From an uncultured Candidatus Saccharibacteria bacterium (GTDB taxonomy: Bacteria; Patescibacteriota; Saccharimonadia; CAILAD01; JADZBC01): DNA of 64,000 nucleotides. The DNA is taken from NCBI GenBank assembly GCA_964413715.1, contig CAYPSN010000001.1:10613-74612 (forward strand). The letters are read 5' to 3'. Below, piece by piece: positions 1 through 64,000 of this stretch. The notes under the pieces are model-generated. The model worked only from the letters and a program-made list of their open reading frames with translations. It ran no database searches and was not told where the DNA came from. The position numbers and the translations under genes are program-made. Positions within the stretch are counted from its first letter, which is position 1; each line of letters begins with the position of its first letter.

Positions 1-39
1 AAGATTGACGGCGCTGGCATAAGCGTCTATCATAGCACT

Positions 40-405
40 ATGAGTAAAACAGTTCTCCTGGTTGAAGACAACGATTTTATCCGCAACATGTATCAGTTGA
101 AGCTGTCGAAGGCTGGGCTGACTGTTGAAGAAGCCGTTGACGGCAAAATGGCTTTAGAAAAAATTAAGGCGAAGAAGCCTGATTTAGTACTGCTCGACAT
201 GATGATGCCCAATATGAGCGGTATTGATGTGCTTAAACAACTGAGTAAAGACAAAGTCATTCCAGATTTGCCTGTCATTGTGCTAACGAACATCATGAAC
301 TCTCAAGCAATCTCTGAGGCGCGCGACCTCGGCGCCAGGGACTACATCATTAAGACCGACCTAACTCCAAGTCAAGTAATAGACAAACTCAAGCCGTTTT
401 TATAA
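40..405 (+). CDS. stand-alone response-regulator receiver (CheY-like REC) domain protein
   Basis: 121 aa. N-terminal acidic pair LLVEDND, phospho-acceptor Asp in LVLLDMMMP, conserved Thr/Lys positions. No output domain. Confidence 0.8.
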   Translation: MSKTVLLVEDNDFIRNMYQLKLSKAGLTVEEAVDGKMALEKIKAKKPDLVLLDMMMPNMSGIDVLKQLSKDKVIPDLPVIVLTNIMNSQAISEARDLGARDYIIKTDLTPSQVIDKLKPFL

Positions 406-452
406 ACAACCAGATTCTTTCTAGCATCAAGAACGAAAGAAATTATCTTTTC

Positions 453-1382
453 TTAAGCCAGAAGGCGTGCGTAGCCATTGGCAAAACTTTTGGCGTCCAT
501 TGGCTTCTTTCCGGCGGGTTGGATTTGTAGAATTTCTAAACTGTCCTGCGTGCAACCAAATAAAAGTTGACCGCCCTGGTAGGTCAGTTGGCCGGGGGCG
601 ACCTTAGCTTGAGAAACTTTGGCCGACTTAATGGTCAGGAGTGTGCCCTGGATAGTTAGGTGGCTCCCAGGCCAATCTTGGAAGGCTCTGATTTGACGCT
701 CAATCTCTGCAGCGCTTAGTTCGCTGTCGATTGCACCCATCTCTTTTGTAATCTTGGTGCTATAACTAGCCTGATCGTTGTCTTGCGCGGTAGGCGCAAG
801 CTCGCCAGCAACAAATGCCGGTAAGCTTTCCGTGATCATACGATTACTGAGCTTGATGAGTTTGTCGGTTAGGCTGGCAGTGGTTTCTTGCTCGGCAATT
901 TCGATGGCTTCTTGGTATAAAATGTCGCCCGTGTCCATACCCTCATCAACCTGCATAATTGTCACCCCGGTTTCTTTGTCGCCTGCAAGAATCGGCCAGG
1001 TGATCGGGTCGGCTCCTCGCCACTTTGGCAAAAGCGAAAAATGGCTATTAACCAGGCCATTTGGGAAGGCCGCCAGCACGTCGGGCGGAATAATAATGCC
1101 GTAGTCGACTACAAGCCCAACCGCGGAAGAAAACTTTATGTCACGCAGTAATTGGCTTAACTCGGCCTTGTTGGCGGGCTGGTAGCAGGGAATACTGTGC
1201 TGCTCGGCCCACACCTTAACTGCAGGTGGTTTTTTATGACCCGAGCTGGTGAGTAGGTCTGGCTTTGTAATCACAGCCTCAATATCAAGCTCAGCGTGAA
1301 TGCCTTGCAAGGTAGCTAGGCTAACGTCGCCGGTACCAAAAAATACCGTACTAGTGGTGGTCGAGTTCTTCTTTGATGTCAT
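453..1382 (-). CDS. fmt: methionyl-tRNA formyltransferase
   Basis: 309 aa. N-terminal formyltransferase fold FFGTGDVS, motif NSHFSLLPKWRGADPI, C-terminal Fmt domain. Upstream of def in the canonical def-fmt arrangement. Confidence 0.85.
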   Translation of the reverse strand: MTSKKNSTTTSTVFFGTGDVSLATLQGIHAELDIEAVITKPDLLTSSGHKKPPAVKVWAEQHSIPCYQPANKAELSQLLRDIKFSSAVGLVVDYGIIIPPDVLAAFPNGLVNSHFSLLPKWRGADPITWPILAGDKETGVTIMQVDEGMDTGDILYQEAIEIAEQETTASLTDKLIKLSNRMITESLPAFVAGELAPTAQDNDQASYSTKITKEMGAIDSELSAAEIERQIRAFQDWPGSHLTIQGTLLTIKSAKVSQAKVAPGQLTYQGGQLLFGCTQDSLEILQIQPAGKKPMDAKSFANGYARLLA

Positions 1383-1914
1383 GGGGGATCTCTTTCATTG
1401 GCTTTAGCTGACCATGCTGGTCGACGGCCAGAAGTTTGGCTGGGTCGGTAATGTGGTCAAGAAAAATAATACCGTTCATGTGGTCGATTTCGTGCTGGAA
1501 AACGCGCGCTGGAAAGCCTTCGAGCGTTAACCTAACCTCGTTACCGTCCAAATCCTGAGCTTTGACTTTGATTTTCAGGTGACGTTTCACCTTGCCATAT
1601 ATACCCGCCACACTCATGCAGCCTTCGATGTCTTCGACCATTTCTGGACTGGCTTTGACGATTTCTGGATTAATATATGTGCTGAAGTCTTCACTTCGCC
1701 CGCTGTCGTGATCATCACGTACTACGGTTAGACGCAATAATTCGCCTACTTGAACGGCAGCAAGGGCAGCACCAATTTCGCTTTCTTTGTCATATTGCAG
1801 TGTTGTACTGATCATTTCGTCAGCTAAGGCACGAATAGAGTCATCGACATAGCCAATGCGTTTGGATTTCATACGGAGGACTTGATTGGGGATGTTGATA
1901 AGTTTGCGTTTCAT
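1351..1914 (-). CDS. def: peptide deformylase
   Basis: 187 aa. Metal-binding motifs EGCMS and HEIDHMNG, and motif GIGLAAVQVG-like GAALAAVQVG. Confidence 0.9.
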   Translation of the reverse strand: MKRKLINIPNQVLRMKSKRIGYVDDSIRALADEMISTTLQYDKESEIGAALAAVQVGELLRLTVVRDDHDSGRSEDFSTYINPEIVKASPEMVEDIEGCMSVAGIYGKVKRHLKIKVKAQDLDGNEVRLTLEGFPARVFQHEIDHMNGIIFLDHITDPAKLLAVDQHGQLKPMKEIPHDIKEELDHH

Positions 1915-1916
1915 AG

Positions 1917-3842
1917 TTATAGGAGGTTAATGGGGTCTAAATCATGACGCCAGCCTGCTTTGGTGTTCGTGGTAATTTCTACTAAGGTCGAACGTTTGAG
2001 TGATTTTACTACCAACTGCGGTTCATACATGCCAGCATGTCGTCTTATGCCTTCTGTGGCTGGCCCAAGTACCACGACACCTTGGTAGTCGGTGACAATC
2101 TGCTCGGCCTCGGCTTTCGCGACCTCGAGCGCTTTTTCTAGCTTGCGATGACGATAGGTTAATTTTAACAGATAAGCATAAGGTGGGTAAATGTGCTTTT
2201 TGCGATGCTCGAGCTCGTTTGAAAAGAATAACTTATAATCATGCTGGGCTGCTGCTAAGATGACCGGATGAGTCGGTGAATGGGTCTGGATGATGACTTT
2301 GCCCCGGAAGCTACTGCGACCAGCACGACCGGCAACCTGGGTGAGTAAATCAAAGGTGCGCTCACTAGAGCTAAAATCGGGAATAGCCAACATATTTTCT
2401 GCCAGTACAACCCCCACGGTCGTAACGTTCGGCAGATCCAAACCTCGAGCAATCATTTGTGTGCCGATCAGAATATTTGTTTCACCAGAGGCAAGTTTCT
2501 TGTAAGCGTCTTCGAGAACTTCTAGCTTGTTATTGTCACCGTCGATACGACAGATATTGGTGCTTGGGAAAAGCTCTGCGATCGTTTGCTCGACTCGCTT
2601 CGTCCCGCTACCAATAAAGCGCAGGGTAGTGGCTTGGCAGTTTTGGCATTGAGTTGGCGGCAGGGTGCTGTAATTGCAGTAATGGCATATCAAGCGCGCA
2701 GTGTCGGCATGAAAGGTGAGGCTAGTATCGCAGCGCGGGCAGAGACTAATACTACCGCAACTTTCGCATAAGAGCGCCGAGGCACTCCCTCTGCGATTAA
2801 GAAATAAAATAGTCTGCTTGCCGATTGAGAGCGTGTGTTTTATTTCATTGACGAGCTGGGGGCTCAGCAATACTCCCGGCTTGAGTTGGACAATTTCTAC
2901 CTTTGGCAGCTGAGCCCCTAGGGCTCGTTCACGCAGTTCATGTAATTCTAGACGTCCTTGCTGCGCAGCATGTGCTGCGTAGACGGACGGCGTGGCACTT
3001 CCCAAGATAAACTTAGCGTTTGTGAGTTTTGATAGTTCGGCGGCGACAGTGGATGCCGTATAGGTTGGTGCGTTATCCTGTTTATAACTTGTTTCGTGCT
3101 CTTCGTCGATGATGATGAGACCAAGCTCTTTAACGGGTAGAAATAAGATAGAGCGAGGCCCAATATAGACTTTTGGCTTACTCATACTGGCTTCAAGCCA
3201 GATTTGTTTTCTACGTGCTGGCGTGAGTTGGGAATGTGACACCACCAGCTGATTGCCAAAGTAGCGCTTAAGCCTGTCGACCATCTGAGGAGTTAGTGCG
3301 ATTTCTGGTACCAGCAGAAAACAAGATTGGTTTTGCTCAAGAGCGTGCTGTACCAGGCGTATATACACTTCAGTTTTTCCTGACCCCGTTATGCCATGAA
3401 GTAAGTGGCCGCGCCGATCACTTTTGATAATGGAGTCAACGACTGTTTGCTGGTCGCTTGAAAGTTGCAAGGTAGGGGGCTCAGGATTTTCATTGTCTTC
3501 ACGAGGTTTTAGTCGGAGCTTTTGTCTGAGCCCCGTTGCCAGCATGGTCCGCCAGACTGCACTCGGGCTTGCAGCGTAGTAACGCATCAGCCACTCGGCC
3601 AGCTGAAGATAATGTGTTGGCAGTATCGGTAATTCGAGCCGCTGAGATATCGCCAAAATTGATTTATCCACAGCCTGGGCAGTTGTTACGTGCATGACAA
3701 CACCGAGGTGAATTTTTGGCCCAAAGGGCACTTCGACAATGCTGCCAACCGTCGACTTTTGGTCCTCTGAGTCGTAGTAATCAAAAAGCTTTACGTCTTT
3801 TTGCGGATAGCCTGTAACAGATACGGAGAGAAGGTTTTTCAT
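1917..3842 (-). CDS. priA: primosomal protein N' (replication restart helicase PriA)
   Basis: 641 aa. Walker A GITGSGKTEVY, DEEH box IIDEEHE, Cys-rich zinc-binding cluster (CESCGSISLCPRCD...CHYCN...CQNC). Confidence 0.9.
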   Translation of the reverse strand: MKNLLSVSVTGYPQKDVKLFDYYDSEDQKSTVGSIVEVPFGPKIHLGVVMHVTTAQAVDKSILAISQRLELPILPTHYLQLAEWLMRYYAASPSAVWRTMLATGLRQKLRLKPREDNENPEPPTLQLSSDQQTVVDSIIKSDRRGHLLHGITGSGKTEVYIRLVQHALEQNQSCFLLVPEIALTPQMVDRLKRYFGNQLVVSHSQLTPARRKQIWLEASMSKPKVYIGPRSILFLPVKELGLIIIDEEHETSYKQDNAPTYTASTVAAELSKLTNAKFILGSATPSVYAAHAAQQGRLELHELRERALGAQLPKVEIVQLKPGVLLSPQLVNEIKHTLSIGKQTILFLNRRGSASALLCESCGSISLCPRCDTSLTFHADTARLICHYCNYSTLPPTQCQNCQATTLRFIGSGTKRVEQTIAELFPSTNICRIDGDNNKLEVLEDAYKKLASGETNILIGTQMIARGLDLPNVTTVGVVLAENMLAIPDFSSSERTFDLLTQVAGRAGRSSFRGKVIIQTHSPTHPVILAAAQHDYKLFFSNELEHRKKHIYPPYAYLLKLTYRHRKLEKALEVAKAEAEQIVTDYQGVVVLGPATEGIRRHAGMYEPQLVVKSLKRSTLVEITTNTKAGWRHDLDPINLL

Positions 3843-4005
3843 AGATATTGTATAAACTTAGTATTCATTACGAAAGTTTCACTGGGTGTTTTTTATTGAG
3901 TGTTCGGCAACTTTGCGAAATGTGTTCGCGAGTGGTCGTGTCTTGTGTTTTTGTCTGTCTCCGACTACTATCAAATATGTGAATAGAAAACTAACTTTAT
4001 AGTAT

Positions 4006-5331
4006 ATGCGCCGGCTGAATGTCAGAACGAAATTCTATCTTATTATAGCACTGACTCTGTTTGTGGCTGTGGTCGCACTGCCACGCGAAGACCGAGTGTT
4101 TTCTGCTTTGGGTATGAAGAATGCTCAATTAAAGGTACGCCAAGGCTTAGACCTTCAGGGCGGTGCGGCTTTAACGTACCAAGCCGATCTTTCGAAGCTT
4201 AAAGCAGAAGAAAAGGCTAAAGCCATTCAGGGTGTGATAGATGTGGTAAATAAACGTGTTAACCCAAGTGGTACGAGCGAAGTGGTCGTACAAACAAGTG
4301 GCCAGGACCGGGTATCGGTTCAACTCCCAGGCGTGACTGATGTTAATCAGGCCATTTCGTTGATTGGCAAAACAGCGCAGCTCGATTTTTACGAAGTCCA
4401 GTCTGGCCAAACGACACCAATTCCAACCAGCATTACTGGTAAGGACTTATCGAGTGTAACGGTTAGCTTTGATCCTCAGTCCGCCCAGCCAGTGGTAGCC
4501 TTCGAACTCAAGGGTGGTGAACCAACTAAGAAGTTTGCCGAGCTAACCACTCGCATTAATCAGACAAACGGTAGACTGGCGATCGTGCTTGATGGTCAGG
4601 CTTTGTTTAACGGCACGGTTTCAACTCCGATTACTGATGGTAAGGGGCAATTGCAGGGGTTTGAGAGCGTAAAGGCAGCGCAAGAAACTGCTGTGTTACT
4701 CAACGCCGGTGCGCTACCAGTACCAGTAAAGCTCGTAGAACAGCGCACGGTCGGCGCCACACTTGGCTCGGAATCGATTACGAAAAGCATCGTAGCAGGC
4801 CTCATTGGTATTTTGGCGGTTATGATATTCATGATTGCTTATTATCGCTTGGCGGGGGTGGTAGCGAGCGTAGCCTTGGTTATTTACACGCTAATCAACA
4901 TCGCCTACTTCAAATTTAGTGTTTTTATGCCTGGCTTTTTCATATTTAGTCCAATAGTGCTGACACTGGCCGGAATAGCAGGTTTTATTTTAAGTGTGGG
5001 TATGGCCGTTGACGCCAATATTCTGATTTTCGAGCGCATGAAAGAAGAAGTGCGCAATGGTAAGGAGATGCAGGCGGCGCTTAAAGCTGGCTTTAGCCGC
5101 GCCTGGGATAGTATTAGGGACTCGAATATATCAACACTGATTACCTGTTTAATTCTGTATTGGTTCGGCGTACCAATTATCAAGGGCTTTGCCGTTACTC
5201 TAGGCTTAGGTGTTGTCATTAGTATGTTTACTGCTATCACAATTTCACGCAATCTCATGGAAATCCTCATTACCACTAAATTTGGTTCCAACCCACGAAA
5301 TTATGGCTTCAAAGAGGAGGTGCAGAAATGA
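4006..5331 (+). CDS. secD: protein-export membrane protein SecD
   Basis: 441 aa. N-terminal TM, large periplasmic domain, six C-terminal TM helices. Overlaps secF by 4 nt. Confidence 0.9.
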   Translation: MRRLNVRTKFYLIIALTLFVAVVALPREDRVFSALGMKNAQLKVRQGLDLQGGAALTYQADLSKLKAEEKAKAIQGVIDVVNKRVNPSGTSEVVVQTSGQDRVSVQLPGVTDVNQAISLIGKTAQLDFYEVQSGQTTPIPTSITGKDLSSVTVSFDPQSAQPVVAFELKGGEPTKKFAELTTRINQTNGRLAIVLDGQALFNGTVSTPITDGKGQLQGFESVKAAQETAVLLNAGALPVPVKLVEQRTVGATLGSESITKSIVAGLIGILAVMIFMIAYYRLAGVVASVALVIYTLINIAYFKFSVFMPGFFIFSPIVLTLAGIAGFILSVGMAVDANILIFERMKEEVRNGKEMQAALKAGFSRAWDSIRDSNISTLITCLILYWFGVPIIKGFAVTLGLGVVISMFTAITISRNLMEILITTKFGSNPRNYGFKEEVQK

Positions 5332-6242
5332 ATATCGTAGCTCGCCGCAGACTCTGGTTTGGCATATCGCTGGCAATGATTATTCCAGGGATGATTTCGC
5401 TCGCACTGTGGGGGCTCAAGCCTGGTATTGATTTTCGTGGCGGCCAAGAAATGGAGCTTAAGGGTCCGCAAAACCAATCTGCAGTTCGCACGCTCTTTAT
5501 AAGCTCTGGCGCGCAGGATGTGACGGTTACGACTACGGGCAGTAGTGGTCTTTTGGTCCGCTATCGTGTGGAAGACAAGGATTCTAAGAAGGTAGAGTCG
5601 GCCCTAAAGTCATCATTAGCGAAAGGCAACTATACTCAAGTATCATTCAGCTCAGTCGGACCATCGGTAAGCGCCGACATTACGCGCAACGCGCTAATAA
5701 GTATCTTGCTGGCTTCTACGGCCATCTTGCTCTACATTGCCTTCGCATTCCGTAATGCACCGCCACCAGTAAGTTCTTGGAACTTCGGCATCTCCGCCAT
5801 TATTGCCATGGTTCACGATGCACTCATCTTGATTGGATTATTCTCGATCTTGGGCCATTTCTTTGAGGTGCAAATCGACAGTTTGTTTGTAACGGCAGTG
5901 CTTACGACAATTGGTTTTTCGGTGCACGATACCATCGTGGTATTCGACCGCGTGCGTGAAAACCTTCGTAAGTACAATAAGCCGTTCGACGAAGTGGTGA
6001 ACCTAAGTATTAATGAAACCTTTGCTCGCTCGCTTAATACATCGCTTACGGTAATTTTAACTCTTACGGCATTATTGCTGTTCGGTGGTGAGTCAATTCG
6101 CTTATTCGTACTGGCCTTGTTGGTCGGTACCATTGCCGGAACGTTCTCTTCGATATTCAATGCCTCACCAATGCTCGTAGTACTTAATAACCGCAAGATC
6201 AAGCAAAAGCTCAAGAAAGAACAAGCGAGTAAGAAGAAATAG
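5328..6242 (+). CDS. secF: protein-export membrane protein SecF
   Basis: 304 aa. SecF topology with Lys-rich C-tail. Coupled to secD. Confidence 0.9.
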   Translation: MNIVARRRLWFGISLAMIIPGMISLALWGLKPGIDFRGGQEMELKGPQNQSAVRTLFISSGAQDVTVTTTGSSGLLVRYRVEDKDSKKVESALKSSLAKGNYTQVSFSSVGPSVSADITRNALISILLASTAILLYIAFAFRNAPPPVSSWNFGISAIIAMVHDALILIGLFSILGHFFEVQIDSLFVTAVLTTIGFSVHDTIVVFDRVRENLRKYNKPFDEVVNLSINETFARSLNTSLTVILTLTALLLFGGESIRLFVLALLVGTIAGTFSSIFNASPMLVVLNNRKIKQKLKKEQASKKK

Positions 6243-6320
6243 TAGTAGTGCTTGCACTGCTATAGCAAGAAGTATTAAATAGTCGTGGTCGACATTCTCT
6301 AGACGCACAGGAGGTGTGGT

Positions 6321-6974
6321 ATGGTCGATCCAGTAATCCTATCTCTAGGAGGCACAGATGGAGAGGTTCGGTTGAGCCCTCCGTTGTTCCTGAACAACAG
6401 AACCAACACGAGCCCTGCTGACCTGTCGCAGTTCACGCCCCAAGGCAATGGGGTTTATGGGCTGCAAGGTGGTCTCGTTGACCCATTCCATATGGGGGAG
6501 ATCATGGAGGCGGCAGGTGGCGTGGTGTTCTTTGGACCTCCAAAGCACAGGGAGGACTTCATGGGCATGCTGCGTGTTCTTGGTATTGCCAACACAAACC
6601 TTGATGTAGGGGACGCTCACAACTGCCATTACTGGGCTTTTGTGAAGGACTCGGAACAGCCTGGGGAGGATGGCTACTTGCGGCAGATGCGTGTGGTCCA
6701 CAGGTTCGGTCTCAGGTTCCTTTTTGGGGCCATCGGTGACGTTGGGTACGACGAGTTTCCTGATCAGCCGATCTCACTACCGGATTTCCTATGGGCTTTC
6801 ATCCAAGATCAGGTGAAGCTCTACGGCACCGGTTTTACGAACCAGGAGTTGGCAGGAACATTCGGGGGCGATGGTGACTTTGCACGCGAGGCTCTGTCGT
6901 TCGGCCTGATGATCGAGAACTCGTATCACAAGGTTTATCGGATCTGGAGTCGAGCCTGGCTGGTAACCAAGTAG
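6321..6974 (+). CDS. hypothetical protein, compositionally foreign (about 55-57% GC against a ~48% GC background)
   Basis: 217 aa. Strong SD aggagg 7 nt before the ATG; own promoter-like TTGCAC-17-TTAAAT upstream; followed by a tandem-hairpin terminator. No recognisable family. Mixed codon usage including AGG/AGA/CTA. Confidence 0.6.
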   Translation: MVDPVILSLGGTDGEVRLSPPLFLNNRTNTSPADLSQFTPQGNGVYGLQGGLVDPFHMGEIMEAAGGVVFFGPPKHREDFMGMLRVLGIANTNLDVGDAHNCHYWAFVKDSEQPGEDGYLRQMRVVHRFGLRFLFGAIGDVGYDEFPDQPISLPDFLWAFIQDQVKLYGTGFTNQELAGTFGGDGDFAREALSFGLMIENSYHKVYRIWSRAWLVTK

Positions 6975-6988
6975 TTGCAGATGTTGAT

Positions 6989-7056
6989 GGGGCGGCAGGC
7001 GACAGGACCTGTCCGCCCCGGGCGATCTAGTTCTTCTAGGTCGCCTCTTTTATTTA
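6989..7056. terminator. tandem-hairpin bidirectional intrinsic terminator between convergent genes
   Basis: GGGGCGGCAGG..CCTGTCCGCCCC stem, then GGCGATCTAG-ttctt-CTAGGTCGCC stem, followed by TCTTTTATTT. Confidence 0.55.
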
Positions 7057-8345
7057 CTTCTCACAATGTAGTAGCCGTCTTGTCCGTCAGGGTCGCCAGT
7101 ATTCTCTAGCTTGGCAGCAATAGTAAAGGTTTTGCCATCGGATTTATAGGCGTATTTTATTTTTTCTGTGTCGGTACTTGAGGGGTCATAATTGACATAG
7201 CTAATATACGGCGGAGTAGTGTATTGCAAGGGGTAGACGACCTTGATGTCGTCACCCTCGGGATATGTGCCTTGCTGTTGCTTATAGACTTCTAGGGCCG
7301 CCGAGATGCTATTGAGGTCGTCTTTGCGCGTTTGGTCGCGTTTTAGCACGTCAGAAGCGACGTTACTGGTGTTTTGTGCAGCTGGAGTCGTTTGTTGCGG
7401 TTGCGGGCTTTCAGCGGGCTTAGGGCGGTTTACAAACCAATAGCCAGCGGTGCCAACAAAAATAAATGCTAGCAGGGTAGATATGTACAGAACAGTCTGG
7501 CTTGGCTGTTTTTTTTGTGACCGGTCTGCTTGCTCGGCGTCATCTTGGGCTGTTTTAGGCGCAGGTGTGACGTTGGTAATGTCTGGCAAAACTTCCGGTT
7601 CTGGTTGGCCAACTTTTGTATCTTGGTCGCTTTTGACGTCTTGTTCAGCAATAGCCTCGGCTAATGCAAAAGCGCGCGTGTGGCTACTGGCTACCTGTTC
7701 TTCTTCAGGAGTTACCTTGTCGTCATTGCTGGTGTTGGTGGGCGGACTAGGAGTAAAGTCGGTAACGTCTAAGTTCGGTGTAGCGTGATGAAGGTCTGCC
7801 GACATAGTTGCGCTACGTATAGGGTGGTGATTCATTTGGTTGATTTTGGCTTGCAAAGGCAAGTCCGAATAAACCTCTGGTTTAGCAGGGGCGTCTTGGG
7901 TTGGCAATGCGTTGATATTGAGCGCTGAGGGCAGCTCTGGTTCGGAGAGCTGACTTGGCAGCTCTGGTACAACGAGCCGCTTAAGGCGCGCGCGCAAACG
8001 TCTATGAAAGCGGTCATTTGGAGCATGTGAGGTCCTAGTTGGTTGGCTGGCTTGCTGCTGCACTGACATAACAGGAGGAACTAATCTTTCAGGTAATGAA
8101 GCATGACCTCCCTGGGCTAGTTGGGTGTTTTGGGTAGGAGGCGCCTGGCCTACATCTGCCGAGTGGGTAGTGGGTTCGCTATGGCGAACTAAGGTGCCGC
8201 ATTCGGGGCACATATAGCCAACGGCGCTATGCACCATGGGGGATTTGCAGTTGGGGCACAGATGGGATGAGGGGGTAGTTATATCTGACATAATTCTTAT
8301 GCCTATTATAGATGATTTGTGGGTTTTTTGCCCATAGCAAGACAA
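7050..8345 (-). CDS. zinc-ribbon membrane protein with Pro/Gln/Thr-rich low-complexity linker and C-terminal extracytoplasmic domain
   Basis: 431 aa. N-terminal C-x2-C-x13-C-x2-C motif (CPNCKSP...CPECG). Long P/Q/T-rich segment, one TM helix (LYISTLLAFIFVGTAGYWFV), C-terminal ~130-aa domain. Confidence 0.6.
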   Translation of the reverse strand: MSCYGQKTHKSSIIGIRIMSDITTPSSHLCPNCKSPMVHSAVGYMCPECGTLVRHSEPTTHSADVGQAPPTQNTQLAQGGHASLPERLVPPVMSVQQQASQPTRTSHAPNDRFHRRLRARLKRLVVPELPSQLSEPELPSALNINALPTQDAPAKPEVYSDLPLQAKINQMNHHPIRSATMSADLHHATPNLDVTDFTPSPPTNTSNDDKVTPEEEQVASSHTRAFALAEAIAEQDVKSDQDTKVGQPEPEVLPDITNVTPAPKTAQDDAEQADRSQKKQPSQTVLYISTLLAFIFVGTAGYWFVNRPKPAESPQPQQTTPAAQNTSNVASDVLKRDQTRKDDLNSISAALEVYKQQQGTYPEGDDIKVVYPLQYTTPPYISYVNYDPSSTDTEKIKYAYKSDGKTFTIAAKLENTGDPDGQDGYYIVRSK

Positions 8346-8456
8346 AAAGTACCAAAATTACTCAAAAAAACTGTTGTATTTTAGACTGTTGTAGATTTAT
8401 ACTAGTAAGTAAGTAATTTCAGTTATAAAAAGATAAAAAGTAAATAAAAAAACAAT

Positions 8457-8726
8457 ATGTTAAAGCTGTTTATAACCTCAAAAACAAGACGAAAAATCAT
8501 CACAATATATAGCAAATACCCCGACTATCGTGTTCATGTACGTGGTCTGGCCAAGATTTTGCGAGAAGATCCCGGCAATATTCAGCGCGAACTCTCTCGT
8601 ATGGAGAAAATCGGCTACGTGAAGTCGGCCAAAGAAGGTAACGCTAAGCTGTACTGGGTGAACCAGAATTTCCTTTTATTTAAGGAGCTGCAGAGTATGG
8701 TGCTAAAGACCACCAGTAAAAAATAA
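8457..8726 (+). CDS. small winged-helix (ArsR/MarR/PadR-like) transcriptional regulator
   Basis: 89 aa. Pattern RVHVRGLAKILREDPGNIQRELSRMEKIGYV is typical of a wHTH recognition helix followed by a wing. Confidence 0.45.
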   Translation: MLKLFITSKTRRKIITIYSKYPDYRVHVRGLAKILREDPGNIQRELSRMEKIGYVKSAKEGNAKLYWVNQNFLLFKELQSMVLKTTSKK

Positions 8727-8735
8727 GGATCAAAA

Positions 8736-8921
8736 ATGGGATTATTGCAAAAAGTCAAAACAAAACTGTCACACAAAGATATCCGTCAGCAAAAAGCCGA
8801 GAAGATGGCCCAAACCGAGCGTTTTTTACATGGCCACCGTCAGGCCTACCGGCCGACCGCACCACTTGGCTTCAAGCCTAGAAGCGACAGCAGCTACCAC
8901 TTCGCACGCGCTGGTCGCTAG
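8736..8921 (+). CDS. small basic ORF, doubtful
   Basis: 61 aa, no recognisable domain; sits between the regulator and recJ. Confidence 0.2.
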   Translation: MGLLQKVKTKLSHKDIRQQKAEKMAQTERFLHGHRQAYRPTAPLGFKPRSDSSYHFARAGR

Positions 8922-8961
8922 TCGTTGATATAAGCACGAACTAATAAGATATACTGGCTAT

Positions 8962-10671
8962 ATGGCGAAAAAACATATAGCTGACACCACCAGGCTTGGG
9001 TATGACTGGGTCTATGCGTCTGACGAGAGTGCACCAGTTGCAAGCTATCCCGAACTGAAAAAGCTTCTCTTGCGTCAATTAAAGCTTAGTGAGCAGGACG
9101 ATGATTTCTTTACACCAGACTATAGTGAGACTCTGCATGACCCTTTGTTGCTAGGCGGCGTGGAAGCTGCAGTTAGGCGCATTGATCAGGCTCTAGAGCG
9201 TAATGAGCAGATTGTGGTATACGGCGATTACGACATCGACGGCATTACAGCCACTGCACTACTCGTAGACGTATTGCGACAGCTTGGGGCTCAGGTTCGT
9301 CCCTATATCCCTGACAGGTTTGAAGAGGGCTACGGGCTCAACGATGAGGCGCTTCTAGGGCTCAAGAAGTCTGGAGCGGATCTGGTTATTACCGTTGATT
9401 GTGGCATTACCTCGGCAAATGAAGTTGCTAAAGCAGCGCAGAGCGGCCTCGAGATTATCGTGACTGACCATCATACAGTGCCAGAGGCTACACCAGATGC
9501 TGCAGTTGCGTGCATTAACCCACGCTTAAAAAACGACCCGTACCCATATAAAGACTTGGCTGGGGTGGCGGTGGCGTTCAAGTTGGCCAAAGCCCTTGCA
9601 GCTCAACATCCAGACAAAATAAAGCCTGGGCAAGAGAAGTGGCTGCTAGATTTGGTGGCTCTCGGTACCGTCTGCGACGTTGTGCCGCTGAATGGTGAAA
9701 ATCGCGCTCTTGTACAGTTTGGCCTGAAGGTCTTGGCCAAGACGCCGCGAGTTGGTCTTCAGGCTTTGGCCGAGGTAAGTAGTGTGGAGCTAAAAAGCAT
9801 TCAGGCAAGCGATCTAGGCTTTCGGTTTGGGCCGCGACTCAATGCAGCGGGGCGACTTGAACATGCCTCGAAAGCCTTGCAGCTTGTTATTACTCAGGAT
9901 GTGGAAGAGGCCAAACGACTTGCGCATGACCTTAACCAGCTTAATCGCGAACGGCAAGAGGAAACAACTCGAATATTTGCCGAGGCAATGGCGCAGGCCG
10001 AACAATTCAGCTCAGATAGCATTTTGGTATTGTCAGATCCAAATTGGTCGCATGGTATCGTTGGCTTGGTGGCGAGCAGGGTAAGCGAGGCCATGCATAA
10101 GCCAGCAATTATTTTGCAGGAGCTGGGTGGTAAGACTAAGGGTTCGGCGCGTAGCATTGGTCAATTCAATATTATCCAGGCCGTGAATGCTTGCTCTGAC
10201 ATACTAGAGCGCCACGGGGGCCATGCTTTTGCGGCGGGTATGACGCTGAATACAACTCAAATTAGTGAATTCCGCCGCCGGATTAATCTGTATGCTGCAG
10301 AGCACAAGGATGATTTGTTGGTTGGTAGAGAACTTACTATTGCAGCCCAGCTGGATATAGCGCTGCTTCATAAGGACCTTCTCGCTTTACTTGATAGTTT
10401 TGAGCCGTTTGGCAACGGCAACTCGCAGCCAGTTTTGAGTGCACAGCTGAAACTTAGCAGATTACGCCCAGTCGGCGCTGACTTGAGTCACTTGCAGTTT
10501 GGATTTGAAGCTCCCGGTGGGGTGATTGGGGGAATCAGTTTTGGCGCGACTACAAAGTGGCCTTGGCTGAAGGTGGGCGAGACAGTCCAGGTGGCTTTTC
10601 GCGCTAGCCGCAACATTTGGCAAGGGGTAGAGAGCCTGCAGCTAGAGGTGGTCGACGTAAGGCCCGCATAG
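8962..10671 (+). CDS. recJ: single-stranded-DNA-specific exonuclease RecJ
   Basis: 569 aa. DHH motifs (YGDYDIDGITATALL, VTDHH), DHHA1 domain and C-terminal OB-like region. Confidence 0.9.
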   Translation: MAKKHIADTTRLGYDWVYASDESAPVASYPELKKLLLRQLKLSEQDDDFFTPDYSETLHDPLLLGGVEAAVRRIDQALERNEQIVVYGDYDIDGITATALLVDVLRQLGAQVRPYIPDRFEEGYGLNDEALLGLKKSGADLVITVDCGITSANEVAKAAQSGLEIIVTDHHTVPEATPDAAVACINPRLKNDPYPYKDLAGVAVAFKLAKALAAQHPDKIKPGQEKWLLDLVALGTVCDVVPLNGENRALVQFGLKVLAKTPRVGLQALAEVSSVELKSIQASDLGFRFGPRLNAAGRLEHASKALQLVITQDVEEAKRLAHDLNQLNRERQEETTRIFAEAMAQAEQFSSDSILVLSDPNWSHGIVGLVASRVSEAMHKPAIILQELGGKTKGSARSIGQFNIIQAVNACSDILERHGGHAFAAGMTLNTTQISEFRRRINLYAAEHKDDLLVGRELTIAAQLDIALLHKDLLALLDSFEPFGNGNSQPVLSAQLKLSRLRPVGADLSHLQFGFEAPGGVIGGISFGATTKWPWLKVGETVQVAFRASRNIWQGVESLQLEVVDVRPA

Positions 10672-10750
10672 GCTTGAATAAGAATGAATTTTAACGTATA
10701 ATTACTCCTGAATTACACAAGATAACACGATAACAACAGGAGTTAATGAG

Positions 10751-10960
10751 TTGATTCAAGTAACAGCTAAAGATAACGAGTCGGCCGAGAGCTTACTACG
10801 CCGCTTTAATAAGAAAGTAATTCAGTCTGGAGTGCTCGGCGAAGCACGTCGTAAACGATACTTCGAAAAGCCAGTTTCTAAGACTGAAGCTCGGGCTACA
10901 GCTATCCGCAAAGCAAAGCGCAAAGAACAGAAAACCCGCGAACTTTTAGGGATTAAGTAA
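10751..10960 (+). CDS. rpsU: 30S ribosomal protein S21 (TTG start)
   Basis: 69 aa. LLRRFNKKV...GVLGEARRKRYFEKPVSKTEARATAIRKAKRKE matches the S21 signature. SD aggag upstream. Confidence 0.85.
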   Translation: MIQVTAKDNESAESLLRRFNKKVIQSGVLGEARRKRYFEKPVSKTEARATAIRKAKRKEQKTRELLGIK

Positions 10961-11397
10961 TGCACGTCATCGAGCAGCTCGAACAAGATTTAGCAGCTGC
11001 CATGCGAGAGCGTGATCAGGTACGCCTGCAGGTTCTTCGTTTACTCAAGAGTGCACTCAAGAACTATCAAATTGAAGTAGGGCATGAGCTAAGTCAGCAA
11101 GAAATGATGCGTGTTCTGCAGAAAGAAGCTAAGAAGCGTCGTGATTCGATCGAGGCATACGAGAAAGCCGGTCGCAACGACTTAGTGGCCGAAGAGTCTG
11201 CTGAACTTAAGGAGATTGATCGCTATTTGCCGGCTCAAATGAGTGACGATGAGCTTCGTGCTATTACACAGAAGGTTATTGGTGATAATCCAGAGGCACA
11301 GATGGGTCAAATTATCGGCCAAGTGTTGGCACGTACTGACGGGCAAGCTGATGGCGCAGCGGTGAGTCGTATCGTGCGTGAAGAATTGAGTAAATAG
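10960..11397 (+). CDS. yqeY: GatB/YqeY domain protein
   Basis: 145 aa. YqeY-type helical protein in the usual rpsU-yqeY neighbourhood. Confidence 0.8.
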   Translation: MHVIEQLEQDLAAAMRERDQVRLQVLRLLKSALKNYQIEVGHELSQQEMMRVLQKEAKKRRDSIEAYEKAGRNDLVAEESAELKEIDRYLPAQMSDDELRAITQKVIGDNPEAQMGQIIGQVLARTDGQADGAAVSRIVREELSK

Positions 11398-11407
11398 GCA
11401 AAACACT

Positions 11408-11884
11408 ATGGCTCTAAGCCTAACGATTGCTACTCCATTACCAGAGGGGATTTCGACCGAAGATTTGTCACTCGCACTCGATGCGACTGAAATCGCGGCT
11501 GACGTAACTGCAGCAGGGCAAATCAGTTTGGCGCTGGTGGACGAGAAGACCACCCAGCAGCTTAATAAGCAATACGCTGGCAATGACTACGCTACGGACG
11601 TATTGAGCTTTAACTACTTCGAGGACGAAGCTGAGGAGCCTAGTCAAGAGGATACACTAGGCGAGGTAATAATTTGCCTGCCAATTGCTCAGAAACAGGC
11701 CGAGGAGCACGATCAGACTCTACGCAGCGAAATTATGCTGCTCTTCGTGCATGGTCTTATGCATATCTTCGGATTCGATCACCAGTCTCCTGATGACCAA
11801 GCTAGCTTTGAGACCGCCCAGGGTGCTATATTAAGTAAGCTTAAGATTAATGCGAGGAATATATTTGATGGTAACTCTCGGTAG
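11408..11884 (+). CDS. ybeY: rRNA maturation endoribonuclease YbeY
   Basis: 158 aa. Zinc-binding HGLMHIFGFDH (H3xH5xH) motif. Confidence 0.9.
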   Translation: MALSLTIATPLPEGISTEDLSLALDATEIAADVTAAGQISLALVDEKTTQQLNKQYAGNDYATDVLSFNYFEDEAEEPSQEDTLGEVIICLPIAQKQAEEHDQTLRSEIMLLFVHGLMHIFGFDHQSPDDQASFETAQGAILSKLKINARNIFDGNSR

Positions 11885-12227
11885 TTTTCGGCACGCGTTT
11901 AAGGGGCTTCGGGCGGTAGTAAGTCGTGAGCGTAATGCGCGCATTCATTTATTTTTTGCCTTTCTGGCAATTGTGGCAAGTTGGTTCTTTAAGATATCAG
12001 TTTTCCAGCTATCACTCGTAATTTTGGCTATCATTTTGGTTTTCTTTGCCGAAATTACCAATACTGCCATCGAACGCACGCTCGATATAATCACAACCGA
12101 GAGAAGCCAAGTTGTCCAGCTGGTCAAAGACATGACAGCCGGCGGGGTATTGGTTTGTGCTCTTGGCGCTCTCGCATTGGCAATTTGTATTTTTGGTCCA
12201 CGCGTATATGAAATGGTAGTGCGATGA
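11868..12227 (+). CDS. dgkA: diacylglycerol/undecaprenol kinase family membrane protein (DgkA). Start placed at the internal ATG; the ORF track begins at 11850.
   Basis: FRHAFKG...EITNTAIE motifs and three TM helices. Classic ybeY-dgkA linkage. Confidence 0.75.
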   Translation: MVTLGSFRHAFKGLRAVVSRERNARIHLFFAFLAIVASWFFKISVFQLSLVILAIILVFFAEITNTAIERTLDIITTERSQVVQLVKDMTAGGVLVCALGALALAICIFGPRVYEMVVR

Positions 12228-12772
12228 GTCGGCACATCGTAGTTTTGGGTATGCCTGGGGCTGGTAAAGACACACAGTGTGACTTGCTGGCCAGTAAACT
12301 TAAGGCTAGCGTGATTAAGACTGGCGACATCGCGCGCTCACTCGCCAAAACGAACACAGATGTGGCTCGAATTCTCAAAAACGGTGGTTTAGTGAGTGAC
12401 GAATTGATTAACGCCGAGCTCAAAAAAATCCTTCATAACACATCATCTCAATCTGATATTATCTACGATGGCTTCCCACGACGGGTTGCGCAGGCGCAGT
12501 GGCTTGATGAAGTTTTGAGCGAAAAAGAATCATCGCAACTGAGTGTATTTTTCTTGCGTATCAGTCACGCAACGGCCCAACAAAGACTGATGAGCCGCGG
12601 CCGAGCTGACGATACGCGCGAGATAATCGAAAATCGCCTGAATGTATTCATGCAAGAAACTGAGCCGGTTCTTGGCTACTATCGATCAAGCGGAAGACTG
12701 GTAGAGATTGATGGCGAGCCTTCAGTCGATTCAATCCATGAACAGATATTAAAAGAGTTAGGGCAGGCATAG
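12224..12772 (+). CDS. adk: adenylate kinase
   Basis: 182 aa. P-loop GMPGAGKDTQ, NMP-binding and LID regions. Overlaps dgkA by 4 nt. Confidence 0.85.
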   Translation: MSRHIVVLGMPGAGKDTQCDLLASKLKASVIKTGDIARSLAKTNTDVARILKNGGLVSDELINAELKKILHNTSSQSDIIYDGFPRRVAQAQWLDEVLSEKESSQLSVFFLRISHATAQQRLMSRGRADDTREIIENRLNVFMQETEPVLGYYRSSGRLVEIDGEPSVDSIHEQILKELGQA

Positions 12773-12773
12773 T

Positions 12774-13526
12774 ATGAAAACGCAGGTTAAAACACCGCAA
12801 GAAATCGCTGCGATGCGTCATGGTGGTAAGATATTGGCTCAAACCCTGCAGACTCTTAAGTCACGCACGGTTGCCGGTATGAAAACGGTTGAAATTGACA
12901 TGATGGCGCGCGAGATACTCAAGGAGCAAGGTGTACGGCCGGCTTTTCTTGGCTTTGATGGTTTTCCTGCCAGTATCTGTATCTCTGTCAATGAGGAAAT
13001 CGTGCACGGCATTCCTTCTGATCGCATTCTGCACGATGGTGACCTGGTGAAGTTTGATTTTGGCGTAGAGCATGAAGGGATGATCACCGATAGTGCAATT
13101 AGTTTTATATTGGGGGCGACAACTAATCCGCAGGCTGAAAAACTTATTAAGGCCACCGAAGAGGCATTAGCTCGGGCCATCAATGAGATTCGAGATGGCG
13201 TGCGCGTGGGTGATTTGGGGCAAATCATCGGCCAGACCATTCAGAAGCACGGGTTTTATGTATTGCAGTCGCTTGGTGGTCATGGTGTGGGTCATAGGCT
13301 CCATGAAGAACCCTGGATAGGTAATGATGGGGTGGCTGGTACCGGACAAACTCTAAGGGCAGGCATGACGATTGCATTGGAGCCGATTGCCTCGATCGGC
13401 ACCGAAGAGCTTGTCATGGCAGACGATGGCTGGACCTGCATTACCGATGACGGTTCGCTCGCTGCGCAAAGTGAACACACAATTCTTATCACTGACTCTG
13501 GCGCTGAGATTCTGACATTACCTTAG
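12774..13526 (+). CDS. map: methionine aminopeptidase type I
   Basis: 250 aa. Pita-bread-fold metal ligands (D..D..H..E..E), HGIPSDRIL motif. Confidence 0.9.
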   Translation: MKTQVKTPQEIAAMRHGGKILAQTLQTLKSRTVAGMKTVEIDMMAREILKEQGVRPAFLGFDGFPASICISVNEEIVHGIPSDRILHDGDLVKFDFGVEHEGMITDSAISFILGATTNPQAEKLIKATEEALARAINEIRDGVRVGDLGQIIGQTIQKHGFYVLQSLGGHGVGHRLHEEPWIGNDGVAGTGQTLRAGMTIALEPIASIGTEELVMADDGWTCITDDGSLAAQSEHTILITDSGAEILTLP

Positions 13527-13586
13527 GCATTTTGTATCAATAGTTTGCGCAACTACCTGCGCCATGTAATAATGGGATAGATTAAG

Positions 13587-14828
13587 GTGAGTTATATGGC
13601 TGCGAAAAACGAATCAACATTTGTAGGCTTAGACATCGGCACAAGTAAAGTGGTGTTCGTGGTTGGCTTGCATCAAGAAGATATGGCCGAACCGAGTATT
13701 ATTGGGCTTGGTGTTGCGCCGACAACTGGTTTACGGCGTGGCACTGTTTCAGATGTTGAAGAAACCGTTGCCTCTATCACGACCGCGCTCGAAGAAGCTG
13801 AGCGTATGAGTGGCGTTACAATTGAGCGAGCCACCATAAGTGTAGACGGCGCCCATGTTCAGAGCCTCAACTCAAAAGGCGTTATTGCGGTTAGTCGTGC
13901 TGATCACGAAATCTCACGCGAGGATTTGGCACGGGTCGAGGAAGCAGCGGCCGCGATTCAGATGGATAGTAATCGTCAGATCCTGCAAGTCATCCCCAAA
14001 AGCTATACGGTAGATAGCCAAACAAACGTCGTGGATCCTGTTGGTATGAATGGGGTACGCCTAGAAGTTGATACGCACATTATTACCGCTGCTTCACCAG
14101 CCATGAAGAACCTCACCAACTCTGTTTTTCGGGCAGGTTTGCAGATCAACGATCAACTACTGGTGCCGTTGGCCGCAGCTCGTGCGGTACTATCGAAGCG
14201 CCAATTTGAGTTAGGTGTAGCTCTCGTTGATATCGGAGCAGAAACTACTGGCATTGCGGTGTTCGAGGAAGGTGGCATTACCTTTACGACAATTCTACCG
14301 GTCGGAGCCAATCACATTACGAAAGATCTGGTGTACGGTTTGCGCACTAACATTGATGTGGCAGAAAAGCTTAAGCTGGCACGCGCTACTGCAATGAAAG
14401 ATAAGGCAAAAGTAAACGAAAAGGTTGATCTGGCTGATTTTGGCGGGAATGGGGTAGTATCACAGGGTGAAATTGATAAGATCGTTACCTCGCGTTCGCA
14501 AGAGATCTTTGAAATGGTGCATGCGGAACTTCGCAAAGTCGGTAAAGACTCAATGCTGGCTGGCGGCGTGGTACTTACAGGCGGTGGCGCTAAGCTCAAA
14601 GACATCGACGCACTCGCTCAAAATATTCTAAAACTCAATGTCAGCATTGCAACCCCCAAGGGCTTTGGTGGCATCAGCGATAAAGTAAAGGACCCTGCCT
14701 ATGCGGCGGCTGTTGGGCTCATGCTTGAAGACATGAATCATATTCCCCCAGGCCATGGCGGCTTAAACCGCGCTATAGGCGGCGTATTGAATCAGATTAA
14801 GAGTATATTTAAAAACTTTCTACCGTAA
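13587..14828 (+). CDS. ftsA: cell division protein FtsA
   Basis: 413 aa. Actin-like ATPase, FVGLDIGTSKV phosphate-1 motif. Directly upstream of ftsZ. Confidence 0.9.
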   Translation: MSYMAAKNESTFVGLDIGTSKVVFVVGLHQEDMAEPSIIGLGVAPTTGLRRGTVSDVEETVASITTALEEAERMSGVTIERATISVDGAHVQSLNSKGVIAVSRADHEISREDLARVEEAAAAIQMDSNRQILQVIPKSYTVDSQTNVVDPVGMNGVRLEVDTHIITAASPAMKNLTNSVFRAGLQINDQLLVPLAAARAVLSKRQFELGVALVDIGAETTGIAVFEEGGITFTTILPVGANHITKDLVYGLRTNIDVAEKLKLARATAMKDKAKVNEKVDLADFGGNGVVSQGEIDKIVTSRSQEIFEMVHAELRKVGKDSMLAGGVVLTGGGAKLKDIDALAQNILKLNVSIATPKGFGGISDKVKDPAYAAAVGLMLEDMNHIPPGHGGLNRAIGGVLNQIKSIFKNFLP

Positions 14829-15016
14829 ATAAGTCGGTCTACCTAAATTATTCCTCATAAGCAGCTGCGATTGATTGTGTTTACATCTCGATGCTCGCGC
14901 CGTTATGGTTCTTGTGGATAACTTCAATGTCATTATTCAATTAATGACTAAAAATATAAACATATTGAACACTAAAAATATTCATAAGAATTATATTTGG
15001 TAATTGAGTAAAATAT

Positions 15017-15045
15017 TTGCATTATCTGTGCAACTTCGCTATACT
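15017..15045 (+). promoter_or_regulatory. sigma70-type promoter for ftsZ (TTGCAT-17-TATACT)
   Basis: -35 and -10 hexamers with a 17-nt spacer in the 330-nt AT-rich ftsA-ftsZ spacer. Confidence 0.5.
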
Positions 15046-15161
15046 TTTGGCATACCGAATGAGTAGCGGTATGTGTGTGGCAAGGTACACTTCTCGATAG
15101 AGAAGGGATATTAGACTCCTCTTAGGGGGAGATCGGCAATTATACAAAGGGTACAAAATCA

Positions 15162-16562
15162 ATGGCAGAAATTCGTCCAGAAATTGAGACATTTGCACGC
15201 ATCAAAGTAGTTGGTGTGGGTGGAGGTGGAAACAACGCCCTTAACCGCATGATCCAATCAAGTATTCGTGGCATTGATTTTGTAGCTGTTAACACAGACG
15301 CACAAGCTCTTCATTATTCTCAAGCTGCCAAAAAAGTTCATATTGGCAAAGAAGCTACGCGTGGTCTTGGTGCAGGCGCAAACCCTGAAGTGGGTAAAAT
15401 CGCTGCCGAAGAGAGCGAAGAGGACATTTTCGAGGCGCTCAAGGGTAGTGAAATGGTCTTTATTACTGGTGGCTGCGGTGGTGGTACTGCAAGTGGTGCC
15501 GCACCTGTCATAGCACGTATTGCCAGGGAAATTGGCGCCCTAACGGTAGCAATTATGACGAAGCCTTTTGCATTCGAAGGCGATCGTAGGCGAAAAATTG
15601 CCGAGTCGGCGCTCGAAGAGTTACGCGACAAGGTCGATACCCTCATTGTGATACCAAATGACCGTATCTTGCAGATTATTGATCGAAAAACTTCACTCCT
15701 AGATGCTTTTGGGGCGGTTGATAATGTACTGCGTCAGGGTGTACAGGGCATTTCTGATTTGATTACTGTGAACGGTCTGGTTAACTTGGACTTCGCTGAT
15801 GTGAAGTCGATTATGAGCAATGCCGGCAGCGCATTGATGGGTATTGGTCATGGTTCTGGCGACAATCGAGCCGTTGAAGCTGTCAAACAGGCTATGGATT
15901 CACCGCTACTCGAAGTCTCGATACAGGGCGCTAAGGGTGTATTGATCAACTTTACCGGCGGACGAGACATGGGTATGCATGAAATTGAAGAGGCTGCGAA
16001 GCTCATTCACGACTCTGTTGACCCAGAAGCAAACATCATTTGGGGTACAGTGTTGGATGAAAACACGACTGGTGAAATCAAGGTAACTCTGGTGGCAACT
16101 GGGTTTGACGCTAATCGCAATCCCGTAGCGCAAACACATGGTTTTAGCGGCTTTGGAAGCTCGAGCGCTAATGTTGCACCTGTCGTTCCGACTCAGCCAG
16201 AATATCATGAGCCAGTTGAGCCTGAAGTTGAGGAAATCCCTTATATTCGCGAACAGCCTCGCGCAGTCTTTGATACGAACGACGTAGAACCCCTTGTAAA
16301 AGCCACTCCCGAACCCGAAAAGACTATAATGGATGACCCAATCCATGGCTTTGACCTAGAAGAGCCACTTGTCGAAGAAGAGTCTGTTGTGGAGCCTGCG
16401 CCTACAGTGCAGCCCCAGCAGCCGATTATTGAGCAAGCCTCTGGATTTTTAGGCGACGAAGATGACCTAGAAAAACCAGCTTACCTCCGCCAGGGCACTA
16501 AGCTTGATCAAAAAGCTGGTGATGACGACGATATTCCGAGTTTTGTAAAAAAGAAAATGTAG
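15162..16562 (+). CDS. ftsZ: cell division GTPase FtsZ with long acidic/Pro-rich C-terminal linker
   Basis: 466 aa. Tubulin signature [11 protein letters not shown]7 loop NLDFADV. Confidence 0.9.
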
Positions 16563-16582
16563 GTATCGGAGGGTCGAGTTAA

Positions 16583-17053
16583 ATGAAGTGTCCACGGTGC
16601 GGCTCACAGGAAAGTCGTGTACTCGAGTCTCGTGATGTTGAGCAGGAGAGCGTGATAAGGCGACGCAGGGAGTGTTTAAGCTGTCAGCACCGCTTTACGA
16701 CGTATGAACGAATTGAGGCTGCTCATCTTTTGATTATTAAAAAGAATGGTGAGCGAGAGTTATTTGATAGAACTAAGCTCGCTAACGGTATTTATCAGGC
16801 ATTCCAAAAGCGCCCTGTCTCTGCAGACCAGATTGAAAGCATCATCACCTCGATTGAACAGGCCCTAAAGTCAACTGGTGATCATGAGCTACCAAGTACT
16901 ACTATCGGTGAATTGGTAATGGAGAAATTACGCGAGAGTGATGATGTGGCATATGTGCGTTTTGCCAGTGTTTATCGCAGCTTTGCCGATATCAAAAGCT
17001 TCGAAGCAGAGCTTAACCGTCTAAAGGCTCAGACCAAGGGTAAAACCAGCTAG
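16583..17053 (+). CDS. nrdR: transcriptional repressor NrdR
   Basis: 156 aa. N-terminal zinc ribbon MKCPRCGS...CLSCQHRFTTYE plus ATP-cone. Confidence 0.9.
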   Translation: MKCPRCGSQESRVLESRDVEQESVIRRRRECLSCQHRFTTYERIEAAHLLIIKKNGERELFDRTKLANGIYQAFQKRPVSADQIESIITSIEQALKSTGDHELPSTTIGELVMEKLRESDDVAYVRFASVYRSFADIKSFEAELNRLKAQTKGKTS

Positions 17054-17093
17054 TTCACACATTTGGGTAAACTACTCATGCTATACTGCTAGT

Positions 17094-17330
17094 ATGAAGG
17101 TAATTGTACTTAGTAATGACAAGCAGGTCGACACGGAGAATCTCGGAAAGGTGCGTGCCGCAGTTCAGGTGGAGCGTCCGGAGTCTATAGAGGGCCAACG
17201 TTTCGTGAAGCTCTATGATGTTGTGCAGTTTCCGGCTTGTCTTGTTGTGACTGACGAGGGGAGTCTGGTGGAGCTTTGGCAGGGCAAAATGCCTCAGCCA
17301 AGCGAACTTATTTATCACACTGAGCGATAA
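17094..17330 (+). CDS. hypothetical small protein (possibly a degenerate thioredoxin-fold protein lacking CxxC)
   Basis: 78 aa, no conserved motif recognised. Confidence 0.35.
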   Translation: MKVIVLSNDKQVDTENLGKVRAAVQVERPESIEGQRFVKLYDVVQFPACLVVTDEGSLVELWQGKMPQPSELIYHTER

Positions 17331-17383
17331 TTTACAGATATGAAACGCCACAAAGAATAAAAAAGTAGTTCAATAATATTCTA

Positions 17384-18919
17384 TTACTCAACGCGCATGA
17401 TGCGTACCGTGTCGGTGCCGCCCGACACATTACGATGGCGGCCGTAAGCGCAAATCACATAGTCATTAGGTTTCACTGCACCAGTCTGCTTAAGCCTCGT
17501 GATGATGCGCTGGTTGGTATCGCTCGAATTGCTGATCAGTAGAGGCTTTCCACCCCAAACAATCGAAAGTTTGTTACATACATTCCTGTCTGGACTAGCC
17601 ATGATGATCGGTACCGCAGGCCTTAGGTTCGACACGCTGTAGGCTGTGTCTCCGGTCATGGTCTCAGCCACAATGAGTTTCGCACCAATTTGTTCTGCTA
17701 AGGTGATAGCGGCAAGGGAAATACTGGCAGGTATATTGTGATTTTGGGGTGTTTCGTCGGGCGAGTTATGCTGCTCGAAGACCAAACGCGTCGTATCATG
17801 GATTCTTTGCAGGTCAGGTTTGCGCAAGCTGGGTGCAATCAGTGCTGCTTTACCATACTCAGACGAAACAAAGTCTAGATTTATCGTACCCATGATGGAG
17901 TACTGCTCGGCCTTGAGAATGATGCGCTTCATCATCTTTACCGTTTCTACAGGGTAGTCACCAATGGCTGTTTCGCCCGAGAGCATAACGGCATCCACTC
18001 CTAGGAGCACGGCAGTAGAAACATCATTGGCTTCAGCTCGCGAAGGTTGGGTTGACTTTATCATGCTCTCAAGCATTTGCGTGGCCATAATAACAGGTTT
18101 ATTGTTGCGCCTGGCAGCTTCGATGATGCGTCGACCAACAATTGGTACGTTTTCGGCGCCAATTTCCACTGCCAAATCGCCGCGCGCAATCATTATGGCG
18201 TCACTAGCTTCAATAATGGCATCAAGATTCGTTACGGCGGCTTTTGTTTCGATCTTGGTAATAATATGGACGGGGTGATTGGCTGGCTTTAGGAGTCTTC
18301 GTACTTCTTTGATCGTTTTTACTGACTGAACGAAAGAGACTGCCACGTAGTCAACGTCTTCTTGAATGGCGAACAGGATGTCTTGCCTGTCTTTGTCAGT
18401 CACTACTGATCCTTTAAACACTGTGTCTGGCAGATTGATGCCGTGGTGACTTAGTACAACGCCGCTATTGAGCGCCTTTGCAGTAACAATGCCACCTTTG
18501 ACGTGCTTGACCACAAGGGCGATTTGGCCATCGCGCAAGTAAACATGCTCCCCAATACTGACTTCGTCGGCGAAGTTGTATTGCGAGGGAAGAATGCCAA
18601 GTTCCTCATCGTAGGTGTCTCCGAAGCTAAACCCGACCATATCACCGCGCTTAATCGTGACGCCTTTTTCAGGGAGTTCGCCAAGGCGGATTTTTGGGCC
18701 AGCAAGGTCTTGAATAACAGCAAGCCCTCGATCAAGCTTCCTGGAAGCGCGGCGTGCTATTGAGAGATTGCGTTTGTGAGTTCTGTAATCTCCATGCGAA
18801 AAGTTAAGACGAATGCCATTTACACCCGATTCTAAAAGCGATTCGATATGGTCTTCGCTGGATGGTCCGATTGTGGCGATGATTTTAGTTTTTTTATACG
18901 TGGTGGCATCACGAGTCAT
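17384..18919 (-). CDS. pyk: pyruvate kinase
   Basis: 511 aa. TKIIATIGPSS start, K+/Mg-binding barrel, C-terminal regulatory domain. Confidence 0.9.
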   Translation of the reverse strand: MTRDATTYKKTKIIATIGPSSEDHIESLLESGVNGIRLNFSHGDYRTHKRNLSIARRASRKLDRGLAVIQDLAGPKIRLGELPEKGVTIKRGDMVGFSFGDTYDEELGILPSQYNFADEVSIGEHVYLRDGQIALVVKHVKGGIVTAKALNSGVVLSHHGINLPDTVFKGSVVTDKDRQDILFAIQEDVDYVAVSFVQSVKTIKEVRRLLKPANHPVHIITKIETKAAVTNLDAIIEASDAIMIARGDLAVEIGAENVPIVGRRIIEAARRNNKPVIMATQMLESMIKSTQPSRAEANDVSTAVLLGVDAVMLSGETAIGDYPVETVKMMKRIILKAEQYSIMGTINLDFVSSEYGKAALIAPSLRKPDLQRIHDTTRLVFEQHNSPDETPQNHNIPASISLAAITLAEQIGAKLIVAETMTGDTAYSVSNLRPAVPIIMASPDRNVCNKLSIVWGGKPLLISNSSDTNQRIITRLKQTGAVKPNDYVICAYGRHRNVSGGTDTVRIMRVE

Positions 18920-18966
18920 GTTCGTATTGTACTGGTATTATGCTTATGCTGCAAAGGCATAATTGG

Positions 18967-18995
18967 TTGCACGAGTGCGAATTTGATTGTATAAT
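18967..18995 (+). promoter_or_regulatory. sigma70-type promoter TTGCAC-17-TATAAT for the ileS leader
   Basis: Consensus-like hexamers with a 17-nt spacer, about 240 nt upstream of the ileS ATG. Confidence 0.5.
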
Positions 18996-19001
18996 CAAGA
19001 C

Positions 19002-19235
19002 CATACATGCGTCTCACTTTGCAAATAAGCATTGCCGGTGAGTAAGTGGCTATCAACCACGAAGCAGCAGGAAGAACAGTCGTTTTGACCAAGTAGAGCC
19101 TGACGGAAGCGCCCGTAAGTCGCATTAATTAAGTGCCAACGAGATGTCTCTCTTGGAAACTGGATGGTACCATCCGCTCGGTGAGTGGATTCCAGTATTC
19201 AAAGGAGACTTTTTGTATTTTTTAAAGGAACATGT
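19002..19235 (+). promoter_or_regulatory. long structured ileS 5' leader, candidate T-box riboswitch (Ile)
   Basis: About 234-nt untranslated leader. At 19155-19180 the sequence GGAAACTGGATGGTACCATCCGCTCG matches the T-box core AANNNGGGUGGUACC in 12 of 15 positions, including the UGGU tRNA-acceptor pairing tetranucleotide. An ATC codon is present in the upstream stem region; a U-rich tract follows. Confidence 0.35.
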
Positions 19236-22163
19236 ATGACGCAGCAGGATGAAGCACATAAAACAGCCCAAGCCAACCTAGAAGAGCAGATGCTCGAAAC
19301 TTGGCAGCGCGAAAAAACCTTCGAGACTTCACTGAAGCAACGTAAAGGTCGGCCAGTGTATAGTTTTTTTGATGGGCCGCCGTTTGCCAATGGCTTGCCT
19401 CATTTTGGCCACTCGCTAGTAACAAGCATCAAGGACGCTATGCTGCGCTATAAAACGATGCGTGGCTATTATGTGCCGCGGCGAAATGGCTGGGATTGTC
19501 ACGGCTTACCAGTTGAGTTTGCGATTGAGAAAGAATTTGGTGTTAGTGGTAAAAAACAAATACTCGAACTCGGCATAGATAAGTTTAATGCCGCTTGCAG
19601 TGATTCGGTTTTTAAATACAAGAAAGACTGGGAAGAACTACTCAAACGTCTCGGGCGCTGGAGTGAATATGATAACTATTACGCCACGGTAGATAGCAAC
19701 TACACCGAAAGTGTGTGGTGGGCGCTCGCTCAGATTCACAAGAAAGGCTTGCTTTATAAGGGTTATAAGAGCACGCCATATTGTCCGCGCTGTGAGACTC
19801 CACTGTCTAACTTCGAGGTTAATGATGGCTACAAGGACAATGTACCCGACCCGAGTCTGTATGTGGCTTTTAAGTGCGCCCAAGAGGACGCTTACCTTTT
19901 AGGTTGGACCACTACACCATGGAGTCTACCTGGCAACGCCGCAATAGCGCTGAATCCAAATGAACAGTATGTATATGCTCGGTTACTGGAAGGCCCCTTG
20001 CAGGATAAGGTGGTGATTTTGGCCAAGAAGCGCCTCGAAGCTCTCGGCCACGATAATTACAAGATCGAACGGGAGGTGGCGGCAAGTGAGCTGATTGGTT
20101 CATCGTATGAGCCCCTGTTTGAGCTGACTGGGCTAGAGAATACTCCACACAGAGAGAACCTGTATAAGGTGTGGGGAGCTGACTTTGTGAGTGTAGAAGA
20201 CGGCACTGGGGTTTTGCACGTAGCTCCTGCTTTTGGCGAAGATGATCTAAACTTGGGTCAGAGCCAAAACATCCCAGTCCTACAAACAATCGATGCCAGC
20301 GGTCGTGTGACTGCCCAAGTTGGCAAGCCAGAGCTAGTGGGAATGTTTTTCAAAAAAGCCGATACCCATATCATTGAGCTGCTTACTGAGGCAGGGCATG
20401 TTTATGCAGCGGAGACCAAGGAGCACACCTATCCGTTCTGCTGGCGCTGCGAAACGCCACTTATGTACTATGCAATATCTAGTTGGTTTATTAAGGTGTC
20501 GGCAATTCGTGACCAGCTCAAGAAGACCGCTGCAGAAATCAATTGGACGCCAGCTCATATTAAAGACGGACGGTTTGGGCAGTGGATTGATGGGGCCCGA
20601 GACTGGGCAATTTCACGCAATCGATATTGGGGCGCGCCGATGCCGGTATGGGTAAACGAAGCTGACGACAACGACTACATCGTAGTAGAAAGCTATGATC
20701 AGCTTCGGGAGCTGGCTCAAGATAGTAGTATTGATACCAGCGATGTTCACCGGCCAAAGATAGACGATGTGGTGCTCAAGCGTGACGGCAAAACTTACCG
20801 CCGCGTCGAAGAAGTGCTTGACTGTTGGTTTGAGTCGGGGAGCATGAGTCTTGCCCAGCACCATTATCCTTTCGAGAATAAAGATGTTTTTGCACAAGCT
20901 TTTCCGGCCGACTTTATCATCGAAGGCTTGGATCAGACGCGTCTGTGGTTTTATGTGCAGCATGTTGTGAATACCATTCTGTTCGATGCTCCAGCTTACA
21001 AAAATGTAATTGTGAACGGCATGATTATGGCTGCTGACGGGCAGAAGTTGAGTAAACGTCTTAAAAACTATCCACCAATAGACGATGTGTTTCGTACTGA
21101 AGGCGCTGATAGCTTGCGCTTGTATCTTTTGTCGAATCACCAGGCAACTGAAACGGCCGAATACATTCCGTTTCAGCGAGATGCTATGCGCGACATGCAG
21201 CGTAACGTTTTGGCAACATTGCAGAACTCGCAGCGGTTTTTTAGCATGTATGCAAAAATCGACAATTGGCAGCCGCAGTCGCCGGGTGAATTACCACATA
21301 GCGATCATGTGCTCGACAAGTGGATGCTTGCTCGTGTGCAGGCTGCCATACGAGAAGTTACGACCGAAGCCGATAATTATCAGATTGCTCATGCGATTGC
21401 CCCAATCTTTCGTTTACTCGACGATTTGAGCAACTGGTATATCCGCCGCTCACGTCGCAGATTCTGGAAGAGTGACGACGACACTGATAAGGCCGCTGCT
21501 TACGAAACATTGTGGTATGCACTGGTGCGTGTTTGCCAGCTGCTCGCTCCGTGGGCGCCGTTCACAAGTGACTACGTTTGGCGGGAGCTTACCAGCAATA
21601 CCGGTCTGCCAAAATCAGTTCATTTGAGCGATTGGCCTGAGGTGGAGTATGTAAATGCTGATTCGTTGGAGGACATGGAGTTGACTCGCCAGCTGATTAA
21701 GGAGGCCCTCTCAGCACGAGCCGAGGCAGGCATTAAGGTGCGCCAGCCGTTGTCGAAGCTCACCGTTTCTGCTGATCGAGAATTAAGCCAAGCGTACTTG
21801 GATATTATTCAGGACGAAGTTAATGTTAAGTCCGTTCTACAGACTGCAAACGAGAACACAGTTGGGGTAGAGCTTGATGTGGAAGTCTCCCCACAACTCA
21901 AGCGTGAGGGTATGATGCGCGATTTAGTGCGCTTAATTCAGAATGCGCGTAAGCAAGCAGATTTAGAGGTTGATGACAGAATCACTTTGAGCCTCGTTAC
22001 CGATAGCGCTGAGCTGCAGCAGGCAATCGATGAGCATCGTAATACGATTATGCAAGAAACACTGGCTACCGAAATTGCTGCCGACGAAAAGAGTTTTGTG
22101 CAAGATGCAAAAGTTGATGGCAGTGATGTCAAAATTAGCCTAGAGCGCAGCAAGACCTTATAA
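19236..22163 (+). CDS. ileS: isoleucyl-tRNA synthetase. Start taken at MTQQDE; the ORF track begins at 19185.
   Basis: HIGH motif PHFGHSLV, KMSKS variant KLSKR, CP1 editing domain, about 975 aa. Confidence 0.9.
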   Translation: MTQQDEAHKTAQANLEEQMLETWQREKTFETSLKQRKGRPVYSFFDGPPFANGLPHFGHSLVTSIKDAMLRYKTMRGYYVPRRNGWDCHGLPVEFAIEKEFGVSGKKQILELGIDKFNAACSDSVFKYKKDWEELLKRLGRWSEYDNYYATVDSNYTESVWWALAQIHKKGLLYKGYKSTPYCPRCETPLSNFEVNDGYKDNVPDPSLYVAFKCAQEDAYLLGWTTTPWSLPGNAAIALNPNEQYVYARLLEGPLQDKVVILAKKRLEALGHDNYKIEREVAASELIGSSYEPLFELTGLENTPHRENLYKVWGADFVSVEDGTGVLHVAPAFGEDDLNLGQSQNIPVLQTIDASGRVTAQVGKPELVGMFFKKADTHIIELLTEAGHVYAAETKEHTYPFCWRCETPLMYYAISSWFIKVSAIRDQLKKTAAEINWTPAHIKDGRFGQWIDGARDWAISRNRYWGAPMPVWVNEADDNDYIVVESYDQLRELAQDSSIDTSDVHRPKIDDVVLKRDGKTYRRVEEVLDCWFESGSMSLAQHHYPFENKDVFAQAFPADFIIEGLDQTRLWFYVQHVVNTILFDAPAYKNVIVNGMIMAADGQKLSKRLKNYPPIDDVFRTEGADSLRLYLLSNHQATETAEYIPFQRDAMRDMQRNVLATLQNSQRFFSMYAKIDNWQPQSPGELPHSDHVLDKWMLARVQAAIREVTTEADNYQIAHAIAPIFRLLDDLSNWYIRRSRRRFWKSDDDTDKAAAYETLWYALVRVCQLLAPWAPFTSDYVWRELTSNTGLPKSVHLSDWPEVEYVNADSLEDMELTRQLIKEALSARAEAGIKVRQPLSKLTVSADRELSQAYLDIIQDEVNVKSVLQTANENTVGVELDVEVSPQLKREGMMRDLVRLIQNARKQADLEVDDRITLSLVTDSAELQQAIDEHRNTIMQETLATEIAADEKSFVQDAKVDGSDVKISLERSKTL

Positions 22164-22171
22164 TAAGGAAT

Positions 22172-23278
22172 ATGTTTGGGCTAAGGTTTATCCGTAAACT
22201 TGATGTAGTTGTCGGCGTCAGTACGCTTGTGCTGCTTGCTATTGGTTTGACGGTTTTGTACTCATCGGGCATTAAGCCTGCCGAGGTAGCTACCGAGATT
22301 GACCCAACGCGACAATTCCTTTATGGCGGCATTGGCTTATTGGTCATGCTGTTCTTCGCTCGCTTGGATTATCGTATCTTACGTAATTACAGTCTGGTTT
22401 TGTATGCGTTAGCCCTATTGGCACTTTTATATGTCGACGTTGCTGGCGCAACCCGGTTAGGAGCAACGCGCTGGATAGATATTGGGTTCTTTCAGTTTCA
22501 ACCCTCGGAATTTGCTAAGCCAATTTTGGCGATAGTGTTGGCCAAGTATTTTTCGCGTAACTACGACAATATTAACGAGTGGCGCTACTGGCTAGGGTCG
22601 CTTGTTTACGTGGCTCCACCCTTGTTGTTGGTGCTAGCACAGCCCGACCTTGGTACCGGAATGGTGTTTGGTATTATTTGGCTTTCGGTTGCTGTCGCAG
22701 CTAAGGTGCGTTGGCAGTATTTATTCGGGCTCTTTGCTAGTACTGCGGCAATGATTCCGTTAATTGTGCCACGTCTGCAGCCCTACCAACGCCAGCGGCT
22801 TACGACCTTCCTGAACCCTGCGGCAAACCCCACAACCACGGGCTATAATGTGAACCAAGCGATTATCGCGGTAGGGAATGGCGGGTGGTTTGGACAAGGC
22901 CTTGGGTCGGGGAGTCAGAGTCAAGGTAATTTCTTGCCATCTCAGCAGACAGATTTTATTTTTGCAGTTTTGGCTGAAAAACTCGGCTTCTTTGGTGGCC
23001 TGCTCACGCTCGTTGCCTTTTTAGTGCTAATTGCCCGTGGTTATTGGATTACTCAAATGGCGGCCGATCGGTTTGGCGGCTTGCTTGGCGTGGCGCTTAT
23101 GAGTATGCTGCTTTTCCATGTCTTTATTAATGTCGGTATGAACTTGGGCATCATGCCTGTCACTGGTATTCCGCTGCCGTTTATTTCGGCGGGTGGGTCG
23201 AGCATGATTGTTACTATGTTTGCTGTTGGCGTTATTCAAAGCATTTACATTCTACGACGCAAAAAGGAGTTTTTATAG
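22172..23278 (+). CDS. ftsW: SEDS-family peptidoglycan glycosyltransferase (FtsW/RodA)
   Basis: 368 aa, about 10 TM helices, conserved GQGLGSGSQ...PxxxTDFIF motifs. Confidence 0.85.
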   Translation: MFGLRFIRKLDVVVGVSTLVLLAIGLTVLYSSGIKPAEVATEIDPTRQFLYGGIGLLVMLFFARLDYRILRNYSLVLYALALLALLYVDVAGATRLGATRWIDIGFFQFQPSEFAKPILAIVLAKYFSRNYDNINEWRYWLGSLVYVAPPLLLVLAQPDLGTGMVFGIIWLSVAVAAKVRWQYLFGLFASTAAMIPLIVPRLQPYQRQRLTTFLNPAANPTTTGYNVNQAIIAVGNGGWFGQGLGSGSQSQGNFLPSQQTDFIFAVLAEKLGFFGGLLTLVAFLVLIARGYWITQMAADRFGGLLGVALMSMLLFHVFINVGMNLGIMPVTGIPLPFISAGGSSMIVTMFAVGVIQSIYILRRKKEFL

Positions 23279-23835
23279 TGAGCCGACGAAAGAGCCTTAC
23301 TATATTGTTAGGTATAGTTGTTGCCTGTTTGAGTGTGTACCGCGGGATAAGTATGCAACAGAATTCGTCGGCTTCACAGCAGCCCACAAATCTAGGGGAA
23401 TATCGCGTTGAGAAAGTGGTTGATGGTGACACCATCGAAGTTCAAATTGATGGAAGAATGCAAAAAGTGCGACTAATTGGAATGGACACGCCAGAGGTGG
23501 TTGACCCGCGAAAGGTAGTGCAGTGTTTTGGGCGCGAAGCTTCGGCGGAGGCACACAAACGCCTCGAAGGTAAAACGGTGCGCCTAGAATATGATGTTCA
23601 GGTTGGGGAGCAAGACAAGTATGGTCGTAGATTGGCTTACGTGTTTTTGCCCGATGGCAGCAACTATGCTGAGACTATGATCCGCGATGGCTATGCCAAA
23701 GAATACACCTACCAAGGCCAAGTCTATAAATACCAGGCCAACTTTAAACAAGCCCAGGCTGAAGCCGCATCCGCCAGTCGGGGCTTTTGGTCACCAAACA
23801 CGTGCGGAGGAGATACGAAGCAAGCCGCAAAGTAA
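23278..23835 (+). CDS. membrane-anchored thermonuclease (staphylococcal nuclease homologue)
   Basis: 185 aa. N-terminal TM, SNase motifs DGDTIEV, VRLIGMDTPE, RLAYVF..DG. Start overlaps the ftsW stop. Confidence 0.8.
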   Translation: MSRRKSLTILLGIVVACLSVYRGISMQQNSSASQQPTNLGEYRVEKVVDGDTIEVQIDGRMQKVRLIGMDTPEVVDPRKVVQCFGREASAEAHKRLEGKTVRLEYDVQVGEQDKYGRRLAYVFLPDGSNYAETMIRDGYAKEYTYQGQVYKYQANFKQAQAEAASASRGFWSPNTCGGDTKQAAK

Positions 23836-23898
23836 GGTGTGCACTGCTAGTATTATTCTTATGTTATACTAGCAATTAATAACAAGGAGAATAATTAG

Positions 23899-25200
23899 AT
23901 GGCCGAAGGGGTAGAGGCTGAAGCACAGCGACTTTATGATGAGCACAGGGATGCCGCATCCAAACTCCCGGAAGTTAGGCCAATGGCTTATGAAGAGCGC
24001 AGAAAAGTTGCATTAGAATTCCTTGAAGAGATTAAGGCTGCTGAAGTGGCTTCAAGCCAAGGTTTATTAGGTGGTCACATTTCTATTGATGATAAGTGGG
24101 AATACGGACATCCCGTTGACCAGGTCATTGGTATGATCCGAGAGTATGGTCCAGTGGTTGAGTCTGAAGAGGCTAATCCTCTAGGTTCAGAGACTGCAAA
24201 CAGAGATTACCAGGCTAATCTCCGTGAGGCACCACAGCATTTTCGTGATAACGAGGAGGAGTATAAGCAGGCTGCCGTGCAGAATGCACGTGCGGCTGGG
24301 GTTGAAGTCGAGTATCCCCCATACACTCACGTAGATCATGAAGAGACTCGTGAAAAACCGACTCCCAAGCTAGAGCTAGTCAATTTAGAAAATCAAACAG
24401 ATCCGGCCGACGACAGCACATATCAAGTTGAAACTTCACTGGGAAAAGCTGAGGTGAGTGCTCGGCAGGAGACTACCAGGGCTGAACATGTCGAGTCCAG
24501 TGGTCAGAAGTTTACCAAAGACTCAATTGATTATAGTGCGGTTCTGAGCCATTTAGGTATTCACACGGGTGGCGAAGTCGCTGGCAGCCAATTTAGTGGT
24601 GAGCTATTCTCGAGCGCCGAGGACATCGTGAAATTTATTGGGGAAGTGCTGCCCAGCGAGCTAGAGTATGACCAGTTTGGACGTGTGGAGCTGACACTTG
24701 ACGTTGCTTTACCCGAAGGCCAGGCCATTGGTTATGCAGGAGTTAAGAGTGTTGAAGAACTCCAGCGGTCAGGTATCTCGCCACAGCCAGCAATGCGAAC
24801 TCCGGGTGGCGAGTCGGGTGAAGTCGATGGATTGAAGGGCGCCTGGTATCCCGAGACCGTCCGAGATGCATCCGGTGCGTTTGTGGTGGCGACGGCCGAA
24901 GACGGTTCAGTTAAGAATCCTCGGGCAAAGTTTGAGCCAGAAGCTCTGATAGGTCAAGTAGACAATCCCGACGCCGCCAAGACAACTCGTTTAAGCGTGG
25001 TAATCCAGCTAGACAGAGAAAGTGGTAAACCCGTAGTACTCACAGCCTATCCAGGCGAGATTGCGCCTCCATTCCCGGTCAAAATTGACACTGAGAACTT
25101 TAAGGTCAATACCCTACACGATGGGCCCGAAGCTAAGTATTGGAAAGAACACGCCTTTCTTAAATTCTCTACACCGCGTGAGACAAGCCTCGACGCCTAA
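23899..25200 (+). CDS. hypothetical acidic protein
   Basis: 433 aa, no recognisable domain. Good SD aaggaga upstream. Confidence 0.5.
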   Translation: MAEGVEAEAQRLYDEHRDAASKLPEVRPMAYEERRKVALEFLEEIKAAEVASSQGLLGGHISIDDKWEYGHPVDQVIGMIREYGPVVESEEANPLGSETANRDYQANLREAPQHFRDNEEEYKQAAVQNARAAGVEVEYPPYTHVDHEETREKPTPKLELVNLENQTDPADDSTYQVETSLGKAEVSARQETTRAEHVESSGQKFTKDSIDYSAVLSHLGIHTGGEVAGSQFSGELFSSAEDIVKFIGEVLPSELEYDQFGRVELTLDVALPEGQAIGYAGVKSVEELQRSGISPQPAMRTPGGESGEVDGLKGAWYPETVRDASGAFVVATAEDGSVKNPRAKFEPEALIGQVDNPDAAKTTRLSVVIQLDRESGKPVVLTAYPGEIAPPFPVKIDTENFKVNTLHDGPEAKYWKEHAFLKFSTPRETSLDA

Positions 25201-25488
25201 ATGAAACTGAAACGCATACTCATTGTTGGGCGTGGCAGTGCTGGTAAATCGACATTTGCCAAAGTCTTAGGTAAGAAGCTAGGCTTGCTCGTGTACCACC
25301 TAGACAAATATTTCTGGAAATCTGGCTGGAAACCTCACGAGAATATTTACAAAATCCACACTAAACTTATCGCTTAAGACGAGCGGATCATTGAAGGTAG
25401 TACCGAGTATCTGGCCGAGCGGGCTCGTCGAGCAGACTTGTTCGCAGTACCGGTTAGTAGTAGAAGGGTTGCGGGCGGGCTGCTATAA
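25201..25488 (+). pseudogene. P-loop NTPase (adenylate-kinase-like / topology-modulation-protein family) remnant with in-frame TAA and C-terminal truncation
   Basis: MKLKRILIVGRGSAGKSTFAKVLGKKLGLLVYHLDKYFWKSGWKP..., TAA at 25375-25377, then the same frame continues DERIIEGSTEYLAERARRADLF (family motif). Ends about 95 codons in, whereas the family is about 170 aa. Confidence 0.6.
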
Positions 25489-25496
25489 TACTAGAT

Positions 25497-26423
25497 ATGA
25501 GCAAGGTGTATGACGTAATTATTATTGGTGCGGGGCCGGCTGGATACACAGCCGCTATTTATGCTGCACGGGCGGACTTGAGTGTACTGATGCTGGCGGG
25601 AGATACCCCTGGCGGTCAGCTGCTACTCACCAACGAAGTAGATAACTTCCCAGGCTTTAAAGACGGCATTATGGGTCCTGAGCTGATGCAGCAAATGAAG
25701 GACCAGGCCAAGCGGTTTGGCACAGAAATTATTAGTGAATTTGTAATCAAGGTGGACTTCGCGGGCAAAGTAAAGAAAATCGATGTGCGCGACACTACCT
25801 ACAGCGCCAAGACTGTTATTATTTCGACTGGGGCTTCAGCGAATTGGCTAGGACTAGAGAATGAGCAGCGACTAATGGGTAAGGGCATCAGCGCCTGTGC
25901 AACCTGCGATGCTTTCTTCTTCCGCGACAAAGAAGTAGTGGTTGTGGGCGGCGGCGATGTGGCTATGGAAGAGGCCGAGACGCTCACTAAGTTTGCCAGC
26001 AAAGTTACCGTTGTGCATCGACGGGATGAGCTAAGAGCCAGCAAGATAATGCAGAAGCGAGCTTTTGATAACCCGAAGATAGAGTTTATTTGGAACAGTG
26101 AAGTGGTGGATGTGTTGGGGCAAGACATGGTAGAGGGGGTGCGCCTGCGTGACACGCAAGATGACAGTGAAAAAGACTATCCTTGCCAAGGCATGTTCGT
26201 GGCAATTGGTCACACTCCAGCCACGAAGTTGTTTAAGGACGTGCTCACACTCGACGAAAAGGGCTACATTGTAACTCAAGACCACTCTGTTCTTACGGAG
26301 ATTGACGGTGTGTTTGCAGCCGGTGACGTGGTCGATGCTCATTATCGTCAGGCGATTACGGCAGCGGGCGATGGCTGTAGGGCGGCTTTGGAGGCCGAAC
26401 GCTATTTAGCTAACCAGGGGTAG
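25497..26423 (+). CDS. trxB: thioredoxin-disulfide reductase
   Basis: 308 aa. FAD motif GAGPAGYTAAIYA, redox-active CATC, NADPH motif GGGDVAMEEA. Confidence 0.9.
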   Translation: MSKVYDVIIIGAGPAGYTAAIYAARADLSVLMLAGDTPGGQLLLTNEVDNFPGFKDGIMGPELMQQMKDQAKRFGTEIISEFVIKVDFAGKVKKIDVRDTTYSAKTVIISTGASANWLGLENEQRLMGKGISACATCDAFFFRDKEVVVVGGGDVAMEEAETLTKFASKVTVVHRRDELRASKIMQKRAFDNPKIEFIWNSEVVDVLGQDMVEGVRLRDTQDDSEKDYPCQGMFVAIGHTPATKLFKDVLTLDEKGYIVTQDHSVLTEIDGVFAAGDVVDAHYRQAITAAGDGCRAALEAERYLANQG

Positions 26424-26427
26424 AGTA

Positions 26428-27021
26428 ATGGCGAACGAGGAATACTATAAGCGCCAAATTGAACGTCTGAATGCAAAGATTCGTGAGCTTGAAGGGAAGA
26501 TTGCGGTTGATGATTTAACCAAAATCCTTAGCCGACGTGGTCTGGAAGACGCACTGAAGATATTTACGAATGAAGTTGACTATCAACTTAAAAACCCCGA
26601 TCGGCGTCAACTTCTCTCTATTAAATCCTTGTCGGTTTTGTTCATCGACATTGATCACTTTAAGCAGGTGAATGATACATATGGACATAAGGGCGGTGAT
26701 GTTGTTCTGCAGCAACTTGCTGCCACCGTGCGGAACTCGTTGCGTGGGATTGACGTAGTAGGGCGTTATGGCGGAGAAGAGATTGTGGTTGGCCTGATTG
26801 GTGCCGAAGTTCAGCATGCTCAACAAATCGCCGAGGATTTACGCACAAAAATCGCTACCCATACCATTGAGCTAGATGATGCCAAGGTACAGGTAACGGT
26901 GTCTATCGGTGTAGCTTCTATGAAGCCTGGTCTGGCTTTACATGATTTACTCGATAATGCCGATAAAGCGCTATACCAAGCCAAGAACAGTGGGCGTAAT
27001 CGAGTAGAGGTCTATGCTTAG
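26428..27021 (+). CDS. GGDEF-domain diguanylate cyclase with N-terminal coiled coil
   Basis: 197 aa. Active-site RYGGEEIVV (GGEEF), upstream DxLT-like RRGLEDAL, and I-site-like region. Confidence 0.85.
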   Translation: MANEEYYKRQIERLNAKIRELEGKIAVDDLTKILSRRGLEDALKIFTNEVDYQLKNPDRRQLLSIKSLSVLFIDIDHFKQVNDTYGHKGGDVVLQQLAATVRNSLRGIDVVGRYGGEEIVVGLIGAEVQHAQQIAEDLRTKIATHTIELDDAKVQVTVSIGVASMKPGLALHDLLDNADKALYQAKNSGRNRVEVYA

Positions 27022-27517
27022 GGCGTCTCGAAAAATCGATGGACTTTATTCGATTGGGGCGATTCGACCACTGCATTGTCGTGCACTGGCGCAATTATTT
27101 CGCCATGCGATTGAAAATGATTTTAGTTACTACAGTAGCGATTATCAAAAGTTAACACAGCGTCAAAACACGGCAGCGAAGCTGTGTCTCGGCGCATTGC
27201 GTAAAAGTCGAGTCTTGATTGGCGTATGGTACACGGGCGAACTGGTAGGCTATCTCATTGGCGCAACCAGGCCGGGCAGTAGTGATGGCGATGTATTCTG
27301 GCTGTATGTGCGTCCTGACCATCGTGGTAAAAAGCTCGGTGCAGATTTGCTGCTGGAGTCTATTCGGAATTTTCGCGCGTTAGGCATAAAGAATCTCGAG
27401 CTGGTTACCTATGATCACGCCGATTTTTATAAAAAGCACGATTTTCAGGTGGAGCGTTTGGCCAAGGGCTTTATCGGTGGTCAAGATGTGTATATTATGA
27501 AAAGGTCATTGGTCTAG
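27014..27517 (+). CDS. GNAT-family N-acetyltransferase (probable)
   Basis: 167 aa. V..GYLIG...RPDHRGKKLGADLL is acetyl-CoA-binding motif-A-like. Confidence 0.55.
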   Translation: MLRASRKIDGLYSIGAIRPLHCRALAQLFRHAIENDFSYYSSDYQKLTQRQNTAAKLCLGALRKSRVLIGVWYTGELVGYLIGATRPGSSDGDVFWLYVRPDHRGKKLGADLLLESIRNFRALGIKNLELVTYDHADFYKKHDFQVERLAKGFIGGQDVYIMKRSLV

Positions 27518-27520
27518 ACT

Positions 27521-28936
27521 ATGAGCAAGAGTCCAGTACAGAAGAAACCTAAACCGAAGGCTTCGAAGCAGCAAGCCCACGCTAATTATATGCCCCCATT
27601 ACCGCAACGAAAGCAGAAAAAGTCCCGTAAAAAACTGTTCAAGACAGCAGCTTGGCTTGGCTGTCTGTTGTTGGTGGCGGGTGTGGCCTACACGAGTTAC
27701 TCGTTAATTGTTAATGACGGAACCCGGCAATCTCGTGATTTACTTACTCGACTTGTAAGCCCCCAACAGCCACAGCCAAAGTTTGGTAAAGTTATTTCGG
27801 TTGAGCCGGCATTGCCCTATGATGCCGCTGCAACCAAAGCCTTGATTCTGCAGACAAATAAAACATTTAACACCCCAATTACTAGTGGCATTCGCAAGCA
27901 AGTCGTGCGCTACACTTCGTCCGACCAAGATGGTAACGAAATCCCAGTTTACGCGAGAGTGTATGCGCCGACTAATTTGGCGAACGGGGCGAAGCTGCCG
28001 GTTTTTGCTTTTGCGCCTGGCACGACAGGAATTGATGATCGCTGTGCAGCCAGTCTAGAGCGCCCACAAGTGGCCAATTGGGCAAACTATGACTCGCTTA
28101 TGGCGGCATATGCAGCTAAGGGCTATTTGGTGATTATCACTGACTATCAGGGTATGCGTGACGCCAAACGTACTCACCACTATATGGTCGGGTCGCAAGA
28201 AGGGCGAGCTGTGCTCGACAGTATTCGTGTCCTAAAAAATCTTGATACCACCAAAAGCGTAGTCGACACTTCAAATATATTCGTTTCTGGCTATTCCCAG
28301 GGTGGTCATGCCGCGCTCTGGGCAGATATGCTTGCTCGGGATTATGCACCAGAGTTATCCCTAAAAGGCTTAGTTGGGTTTGGGCCAGTAAGCGATGTAC
28401 GGACTACACTTACTGATATTACTCGAGGAGCTAATATTAACTGGTTTGGGCCATTTCTGCTAACCTCGTACCCAGATTACTATCGTACCAACTACGACAC
28501 CAGTAAATATTTGCTGCCAAAATGGCAAGAAAGCCTCACTAGCGATATTGCTACGCAGTGTATTAATACCGTTATACCTCATTGGGGTAAAAACCCAGCT
28601 GCAATCTACCAGCCGTCCTTTTTGAGCGCTTTGGCGAGCGGCAATTGGGGTAGTGAATACGCGGATTTCGCCAGAGATCTTGATAAAAACCGCGCTGGCA
28701 CAATTGCCACTGCCACGCCAAAGCTGATTAACCATGGCCGGCGGGACAATGTAGTTTTGGCGAGTCAATCAGAAACTTTGCGGGTACGTTTGTGCGGTTT
28801 GGGTGGTGGCACTACGACGCTGAAAATCTATCCTACGGCTACACATTATGACACTATGGTGCAGAGCTACAACGATACTCTTGTGTGGATGAATGCCGTT
28901 AAGGCTGGTCGGCAGGTAGTATCAAGCTGCCAGTAG
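27521..28936 (+). CDS. membrane-anchored/secreted alpha/beta-hydrolase, secretory-lipase-like
   Basis: 471 aa. Basic N-terminus plus TM, nucleophile elbow GYSQGG (GxSxG), lipase-like size and topology. Confidence 0.55.
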   Translation: MSKSPVQKKPKPKASKQQAHANYMPPLPQRKQKKSRKKLFKTAAWLGCLLLVAGVAYTSYSLIVNDGTRQSRDLLTRLVSPQQPQPKFGKVISVEPALPYDAAATKALILQTNKTFNTPITSGIRKQVVRYTSSDQDGNEIPVYARVYAPTNLANGAKLPVFAFAPGTTGIDDRCAASLERPQVANWANYDSLMAAYAAKGYLVIITDYQGMRDAKRTHHYMVGSQEGRAVLDSIRVLKNLDTTKSVVDTSNIFVSGYSQGGHAALWADMLARDYAPELSLKGLVGFGPVSDVRTTLTDITRGANINWFGPFLLTSYPDYYRTNYDTSKYLLPKWQESLTSDIATQCINTVIPHWGKNPAAIYQPSFLSALASGNWGSEYADFARDLDKNRAGTIATATPKLINHGRRDNVVLASQSETLRVRLCGLGGGTTTLKIYPTATHYDTMVQSYNDTLVWMNAVKAGRQVVSSCQ

Positions 28937-29470
28937 AAAAATAAACATCTGTAGGTAGAAGAGGTTGATATTGACTACCTGGGCTAGCCAAAAGTACTTA
29001 TACGGCATGATGGTAATTATTGGATAGCCCGACAGAATAATTAATTCAATGGCCAGTGTTAGGGATCGGGTGCTTAGGGAGATGTTGAGCCCAAATGTAC
29101 CGACTATACCCATGGAGATAATGAACCCGCTCATAGCAAACGCCAGAGCGGTATGTACGGCGCTGAATTTTCCTTTAGCAGGCAGCACTGCTTGCAGCCA
29201 CTGCGTCATTACACCTGCGGATGCCAAGGCTAACATGAGCGCGTTGTGATATTCTAACCAGAAGAGACGGTATGAGAAGGCTAAAAAAGCCGCACCGCCC
29301 ACCAGGTGAGTTAGGATGTAGATAATGAGATTGGCGGGGGAAGCTACAGCGCGTTCACTAAGTGTGCAGTTGGCTTTGCCGTGTTGACGGTACAGCAGTA
29401 GGACGTGGCCAACGTTGATGACGACGAAGGAAATGAGAAGTGCTAATGATGCTGAAGCGTTCGTGAACAT
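28922..29470 (-). CDS. hypothetical multi-pass membrane protein
   Basis: 182 aa, 5-6 predicted TM helices. Coupled downstream of rplU. Confidence 0.5.
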   Translation of the reverse strand: MFTNASASLALLISFVVINVGHVLLLYRQHGKANCTLSERAVASPANLIIYILTHLVGGAAFLAFSYRLFWLEYHNALMLALASAGVMTQWLQAVLPAKGKFSAVHTALAFAMSGFIISMGIVGTFGLNISLSTRSLTLAIELIILSGYPIITIMPYKYFWLAQVVNINLFYLQMFIFLLAA

Positions 29471-29500
29471 ATAGCAAAAATCGCCCTAGGGCGATCAGTG

Positions 29501-40447: not shown

Positions 40448-40768
40448 CTACTGGTCGCTTTTTTGTGTAACGGTTTTGTCGGCGATTTCTTCTTTAATTT
40501 CTTTTAGTTTCGCCTGATTGTCTTTATCCTCAGCCGATTTGGCCTTTTTCGCCACTTTGCCTGGTTTGGCTTGCTGCTGGCGGGCACGGAAGCGATCAAC
40601 TCGTCCAGCTGTGTCGATGAGCTTTTGCTTACCAGTATAGAATGGGTGGCAATTTGAGCATAACTCAACACTCATCTCGTCAACGGTCGACATGGTCTCG
40701 AAAGTAGTATTACAACCAAGGCAGGTTACCTTGGTTTTTTTAATTTCTGGGTGAATTCCGGCTTTCAT
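40448..40768 (-). CDS. rpmE: 50S ribosomal protein L31 with Lys-rich C-terminal extension
   Basis: MKAGIHPE...CxxC...[13 protein letters not shown]; zinc-ribbon type L31. Promoter TTGACC-17-TACTAT upstream. Confidence 0.9.
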
Positions 40769-40828
40769 AACCTGAATATAGTAGCATTTTTAGCCTTGCG
40801 GGTCAACTAAATAGTTCTATGGAGTTGG

Positions 40829-41242
40829 CTACTGATCGAGTTCGGCTTCTGGCTTACCCATTTTGGCACTCAAGACGACCTGGCGAGTTTCGCCCTCATT
40901 GTCTTTAATCTGGGTTTTTTGCGTTTCGTTGTAGTACGTAACTAAGTAATGGCTCATGATTTCTTGCAAATCCTTGAGCTTAGCACGGAAGTCTTCGAGG
41001 TCGGCATGGACTTTTTGATAATCAGTGTCGGCTTGAAGGACTTTCTTTGCAGTTTGTCGCTTTGTGCTGAGCTCGCTAATCTCTTCTTTGAGCTGCTGGT
41101 ACTCGTCGTTTTGTTCCTCAACATCCTTTAACTGCTCGCGAACTGTTTTAATTTTGTCCTTCGTTTCGCGAATTTCAGGCAATAAACGATGGATTGCATC
41201 GAGAGTATTGCGATCTTCTTCTGTTTTTGGTGTTTCCGACAT
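40829..41242 (-). CDS. hypothetical coiled-coil protein
   Basis: 137 aa, heptad-rich and charged. Confidence 0.45.
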   Translation of the reverse strand: MSETPKTEEDRNTLDAIHRLLPEIRETKDKIKTVREQLKDVEEQNDEYQQLKEEISELSTKRQTAKKVLQADTDYQKVHADLEDFRAKLKDLQEIMSHYLVTYYNETQKTQIKDNEGETRQVVLSAKMGKPEAELDQ

Positions 41243-41279
41243 GAACCCTCCTTAGTTTTGATACCAAATGATTATAGCG

Positions 41280-42464
41280 TTAGCTGGCGGTCGTGCCAAC
41301 TATGGTGAGCTCGTGTTCGGCTCTGGTTATGGCTGTATACAACCAGCGTCGCCAGTCTTCATCGCTCATTTTGCTAAAACGCTCTTCGAACAGAAGCACT
41401 CGGGGCGACTGAGAGCCCTGTGCCTTGTGGACGGTTAGCGCATAGCCAAAGTCAAATAATGCCCCTACGGTGTCGCCGGGCGCCTTTGAAGCATGCTTGA
41501 TCGTCTCTTTAGCGCCAAATTGCTCTTTTAAAACGTAGCCAGCATAGGTCGTGTTTTCGCTATCGAAATAAATCTCCGCCCAGTACCAGCTATTGGTTTC
41601 ATCGTCCGGTGCAGGCTCAATACTAACTATTGTACCGATTAGACCATTGTAGAGGTGCTCGCTGCGCATATTGCGCAAACACACTACCACATCGCCGATG
41701 GTGGGCTCGACCGATTCGATATCGCGTAGCGAACGAATGTGCTGATTAAGTCGGATGCGGGTGTGATTGTAGCCGCAGAGCACCATGAGGTCCCCCTGCC
41801 AGTTAGCGAGTGCTTCCTCGACCACCGTGCCAGTTTCTGGACTAAACTTATCGAGTTTCGTCACCCCTGGGCCGTAGTCTTGCACAGGTATGTTGCCATC
41901 ACGCCGTGCCATGCTGGCCAATTGTATGATTGGACTGTTGGCTTCTTGGCGAAAAATCTGCTCTAGTTTGAGCTGCGGTGATGACATCAAGTTGAAGCCA
42001 GAGTTAATTGGCGGCAATTGCCCATGATCGCCGACGGCTAGGATGGGGATATGAAACGTTAAAAGGTCGTTCCAAATCAGCTCATCCACCATGCTGGCTT
42101 CGTCGACAATGATAAAATCGTAATCTAGTTGGGCTTTAAGCTCCCAGCTCGTGTGGCCATCGCGGTTGGTCGTGCTGTTGTAAATGAGTGAATGAATGGT
42201 AGAGACATTATCGCCTCGCCGCAGTGTTTTTTGCTCGCGTAGTTTTTGCTTGAGTACCTGCGAGGCTTTTCCGGTGTAAGCGCAGAAAGCAACTTTTGTA
42301 GACGCTTCATATTCGTTTAATGCTTGCCTGAGGAAGGCAATAAGCGTGGTTTTACCAGTTCCTGCATAGCCACCGAGCGTGATAAAAGGCGACTGCTTGT
42401 TGCGGTACCAATTGCCAATCTCGCGTAATGCCGTGGCTTGGTCTTGTGAGAGTGTATAGGCCAT
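41280..42464 (-). CDS. RecD/Dda-like (PIF1 superfamily) ATP-dependent DNA helicase
   Basis: 394 aa. Walker A GYAGTGKTT, DEAS-type Walker B IIVDEASM, C-terminal motif VHKAQGSQSPRV. Confidence 0.75.
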   Translation of the reverse strand: MAYTLSQDQATALREIGNWYRNKQSPFITLGGYAGTGKTTLIAFLRQALNEYEASTKVAFCAYTGKASQVLKQKLREQKTLRRGDNVSTIHSLIYNSTTNRDGHTSWELKAQLDYDFIIVDEASMVDELIWNDLLTFHIPILAVGDHGQLPPINSGFNLMSSPQLKLEQIFRQEANSPIIQLASMARRDGNIPVQDYGPGVTKLDKFSPETGTVVEEALANWQGDLMVLCGYNHTRIRLNQHIRSLRDIESVEPTIGDVVVCLRNMRSEHLYNGLIGTIVSIEPAPDDETNSWYWAEIYFDSENTTYAGYVLKEQFGAKETIKHASKAPGDTVGALFDFGYALTVHKAQGSQSPRVLLFEERFSKMSDEDWRRWLYTAITRAEHELTIVGTTAS

Positions 42465-42498
42465 AGGTATCTATTGTAGCAAAAAGAGCTAACAGTAA

Positions 42499-43209
42499 TT
42501 ACTTATGCGTATGTCGTTTTGGCAAGCTGCGAGCGTAATCTACGATCTCGTCAAGGTCGTCGAGAATCGTAAAAAGGTTGAAGTCGGCTTCAGTAACAGT
42601 GCCATAATCTTCTAAAAACGTCGTGCGCATGGTTCGCTCGAGTGGACGCCAGAAATGTGAACCCACACAGACTATGGGGATTGGTGGGATCTTACGTTCT
42701 TGCTTGAGCGTGATGAGTTCAAAAAACTCATCCATGGTTCCAAAACCACCAGGGAAGAATAGGTACAGTCGGGCGGCGAAGGCCAACATGACTTTGCGCG
42801 TAAAGAAATAATGAAAATCTATCTGGTCGGTTAGGTATTGATTGGGTTTTTGATGGTGTGCTTCGAGTTCGATGGTAAGTCCAACAGACCGCCCTCCTGC
42901 TTCGTGCGCGCCACGGTTGGCAGCCTCCATAATGCCAGGGCCACCGCCGGTCACTACAGTGTAGTCGAGCTCGGTGACTAAGCGCGCTGCGAGTTGTCTG
43001 GCCTGTATGTATTGCTGGTGTTTTTCCTGCAGCTGTTTTGAACCAAAGAATGACACCACCTTATTGAGGTTTTCAACCAGAGTAAACCCGTCGTTCAGCT
43101 CTTGTGTTATTTCGCACATTCGCGCGTCGTCGGCGGTGCCATTTGCTTGGCAGACATTGCGAATTTCTTGTAGCGTCCAGGGTTTTTGCATAGCTAAAGT
43201 ATACCGCAA
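42499..43209 (-). CDS. LOG-family (TIGR00730) cytokinin riboside 5'-monophosphate phosphoribohydrolase-like protein
   Basis: 236 aa. GGGPGIMEA and PGGFGTMDEFFE signature motifs. Confidence 0.8.
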   Translation of the reverse strand: MRYTLAMQKPWTLQEIRNVCQANGTADDARMCEITQELNDGFTLVENLNKVVSFFGSKQLQEKHQQYIQARQLAARLVTELDYTVVTGGGPGIMEAANRGAHEAGGRSVGLTIELEAHHQKPNQYLTDQIDFHYFFTRKVMLAFAARLYLFFPGGFGTMDEFFELITLKQERKIPPIPIVCVGSHFWRPLERTMRTTFLEDYGTVTEADFNLFTILDDLDEIVDYARSLPKRHTHK

Positions 43210-43246
43210 AATTCTTATGCTCTACTAGTCGTGGTATGATCTAGCT

Positions 43247-45031
43247 ATGATGCGACGACTTAAGTTTGTCCTACTCGGTTTAGTTCTGGCGACTATGCTG
43301 TTTGCTCGGCCGGCCCGTGCCGATGTAAATGACTTTAGCTTTAAGAGCTTTGAGACTGATTATTATCTGACGCGCGACGAAAACAAGGTGGCGCAAGTGA
43401 AAGTCGTGGAAAAACTTGTACCCATCTTTCCATACTATGATCAGAATCACGGCTTACGGCGAGCAATCCCGAAGACGTATAAGGGTAAAAGCTTAGGTCT
43501 AAGCGTTGCGTCGGTTACGAATGAGAATGGTGCGCCTCGGGCGTATGAAACTGTCAGTGAGAATGATAATTTGGTTTTGCTCATTCGGGATAAGGAATTT
43601 GTTCGTGGTGAACAGACGTACGTTATTACGTACACCATGCGTAACGTCATGACATTTTACGACGGATATGACGAGTGGTATTGGGATGTTAACGGCGATC
43701 AATGGAAGCAGCAGTTTGGTAGCGTGGCGGCGCGCATCCATATTCCCGAGGCTTTAGCGCCAAGTCTTCTGCGGCAGCAAAAATGTTTTACAGGTGCGTA
43801 TGGCTCAACGGCTTCAAGCTGTACGATTATTCGTAGCCCCGAAACCGGAGGCATAGTCGTGAATGTGGCGGCGAGCCAAACGCTTCAGCCGGGAGAAAAC
43901 CTAAGCTTTGTATTAGCTTTTCAGAAAGGCACCTTTGCAGCGTATAAGATGTCTTCTTGGCTGATACTTGCCCTTATTTTGGGAGGATTCCTGATCTTTG
44001 TCTTGCCCCCGCTCATTGCATTTATTGTTATGCTACGACGTTGGCTTAAGTTTGGCCGAGATGGTAAAGGGCGCGGTGTGATTATCGCGCAGTATGCGCC
44101 AGAGCCTAATGTGCATCCACTTTTGGCCGACATGTTGCGTCATGAGCACCTAGAAACGAATGCAATTACTGCTTGCTTGATTGACCTGTGTATTAAAGGC
44201 TATATGAAGCTCTACGAGGTTGAGGAAAAAAGGCTCTTTGGCAAAAAGACAGACTACGAGCTTGAGTTAACAAGCAAAGACATAATGGCTTTGACGGAAT
44301 CGCAGCGTCAAGTAATTAAAGCTGTGTTTGGCTTCACGTCGGCGGGCACTCGAATTAAGCTAAGTGATTTATCTGGAGAAATTTATAAGAAGTTTCAGCC
44401 AATCGATACTGCCGTAGCCAAAGAGGCGACCGAGCAAGCGCTTTTTACGGCTGATCCCAGTAAAGTTCGCGAGCAGTATCGCAAAAAAGCCATATGGCTG
44501 ATTGTGCCATCGGTGCTCATTCTGTTTATCCCAGTCGTGGGTTGGTTTAGTTTCGGCTTTCTCGTGGCCGGAATCGTCGTCATGGTGTTTGCTCAGGCAA
44601 TGCCGGCCAGATCGGCCAAGGGCGCGGCGAGTCTGGAATACCTAAAAGGTATCAAGCTGTATATGCAAATGGCCGAAGCCGACCGTATTAAGATGTTGCA
44701 AAGCCCCGAAGGAGCTGAAAAAATCACTATTGATCCGACAAACAAGGCACAATTGGTGAAGCTTTATGAGAAGCTGCTGCCCTATGCCATTCTCTTTGGT
44801 ATAGAGTCTCAATGGGCAAAACAGTTTGCTGAAATGTATACCCAGCCACCTAATTGGTATGTGGGCAAAGGGGCGTTTAATGCTGTAGCGTTTTCGCACG
44901 CAGTGAGCGATTTTAGTAGCGTTTCGTCAGAGAGTTTTAGCCCACCATCAAGCTCAGGTTCGAGTGGTTTTTCTGGCGGCGGCGGTTTTTCTGGCGGCGG
45001 CGGCGGTGGTGGTGGCGGTGGCGGGCTGTAA
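43247..45031 (+). CDS. DUF2207-like membrane protein with poly-Gly C-terminus
   Basis: 594 aa. Signal peptide, extracytoplasmic N-domain, TM helices, C-terminal SGFSGGGGFSGGGGGGGGGGGL tail. Confidence 0.55.
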   Translation: MMRRLKFVLLGLVLATMLFARPARADVNDFSFKSFETDYYLTRDENKVAQVKVVEKLVPIFPYYDQNHGLRRAIPKTYKGKSLGLSVASVTNENGAPRAYETVSENDNLVLLIRDKEFVRGEQTYVITYTMRNVMTFYDGYDEWYWDVNGDQWKQQFGSVAARIHIPEALAPSLLRQQKCFTGAYGSTASSCTIIRSPETGGIVVNVAASQTLQPGENLSFVLAFQKGTFAAYKMSSWLILALILGGFLIFVLPPLIAFIVMLRRWLKFGRDGKGRGVIIAQYAPEPNVHPLLADMLRHEHLETNAITACLIDLCIKGYMKLYEVEEKRLFGKKTDYELELTSKDIMALTESQRQVIKAVFGFTSAGTRIKLSDLSGEIYKKFQPIDTAVAKEATEQALFTADPSKVREQYRKKAIWLIVPSVLILFIPVVGWFSFGFLVAGIVVMVFAQAMPARSAKGAASLEYLKGIKLYMQMAEADRIKMLQSPEGAEKITIDPTNKAQLVKLYEKLLPYAILFGIESQWAKQFAEMYTQPPNWYVGKGAFNAVAFSHAVSDFSSVSSESFSPPSSSGSSGFSGGGGFSGGGGGGGGGGGL

Positions 45032-45268
45032 TTAGTCCTGCTTCGAGCTGTTTTTTACTTTTTGCCTTGCGAGCTCATATTTTTGCTTGGCCTTTTCGAG
45101 TAATCCTTTAGCCCAGGCAAATTCAGTGGCGAGGACTGCCAAGCCCACAATGACAAATAGAAAGCCCGGTCCAGGCAGCACAAAGAAGGCAAAGCCCAAC
45201 ACAATGATCGTGCCGCCGATCAGTGCAACGGCAAATTTTTTGGTATGTCGAAAGGCCAAATCAATCAT
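45032..45268 (-). CDS. small PGPGW-motif transmembrane protein. The ORF track runs to 45469; truncated here to the internal ATG.
   Basis: 78 aa. VLPGPGFLFVIVGLAVL motif typical of the PGPGW family. The upstream part of the longer ORF overlaps the ABC gene start and looks spurious. Confidence 0.45.
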   Translation of the reverse strand: MIDLAFRHTKKFAVALIGGTIIVLGFAFFVLPGPGFLFVIVGLAVLATEFAWAKGLLEKAKQKYELARQKVKNSSKQD

Positions 45269-45326
45269 ACTAACAAGTATAGCGCACATTGGCTTATGGC
45301 TGGCTGAAAATGTATAATCTTGAGTA

Positions 45327-46067
45327 ATGATAGAGCTACGAGGTGTAACCAAGACATATGGTGAGGGCGAAGGGGCTTTTACAGCACTCTTTAATATCGA
45401 TTTAGTTCTCGAAGAGGGCAGTACAACTGCAGTTATTGGCAAAAGTGGGTCGGGCAAGTCGACACTCATGCATATTATGAGTGGTCTGGATCACCCCTCG
45501 GAAGGCGAAGTTTTTGTGGACGGCAAAAGCTTGCAGAAGATGAAGTCGCGCGAGATGGATACGTTTCGTTCACATACTATGAGCTTTATCTTTCAGGCAT
45601 TCTTTGTGGAAGCGAATCAAACTTGCTTGCAGAACGTTATGTTGCCCCTTGAAATAGCCAAAACCAGTCGTCGCGATCGCAAAAAGCGCGCCCTTGAGGC
45701 GCTTGAGTCAGTGGATTTGGCTGACAAGGTCAATTCTTTGGCTGGCAATCTGTCGGGTGGTCAAAAGCAGCGCTTGGCAATCGCTCGGGCGATCGTAATT
45801 AAGCCAAAGATTATTTTTGCGGATGAGCCAACCGGTAACTTAGACAGCACCACTGGCGAGATGGTAATTAAACTCTTGTTTGAGCTTAATCGGAAATTGG
45901 GCTGCACCTTGGTGGTGGTGACCCACGATCAGGAATTGGCAGAGCGCTGTGAATGCCAAGTACACATGAAAGACGGAGCAATTAGTCAGATTTGTGGCGT
46001 TAAAGCACCTAAAGAAGTAGTCAAAAAACCCCGCAAAAAGTCGAGCAAAAGGGGAGCAAAGTCATGA
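45327..46067 (+). CDS. ABC transporter ATP-binding protein (MacB/LolD-like)
   Basis: 246 aa. Walker A GKSGSGKST, signature LSGGQKQRLAIARA, Walker B IIFADEPT. Confidence 0.85.
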   Translation: MIELRGVTKTYGEGEGAFTALFNIDLVLEEGSTTAVIGKSGSGKSTLMHIMSGLDHPSEGEVFVDGKSLQKMKSREMDTFRSHTMSFIFQAFFVEANQTCLQNVMLPLEIAKTSRRDRKKRALEALESVDLADKVNSLAGNLSGGQKQRLAIARAIVIKPKIIFADEPTGNLDSTTGEMVIKLLFELNRKLGCTLVVVTHDQELAERCECQVHMKDGAISQICGVKAPKEVVKKPRKKSSKRGAKS

Positions 46068-47446
46068 TTTTACGTGATTTAGTTGCTCGCTCTGGGCGTA
46101 ATCTACGCAATGCTAAGGCTCGCACGCTCTTAACCGCTGCTGCGATTGCGGTTGGAACTTTTGCCCTAACTTTAACGCTGGCAGCGAGTAATGGTGCTAC
46201 AGCTTTTGTAAACAAAATTATCGCTGAGAACTTTGACCCGGCGGAACTGATCGTAGCCAAAGACTCGTCTATTTTTGGTAACGGTGGGTCAAATACGAAA
46301 CCGCGCGAATATGACCCAAGTTTCGGTACTGGTGTGTCGAATTCTGGGGCAGTTACTCAGATTAAGCGCATCACCGATGACGATATTGCGGTGATCAAGA
46401 GTGTTGATGGGGTTGTGAATGTGCGCGAGGACATTACGGTTAATCTGCGCTACATTACTCGACCTAACCAAAAGAAGTATGTCGCCTCATTAGCGGCCTT
46501 TAGCCCCGCACAGCGCCCAACACTGCTAGCTGGCGAGATTGACGACGGAGGCGTGATAGGAAAGAACGCCATCTTATTACCCGAAAGCTACGTGAGTGCT
46601 CTTGGTCTTAAAAATGCTGAAGATGCCATTGGTAAAACAATCACAGCATCGATTACGAAGTCACCCGCTTCGAGCGACATCAGCGTAGCTGCATTAAGAG
46701 CGGGCGCGAGCTCTCCAGCTGACCTCGCAAAATTGAGTGAGCAAGTTAGCGTTGAGCGCAATCTCACGATTGCTGCGGTAACGAAGAAGCCCACCACAGC
46801 ACAGCCTGGTACGGAATTATACTTATACGCCGATGCTGATACAGCACGTGAGCTGAATGATATTACCACCCAAGGAACGGCCAACTATCGTAAGTATGCC
46901 TATGTTTTTGCCAAGGTGGAAGGCGGCGAAAACGAAGCCACGCTCAAGGCTGCTCAAGACGAGCTCAAGAAAAAAGGTTTTGTAGTGCAGAGTGTCAAGG
47001 AGGCTCAAGAGTTCTTGACGAACATTATCTCGATTCTACAAGGGATTGTAGCTGCCTTTGCGGCAATTGCCATCATTGCTTCGGTTTTTGGTATCGTGAA
47101 CACTATGTACATTAGCGTTCTGCAGCGCACGCGTGAGATTGGCCTTATGAAAGCACTTGGCATGCGTAAGCGTGACATTGGTAGGCTATTTCGTTTTGAG
47201 GCCGCCTGGATCGGCTTTATTGGCGGCGTGATTGGCTCCCTTGTGGCGGTTGCGCTTGGATCTGCGCTGAACCCCTGGATCACCAAGACGCTTGATTTAG
47301 GCAACGGTAATTCTTTACTCATCTTTAAGCCAGTCGAAATAGCCGAACTTGTGGTGGTGCTTATGATCGTGTCGATTTTGGCTGGTTGGTTGCCATCGCG
47401 CAAGGCCGCCAAGCTCGATCCGATTGAAGCGTTAAGGACAGAGTAG
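46064..47446 (+). CDS. ABC transporter permease, FtsX/MacB-type
   Basis: 460 aa. N-terminal TM, large periplasmic domain, C-terminal FtsX 3-TM bundle. 4-nt overlap with the ATPase gene. Confidence 0.8.
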   Translation: MILRDLVARSGRNLRNAKARTLLTAAAIAVGTFALTLTLAASNGATAFVNKIIAENFDPAELIVAKDSSIFGNGGSNTKPREYDPSFGTGVSNSGAVTQIKRITDDDIAVIKSVDGVVNVREDITVNLRYITRPNQKKYVASLAAFSPAQRPTLLAGEIDDGGVIGKNAILLPESYVSALGLKNAEDAIGKTITASITKSPASSDISVAALRAGASSPADLAKLSEQVSVERNLTIAAVTKKPTTAQPGTELYLYADADTARELNDITTQGTANYRKYAYVFAKVEGGENEATLKAAQDELKKKGFVVQSVKEAQEFLTNIISILQGIVAAFAAIAIIASVFGIVNTMYISVLQRTREIGLMKALGMRKRDIGRLFRFEAAWIGFIGGVIGSLVAVALGSALNPWITKTLDLGNGNSLLIFKPVEIAELVVVLMIVSILAGWLPSRKAAKLDPIEALRTE

Positions 47447-47455
47447 GAGAAAACT

Positions 47456-47707
47456 ATGCTAATTGATGTGCGTACAGCAGAAGAATATGCCGAAGGACAC
47501 CTAGAAGGCGCAATAAACGTGGAGCTGGCTGAGGATATGGCTATTAAACTGCCGACCGAGGCCAAGGGGCAAACACTGGAGCTGTACTGTCGCAGCGGCG
47601 GCAGGGCAGGAACTGCCGCACAGTTACTTACGCAGGCTGGCTATCAAGTCAAGAACATAGGTGGGATTGATGATTTAGTGGCTCAGGGATATAGTAAGGC
47701 TGAGTAA
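47456..47707 (+). CDS. single-domain rhodanese-like sulfurtransferase
   Basis: 83 aa. Active-site loop YCRSGGR. Confidence 0.8.
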   Translation: MLIDVRTAEEYAEGHLEGAINVELAEDMAIKLPTEAKGQTLELYCRSGGRAGTAAQLLTQAGYQVKNIGGIDDLVAQGYSKAE

Positions 47708-47721
47708 TTGGGAGAATACCT

Positions 47722-47901
47722 ATGGACGAGAAGAAAAAGAAAGATTTAGAAGAACAAAAGTGTGGTGGCTTGTTTGTGCCTGCCGGGGTCTTGCTTGGCA
47801 CCGGTCTGGGCTTTGCATATGGCAATATACCCGCTGGCGCACTGATTGGTCTTGGCGTAGGTTTTACTGTATTCGCGCTTATTACAGTTTTTAAGAAGTA
47901 G
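47722..47901 (+). CDS. small hydrophobic protein (59 aa), not in the ORF track
   Basis: MDEKKKKDLEEQKCGG followed by two Gly-rich TM-like segments; ends TAG at 47899-47901. Confidence 0.35.
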   Translation: MDEKKKKDLEEQKCGGLFVPAGVLLGTGLGFAYGNIPAGALIGLGVGFTVFALITVFKK

Positions 47902-47911
47902 CAGGTCGATA

Positions 47912-47966
47912 TAAACGAAAAGGACCCCCGAACGAATCGGGGGTCCTTTCGTTCAGGGGTCGGGCG
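47912..47966. repeat. island repeat copy R1 (nested palindrome; terminator-like for the minus-strand gene at 47972)
   Basis: AACGAAAAGGACCCCCGAACGAATCGGGGGTCCTTTCGTTCAGGGGTCGGG: 13-bp stem AAAGGACCCCCGA/TCGGGGGTCCTTT with loop ACGAA. Confidence 0.8.
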
Positions 47967-47971
47967 GGCAG

Positions 47972-48415
47972 CTAGGGCCTGCGCTCCGGCTTCAACTCCA
48001 GATCGAGCTTGGCAAGCGAAGCTTCGACCAGCTCGAGACATGCAGCGCCGAAGCCCGTAATGGCGCGCAGCTCACTGGCGTCACGCTGTACGAGTTCGCC
48101 AACGGTGTTGATTCCTGCTCGTCGGAGGCATTCGGCCGTTCGAGTCTTCACTCCCTGCGTGAAGGGGACCCCCTCGAGCTTGATGTTCAGAAGGTCCTCG
48201 ATGTTCATCTTGAGAGTCTCGTGGCCTCGGCCAATGAACTCGGTGGTGATGTGCCTCTCTTCCACTCGGATTACGGCTCTCACTACGAGACCGTGGTATC
48301 GACCTTCCAGTGCCTCGATGTCATTCAAGGCGCTCAGGATTGCTAGGTGTTCTCCCGTAAGGCTGATTTCGACATCTGCCTTTTGGGGTACGACTTCGGA
48401 TCCGAAATCGGGCAT
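47972..48415 (-). CDS. island gene A: stand-alone RpoA C-terminal-fragment-like protein (end of alphaNTD + linker + alphaCTD double HhH)
   Basis: 147 aa. TAECLRRAGINTVGELVQRDASELRAITGFG..LELVEASLAKLDLELK aligns with actinobacterial RpoA alphaCTD (VRSANCLKREGVHTVGELV..DLLDIRNFGQKS..LGLSLK). N-terminal 60 aa aligns with the last alphaNTD strand and linker. About 57% GC. Confidence 0.6.
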   Translation of the reverse strand: MPDFGSEVVPQKADVEISLTGEHLAILSALNDIEALEGRYHGLVVRAVIRVEERHITTEFIGRGHETLKMNIEDLLNIKLEGVPFTQGVKTRTAECLRRAGINTVGELVQRDASELRAITGFGAACLELVEASLAKLDLELKPERRP

Positions 48416-48476
48416 TGCAGTGGCCTTTTGTTCTCTGCGGGGCTACCGCAGCACATCCACGGTGGATGATTAGCAA

Positions 48477-48505
48477 ATAATATCACAAATATAGTAAAAA
48501 GTCAA
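48477..48505 (-). promoter_or_regulatory. promoter of island gene A: TTGACT-17-TATTAT (minus strand)
   Basis: The AT-rich 90-bp spacer contains near-consensus hexamers. The 5'UTR carries hairpin CUGCGGUAGCCCCGCAG and an AAAAGG SD. Confidence 0.5.
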
Positions 48506-48512
48506 TATCATT

Positions 48513-48563
48513 ATAACGAAAGGACCCCTGAACGAATCGGGGGCCTTTTCGTTCAGGGGTCGG
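48513..48563. repeat. island repeat copy R2
   Basis: ATAACGAAAGGACCCCTGAACGAATCGGGGGCCTTTTCGTTCAGGGGTCGG; 12-bp perfect arms CCCCTGAACGAA/TTCGTTCAGGGG plus an alternative overlapping stem. Confidence 0.8.
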
Positions 48564-48580
48564 TTTGATGGTGGGCCAGG

Positions 48581-48958
48581 TCAGCGGCTGAGGATGACCG
48601 TGCAGGATGGGTTGTCCTGGATCAGCCAGTCACCGTTGTACTGGACCAGCTTGCCATCACAGACCTTGCTGGTCTTGGAGCTGTCTGTCAAGGTGTAGCG
48701 CACGGACCTATTCCAGACCGAGAGCTCGACCACGTGGATCTTGTCGTAGTGCGACTCGACCTCCGTCGTGACACGGGCATCTTCCTTGGCCCGGCTCTCA
48801 TCCACGAGGTACATGCCATTGGCGAAGACCACGAAGATGACGGCCAGTACCCCGAAGGCGATGGCTGGCTTCCAGTGTTTCTTGGAGATCAGCAGGACAC
48901 CGGTGGCGACTGCGAGCACTCCCGCCATCATCAGTGCGACGATTACTTCTGCGCTCAT
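48581..48958 (-). CDS. island gene B: hypothetical two-TM membrane protein with about 70-aa extracytoplasmic Cys-containing C-domain
   Basis: 125 aa. GC3 about 80%. Perfect SD AAGGAGG 6 nt before the ATG. Confidence 0.55.
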   Translation of the reverse strand: MSAEVIVALMMAGVLAVATGVLLISKKHWKPAIAFGVLAVIFVVFANGMYLVDESRAKEDARVTTEVESHYDKIHVVELSVWNRSVRYTLTDSSKTSKVCDGKLVQYNGDWLIQDNPSCTVILSR

Positions 48959-49000
48959 GGCGCCTCCTTGTTCGGGGCCTCAGATTTAAGGCTGAAGGGT

Positions 49001-49038
49001 ATATTAGCATATTATGCAATAAAAGTAAATACATACAA
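49001..49038 (-). promoter_or_regulatory. promoter of island gene B (TTGTAT-18-TAATAT or TTTACT-17-TAATAT, minus strand)
   Basis: AT-rich spacer with two overlapping candidate hexamer pairs. Confidence 0.4.
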
Positions 49039-49051
49039 GGTTTTTTGTGTA

Positions 49052-49103
49052 ATAACGAAAAGACCCCCGAACGAATCGGGGGCCTCTTCGTTCGGGGGTC
49101 GGG
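49052..49103. repeat. island repeat copy R3
   Basis: AATAACGAAAAGACCCCCGAACGAATCGGGGGCCTCTTCGTTCGGGGGTCGGG. Confidence 0.8.
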
Positions 49104-49113
49104 TTGTGCCGGC

Positions 49114-49533
49114 TCAGCCGGAGGTGATGACCAGCTTGATGTCGGCGAAGGCGTAGGTCAGCGCCTGCTCGAACTCCAGGTCCTCGCCGATGCCGTGGCC
49201 GAAGTGCTCTCGAACGTCGACGGCTCGGATCACCTCGGTCTCCATGAGCACGCCCAGGGCGTGGTCGATGACCTGTGCCTTGAGCTTCTCCTGCGGATCG
49301 CTCCGCTTGGTGTCGATCAGGACCACACGGTTGTGCAGCTGGCTGAGCTTCTCGTGCTTCTCGTGGAGTCGGCCCTCGACGTTGATCACTGCATGTTCTG
49401 CAAGGATCTGGAAGCGCCCAGAGGTCACGATGGTCTGGATCTGGCCATCGTCACCCGTGAAGCGCAGGCTTCCGTCGGGCATGGTGGCCAAGAGGCCTAC
49501 CTGCAGGGCAGGCGTGGTTGCAGTTGCAGCCAT
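49114..49533 (-). CDS. island gene C: hypothetical soluble protein
   Basis: 139 aa. GC3 about 85%. SD GAAGGAG. No confident family; a weak epsilon-subunit-like GRFQILAEHAVI motif was considered and not trusted. Confidence 0.5.
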   Translation of the reverse strand: MAATATTPALQVGLLATMPDGSLRFTGDDGQIQTIVTSGRFQILAEHAVINVEGRLHEKHEKLSQLHNRVVLIDTKRSDPQEKLKAQVIDHALGVLMETEVIRAVDVREHFGHGIGEDLEFEQALTYAFADIKLVITSG

Positions 49534-49568
49534 GTCGGTTCTCCTTCGTGAGTGGATGACAGTACATA

Positions 49569-49597
49569 ATTATGCATGATTAATTCAAAAATGTCAA
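49569..49597 (-). promoter_or_regulatory. promoter of island gene C: TTGACA-17-CATAAT (minus strand)
   Basis: Consensus -35 and 17-nt spacer in an AT-rich spacer. Confidence 0.5.
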
Positions 49598-49620
49598 TAT
49601 TAAAGAGACATTTTCATTCT

Positions 49621-49672
49621 ATAACGAAAAGGCCCCCGAACGAATCGGGGGCCTTTCCGTTCAGGGGTCGTG
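49621..49672. repeat. island repeat copy R4
   Basis: ATAACGAAAAGGCCCCCGAACGAATCGGGGGCCTTTCCGTTCAGGGGTCG. Confidence 0.8.
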
Positions 49673-49687
49673 TTGTGAGGCCTGCCT

Positions 49688-50119
49688 CTAGCCGATCGGC
49701 TTGAGGCTCAGCCCGTGCTCGGCCAGCTTCTCCTTGACCAGGTCGAGGCTCTTCTGGCCGAAGTGCGTGATCGCGAGGAGGTCGTCCTCGGTCTTCTCGA
49801 CGAGCTGGCTGACGGTCTCGATCTGCGCACGACGTAGGTTGTTGCGGGTGCGGTCGACCTGGCTGTTGCCGGGGTCGGGGTGGCCGATGAGCTCCTCGAT
49901 GGTCATCTCCGGGGCCGGCCTCTGCCCGATGAACTCGATGCGCGACTTGTCGCCGATGAACTCGATGCTCGAGACCTGGGTCTCGATGCGCGCGCTGAGC
50001 TTGACGTCGGGGTAGTCCTCCGGGATGCGCAGGATGGCGGCCTTGGCCGCCAGGATCTGGTCCGTGGGGCCCGTCAAGACGAGCTCGGCGGAGATGCTGT
50101 TGGGTGCGGGGTCGGTCAT
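49688..50119 (-). CDS. island gene D: stand-alone actinobacterial-type RpoA C-terminal fragment (last alphaNTD strand + linker + alphaCTD)
   Basis: 143 aa. QVDRTRNNLRRAQIETVSQLVEKTEDDLLAITHFGQKSLDLVKEKLAEHGLSLK closely resembles actinobacterial RpoA CTD (..[47 protein letters not shown]), including the actinobacterial FGQKS signature. N-terminal TGPTDQILAAKAAIL resembles the last alphaNTD element. GC3 about 95%. Confidence 0.7.
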   Translation of the reverse strand: MTDPAPNSISAELVLTGPTDQILAAKAAILRIPEDYPDVKLSARIETQVSSIEFIGDKSRIEFIGQRPAPEMTIEELIGHPDPGNSQVDRTRNNLRRAQIETVSQLVEKTEDDLLAITHFGQKSLDLVKEKLAEHGLSLKPIG

Positions 50120-50182
50120 ATTTCCTCTTTCGTTGGGCGACCGGTTGCGTCCTTGTGGACGATTTTACAAGACGATTTTGCA

Positions 50183-50211
50183 ATATTAGCATAATTTTTA
50201 TTAATTGTCAA
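50183..50211 (-). promoter_or_regulatory. promoter of island gene D: TTGACA-17-TAATAT (minus strand), back-to-back with the hisS promoter
   Basis: Consensus -35 and a near-consensus -10 with 17-nt spacer. Confidence 0.5.
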
Positions 50212-50276
50212 TATTAGCTGACATTTTGTCGGCCGGCTACTTTCCGCTATACTAAACCTAAAGTAAAGGAGCCAGT

Positions 50277-51596
50277 ATGGCACGGGTAACACCACGCATT
50301 CTCAGCGGTTTTGTTGAGCTTCTGCCCGAGGATCAAATAAAGTTTAATAGTATGTTCGACACGATTCGTAGCGTATACGAAAGCTATGGCTATGCGCCGA
50401 TCGAGACTCCTGCAATCGAACTGGGCGAAGTTCTGCTGGCCAAGGCTGGTGGTGAGACCGAAAAACAGATTTACAAAATTGCTCGCGATAAAGACGACAA
50501 AGAGATGGCATTACACTTTGATCTGACTGTGCCACTGGCACGCTACGTGGCTCAACACGAAGGCGAGTTGGTTTTACCGTTTCGGCGCTATCAAATGCAA
50601 AAAGTCTGGCGTGGCGAACGCAGTCAGGCAGGACGATACAAGGAGTTCTACCAATGCGACATCGACGTCGTTGGCAGTAGTAATGTGCTTTATGACGCAG
50701 AAATGCCTGCTGTTATTTCGAGCGTGTTTCGCAAACTCAATGTTGGTGCGTTTACCATTCGCATTAATAACCGCAAGATACTCCAGGGCTACCTAGAAAG
50801 TATTGGTGCGCATCATATTTCGGCAGAAGTGCTGCGCGTCGTCGATAAGCTCGACAAAATCGGTGCCGCTAAAGTAAGTGATGAGCTGGTAGGGCTCGGT
50901 GTAACTAAAGACCAAACCAAGAACCTACTTGAATTTATCGCTACCAAGGGTAGTGTAGATGAACTTTTGGGTGCACTCGAGGCGCAACAAACTCAAAATA
51001 CTCGTTTTCGTGCTGGTTTGGCGGAACTTCGAGGGGTGATTGATGGCATTCGCCAACTCGGCGTGCCGGCAGATGACTACGCGATAGACCTTACGATTGC
51101 GCGCGGGCTAGACTATTACACCGGCACGGTATACGAAACGACACTTGATGATTTTCCTGGTGTTGGCAGTGTGTGCTCAGGCGGTCGCTATGATGATTTG
51201 GCAAGCTACTATACAAAGAGCAAATTACCTGGCGTGGGGATTTCAATTGGACTAACGCGATTGTTTATGCAACTTAAAGAGATTGGCTTGGTTGCCGAAG
51301 GCGCTCGCACGCCGAGCAAAGTTGCGATACTACCACTGAGTGAAGCGGCTGTACCGCGTGTACTCGAAACTGCTGCTGCATTGCGCAGCGCTGGGGTCTC
51401 TGCTTTAGCCCAGCTCGATGTGGGCCAGCCAAGCAAACAACTACGCTATGCGGACCGGCTTGGAGTAGCTTGGGCAATCGTAGTGGGCGAAGATGAGGTC
51501 GCCAATAAAAAACTAATTCTCAAAGACATGGCGACAGGCGCACAAGACACTATGGCAATAACCAAGGTGGTCAAAAAGCTTACGGCTGACAAATAA
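50277..51596 (+). CDS. hisS: histidyl-tRNA synthetase
   Basis: 439 aa. Class II motifs (FRRYQMQKVWRGE, GGRYD), C-terminal anticodon-binding domain. Confidence 0.9.
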   Translation: MARVTPRILSGFVELLPEDQIKFNSMFDTIRSVYESYGYAPIETPAIELGEVLLAKAGGETEKQIYKIARDKDDKEMALHFDLTVPLARYVAQHEGELVLPFRRYQMQKVWRGERSQAGRYKEFYQCDIDVVGSSNVLYDAEMPAVISSVFRKLNVGAFTIRINNRKILQGYLESIGAHHISAEVLRVVDKLDKIGAAKVSDELVGLGVTKDQTKNLLEFIATKGSVDELLGALEAQQTQNTRFRAGLAELRGVIDGIRQLGVPADDYAIDLTIARGLDYYTGTVYETTLDDFPGVGSVCSGGRYDDLASYYTKSKLPGVGISIGLTRLFMQLKEIGLVAEGARTPSKVAILPLSEAAVPRVLETAAALRSAGVSALAQLDVGQPSKQLRYADRLGVAWAIVVGEDEVANKKLILKDMATGAQDTMAITKVVKKLTADK

Positions 51597-51720
51597 GCTT
51601 AAAATTGTTATAATTATGCCTAACAACGAGTAGCGCGCTACACTTGCAGTTAATAAAATGCAAATAGATGTTAGCGCGGTTATTTTTGTCTAATATATTG
51701 AGTAACTATAAGGTGGTAGT

Positions 51721-53559
51721 ATGCAAGCCGCTCAAAAACCAGAAAACATTCGAAACATTGCCGTGATCGCCCACGTTGATCATGGTAAAACGACCATTGT
51801 AGACGGCCTGCTCAAGCAGTCTAAGACGTTTCGTGATAACCAGGCTGAAATGGCGCAAGAGCTCATCATGGACAGCGGTGATCAAGAAAAAGAGCGCGGT
51901 ATTACCATTACGGCCAAAGTTACTGCTGTGCAGCACGGGGATTACCGTATCAACATTATCGATACTCCGGGGCACGCTGACTTTTCTGGTGAGGTAGAAC
52001 GTACACTGAATATGGCCGATGGCTGCTTACTCATCGTAGACGCTCAAGAAGGCCCTATGCCGCAGACGAAGTTTGTACTCACTAAGGCTCTGGCCGGTGG
52101 TCTTAAGCCAATTGTAGTGATTAACAAGATTGATAAGCCGGGTAGCCGCATTGCCGAAGTGGAGGAAGAGCTGGCTGATTTGTTCCTCGAGCTAGCCGTA
52201 CACGAAGACCAACTGCACTATCCAGTGTATTATGCCATTGGTCGCGAAGGAAAAGCCTGGAAGGAAGCACCGAGCGATTCAAGTGCGGCGGGCGATTTGG
52301 AATGCATTTTTGAAGCAATCATTAGGGACGTGCCTGCTCCAAAGGTTGAGCTCGATGCACCATTCCAAATGCTCGTAACCGCTTTGGCCCATGATACCTA
52401 TAAGGGCAAATATGCAGTAGGCCGCATTAATCGTGGTTCGGTTAAAGCTGGCGATACAGTTTCGCTCTGCCAGAAAGACGGCAAAGTAACCAAAGCGCGC
52501 GTCGAAGCTGTGTTTATGAGCCATGGTGTGAGCAAATTTGAAGTGCCGGGCGGAATTGCTGGTGACATTGTGCAGCTTACAGGAATTGGCGCTGTGCAAA
52601 TTGGCGAGACGATCGCAGATGCCGAAAACCCCGAAGCCCTACCGGTACTCGAAGTAGAAGCCCCTACACTAAAAATTTACATTGGCCCAAATACGAGCCC
52701 ACTCAAAGGCTTGGAAGGTGAGTTTACGACTAGTCGTCAGATTGATGAGCGCTTGCATAAAGAGCTAGAAACGAACATTGGTTTGCGTGTCGAGGACGGT
52801 GGTCTTGGATTCTTGGTGTCCGGCCGTGGTGAACTTCACTTAAGCGTGTTGATTGAAACCCTGCGCCGCGAAGGCTTTGAGCTGGAAGTAGGTCGGCCAC
52901 AGGTTGTGACCAAAGAAGAAAATGGGCAGACCATGGAGCCGATTGAAGAACTAATCATTGAAGTACCTGCCGAGCATGTTGGTGCAGTGCAGATGGAACT
53001 AGGCGCGCGCCGCGCGACTCTAAAGGAGCAGTTTGCCAGCCCTAAGGGTGTAACGAAATTGGTGTACGAGCTGCCGACTCGTGTGTTGCTTGGTTTGCGC
53101 AACATACTGCTAACCAACACGAAGGGTACGGTGATTATGAATAGCCTTATGATTGGCTATCAGCCGCTTGGGCCAGCTATGCAGCAGCTTCGTAGCGGCG
53201 TACTCATCGCCTTTGAGGCCGGTACAACCACTCCGTATGCCCTGCAGACAGTGGAGCAGCGTGGTACGTGCTTTGTAGGACCGGGCGAAAAGGTTTATGC
53301 CGGCCAGATTATCGGACTCAATGCCCGTTCGGATGACATGGAAATAAACGTATGTAAGGAAAAGCACCTTACCAATATGCGTTCTAGCTCGAGCGATGGC
53401 GTTGTGCAATTAACTCCGCCAGTTATATTTAGTCTTGAGGAGTGCATCGACTTCATTGAAAACGATGAGTTGCTTGAAGTGACACCAAAGAACTTACGAC
53501 TTCGCAAGCGCGAGCTCGACCACAATATGCGCAAGCGCCAGAGCCAAAACCGCCGCTAG
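51721..53559 (+). CDS. typA: translational GTPase TypA/BipA
   Basis: 612 aa. G1 [10 protein letters not shown]3 DTPGHADF, G4 NKID, EF-G-like domains. Confidence 0.9.
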
Positions 53560-53590
53560 AGCCGTCTGAGCTTTGCTATAATAAGGCGTA

Positions 53591-55051
53591 ATGAAAGAAA
53601 CTAACCTCATTAATCAGGCGCGATTGCACTATGCTCCCGAGCAAGTAGAGCGCTTGCATTCGGCCGTTTCATTGGCTGCCAAGGCTCACGCTGGCCAAAA
53701 GCGCAAATCTGGCGAGGACTACATAACTCATCCACTCCACGTCGCTTCGCTTTTAATTGATTGGAAGCTCGATATTGATTCGGTTATTGCAGGTGTACTG
53801 CATGATGTTGTGGAAGACACAGGTGTAACGCTAAGCGAGATTGAAGAGGTCTTCGGTGAAGATGTGGCATTCTTGGTCGATGGCGTTACCAAGGTTGGCA
53901 AGGTGCGCAGTGGTATGCGGAGTATAGAGGAGTATCGCCCCGAAACGCGCGAAAACCTCAGTAAGCTGCTCATTGCAGTGGGGCAGGACTTGCGGGTAAT
54001 CATTATTAAACTCGCCGACCGATTGCATAATTTGCAGACTCTTAAGCACCTGAGTAAAGAAAAGCAACACAAAATTGCTCGCGAATCGCTCGACGTTTTT
54101 GCGCCCCTGGCTGACCGCATGGGCATGGGTCGTTTACGCGTGCAACTAGAAGAATTGGCTTTCTCATACCTAGAGCCAAGCGAGTATCAGGCCTTGCAAT
54201 CGGCTATTAAGAAACGCGTGCGGCAAGCACACAAGAACCTAGAAGTAGTGCGTGAGAAAGTCGAGCAGACATTTCGTCAGTCTGGCTTGCAGGCTCGGAT
54301 TGAGGGAAGAATTAAGAGTGTTTATTCGCTACATAAGAAGCTCAAGAAAGTAGCTGGTGATTTTGACGAAATTTATGATTTAATCGCTCTGCGCATTTTG
54401 GTTGAAGATGTCGAGGATTGCTACAGGGCGCTTGGTATTCTCCATGGGCTTTATCAGCCGTTGCCTACGCGCATAAAGGACTATATTTCTGTCCCTAAAT
54501 CGAATGGTTATCAATCACTGCACACCACTGTCATTACGCCAGAAGGCCAGGTGGTGGAGTTCCAGATTCGAACCGAGGAAATGCATGTACATGCCGAGCG
54601 CGGTTTAGCAGCTAGTTTTCATTACAACGAGCAAAAGCTTGCCAAAAACTACGCCCGTAAAGAAGCAGCCCATTTGCCGCGCAATATGCAATGGGTAGTG
54701 ACGCTGCAGGACGCTATTGCTTCGCTCGATAAGGACTCGTCGGCGTACGAAAAGCTCAAAGTTGATTTGTTTGCCGATAGAATCTTTACTTATTCGCCCA
54801 AGGGTGACATCTATGATCTGCCGGAGGGGGCTACAGCGCTGGACTTTGCTTTTGCCGTTCACTCCGATATTGGGCTGCATGCCCATGTAATACGTGTGAA
54901 TCATAAAATCGCTTCGTTCGACAAGCAGCTGCACAACGGCGATATCGTTGAAGTCATGACGCAGCGCAAAGCAAGGCCAAGCCTGGAGTGGGTAAAGTTC
55001 TTGCGGACCGACAAGGCTCGCAGCAAAGTACGTGCCTATTTACATAGGTAA
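53591..55051 (+). CDS. rel: compact bifunctional (p)ppGpp synthetase/hydrolase (RelA/SpoT homologue): HD + synthetase + TGS
   Basis: 486 aa. HD motif HPLHVA..HDVVED, synthetase motif YQSLHTTV, TGS-like C-terminus. Confidence 0.85.
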   Translation: MKETNLINQARLHYAPEQVERLHSAVSLAAKAHAGQKRKSGEDYITHPLHVASLLIDWKLDIDSVIAGVLHDVVEDTGVTLSEIEEVFGEDVAFLVDGVTKVGKVRSGMRSIEEYRPETRENLSKLLIAVGQDLRVIIIKLADRLHNLQTLKHLSKEKQHKIARESLDVFAPLADRMGMGRLRVQLEELAFSYLEPSEYQALQSAIKKRVRQAHKNLEVVREKVEQTFRQSGLQARIEGRIKSVYSLHKKLKKVAGDFDEIYDLIALRILVEDVEDCYRALGILHGLYQPLPTRIKDYISVPKSNGYQSLHTTVITPEGQVVEFQIRTEEMHVHAERGLAASFHYNEQKLAKNYARKEAAHLPRNMQWVVTLQDAIASLDKDSSAYEKLKVDLFADRIFTYSPKGDIYDLPEGATALDFAFAVHSDIGLHAHVIRVNHKIASFDKQLHNGDIVEVMTQRKARPSLEWVKFLRTDKARSKVRAYLHR

Positions 55052-55059
55052 TGATGTGA

Positions 55060-55293
55060 TTATTTTGTAGTTGGCTTTGGGCAGATAGTGTCGAGCTGAC
55101 TTTGGCTGGCATCTGGCTGAGAAGTTTGCGCACGCTTCAAGCAGGCTTTGTAGTCAGTATAGAGCTCCTTAAAGTTATTTGGCGATAGGAATACCAATGT
55201 AATGAAGAGTGCTGCCACCACCAGGCTCGCCTGGATGATGACGCAGACGTAGGCAATTGTTTTCCAGTCATGTTGGTTGGTTTTTTTCGACAT
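55060..55293 (-). CDS. small single-TM protein
   Basis: 77 aa. One TM helix, Cys pair in the C-terminal tail. Confidence 0.4.
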   Translation of the reverse strand: MSKKTNQHDWKTIAYVCVIIQASLVVAALFITLVFLSPNNFKELYTDYKACLKRAQTSQPDASQSQLDTICPKPTTK

Positions 55294-55321
55294 AGGGATT
55301 TATTCCAATTATAATATGCTT

Positions 55322-55756
55322 ATGCCAAAAACAGCAAAGCGCAAAACTAACTTACGCCAAGTAGAGGTTCGAATGGTTGATAGGGCCATGGGAATGGTGT
55401 CAATTATTGGTCCAGCCAGTGCTTCGCCTCAAGTTATCGAAATCTTTGCCAAACAAAGTGCCCAAGGCGTTTCGTTGCTGTCTTGGGTAATGTACTTGAT
55501 GCTTGGAGTGGTGTCGCTGTCATACGGTCTTTTTCATAAGCTCAAGCCTATTATTGTGAGCCAGGTATTGTGGTTAGTAATGGATATTGTTGTGATCGTT
55601 GGGATCTTAATGTACAGCCGCGGTGTGGTGCCGAGCGTGAGTTTTGATATGCTGGTATTGCTCAACACTATTGGTAAGGCCATGGTTATAGTGAGTTTTG
55701 GATTCGGCTTCGCAGCATTAGGGTCATATGTTGTTTTTCTGCGAGAGAAGTCGTAA
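55322..55756 (+). CDS. hypothetical 4-TM membrane protein. Start at MPKTAKRK; the ORF track begins at 55277.
   Basis: About 144 aa, basic N-terminus then four hydrophobic helices. Confidence 0.5.
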   Translation: MPKTAKRKTNLRQVEVRMVDRAMGMVSIIGPASASPQVIEIFAKQSAQGVSLLSWVMYLMLGVVSLSYGLFHKLKPIIVSQVLWLVMDIVVIVGILMYSRGVVPSVSFDMLVLLNTIGKAMVIVSFGFGFAALGSYVVFLREKS

Positions 55757-55831
55757 AAACTGCTTGCAAACACTACCCATAGTGGTATTATAGATAGCAT
55801 AAACGCTATAAACAAAAAGGAGGGGTGAGGG

Positions 55832-55975
55832 TGAGTGATCAAGAAGGTACTGTAACGGCGCAAGAAACCGAGCAGGCAGAAAAACAAGCCGTTGAGTCGC
55901 ATGAGGACGACTTTCTAGCCGGCGTTCAGGCGGCCGATGCTGAAAGCTTCAACGTCTGTATTTCTTGCGACTAAG
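55832..55975 (+). CDS. small acidic ORF (47 aa, GTG start) with perfect SD, ending CISCD. Not in the ORF track.
   Basis: AAAAAGGAGGGGTGAGG then GTG; translation VSDQEGTVTAQETEQAEKQAVESHEDDFLAGVQAADAESFNVCISCD; terminator hairpin follows. Confidence 0.3.
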
Positions 55976-55993
55976 TAGGATTGAACGCAAAAC

Positions 55994-56025
55994 AAACACC
56001 CCCTCGGGTTACCTTGGGGGTGTTT
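55994..56025. terminator. bidirectional intrinsic terminator (10-bp perfect stem AAACACCCCC/GGGGGTGTTT)
   Basis: The stem is followed by a U-rich run on the minus strand (terminates rpf-like) and lies 3' of the small plus-strand ORF. Confidence 0.6.
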
Positions 56026-56046
56026 GTGTATAGCTGGCTTGCTGGT

Positions 56047-56622
56047 TTAGAGTAAGCCAAGCTTACGAGCACAGGCAGGCCATGGGCTCCAGCCTCGAGC
56101 GGCTTGAGTTTCACGCGCCTTGGCGTCCTGGACAGCTGGCGGGGCTAAGTGCGGATACGCATAGCCACCATAGTTGTTCCAGGTGCCAATGTTGTACTGG
56201 TAGGCACCGTAGTAACCGTTACCCGAGTTACGAGTATAGTCACCACCGGCCTCACAGAGGCGCAGTTGCTCCCAGACGTCACCTGACGCAACGCCAATCT
56301 TTTGATTGGACTGATTGTCGAGTACTGCCGAAGCCAGCTTAATCTGCACGGCCTGAGCAGCTGCTTGAGCCTCTGCCTGAGCCTTGGCGGCTTGAGCGGC
56401 TTTTAGCGGAGCCATAACTTCTTGGTCGAAGTCGGGCTTTTGTGCTACAAGCTCAACAGCCTGGAGTGAGTTTGTATTGATATTTAGATTGTAGGTGATT
56501 TTTGGCCTACTTACAGCTTGGGCCGAAGCTTCGGCTGTAGCGGTGGCAGGAATATGTAGGGGGTTTGCCACCTGGGTTGCGAATAGTACGGCGACTATAA
56601 GCGATTGGATGTGTCTATGCAT
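56047..56622 (-). CDS. secreted Rpf-like (resuscitation-promoting-factor type) transglycosylase-like domain protein
   Basis: 191 aa. Signal peptide, Ala/Gln-rich linker, C-terminal WEQLRLCEAGGDYTRNSGNGYYGAYQYNIGTW...GWSPWPAC (transglycosylase-like domain with a conserved Cys pair). Confidence 0.75.
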   Translation of the reverse strand: MHRHIQSLIVAVLFATQVANPLHIPATATAEASAQAVSRPKITYNLNINTNSLQAVELVAQKPDFDQEVMAPLKAAQAAKAQAEAQAAAQAVQIKLASAVLDNQSNQKIGVASGDVWEQLRLCEAGGDYTRNSGNGYYGAYQYNIGTWNNYGGYAYPHLAPPAVQDAKARETQAARGWSPWPACARKLGLL

Positions 56623-56860
56623 GTATCTAACAAGTAGATACCCTCCTAAACTACGTCCTTTTCCTAGTTAATGCTCCGCCCGAAATTCGGGCAAATGCAC
56701 ACTTGAGCTAGAAACAAAAACGACCTTATAAGATGATTCTTACTCGGTCGAAATATCTAAAATCAAGTGAACGTGTGAATAATAGCATAACGTAAGCAGT
56801 TTGTCAAGCATTTTGGCGCACTTTTTGTTGCCAAAAGAATAAAGAAATTTTTGTAAAAAA

Positions 56861-57256
56861 GAGCCATCTACAGTATTTGAGATGGCAACGTGTCCTGGGG
56901 AGCGGGTGGAAGCTCCCCAGGACACGCGAGCGCAGCTACTGGTGTTTCCCCCTTGCAACACCAAGCGGCTCTGGGGCGATCTATATGTATAGAGGAGGGG
57001 CTGAGGGCCCGAAGCAGGAGGCCGTAGCCTGGTGCCCATCAGCGGGTGTAAAGCGCTATGGATGGGTGGGGCCTCTGCTCCGGGCCGACAGCTGCCGATT
57101 CTACGCTGAGTCGGCTGTCGCTGGTTTCCCCTGATACTCCTCGTGCCTATTGGCTTGGTCTCCACCAGCTTCAGAGCCTAGTCGGTTATCCGTCCCGCAG
57201 GTCGGGCCGCTAGCTACTTGGGGAAGCTTGTGAAACAAGGCCGGTTGGCTTGAGTT
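56861..57256 (-). ncRNA. unassigned about 390-nt GC-rich structured RNA gene (minus strand)
   Basis: Consensus promoter on the minus strand (TTGACA-16-TAGAAT; plus coordinates 57263-57290). At the 3' end, a 15-bp perfect hairpin (56889-56926) and a second hairpin GCCATCT/AGATGGC (56863-56886) are followed by a U6 run. The segment is about 60% GC versus 48% background, with no plausible ORF on either strand. No convincing RNase P, tmRNA, SRP or ydaO motifs were found by eye. Confidence 0.45.
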
Positions 57257-57330
57257 GGTTTTATTCTACTCCGCCTATGCTTGTTGTCAACGCTTTTTTC
57301 GAGACCATTTGATTGCTATACTAATCAGGT

Positions 57331-64000: not shown

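Follow-up and report, generated by a model that had tools for sequence, protein, structure and literature searches.

A conserved 217-residue protein gene in a strain-variable slot downstream of secF in a Saccharibacteria bacterium, and the spread of its family among CPR bacteria and DPANN archaea

Downstream of secF, in a 64,000-nucleotide stretch of DNA from an uncultured Candidatus Saccharibacteria bacterium (hereafter the window), a short gene stands out by its base composition. An earlier note, made from the sequence alone, had proposed it as a horizontally acquired accessory gene. Three questions arise from this locus: whether the open reading frame is a genuine gene, how it came to lie in this position, and what its product could do.

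The open reading frame and its composition

The coding sequence extends from 6321 to 6974 on the + strand, and its translation agrees with the 217 residues stated before. It is located, as had been described, between secF (PF02355) and a gene on the opposite strand encoding a zinc-ribbon membrane protein. The predicted product is a soluble acidic protein (pI 4.9) without a transmembrane segment (maximum KD19 0.92), and its AF2 model has a pTM of 0.80. The conserved segment 27–62 is of low confidence in the model and may become ordered only within a complex. The protein is indeed rich in Gly, Phe and Trp (12.9, 7.8 and 1.8% vs 7.6, 3.4 and 0.9% in the resident proteins). Reading of the sequence confirmed a Shine–Dalgarno motif AGGAGG at 6309–6314 on the + strand, 6 nt ahead of the ATG. 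A GGAGGTGT-type leader is found in the relative L064 too (weak, z = 2.7). The promoter ascribed to the gene, TTGCAC-17-TTAAAT at 6252–6280 on the + strand, could not be upheld: it conforms to the consensus at 7 of 12 positions, was not called by the promoter scan and is at chance level, shuffled sequence yielding about 1.4 sites that reach or exceed the threshold.

The compositional anomaly is real. With 54.7% G+C the open reading frame exceeds the window (48.8%) and ranks in the top 3.2% of 654-nt windows, and 400-nt windows peak at 55.0–55.7%. Its GC3 of 0.638 is the highest among 43 resident open reading frames (others 0.41–0.57), the resident set comprising those of at least 150 aa outside the island at 48–50 kb. 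Codon usage, which had been suggested as a check, likewise sets the gene apart within the window (G = 84.2, 40 df), just one other short gene being more deviant per codon. By G+C content, GC3 and G-test, the composition consequently deviates from that of the host. The codons held responsible were not the right ones. AGG and AGA account for 4 of 11 Arg codons compared with 15% in the window (Fisher p = 0.07, not significant), and CTA for 4 of 21 Leu codons compared with 13% (not significant). The true bias is towards G/C-ending codons, namely GAG (9/10), AAG (5/5), AAC (8/9), ATC (7/8) and TTC (11/17).

The slot between secF and the membrane protein gene

The gene lies within a strain-variable segment from 6239 to 7050, which is delimited by blastn breakpoints at 6238 and 7051, by the identity profile and by the slot contents, and which reaches from the last bases of secF to the stop codon of the convergent membrane gene. 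The four closest relatives, L061 to L064, were picked by SecF (99% identity for L061, and 85, 82 and 81% for the others). All four keep the order priA, secD, secF, slot, membrane gene, recJ, and the gene at 6321–6974 is missing from the slot in every one of them. The presence/absence comparison downstream of secF that the earlier note had called for thus found the gene in none of its closest relatives while the synteny on both sides is kept. Instead, two of the four slots hold a SET-domain gene, that of L062 is empty, and that of L064 holds an unrelated 75-aa open reading frame. The latter was considered as a remnant of the gene and rejected, as no tblastn similarity was detected.

In L061, the nearest strain, 6239–7050 is replaced by a segment of 520 bp with a SET-domain gene. 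Between 328 and about 5577, the sliding identity profile of window and L061 stays at about 100%. The left recombination breakpoint lies close to 5.58 kb, where the divergent tract begins about 650 bp inside secF, and the 3' part of secF on the + strand (5578–6238) shows 91–93% identity to L061. The segment 6239–7050 itself is unalignable between the two. On the right, compared as far as the available contig extends, 7051–11537 is 80–97% identical, with 80–95% in the identity profile; this flank holds the membrane gene, two small open reading frames, recJ and the region from rpsU onward. The tract holding the gene therefore diverges by 5–20% from an otherwise near-identical strain. The position of the gene in a divergent tract, in strains with differing slot contents, points to transfer or swap by homologous recombination. 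Such recombination between related strains with different slot contents either brought the gene here or removed it from the sister strain; the event may have been a gain of the gene in the window or one of the SET-domain gene in L061.

No terminal inverted or direct repeats and no target-site duplication were found around 6239–7050, the repeats present being short and of low identity. A transposon or insertion sequence was rejected because no repeats bracket the segment. Neither Rfam families nor tRNAs were found in the window. For this window, the ordinary outcome is a strain-variable accessory gene at a hot spot of recombination where two core genes converge.

Two adjoining hairpins (folding z = -4.3) follow the stop codon. 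The first is G+C-rich and lies at 6989–7019 on the + strand, as indicated by the fold and by its homologue in L064. The second (7020–7046) together with a T-run forms an intrinsic-terminator-like element at 7020–7055 on the + strand, identified by fold and called by the terminator scan; it sits where the two convergent genes meet. The tandem hairpins described earlier do exist, but the claim that they are the gene's own terminator does not stand, since the trailer is homologous to that of L064, a relative without the gene (z = 8). Judged by this homology, the tandem-hairpin terminator is resident DNA, and neither cargo nor cassette-specific. Each hairpin is unique within the window, and a dispersed repeat was rejected for this reason. 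With regard to an integron gene cassette, the hairpins occur once in the window, and L064 has them as well, together with a different open reading frame.

A conserved family and its horizontal spread

The gene had been called a singleton whose product matches no known family. In the curated libraries Pfam, NCBIfam, PHROGs and PADLOC there was indeed no match for the window protein, for 46 + 10 family members or for 7 divergent members. The product is nevertheless a member of a sizeable conserved family that has not been curated: at least 233 full-length homologues were found (E <= 1e-3, 43–70% identity, all about 200–220 aa), every one annotated as "hypothetical". Among the representatives of 1.84 billion proteins, the family with the C-terminus ...YRIWSRAWLVTK forms about 276 clusters at 50% identity. 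Searches of the PDB with the single sequence and with the family profile gave nothing significant, and Foldseek searches of the PDB and BFVD with two AF2 models (pTM 0.65 and 0.80) gave a best E-value of 0.2–0.5 and a TM of at most 0.24. Nothing on the family was retrieved from the literature through its sequence motif, accession numbers or DUF7076. The sole recurring curated model is Pfam DUF7076 (PF23273), which matches weakly in 8 of 46 members over 33 residues, in the family stretch AVFxxESxxPGxDGYLxQMRxVSKFGLRFMF. However, the scores of about 13 bits stay below the 27-bit gathering threshold, the matches reach an E-value of 0.007 at best and span a quarter of the model, and the window protein has no match; the family was accordingly not assigned to DUF7076.

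An alignment of 294 family sequences has 25 nearly invariant positions. Members align over the full length and share GG-x2-[YF]F, Q-x-R, GGDG, E-x-L-x-FG, EN and R-x-WSR-x-WL-x-x-K; the window protein aligns with them over its whole length and has every one of the nearly invariant residues. The C-terminus is nearly invariant, a 13-residue tail being kept from alphaproteobacteria to Nanoarchaeota. The motifs HNCHYWAF and DPFHMGE that had been pointed out are present, but they fall into poorly conserved columns in which the family consensus reads KDYAVF and NPFxxAP. The dN/dS values of 0.06–0.19 indicate strong purifying selection. We conclude that the open reading frame is a functional gene of a conserved, uncurated family of cytoplasmic proteins of about 200–220 aa. 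What makes the family of interest is that it is strongly selected, absent from the curated libraries and without a structural relative in Foldseek.

Members are found in CPR bacteria, DPANN archaea, Planctomycetota, MAGs labelled Spirochaetia and some alphaproteobacteria, many of these taxa being unverified MAG labels. Between lineages, DNA similarity sets in only a few tens of nucleotides ahead of the start and ends with the stop codon. For example, the genes of L031 (Yanofskybacteria) and L035 (Sungbacteria) are 90% identical over 663 bp (dS 0.44) in unrelated flanks, and loci in MAGs labelled as several DPANN phyla are 80–88% identical over 610–720 bp while their flanks are unalignable. One protein cluster at 90% identity unites Sungbacteria, Yanofskybacteria and an unclassified bacterium, and a tight clade of DPANN archaea is nested among CPR sequences. 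Phylogeny and distribution are thus unlike those expected from vertical descent. Of 48 loci, 75% have a gene richer in G+C than its flanks, the difference reaching 15 points. Decayed or pseudogenised copies exist as well; in L016 a 5'-truncated copy with a GC3 of 0.91 is situated in an AT-rich flank.

No conserved neighbour emerged from a search of 56 and then of 135 loci. The most widely shared neighbour family comprises 6–7 loci, some of which represent the same contig retrieved from both collections, and the neighbours are mainly unrelated housekeeping genes. An archaeal homologue (P0117), for instance, lies between aEF-1alpha (GTP-eEF1A_C) and rpsJ, neighbours that establish its archaeal context. 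Enrichment in defence islands is not evident from this census, whose 143 neighbours include one HerA (beside a SIR2-domain gene), one AbiTii and two SoFic. This predominance of housekeeping neighbours, with few loci in defence islands, speaks against a role as an antidote, which is discussed below. No copy of the family was found in the phage, plasmid and viral collections IMG/VR, INPHARED and PLSDB, and a phage or plasmid cargo gene was rejected on this basis.

Similarity that ends at the ends of the open reading frame, together with the lack of a conserved neighbour, supports horizontal acquisition. Absence from all four relatives, similarity limited to the open reading frame and a G+C content above that of the hosts bear out what had been proposed from the sequence: the gene at 6321–6974 is supported as a horizontally acquired, strain-specific accessory gene. 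The family has moved between ultra-small bacteria and archaea and a few other phyla; its gene travels as a stand-alone unit consisting of little more than the open reading frame. Such repeated, ORF-sized transfer has taken place among the smallest known bacteria and archaea, and it makes the family a clean marker for recent gene flow between the CPR and DPANN radiations.

Possible function and comparison with known systems

Some indications of the function come from domain fusions and from the neighbourhood outside the CPR. A fusion to HEAT repeats is clear in P0197 and stays below the Pfam cut-off in P0222, P0224 and P0191; P0228 is fused to ankyrin, and in P0211 a NADAR forms a separate N-terminal domain (residues 41–187). 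Stand-alone NADAR genes are found 36 bp (L144), 2.1 kb (L145) and 4.1 kb (L045) from the family gene. Only the GC-rich non-CPR branch shows the link to NADAR (4 of about 24 loci), no NADAR being found in about 890 kb of CPR/DPANN flanks, and the two genes are never in an operon but convergent, divergent or kilobases apart. NADARs are antitoxins of ADP-ribosyltransferase (ART) toxins (PMC11125620; PMC11543638), and stand-alone NADAR and PARG hydrolases, which are horizontally transferred, protect against ADP-ribosylating toxins (PMC11125620; PMC11833690).

The fusions to NADAR, HEAT and ankyrin outside the CPR, the nearby NADAR genes and the lack of a linked antitoxin make a protective role the most likely one. 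We therefore put forward, tentatively and with low confidence, that the product may be a stand-alone protective protein of the antidote or immunity type. It would act alone, either as an enzyme or as a tight-binding protein, and its role would be in the sphere of conflicts over NAD/ADP-ribose or a related nucleic-acid modification. The functional surface would comprise the nearly invariant GGDG loop, Q122/R124, E190, E199-N200 and the C-terminal beta-hairpin R207-W-S-R-x-W-L-x-x-K217. If the activity were identified, the family could be an addition to the ADP-ribosylation/NADAR conflict toolkit, and it could explain what CPR and DPANN organisms gain from a gene that is repeatedly acquired despite extreme genome reduction.

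We considered several alternatives. The first is that the product is an accessory or housekeeping-type factor outside any conflict, such as a binder of the translation machinery or a small-molecule enzyme, which is kept because it is useful and whose mobility is incidental. The extreme conservation across domains under strong purifying selection fits such a factor, as do the mostly housekeeping neighbours: in a DPANN lineage the gene is co-directional between aEF-1alpha and rpsJ, in L006/L013 it lies directly upstream of rpsP-KH-trmD, and in Hoeflea between carB and greA. The genomes of CPR and DPANN are tiny, however, and their neighbours are housekeeping genes by default, so that this context carries little weight. 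The distribution is moreover very patchy (276 clusters among 1.84 billion proteins), the closest relatives lack the gene, pseudogenised copies exist, and fusions to HEAT, ankyrin and NADAR would be unusual for a core factor. We regard this explanation as unlikely.

A more specific version of the protective role appears unlikely to us, namely that the family represents a new fold and a new enzyme family, a single-gene protective module, for instance a new class of hydrolase or binder, that would reverse or block an NAD-derived modification of a universal target and that would be exchanged directly as an open reading frame between CPR and DPANN in shared groundwater, possibly by DNA uptake. A universally conserved target would explain why the protein works unchanged in bacteria and archaea. 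If the activity were identified, the family could be an addition to the ADP-ribosylation/NADAR conflict toolkit, and it could explain what CPR and DPANN organisms gain from a gene that is repeatedly acquired despite extreme genome reduction.

The product could also be a toxin itself, for example a divergent ART-like effector neutralised by NADAR, as in DarT1-NADAR and YarT-YbiA. Like the NADAR-linked toxins DarT1 and YarT (PMC11543638; PMC11125620), the protein is small, cytoplasmic and roughly similar in size to DarT, a NADAR is fused or near in four loci, NADARs being the known antitoxins of such toxins (PMC11125620; PMC11543638), and the conserved R...E...S and acidic residues could make an active site. 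Yet neither an ART or DarT Pfam match, even at E = 10, nor an ART fold by Foldseek was found, although many are in the PDB; the H-Y-E motif is absent, and no fold, HMM or catalytic motif (H-Y-E or R-S-E) of DarT, YarT or RES and no operon antitoxin was detected. The NADAR genes do not form an operon with the family gene, and the N-terminal fusions are repeat domains and not secretion or trafficking modules. In more than 100 CPR/DPANN loci the neighbourhood lacks a NADAR, a macro-domain or any other conserved gene that could serve as antidote, and a gene standing alone in more than 100 genomes would be intolerable in the case of a toxin. A toxin is thus very unlikely.

A selfish gene of the homing type would copy itself into intergenic gaps by cutting empty sites, followed by recombinational repair. 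The family resembles the free-standing homing endonucleases of phages in its precise insertion into intergenic gaps between conserved genes at many loci, in its presence/absence polymorphism in close relatives, in the recombination or co-conversion-like tract that flanks the gene here, and in inter-lineage similarity limited to the open reading frame; the size, too, is typical of Seg/Mob-type endonucleases. In contrast to these, no GIY-YIG, HNH, LAGLIDADG or PD-(D/E)xK nuclease domain was matched in Pfam or PHROG, and the 'HNCH' column is non-conserved. Purifying selection throughout the family and strong conservation in cellular genomes of both domains are atypical of homing endonucleases, no copies occur in the phage, plasmid and viral collections, the insertion sites share no common target sequence, with neighbours differing everywhere, and no terminal inverted or direct repeats flank the gene. 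We consider homing highly improbable. That the gene is vertically inherited and fast-evolving or of odd composition, or that the open reading frame is spurious, is practically negligible: the log-likelihood of its synonymous codon choice (-1.155) is inside the resident range of -1.04 to -1.23, but all four nearest relatives lack the gene with synteny kept on both sides, a SET-domain gene replaces it in a strain about 100% identical upstream, 233 homologues are under purifying selection, and its GC3 is an outlier.

Taken as a whole, the account of a real gene of a conserved family, borne by recombination and mobile as a stand-alone unit, is in our view probable, the antidote-type role being its tentative, low-confidence part. 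With regard to this role, two groups of known proteins invite comparison. The immunity families of polymorphic toxins in the Zhang/Aravind classifications, such as SUKH/SMI1-KNR4 and HEAT/ankyrin proteins, are small, soluble and stand-alone, and they are frequently orphans. The family is likewise small, soluble and stand-alone, has fusions to HEAT, ankyrin and other antidote domains, and has spread horizontally. No adjacent toxin gene was found, though, no Pfam Imm or SUKH match was obtained in the 63 members scanned, and hhalign against a YobK sequence, a weak test, gave a probability of 0.4% for SUKH. The family is also far better conserved; immunity proteins usually evolve fast, and such unusual conservation speaks against an antidote role.

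The second group are the stand-alone NADAR/YbiA proteins and the PARG-type macrodomains (PMC11125620; PMC11833690), from which the family differs in having no similarity in sequence or fold. The window protein does not match the NADAR model (PF08719), hhalign against an E. coli YmdB sequence gave a probability of 1.3% for a macro domain, and neither is found among the Foldseek matches. The family does resemble these hydrolases in its biology: they too are single-gene units of patchy distribution, often not conserved between related species, frequently transferred horizontally and without an obligatory partner, and to NADAR the family is physically linked by one fusion and three nearby genes.

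The gene and its slot downstream of secF

The gene under study is an ORF at 6321-6974 on the plus strand, whose translation gives 217 aa from an ATG start; the sequence reads a Shine–Dalgarno motif AGGAGG at 6309-6314 (+), 6 nt upstream of the start codon. secD (4006-5331) and secF (5328-6242) lie upstream, and the gene for a protein of 431 aa that weakly matches zinc ribbons (7050-8345, minus strand and hence opposite to our gene) follows downstream, then recJ. In the 64-kb window the gene is single-copy.

The gene order was found to be the same in the four closest relatives by SecF (99, 85, 82, and 81% identity), and none of the four carries the gene. The earlier note had proposed that the gene is accessory, of unknown function, and acquired horizontally, and this survey of the locus supports that proposal. 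The outcome that the note named as refuting it, homologues of like composition at this position in all relatives, did not occur. In the place corresponding to 6239-7050 two of the four relatives, L061 (5926-6423) and L063 (4239-4733), contain a SET-domain gene (PF00856) of 164–165 aa. L062 has nothing in the slot (88 bp), and in L064 it holds a very acidic 75-aa ORF (5975-6202), which is unrelated to our gene, has no match in Pfam, and has a GC content of 54.8% versus 48.7% for its locus. The SET-domain gene in two relatives and the empty slot in L062 identify the slot as a hot spot of accessory-gene turnover. Seen within the window, the acquisition is an ordinary kind of event.

Compared with L061, the 99% strain, the window is approximately 100% identical from 328 to about 5577, 91–93% identical within secF (5578-6238), unalignable at 6239-7050, 80–94% identical in the membrane protein gene, and about 95% identical beyond it to at least 11.5 kb. 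From this profile it follows that the gene is part of a tract that was exchanged through homologous recombination with a relative 5–20% diverged. The breakpoints at stop codons are merely the ends of alignable coding sequence. Within the tract, conservation is lowest in the membrane protein gene (7050-8345), and the two strains compared are approximately 100% identical over the 5 kb upstream of the tract; the zinc-ribbon membrane protein may be a fast-evolving surface protein. No transposon ends were found flanking the gene.

The observation of the earlier note is confirmed in part: the ORF and its compositional bias hold. The ORF has a GC content of 54.7% versus 48.8% for the window (among the top 3.2% of same-size windows), and its GC3 of 0.638 exceeds that of all 43 resident ORFs outside a separate island at 48–50 kb. 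Its codon usage is also distinct from that of the remaining window (G = 84.2, 40 df), with an overall preference for codons ending in G or C (GAG, AAG, AAC, ATC, TTC). The suggested free use of AGG, AGA, and CTA was not significant (AGR encodes 4 of the 11 Arg residues, p = 0.07), and the suggested promoter matches 7 of 12 consensus positions, which is at chance level. The two hairpins of the suggested tandem terminator are real, but they are not the gene's own: a relative without the gene has a homologous trailer (z = 8), so the hairpins belong to the resident convergent-gene junction and not to the cargo. This relative is L064, whose 75-aa ORF is followed by the same tandem hairpins and has a similar GGAGGTGT leader. 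That the hairpins form a dispersed repeat was not borne out.

The island (47970-50120, up to 61% GC) contains two paralogous ORFs, each ending in a module like the C-terminal domain of RNA polymerase alpha: 147 aa at 47972-48415 (minus strand, PF03118, E 4e-10) and 143 aa at 49688-50119 (minus strand, PF03118, E 1e-13). The stretch separating the two encodes a small membrane protein (48581-48958) whose holin-like matches are weak, and a 139-aa ORF without assignment. Neither tRNA genes nor Rfam families at gathering threshold are present in the whole window (1-64000).

A small family across bacteria and archaea

The window protein gave no match in Pfam, NCBIfam, PHROGs, PADLOC, or PDB sequences. 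It is not the singleton it had been taken for, since a search of 5.8 billion proteins returned 233 full-length relatives (43–70% identity, about 200–220 aa). All are annotated as hypothetical, as are members in RefSeq (e.g., WP_271091104.1 in Hoeflea poritis), and no mention of members was found in the literature. The family is small, since a profile run exhaustively against 1.84 billion representatives yielded only 276 clusters. Some 25 positions hardly vary among 294 sequences (window numbering: G66, G67, F71, Q122, R124, Q149, F160, G182-G183-D184, E190, L192, F194-G195, E199-N200, R207, W209-S210-R211, W213-L214, K217), and the C-terminal end is almost always YRIWSRAWLVTK. Pairwise dN/dS values of 0.06–0.19 show that the gene is clearly functional. 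The window protein is soluble (hydropathy over 19 residues peaks at 0.92) and acidic (pI 4.9), and it contains more Gly, Phe, and Trp than the resident proteins do. The AF2 model (pLDDT 79.5, pTM 0.80) is alpha+beta with a long C-terminal beta-hairpin; the conserved segment 27–62 is poorly defined.

Scanning one genome per GTDB species gave 54 loci, and a metagenome scan 80 more. Hosts of the 54 comprise many lineages of CPR bacteria (Saccharibacteria, Paceibacterota, Minisyncoccia, Zambryskii-, Yanofsky-, and Sungbacteria), DPANN archaea (Pace-, Woese-, Nano-, Aenigm-, and Micrarchaeota), Planctomycetota, Alphaproteobacteria (cultured Hoeflea and Nitratireductor, a Hyphomicrobium MAG), and MAGs labelled Spirochaetia or Gammaproteobacteria. 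Neighbour-joining places the DPANN sequences in a single clade that branches from within the CPR sequences, and the window gene groups with a few Saccharibacteria-type copies. One DPANN-type copy, found on three contigs (L147:5392-5994, L148:3167-3769, L149:545-1147), lies co-directionally between aEF-1alpha (with an eEF1A-type C-terminal domain) and rpsJ (ribosomal protein S10), inside the conserved elongation-factor/S10 gene cluster of archaea; the archaeal context is genuine.

Between lineages, DNA similarity is confined to the ORF, ending with its stop codon, plus a few tens of nucleotides ahead of the start. The copies of one Yanofskybacteria and one Sungbacteria genome are 90% identical over 663 bp (dS 0.44), and loci of MAGs labelled as several different DPANN phyla share 80–88% over 610–720 bp. 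In 75% of loci the gene exceeds its flanks in GC, the excess reaching 15 points; in DPANN (34% GC) and high-GC hosts it equals host GC. Decayed copies occur as well: a 5'-truncated remnant in L016 (GC3 0.91, AT-rich flank), copies with frameshifts or interruptions, and remnants of the 3' end. IMG/VR, INPHARED, and PLSDB contain no copy. The family lacks curation, is conserved to an unusual degree, and moves between domains.

The 135 loci share no conserved neighbour, and a census of 143 neighbours gave mostly unrelated housekeeping genes. The closest full-length homologue among species-representative genomes (67% identity), in a Saccharibacteria genome (L004/L007:8831-11855), lies beside a DUF87/HerA-like ATPase, a SIR2-domain gene, and a ParB-N-fused N6/N4 DNA methyltransferase; such defence-island-like surroundings are absent from most other loci. 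At several DPANN loci (L018:5982-7859, L040:3271-5049, L115, L020) a 592–625-aa protein with a Pol-beta-type nucleotidyltransferase domain (PF01909) adjoins the gene or lies near it, on either side.

Possible functions

Lacking a dedicated partner and functioning in bacteria as well as archaea, the protein probably has a universal target, which it acts on or binds. In the GC-rich non-CPR branch the family domain is always the C-terminal part of longer proteins, whose N-terminal parts include HEAT repeats (one clear case, three sub-threshold), ankyrin repeats and, in one protein (L146:65-1372), a NADAR domain. At three further loci stand-alone NADAR genes (L144:1272-1829, L145:8428-8958, L045:3275-3835) are located 36 bp, 2.1 kb, and 4.1 kb from the family gene. 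Three NADAR genes in about 170 kb would far exceed expectation if a background of at most one per 2 Mb of genome is assumed. About 890 kb of CPR/DPANN flanks contained none. At L145 the ankyrin-fused member lies within a run of small unannotated genes.

Our best guess, at low confidence, is that the family protein would be a stand-alone protective or antidote-type factor in the NADAR/ADP-ribose sphere. A factor outside conflict systems, for example a binder of the translation apparatus, is likewise of low probability. A toxin role is improbable: over 100 genomes have the gene with no antidote candidate, and an ART fold was not detected. A homing endonuclease does not fit, as there is no nuclease motif and the strong conservation is at odds with it.

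A protective or antidote-type factor would have its counterpart in the NADARs themselves, which strip ADP-ribose from guanine and cytosine bases and serve as antitoxins or stand-alone protective enzymes; horizontal spread is common to NADARs and bacterial PARGs (PMC11125620, PMC11543638, PMC11833690, PMC12945103).

Follow-up and report, generated by a model that had tools for sequence, protein, structure and literature searches.

The hisS–rhodanese interval

The stretch of DNA that we analysed (the window) is 64 kb long and has a GC content of 48.8%. Four open reading frames (ORFs) on the minus strand, D, C, B and A, occupy the interval between hisS (50277..51596, plus strand) and a rhodanese gene (47456-47707, plus strand). 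Gene D (49688..50119, minus strand) encodes 143 aa and gene A (47972..48415, minus strand), its paralogue, 147 aa; both ORFs are intact, in agreement with the initial annotation of this region. Between them lie gene C (49114..49533, minus strand), a cassette ORF of 139 aa with no known family, and gene B (48581..48958, minus strand), which encodes 125 aa and, on the basis of two N-terminal hydrophobic stretches, is read as a putative membrane protein with two transmembrane segments. hisS forms the conserved left flank of the interval, and the rhodanese gene together with a hydrophobic 59-aa ORF (47722-47901, plus strand) forms its conserved right flank.

The assignment of the organism to Saccharibacteria agrees with the label carried by a relative with the same locus, uncultured Candidatus Saccharibacteria. 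Saccharibacteria live as obligate epibionts and have tiny genomes. The 64-kb window does not contain the organism's own rpoA. At the 3′ end, a reading frame that stays open for over 1,600 codons (~59177-64000, plus strand), with a strong positive GC skew, runs out of the window, and this probably encodes a giant surface protein.

D and A are stand-alone αCTD proteins

Profile searches place the C-terminal parts of both D and A in the family of the RNA polymerase α C-terminal domain (αCTD; Pfam RNA_pol_A_CTD, PF03118), as the initial annotation had predicted. Residues 90-134 of D match the profile with 50.9 bits (E 1.3e-13) and residues 91-134 of A with 39.8 bits (E 3.9e-10), both above the gathering cut-off of 23.8 bits. 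The αCTD extends over residues ~72-140 in D (49700..49906, minus strand) and residues ~70-143 in A (47987-48208, minus strand). AlphaFold models these parts confidently (pLDDT 79-91), with the compact helical double helix-hairpin-helix fold of αCTD. D contains DDLLAITHFGQKSLDLVKEKLAEHGLSLK, which fits the actinobacterial signature that had been quoted for it. Both CTDs also have an insertion of 8-15 residues, placed after the IEEL motif and before the first DNA-contact helix.

Neither protein matches PF01000 or PF01193, the αNTD profiles. The RpoA models (TIGR02027 / PRK05182) cover only the C-terminal 50-90 residues of D and A, starting at residue ~56-90, and in the whole-protein comparison with TIGR02027 D reaches 47.0 bits and A 39.6 bits, far below the equivalog cut-off of 227.8. 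In all lineages with readable context, D and A lie between hisS and the rhodanese gene and not in the rpsM-rpsK-rpsD-rpoA-rplQ operon. The two are thus stand-alone αCTD proteins that, for want of an αNTD, cannot be RNA polymerase subunits, as had been claimed. The reading of D as the remnant of a split rpoA gene fails, since D adjoins hisS outside the alpha operon and does so in at least seven lineages.

We compared D and A with E. coli α at R265, N268, G296, K298 and S299, which are DNA-contact residues of the “265 determinant”. D keeps all five of the residues checked (R90, N93, G121, K123 and S124), and in sequence alignments so do P0002-P0007. A has changed three of the five (N268 to E95, K298 to A125 and S299 to C126) and keeps only the R and the G; DNA-contact residues are also lost in P0080 and P0081. 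Since A, P0080 and P0081 lack them, DNA binding cannot be the common function of the D/A family.

The N-terminal module is unrelated to RpoA

The initial annotation had aligned D and A colinearly with the last ~145 residues of RpoA. This holds for the last ~70 residues, but not for the N-terminal half, which had been interpreted as the final αNTD element plus linker and which fails both hhalign and Smith-Waterman comparison with RpoA. When the alignment of D-family N-terminal modules (residues 1-71 in D; 49907..50119, minus strand) was compared by hhalign with an alignment of 18 RpoAs, the result was a probability of 0.75% and a match that was not colinear. Comparison of full-length D-family and RpoA profiles aligned 56 CTD columns and nothing else. 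Smith-Waterman alignment of the N-terminal part with the 100 residues that immediately precede the CTD in five RpoAs scored about as well as shuffled sequences (z –1.8 to +1.1). From the RpoA models and the hhalign and Smith-Waterman results we conclude that only the last ~70 residues are derived from RpoA.

We detected no relationship of the N-terminal module with RpoA or with any family outside the locus. A HMMER profile of the module, run against 1.84 billion representatives, recovered the family members P0002, P0050, P0079, P0080 and P0081. Three repeat proteins also matched, a multi-KH protein, an adhesin-like one of 2805 aa and a low-complexity one of 2120 aa, and were rejected as homologues; these matches span just a short strand-Gly-helix motif that occurs in many repeats. 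AlphaFold predicts the module with low to moderate confidence (pLDDT 40-80).

D and A are full-length paralogues (33% identity, E 6e-15) that differ in GC content, as had been noticed, with 66.2% for D and 57.7% for A. The initial annotation had left the choice between two acquisitions and an old duplication. Because the unique N-terminal module is common to D and A, one origin followed by duplication is likelier than two acquisitions. D itself carries a 27-nt in-frame tandem duplication (49926..49972, minus strand; SIEFIGDKS / RIEFIGQRP), corresponding to 9 aa with a repeat spacing of 27 and 95% identity. None of the homologues has this duplication, which sits in a low-confidence loop (pLDDT about 40). 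It is not an assembly artefact, since the same protein recurs, identical, in independent assemblies.

Promoters and 57-nt hairpins

D and A had been described as having a promoter, a Shine-Dalgarno (SD) sequence and a terminator each, and we find a σ70-like promoter, an SD sequence and a strong 3′ hairpin for both. The promoter of D (50183..50211, minus strand) consists of TTGACA, a 17-nt spacer and TAATAT with an extended –10 TG, and is conserved in relatives. The promoter of A (48477..48505, minus strand) has TTGACT, a 17-nt spacer and TATTAT, also with TG, and its junction is identical in the close relative L007. C has its own σ70-like promoter (49569-49597, minus strand), and a search for σ70-type promoters detected none for B. 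Eight near-consensus σ70 promoters were found against 1.3 expected, and D, C and A have one each. Judged from these signals, D, C and A are apparently expressed as independent transcription units.

Upstream regions of D were compared between the window, L003, L010, L133, L136 and L137. The 5′ UTR of D contains a small hairpin, CGTCC-ACAA-GGACG (50148-50161), which in relatives takes the compensatory variant CGCCC-AGAA-GGGCG. In L136 and L137 there is a second 5′ hairpin, CTGCGG...CCGCAG, similar to one found in gene A's 5′ UTR (about 48440-48465). Just upstream of its –35 hexamer, at a distance of a few bases, D has a conserved ACAAAATG tract.

A 57-nt repeat stands 3′ of each of the four cassette ORFs; its copies form hairpins of 17-19 bp with a predicted energy of –20 to –39 kcal/mol. 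The copy after D (49621..49677, minus strand) is a long hairpin terminator of –39 kcal/mol; the copies after C (49052..49108, minus strand) and B (48513..48569, minus strand) also form hairpins, the latter an imperfect “hybrid”, and the copy after A (47913..47969, minus strand) ends the array. The repeat occurs nowhere else in the 64 kb, where 0.01 copies are expected by chance. In the other loci too (10), the element lies 3′ of every cassette at this position, and over 15 copies from 10 loci the hairpin stem is kept through compensatory substitutions and paired indels.

A metagenome scan with the 19-nt hairpin core, CCCCCGATTCGTTCRGGGG, returned, among the matches listed, mostly one recurring unrelated terminator and scattered singletons; none of these listed matches fits the 57-nt repeat outside the 19-nt core, the best reaching 71%. 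The core, CCCCCGATTCGTTCGGGGG, is also that of the unrelated terminator, in which it has a different surrounding sequence (L011-L130). Among the matches listed, this terminator is found on many contigs of ~60% GC, many of them labelled human gut.

A hotspot of cassette exchange

The interval between hisS and the rhodanese gene is a hotspot that holds one to four unrelated small ORFs per lineage, arranged as same-strand cassettes. The initial annotation had noted neither this array and hotspot nor the 57-nt hairpin and the mosaic evolution. Its content varies by lineage between D-C-B-A, E-A, D, C-F and C. E (L007 5436-5801) is an unrelated orphan of 121 aa with a GC3 of 49%, beside A, and F (L138 7584-7994) an unrelated orphan of 136 aa, beside C. 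The D/A family is very small: close homologues form six clusters for D (59-69% identity) and one for A (89%), and there are three more distant members. All D/A family members with readable context sit downstream of hisS in the same hotspot, and where context is readable the family is confined to one Candidatus Saccharibacteria clade. Homologues of C (55-69% identity, GC3 86-89%) occur at the hotspot only. C, B, E and F, which fall into no family of Pfam, PHROG or PADLOC, are orphans. The genes flanking the loci are hisS, bipA, relA/spoT, the rhodanese gene and an FtsX/ABC transporter; no recombinase was called within ±6-8 kb in any locus.

A replacement is seen in L007, whose hisS is 93% identical to that of the window at the nucleotide level. 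Homology between the two ends at position 50240 and restarts at 48561, inside the hairpin after B. In place of D-C-B (1.68 kb), L007 has the single unrelated 121-aa cassette E (L007 5290-5855). The hairpin that precedes A is identical in its 3′ arm between the window and L007, whereas the 5′ arms differ; both hairpins are imperfect hybrids, and the promoter of A is common to the two. The shared 3′ arm and different 5′ arms suggest a crossover inside the hairpin. Taken over the loci, the sequences suggest that recombination exchanges both the cassettes present and their alleles, in some cases at least through a crossover within the hairpin.

Composition and evolution of the cassettes

The cassette ORFs stand out by their third-position composition, with a GC3 of 97.2% for D, 84% for C, 83% for B and 67% for A. 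The only other ORF in the 64 kb with a GC3 above 0.65 is one of 75 aa (59207-59434, GC3 0.71), which is taken to be spurious. In seven lineages with a genomic GC3 near 50%, that of D is 79-97%. The fourfold sites of hisS differ by 0.46-0.69, which is near saturation except for the two or three closest lineage pairs, and the synonymous divergence of D across lineages is 0.14-0.43. For the pair of the window and L003 the values are 0.14 for D and 0.64 for hisS. We rejected the low synonymous divergence of D as clean proof of recent transfer: at a GC3 above 80% saturation lies at only ~0.5, and the measure is informative for the closest pairs only.

The relationships among D genes conflict with those of hisS, which implies mosaic histories. 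L003 and L133 are 92% identical in HisRS and 97% in upstream DNA, and just 56% identical in D. The window and L003 share only 76% identity in HisRS and 65% in upstream DNA, yet they form the closest D pair. Within D, dN/dS is 0.48 for the N-terminal module, 0.88 for the linker and 0.52 for the CTD, and A compared with its 89% identical homologue gives 0.27. At least seven D lineages and three A-type lineages have intact ORFs whose start and length are conserved. These patterns indicate that D and A are functional, fast-evolving and recombining genes under some purifying selection.

The same data bear on the possibility that the cassettes are recently imported, functionless DNA, that is, high-GC foreign gene fragments decaying behind resident promoters. 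The drop in GC3 from 97% to 79% across lineages does look like amelioration, the dN/dS of the linker is near 0.9, and the cassette families are tiny orphan groups. We nevertheless judge this reading to be very improbable, because ORF integrity, start and length are maintained over so many lineages, because dN/dS is ~0.5 in both folded parts of D and lower in A, and because the D-type proteins conserve their DNA-contact residues. Promoters, SD sequences and structure-compensated terminators are also conserved, and searches for the N-terminal module, C and B revealed no donor copy elsewhere.

Origin of the CTD

The CTD of D had been called actinobacterial in type, and its closest relatives are indeed true rpoA genes located in alpha operons of genomes with 70-73% GC. 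The sequences nearest to it, at 63-71% identity, include such genes; both of the rpoA loci inspected are in alpha operons, and their rpoA has a GC3 of 95-97%. Over a core of 52 residues, D-type CTDs are 69-73% identical to these rpoA genes in protein and 72-76% in DNA. For one of the genomes, the full-length RpoA of its cluster scores highest against mycobacterial and Streptomyces RpoA. The S4 protein of the other (L131) reaches 231-240 bits against mycobacterial and Cutibacterium S4 and at most 189 bits against all others. On the basis of these RpoA and S4 scores we call the genomes Actinomycetota-like. The identity of the D CTD is ~50% to mycobacterial αCTD and 48% to that of B. subtilis, so the label “actinobacterial” rests on one RpoA subgroup and not on known host genera.

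In the alpha operons of L131 and L132 (70-73% GC), many genes, rpoA, secY and adk among them, have been called in pieces, which points to long-read assemblies rich in frameshifts. P0012 (143 aa) and P0020 (251 aa) were rejected as stand-alone CTDs on account of their location in alpha operons with fragmented gene calls; these “short RpoA” proteins are probably frameshift fragments of the assembly.

GC3 and nearest neighbours, on which the case for a foreign origin is based, point to capture of the CTD from a high-GC Actinomycetota-like rpoA or an rpoA-derived paralogue. There was probably one capture, followed by duplication into the D type and the A type. The D-family CTDs share the derived residues IET, DLV and LAEHG, which differ from every RpoA found. 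Repeated refreshment of the D CTD from host rpoA was rejected, as these shared residues are absent from all the RpoAs.

An origin of this kind invites the suggestion, already made in the initial annotation, that D mimics the αCTD of host RNA polymerase. D would be delivered into an actinobacterial host, where it would titrate activators or UP elements, and the diversity of its alleles would correspond to different hosts. The Actinomycetota type of the CTD, a codon usage like that of high-GC bacteria (GC3 up to 97%), the membership of the organism in an epibiotic phylum and the strong allelic diversity at a fixed locus all agree with such a role. However, neither a signal peptide nor a secretion-associated neighbour is seen in the sequence, the closest RpoA group is not demonstrably that of a known host genus, and identity to the mycobacterial CTD is only ~50%. 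The derived residues are moreover shared across the family, so individual hosts are not tracked. In our estimation a host-directed D is rather improbable.

A proposed role: free αCTD as a competitor of RNA polymerase

D is predicted to be a cytoplasmic free αCTD with all the checked residues of the 265 determinant. As such it would bind A/T-rich DNA resembling UP elements, proteins whose normal docking site is αCTD, or both, and would compete with the α subunit of RNA polymerase and thereby re-tune transcription. The N-terminal module may provide dimerisation, which at this stage is a guess. A, with three of the five DNA-contact residues lost, would probably have a protein-binding role only. 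We infer competition for DNA or protein from the conservation of R90, N93, G121, K123 and S124 in the D-type proteins, together with established knowledge of αCTD. An expressed free αCTD that acts as a DNA or protein competitor, or regulator, is to us the most economical reading, given the conserved DNA-contact residues and the independent expression signals, and we put it forward tentatively, at somewhat short of an even chance. Against it stands the observation that dN/dS values of 0.5-0.9 and a hotspot location fit a role in conflict, with phages or hosts, at least as well as one in housekeeping regulation.

Such a role could be that of a decoy inside the Saccharibacterium, where a free αCTD soaks up or senses factors of phages or mobile elements that target αCTD. 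A decoy would account for the rapid evolution and recombination of the hotspot, and it is consistent with the hypervariable cassette locus, the mosaic histories of coding sequences and promoters, and the range of dN/dS. Viral contigs encode stand-alone αCTD proteins of their own, and A has a weak, local match to an αCTD-like segment of BREX PglW (E 2.4e-4, 17 bits, in PADLOC; also seen with NCBIfam). That match, below significance, is the only one that PADLOC gave for A, and D, B, C, E and F gave none; searches of the phage collection, PHROGs and PADLOC found no family-level match for any of D, A, B, C, E and F. The absence of a significant PADLOC or PHROG family membership argues against a conflict decoy, as does the lack of a linked gene for an effector or nuclease; the cassettes nearby are orphans with independent promoters. 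To our knowledge there is also no Saccharibacteria phage factor that targets αCTD, and on balance we consider the decoy unlikely.

A further reading joins mobility and function. The units of promoter, ORF and hairpin at the hisS–rhodanese locus would constitute a new exchange system of Saccharibacteria, with attC-like recombination in the hairpin and without a linked integrase, and the D family, its commonest cargo, would be a host-tuned or delivered αCTD mimic whose GC3 is maintained. We regard this combination as quite improbable. Were it true, D would be a determinant of host range, and its extreme GC3 would be a maintained property of the cargo and not a relic of transfer.

Under the preferred reading of D as a free competitor, the locus would offer a natural example of transcription control through competition by a subunit domain. 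If D acts on hosts or phages, it is a candidate specificity factor for the epibiotic interaction. In either case a module of RNA polymerase has been cut loose, joined to a new domain and retained at a single hotspot in at least seven diverged lineages with a fast turnover of alleles. Since Saccharibacteria genomes are tiny, accessory genes that are retained in them likely matter for lifestyle. Two oddities of the locus lend themselves to tests, the architecture of its cassettes and an unexplained GC3 of 79-97% against a genomic GC of ~50%.

Comparison with known systems

The cassette arrays of integrons are a structural parallel. They likewise consist of tandem, same-strand, unrelated small ORFs, each of which here ends in an imperfect inverted repeat of ~57 nt, and their content likewise varies between close relatives; at our locus, one breakpoint falls inside the repeat and the hairpins are hybrids. 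Integron cassettes are promoterless, whereas D, C and A have promoters of their own, B being the one for which none was detected. intI, attI and Pc are not seen in the neighbourhood of the loci examined. Compared with attC, the hairpins are near-perfect terminators, in which an R″/R′ core and extrahelical bases are not apparent by eye. Short-homology recombination after natural transformation would explain the cassette data equally well. Natural transformation has served as a genetic tool in Saccharibacteria.

With RpoA of high-GC Actinomycetota (PF03118), D and A have the αCTD in common, but they lack the αNTD and lie outside the alpha operon. Relative to the αCTD of RpoA they add the 8-15 residue insertion and an unrelated N-terminal module, and A is without three DNA-contact residues. 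αCTDs have been re-used elsewhere, in P0010 and P0049 from high-GC bacteria, in P0040, a fusion of σ70 region 4 with αCTD, and in NCBIfam NF005841. Phage contigs (IMG/VR) encode two further αCTD ORFs, L144:4734-5195 (153 aa) and L146:4851-5162 (103 aa, with an N-terminal CxxC...CC), both of which pass the Pfam threshold. Other stand-alone αCTD proteins are, like D and A, small, with a short non-RpoA N-terminal part and one αCTD. Their N-terminal parts are, however, unrelated to the D/A module, and the Saccharibacteria hotspot yielded none of them. Counted by hand, the CTD of P0010 shares about 69-75% identity with D-type CTDs, and it has the ERARN start in common with them. D scores 20.9 bits against NF005841 (PRK07758), for which the cut-off is 115, and thus falls outside that family. 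Our literature searches retrieved no described function for the other stand-alone αCTD proteins and no description of the D/A family or of αCTD paralogues in Saccharibacteria. Small αCTD proteins with other N-termini therefore exist, and what is new is the D/A family, its locus and its composition.

Follow-up and report, generated by a model that had tools for sequence, protein, structure and literature searches.

What is encoded in the gap between the rpf-like gene and the divergent ABC exporter gene in this 64,000-nt stretch of a Saccharibacteria genome (hereafter the window, meaning the whole of the DNA analysed)? The sequence-only reading had placed there a structured RNA gene, non-coding and transcribed independently from the minus strand. 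Its size suggested RNase P RNA or some other large RNA of the housekeeping kind, with a novel RNA as the fallback. The answer depends on where the unit begins and ends, on what its relatives conserve, and on whether any known RNA class accounts for it.

The transcription unit and its boundaries

The gap measures 708 bp. Between 56900 and 57200 its GC content is 0.63-0.645, against 0.488 for the window as a whole, in agreement with the GC-rich block that had been described in a gap of about 700 bp between divergent genes; for 56855-57257 as a whole it is about 63%. None of the open reading frames in the gap (141 aa from a GTG, 85 aa and 45 aa) matches a Pfam family or is conserved, and the earlier judgement that none is credible stands. 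The transcript predicted on the minus strand (Table 1) folds with a minimum free energy of -176.9 kcal/mol (z = -5.4 against dinucleotide shuffles).

Table 1. Coordinates of the RNA gene, its parts and its neighbours in the window
Feature	Position	Strand	Detail
rpf-like gene	56047-56622	minus	PF06737
ABC exporter gene	57331-59115	plus	divergent from the rpf-like gene
RNA gene, predicted transcript	56855-57257	minus	~403 nt; start site inferred from the -10 box
RNA gene promoter	57263..57300	minus	A-tract 57294-57299; -35 TTGACA 57285-57290; 16-nt spacer; -10 TAGAAT 57263-57268 (TTGACA-16-TAGAAT, 57290..57263)
5' domain	57139..57257	minus	predicted start ~57255-57257 (CAACUCA...)
5' domain closing helix, CACAAGCUUC/GAAGCUGGUG	57223-57232/57163-57172	minus	encloses variable hairpins
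Linker, CAGGGGAAACCAGC	57120..57133	minus	from alignments
Pre-core hairpin, GCCGACUC-AGCGUA-GAAUCGGC	57094..57115	minus	from alignments
Core, CUG-U-CGGCCCGGAGCAG...CUGCUUCGGGCC-CU-CAGCCC	56998..57091	minus	94-nt irregular hairpin; apical stem AGCG/CGCU, loop CUUUACACC
3' domain hairpin, CCCC...GGUGUU-GCAAGGGGGAA-ACACC	56939..56976	minus	helices 9-10; G-rich loop
Perfect 15-bp hairpin, CGTGTCCTGGGGAGC/GCTCCCCAGGACACG	56889-56926	minus	helix 11; conserved C-rich loop UUCCACCC
Intrinsic terminator, GCCAUCU-N10-AGAUGGC (DNA GCCATCT/AGATGGC), then UC-U6	56855-56886	minus	helix 12
Separate promoter of the rpf-like gene	56807..56779	minus	TTGACA-17-TATTAT with TG; outside the RNA, marks the unit boundary

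The consensus promoter first seen by eye is present and agrees with the consensus at 11 of 12 positions. By number alone such promoter-like matches are not above chance (4 found, 2.0±1.6 expected). The weight of this promoter comes instead from conservation, as promoter, GC-rich body and terminator are co-located in 16 distinct homologous loci. The element AAAAAGYGTTGACA...TAGAAT is kept at the equivalent position in all of them, with TAAAAT as the variant in L002. At the other end, the perfect 15-bp hairpin and the following 7-bp hairpin with its T6 run are both found as originally described. The terminator hairpin was unlisted by the terminator scan, since its 10-nt loop exceeds the 8-nt limit of the tool, and is plain in the sequence; a T-run closes every homologue of the ORF-less form (type I, below).

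Between this terminator and the rpf-like gene lies another promoter. Both it and the leader of about 150 nt that follows it are conserved whether or not the RNA is present, as in the RNA-less examples L026, L028 and L031. Because a conserved promoter serving the rpf-like gene lies in between, the RNA block constitutes a separate transcription unit. The independent, structured, non-coding minus-strand unit that had been proposed is thus supported by its own promoter, terminator, fold and conserved homologues.

This arrangement bears directly on the possibility that the block is a cis-acting leader or attenuator, in which conditional read-through of the hairpins would add to rpf expression. The RNA is always co-directional with the rpf-like gene and immediately upstream of it, and the 15-bp hairpin itself lacks a U-tract. 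There is also precedent, since the rpfA genes of Actinobacteria have long riboswitch leaders. However, the unit is closed by two consecutive hairpins, the second with U6, and the near-consensus promoter downstream, with its TG and conserved leader, exists in relatives that lack the RNA altogether. No model of ydaO (RF00379) or of any other riboswitch matches, and the translated ORF inside type II transcripts is unlike an aptamer leader. We therefore concur with the sequence-only reading in holding a leader to be the less likely case; on this evidence it is improbable.

Homologues, covariation and module exchange

Sixteen distinct homologues were found in related Saccharibacteria MAGs, all with the same synteny (ABC exporter <- RNA -> rpf-like gene); their source samples include SRR7082978, SRR31558899, ERZ27283041 and JGI 3300043411. 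The ABC exporter places the organism within Saccharibacteria. In six species-level MAGs (L001-L006), whose exporters are 77-79% identical, a GC-rich block with the same promoter occupies the equivalent position and strand. L019-L024 were added through a search with the rpf-like protein and its contigs, and L039-L044 and L046 through searches with the small peptide described below. The block was not found at the syntenic site in L007-L010 (exporter 51-63% identical) or in L026, L028 and L031 (rpf 57-63% identical).

A covariance model of the core (R1) returned exactly one copy per syntenic locus in the 324 kb searched, and one in the 64-kb window. Across the loci it scores 83-99 bits in the sense orientation and 24-35 in the antisense (99.3 and 27.6 bits for the window core), and this gap defines the strand of the RNA. 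A scan of metagenomes with the core pattern gave a single chance-like match (L018, 30 bits with R1); this negative is weak, as L019 and L023, JGI sequences already known to be positive, were missing from the output of the same scan. Viral scans yielded five chance matches to a loose pattern and none to two specific patterns, and blastn against plasmids and phages gave no match. The family was found only in one small clade of Saccharibacteria.

The core is the most conserved part of the RNA locus. The window, L001, L005 and L020 are 0.91-0.96 identical in it, and the window matches L022 throughout (1.00); overall it is 91-100% identical in five or six of the seven type I lineages, with L003 as the exception (0.75 to the window). 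Four-fold degenerate positions in the neighbouring ABC gene have reached saturation between these genomes, with an identity of 0.29-0.40 (about 0.30). The 5' and 3' domains have diverged to 0.35-0.72 identity and retain their helices.

Covariation analysis across relatives had been suggested as a check on the original reading, and its outcome favours a selected RNA fold. In the alignment of seven sequences, 89 consensus pairs are formed, with 93% of cells paired. Changes on both sides occur in 27 pairs. Column shuffling gave 13.2±2.4 (none of 500 shuffles reached the observed value), and sliding the partners against each other gave 5-9. The comparative set as a whole consists of 16 related sequences, which are not independent of one another. 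For the core, 12 sequences of types I and II yield 22 consensus pairs, and compensatory changes are seen in 9. In the basal stem, for example, G-C alternates with A-U, and at the apex AGCGC/GCGCU alternates with AGCAC/GUGCU.

The same pattern recurs along the molecule. In the 5' domain, helices 1-3 (RNAalifold) contain 9 pairs changed on both sides. The pre-core hairpin retains its RRCGUA loop as its stem covaries (GUCGACUC/GAGUCGAC in L001; GCCAGCUC/GAGUUGGC in L005). The 3' domain hairpin varies in its stems and keeps its AAGGGG loop in the window, L022, L001, L005 and L020. In the 15-bp hairpin, 9 of 15 pairs have changed on both sides and the UCCACCC loop is kept; even between the window and its close relative L022 this stem has been rewritten around an unchanged loop. 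The seven pairs of terminator helix 12 are 100% paired, three of them with double changes.

Identity along the locus is distributed in blocks. Between the window and L022, identity is 0.9-1.0 for the flanks and the core and only 0.60-0.67 in 57159-57210 (the inner hairpins of the 5' domain, 0.67) and 56859-56978, where stems have been rewritten by paired changes. L019 combines L003-like outer domains (0.87 and 0.73) with a window-like core (0.96). L042 and L044, with exporters about 85% identical, have unrelated 5' domains and are 100% identical over more than 580 nt from the start of the ORF; L042 and L039 share an identical 5' domain and differ in the ORF (0.35). These block-wise patterns indicate that the RNA locus evolves by module exchange. 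Judged from the sequences, the 5' domain, ORF, core and 3' helices appear to be shuffled between lineages, with the qualification that metagenome assemblies can be chimeric. In a locus this mosaic, the core could owe part of its apparent ultraconservation to recent lateral exchange and not to long purifying selection.

Mosaicism also raises the question of whether the block is simply a recombining GC-rich cassette with no RNA function of its own, for instance selfish or palindromic DNA, or sequence produced incidentally by GC-biased gene conversion at a hot spot of recombination. The exchanges just described (L042/L044, L019, window/L022) would fit such a cassette, as would the form of the core, a long imperfect inverted repeat. 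Yet each locus has a single copy and the rest of the 324 kb has none, the model score is strongly asymmetric between strands, the promoter and terminator persist across homologues, and stems covary around unchanged loops. Moreover, the adjacent stretches exchanged along with the RNA (the rpf leader) are not GC-rich. A cassette devoid of RNA function is very unlikely to explain these observations.

Two forms of the RNA and the CxxC micropeptide

The homologues take two forms. Type I (7 loci, 377-420 nt: the window, L022, L001, L005, L020/L021, L003 and L019) has no ORF; type II (9 distinct loci, 400-600 nt: L002, L004, L006, L023, L024, L039, L042, L044 and L046) has one. Both possess the promoter, the 5' end CAACUC, the motif GAAACC(GC), the pre-core hairpin and the core hairpin. 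The GAAACC(GC) of the window linker is also part of the invariant GCAGGAACCCCUGCGAAACCGC element of the ORF-bearing relatives, and it is between this linker and the hairpin before the core that sister lineages carry the inserted ORF of 37-44 aa. In type I its place is taken by about 35 nt with one small hairpin. The covarying helix that closes the 5' domain is found in type I and in form-X type II (L023, L039, L042), and the 5' domain of form Y differs. The core of both types conforms to the consensus CUG-N-CGRCCCGGAG ... CUYCGGGYY-N-CAGSCC. The exception is L024, a type II locus that keeps ORF, 5' domain and terminator and has no core hairpin, which means that the core is not indispensable everywhere.

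Every type II locus contains an ATG-initiated ORF of 37-44 codons ending in [AT]-C-x-x-C(-G)-stop. The peptides follow the pattern ..SDF.A..TG[PS]SPTAAG....[AT]-C-x-x-C(-G)-stop, the SDF.A and TG[PS]SPTAAG elements being present in most. Among the five ORFs measured, GC3 is 0.95-1.00 and GC1 0.42-0.55 (neighbouring genes have a GC3 of about 0.52), a three-base periodicity that RNA structure alone cannot explain and that marks these ORFs as real coding sequence. Reading frame and C-terminus are conserved, and gene callers predict 9 of the 10 known peptides.

Only about 10 such peptides of 37-44 aa turned up when 5.8 billion clusters were searched with a word index and 1.84 billion representatives were searched exhaustively with HMMER. 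Every peptide whose context was read sits at the RNA locus in Saccharibacteria, and these searches accordingly gave no support to an actinobacterial origin of the ORF. The type II peptides match no Pfam or NCBIfam family. Among type I sequences, the window copy included, no ORF is conserved; the only recurrent ATG, inside the core, opens frames of 16-18 codons in two genomes and, in others, frames that read on through the terminators. Among the marks of a dual-function RNA, a conserved small ORF within one transcript is found in the family (10 distinct peptides) and is missing from the window copy. Another, an RNA function independent of the ORF, is indicated by the covariation of the core and 5' domain, which are common to both types.

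If type II transcripts can serve as mRNAs, the window copy might be the decaying remnant of one, left non-functional when its lineage lost the micropeptide ORF. The fast evolution of the peripheral parts of type I would be in line with such decay. Against this, each of the seven ORF-less lineages has kept its promoter, terminator and helices intact despite saturation of the neighbouring synonymous sites, the core remains near-identical in most of them (L003 apart), and stems change by compensatory pairs and not at random. We see only a slim chance that the window holds a remnant.

Known RNA classes and the proposed mode of action

With Rfam 15 there was no match at the gathering threshold in the whole 64-kb window. 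The check proposed for the original reading, cmscan of the region, was run on 56500-57450 with permissive filters at E<=10 and gave only noise, with no family at E<=0.1; the matches were to models of microRNAs or lncRNAs and to an rliD fragment resembling a terminator. The models for RNase P (RF00010, RF00011), tmRNA (RF00023), SRP (RF00169), 6S (RF00013) and ydaO (RF00379) found nothing at E<=10 in that region. In seven homologous loci at E<=1 the sole match was a microRNA hairpin (E~0.1). ARAGORN predicted no tRNA and no tmRNA gene in the window.

Each candidate class was rejected on further grounds. For RNase P, the covariance models (RF00010/RF00011) are negative in the 64 kb, in 56500-57450 and in the seven homologous loci; a universal non-coding RNA would also not be expected to be absent at the syntenic site in L007-L010, L026, L028 and L031, or to contain a translated ORF in sister copies. 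For tmRNA (RF00023), ARAGORN and cmscan are negative, and an intrinsic terminator forms the 3' end of the RNA. The ORF of type II, which has an ATG and ends in CxxC(G), is no degradation tag. For SRP RNA (RF00169/RF01854), cmscan is negative and the core apex is AGCG-CUUUACACC-CGCU, not GNRA.

The 6S (RF00013) and Ms1 RNAs deserve separate mention, as they are difficult to find by sequence (PMC9130861). Like them, the RNA described here is potentially abundant, stable and structured, with a terminator, and Ms1 is GC-rich and about 300 nt long. However, the minimum-free-energy and consensus folds are multi-domain, with neither a 5'-3' closing helix nor the rod with a central bubble, and cmscan is negative. 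Nor are any 9-mers held in common with the sequences in the supplement of the Ms1 paper, and the Ms1 synteny, with a HAD-IB hydrolase and an oxidoreductase (PMC9130861), is different.

A highly divergent housekeeping or RNA-polymerase-binding RNA, of the RNase P, tmRNA, SRP or 6S/Ms1 kind, would suit the size and GC-richness of the transcript, and the RNAs of CPR bacteria can be atypical. Set against this, besides the negative searches and the fold, neighbouring clades lack the RNA at this site, sister copies accommodate a coding insert of 120 nt, and L024 has lost the core. A coding insert of this kind would be intolerable for a universal housekeeping RNA. The suggestion of RNase P or another large housekeeping RNA was therefore not borne out, and any such identity is now highly improbable. 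The fallback of a novel RNA is the reading that the evidence favours. In full-text literature searches we found neither such an RNA nor any regulatory RNA described from Saccharibacteria or other CPR bacteria.

We propose, with a probability of roughly 0.6, that 56855-57257 on the minus strand is an independent, GC-rich, multi-helix RNA gene of about 400 nt, the ORF-less and RNA-acting form of an undescribed, modular and clade-restricted family. That it is a real, selected and novel non-coding RNA gene is very probable. Its promoter would be strong and constitutive and would yield a stable, terminator-ended RNA. The near-invariant 94-nt hairpin and the constant loops UCCACCC, CCCCACCC and AAGGGG would then present surfaces that bind a partner in trans, and loops that stay constant while stems are rewritten are indeed likely contact surfaces. 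The partner could be a protein, or G-rich or C-rich RNA segments such as translation-initiation regions. The mode would be that of dual-function riboregulators such as RNAIII or SgrS, with an ORF that is dispensable in some lineages. This specific binding mechanism is put forward tentatively. No seed, partner or target was found for the RNA, and pairing with the adjacent rpf Shine-Dalgarno region was rejected, as the CCCUCCU match occurs in the window and is not conserved in L001 or L022.

A far more speculative idea is that the locus determines host interaction in these epibionts: the RNA, strongly expressed and unusually rich in GC, or the CxxC peptide, whose codons are ~100% G/C in third position, would act on or in the high-GC actinobacterial host and not in housekeeping regulation, as a transferred effector RNA or peptide or as a signal of host range resembling a pherotype. 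Action on or in the host would account for the exchange of cassettes between lineages, but we give this idea very little credence.

Saccharibacteria have tiny genomes and live as obligate epibionts of Actinobacteria. The RNA gene offers a concrete entry point into their post-transcriptional regulation and possibly into host interaction. Since Saccharibacteria are now genetically manipulable (PMC10633639), the gene can be deleted. The family is also a natural experiment on the gain or loss of a micropeptide ORF by an RNA. Its relevance to CPR biology and to the evolution of dual-function RNAs is moderate to good.

Several known systems share some of these properties. The raiA, ROOL, GOLLD and OLE RNAs are likewise GC-rich, highly structured, stand-alone RNAs that were found by comparative intergenic analysis. 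Their Rfam models are negative here, and those classes are cross-phylum and strictly non-coding, whereas the Saccharibacteria RNA is modular, restricted to a narrow clade and sometimes peptide-coding. With actinobacterial 6C RNA and RsaE/RoxS of Firmicutes it shares conserved unpaired C-rich motifs (the UCCACCC loop and CCCCACCC) that could pair with G-rich sites in mRNAs. Those RNAs, however, are about 90-150 nt long with two defined C-rich loops, and the RF01066 and RsaE models are negative here; the Saccharibacteria motif is CCACC (complement GGUGG) and not the anti-SD-like CCCC or CCUCC.

Closer parallels are found among RNAs that also encode peptides. In SgrS/SgrT, SR1/SR1P and Pel RNA the functions of RNA and peptide are separable, and in some species the ORF is lost or degenerate and the RNA retained. 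These are Hfq-dependent or base-pairing sRNAs with defined seeds, and the Saccharibacteria RNA is two to three times longer.

Staphylococcal RNAIII, the agr effector that carries hld for delta-haemolysin, is alike in being several hundred nucleotides long, with many hairpins and its own promoter and terminator. It also has a small ORF inside a regulatory RNA that is missing in some lineages, allelic diversity of the locus, and C-rich hairpin loops that are conserved while stems vary. It differs in that there is no sequence or Rfam relationship and there are no agr-like genes near the Saccharibacteria locus. The Saccharibacteria peptide is CxxC-ended and rich in Ala, Thr and Pro, not an amphipathic toxin, and base-pairing in the manner of RNAIII is here an analogy. 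By this resemblance, the nearest functional analogues would be the dual-function riboregulators RNAIII/hld and SgrS/SgrT, the likeness being one of architecture and not of membership.

Leader of the rpf-like gene

A conserved, structured leader of about 150 nt lies downstream of the rpf-like gene's own promoter. A covarying outer helix (CACUUG...CAAGUG) surrounds a terminator-like hairpin (CGACC..GGUCG plus UUUUUGUUUCU), and 3' of these stands the near-invariant sequence GAGCAUUAACYAGGAAAAGGACGUAGUUUWGGAGGG. An alternative pairing is possible between GUCGUUUU and AAAAGGAC, the latter adjoining the Shine-Dalgarno sequence (SD), and it is invariant in 13 sequences, outgroups among them. The leader may act as an attenuator or in riboswitch-like fashion. 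It gave no match in Rfam, and ydaO was rejected as its identity. Across the whole window (1-64000) there was no tRNA, tmRNA, Rfam-recognisable RNA or riboswitch.

A small hairpin, GUAUCUAC-N3-5-GUAGAUAC, lies inside the gap between the SD (GGAGGG) and the AUG, so that the spacing of the rpf-like gene is normal only when the hairpin forms. In L026, a more distant locus that lacks the RNA gene, this hairpin is compensated (GUAAG-UUUUU-CUUAC).

Features of the rpf-like and exporter regions and micropeptide ORFs of related loci
Feature	Position	Strand	Remark
SD-AUG hairpin	window 56623-56650	minus	rpf-like gene
rpf-like leader	window 56620-56772	minus	same region in L001-L006, L019-L031, L039, L042, L046
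TATACT box	window 57301-57333	plus	reverse complement of invariant AGTATA in ..GTATAGCA..
Micropeptide ORF	L002:3651-3767	minus	
Micropeptide ORF	L004:456-578	minus	
Micropeptide ORF	L006:3631-3765	minus	
Micropeptide ORF	L023:503-619	plus	
Micropeptide ORF	L024:2472-2585	plus	
Micropeptide ORF	L039:4001-4114		
Micropeptide ORF	L042:4001-4123		
Micropeptide ORF	L046:3001-3123		

The ABC exporter and the region beyond it

At all loci a conserved TATACT box precedes the ATG of the ABC exporter by some 10-15 nt. Its position suggests that the exporter leader is very short or absent, and that the exporter and the RNA gene share a compact divergent promoter region. Downstream of the exporter, about 4.8 kb (59200-64000) holds no listed ORF longer than 121 aa on either strand, in a listing that leaves out ORFs running off the window end. 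Since such ORFs go unlisted and relatives carry proteins of 1500-1800 aa nearby, this stretch is most likely part of a very long gene extending past the window end.

Other high-GC islands

A second GC-rich island of the window (47900-50200; GC up to 0.68) carries minus-strand ORFs that have a raised GC3 (0.67-0.84) and fall into no clear family; an RNA-polymerase-alpha-CTD-like HhH is present in one of them, and another is weakly holin-like. The island probably came from a high-GC organism. An apparent further high-GC insertion close to rpf occurs in a more distantly related member of the Saccharibacteria (L031/L032/L033, 2087-2691), where two small convergent ORFs of 102 and 99 aa (about 0.70 GC) lie upstream of the rpf-like gene in otherwise low-GC surroundings.

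Module boundaries and micropeptides at the RNA locus

Module boundaries are sharp both among L042, L044 and L039 (3800-4570), three loci with the ORF-bearing RNA, and between the window (56859-56978 and 57159-57210) and L022, another ORF-less locus. Stretches of 100% identity adjoin others of 35-55%, and the flanking genes are about 85-95% identical. This mosaic indicates recombination at the RNA locus, or possibly chimeric assemblies.

The micropeptides (37-44 aa; consensus ..SDF.A..TG[PS]SPTAAG..[AT]CxxC(G)*) belong to no Pfam or NCBIfam family that could be found, and only about ten members occur among some 15 billion proteins. All those whose context was read lie at the RNA locus. The five ORFs for which it was determined have an extreme GC3 of 0.95-1.00, against about 0.5 in ordinary genes of the same genomes.
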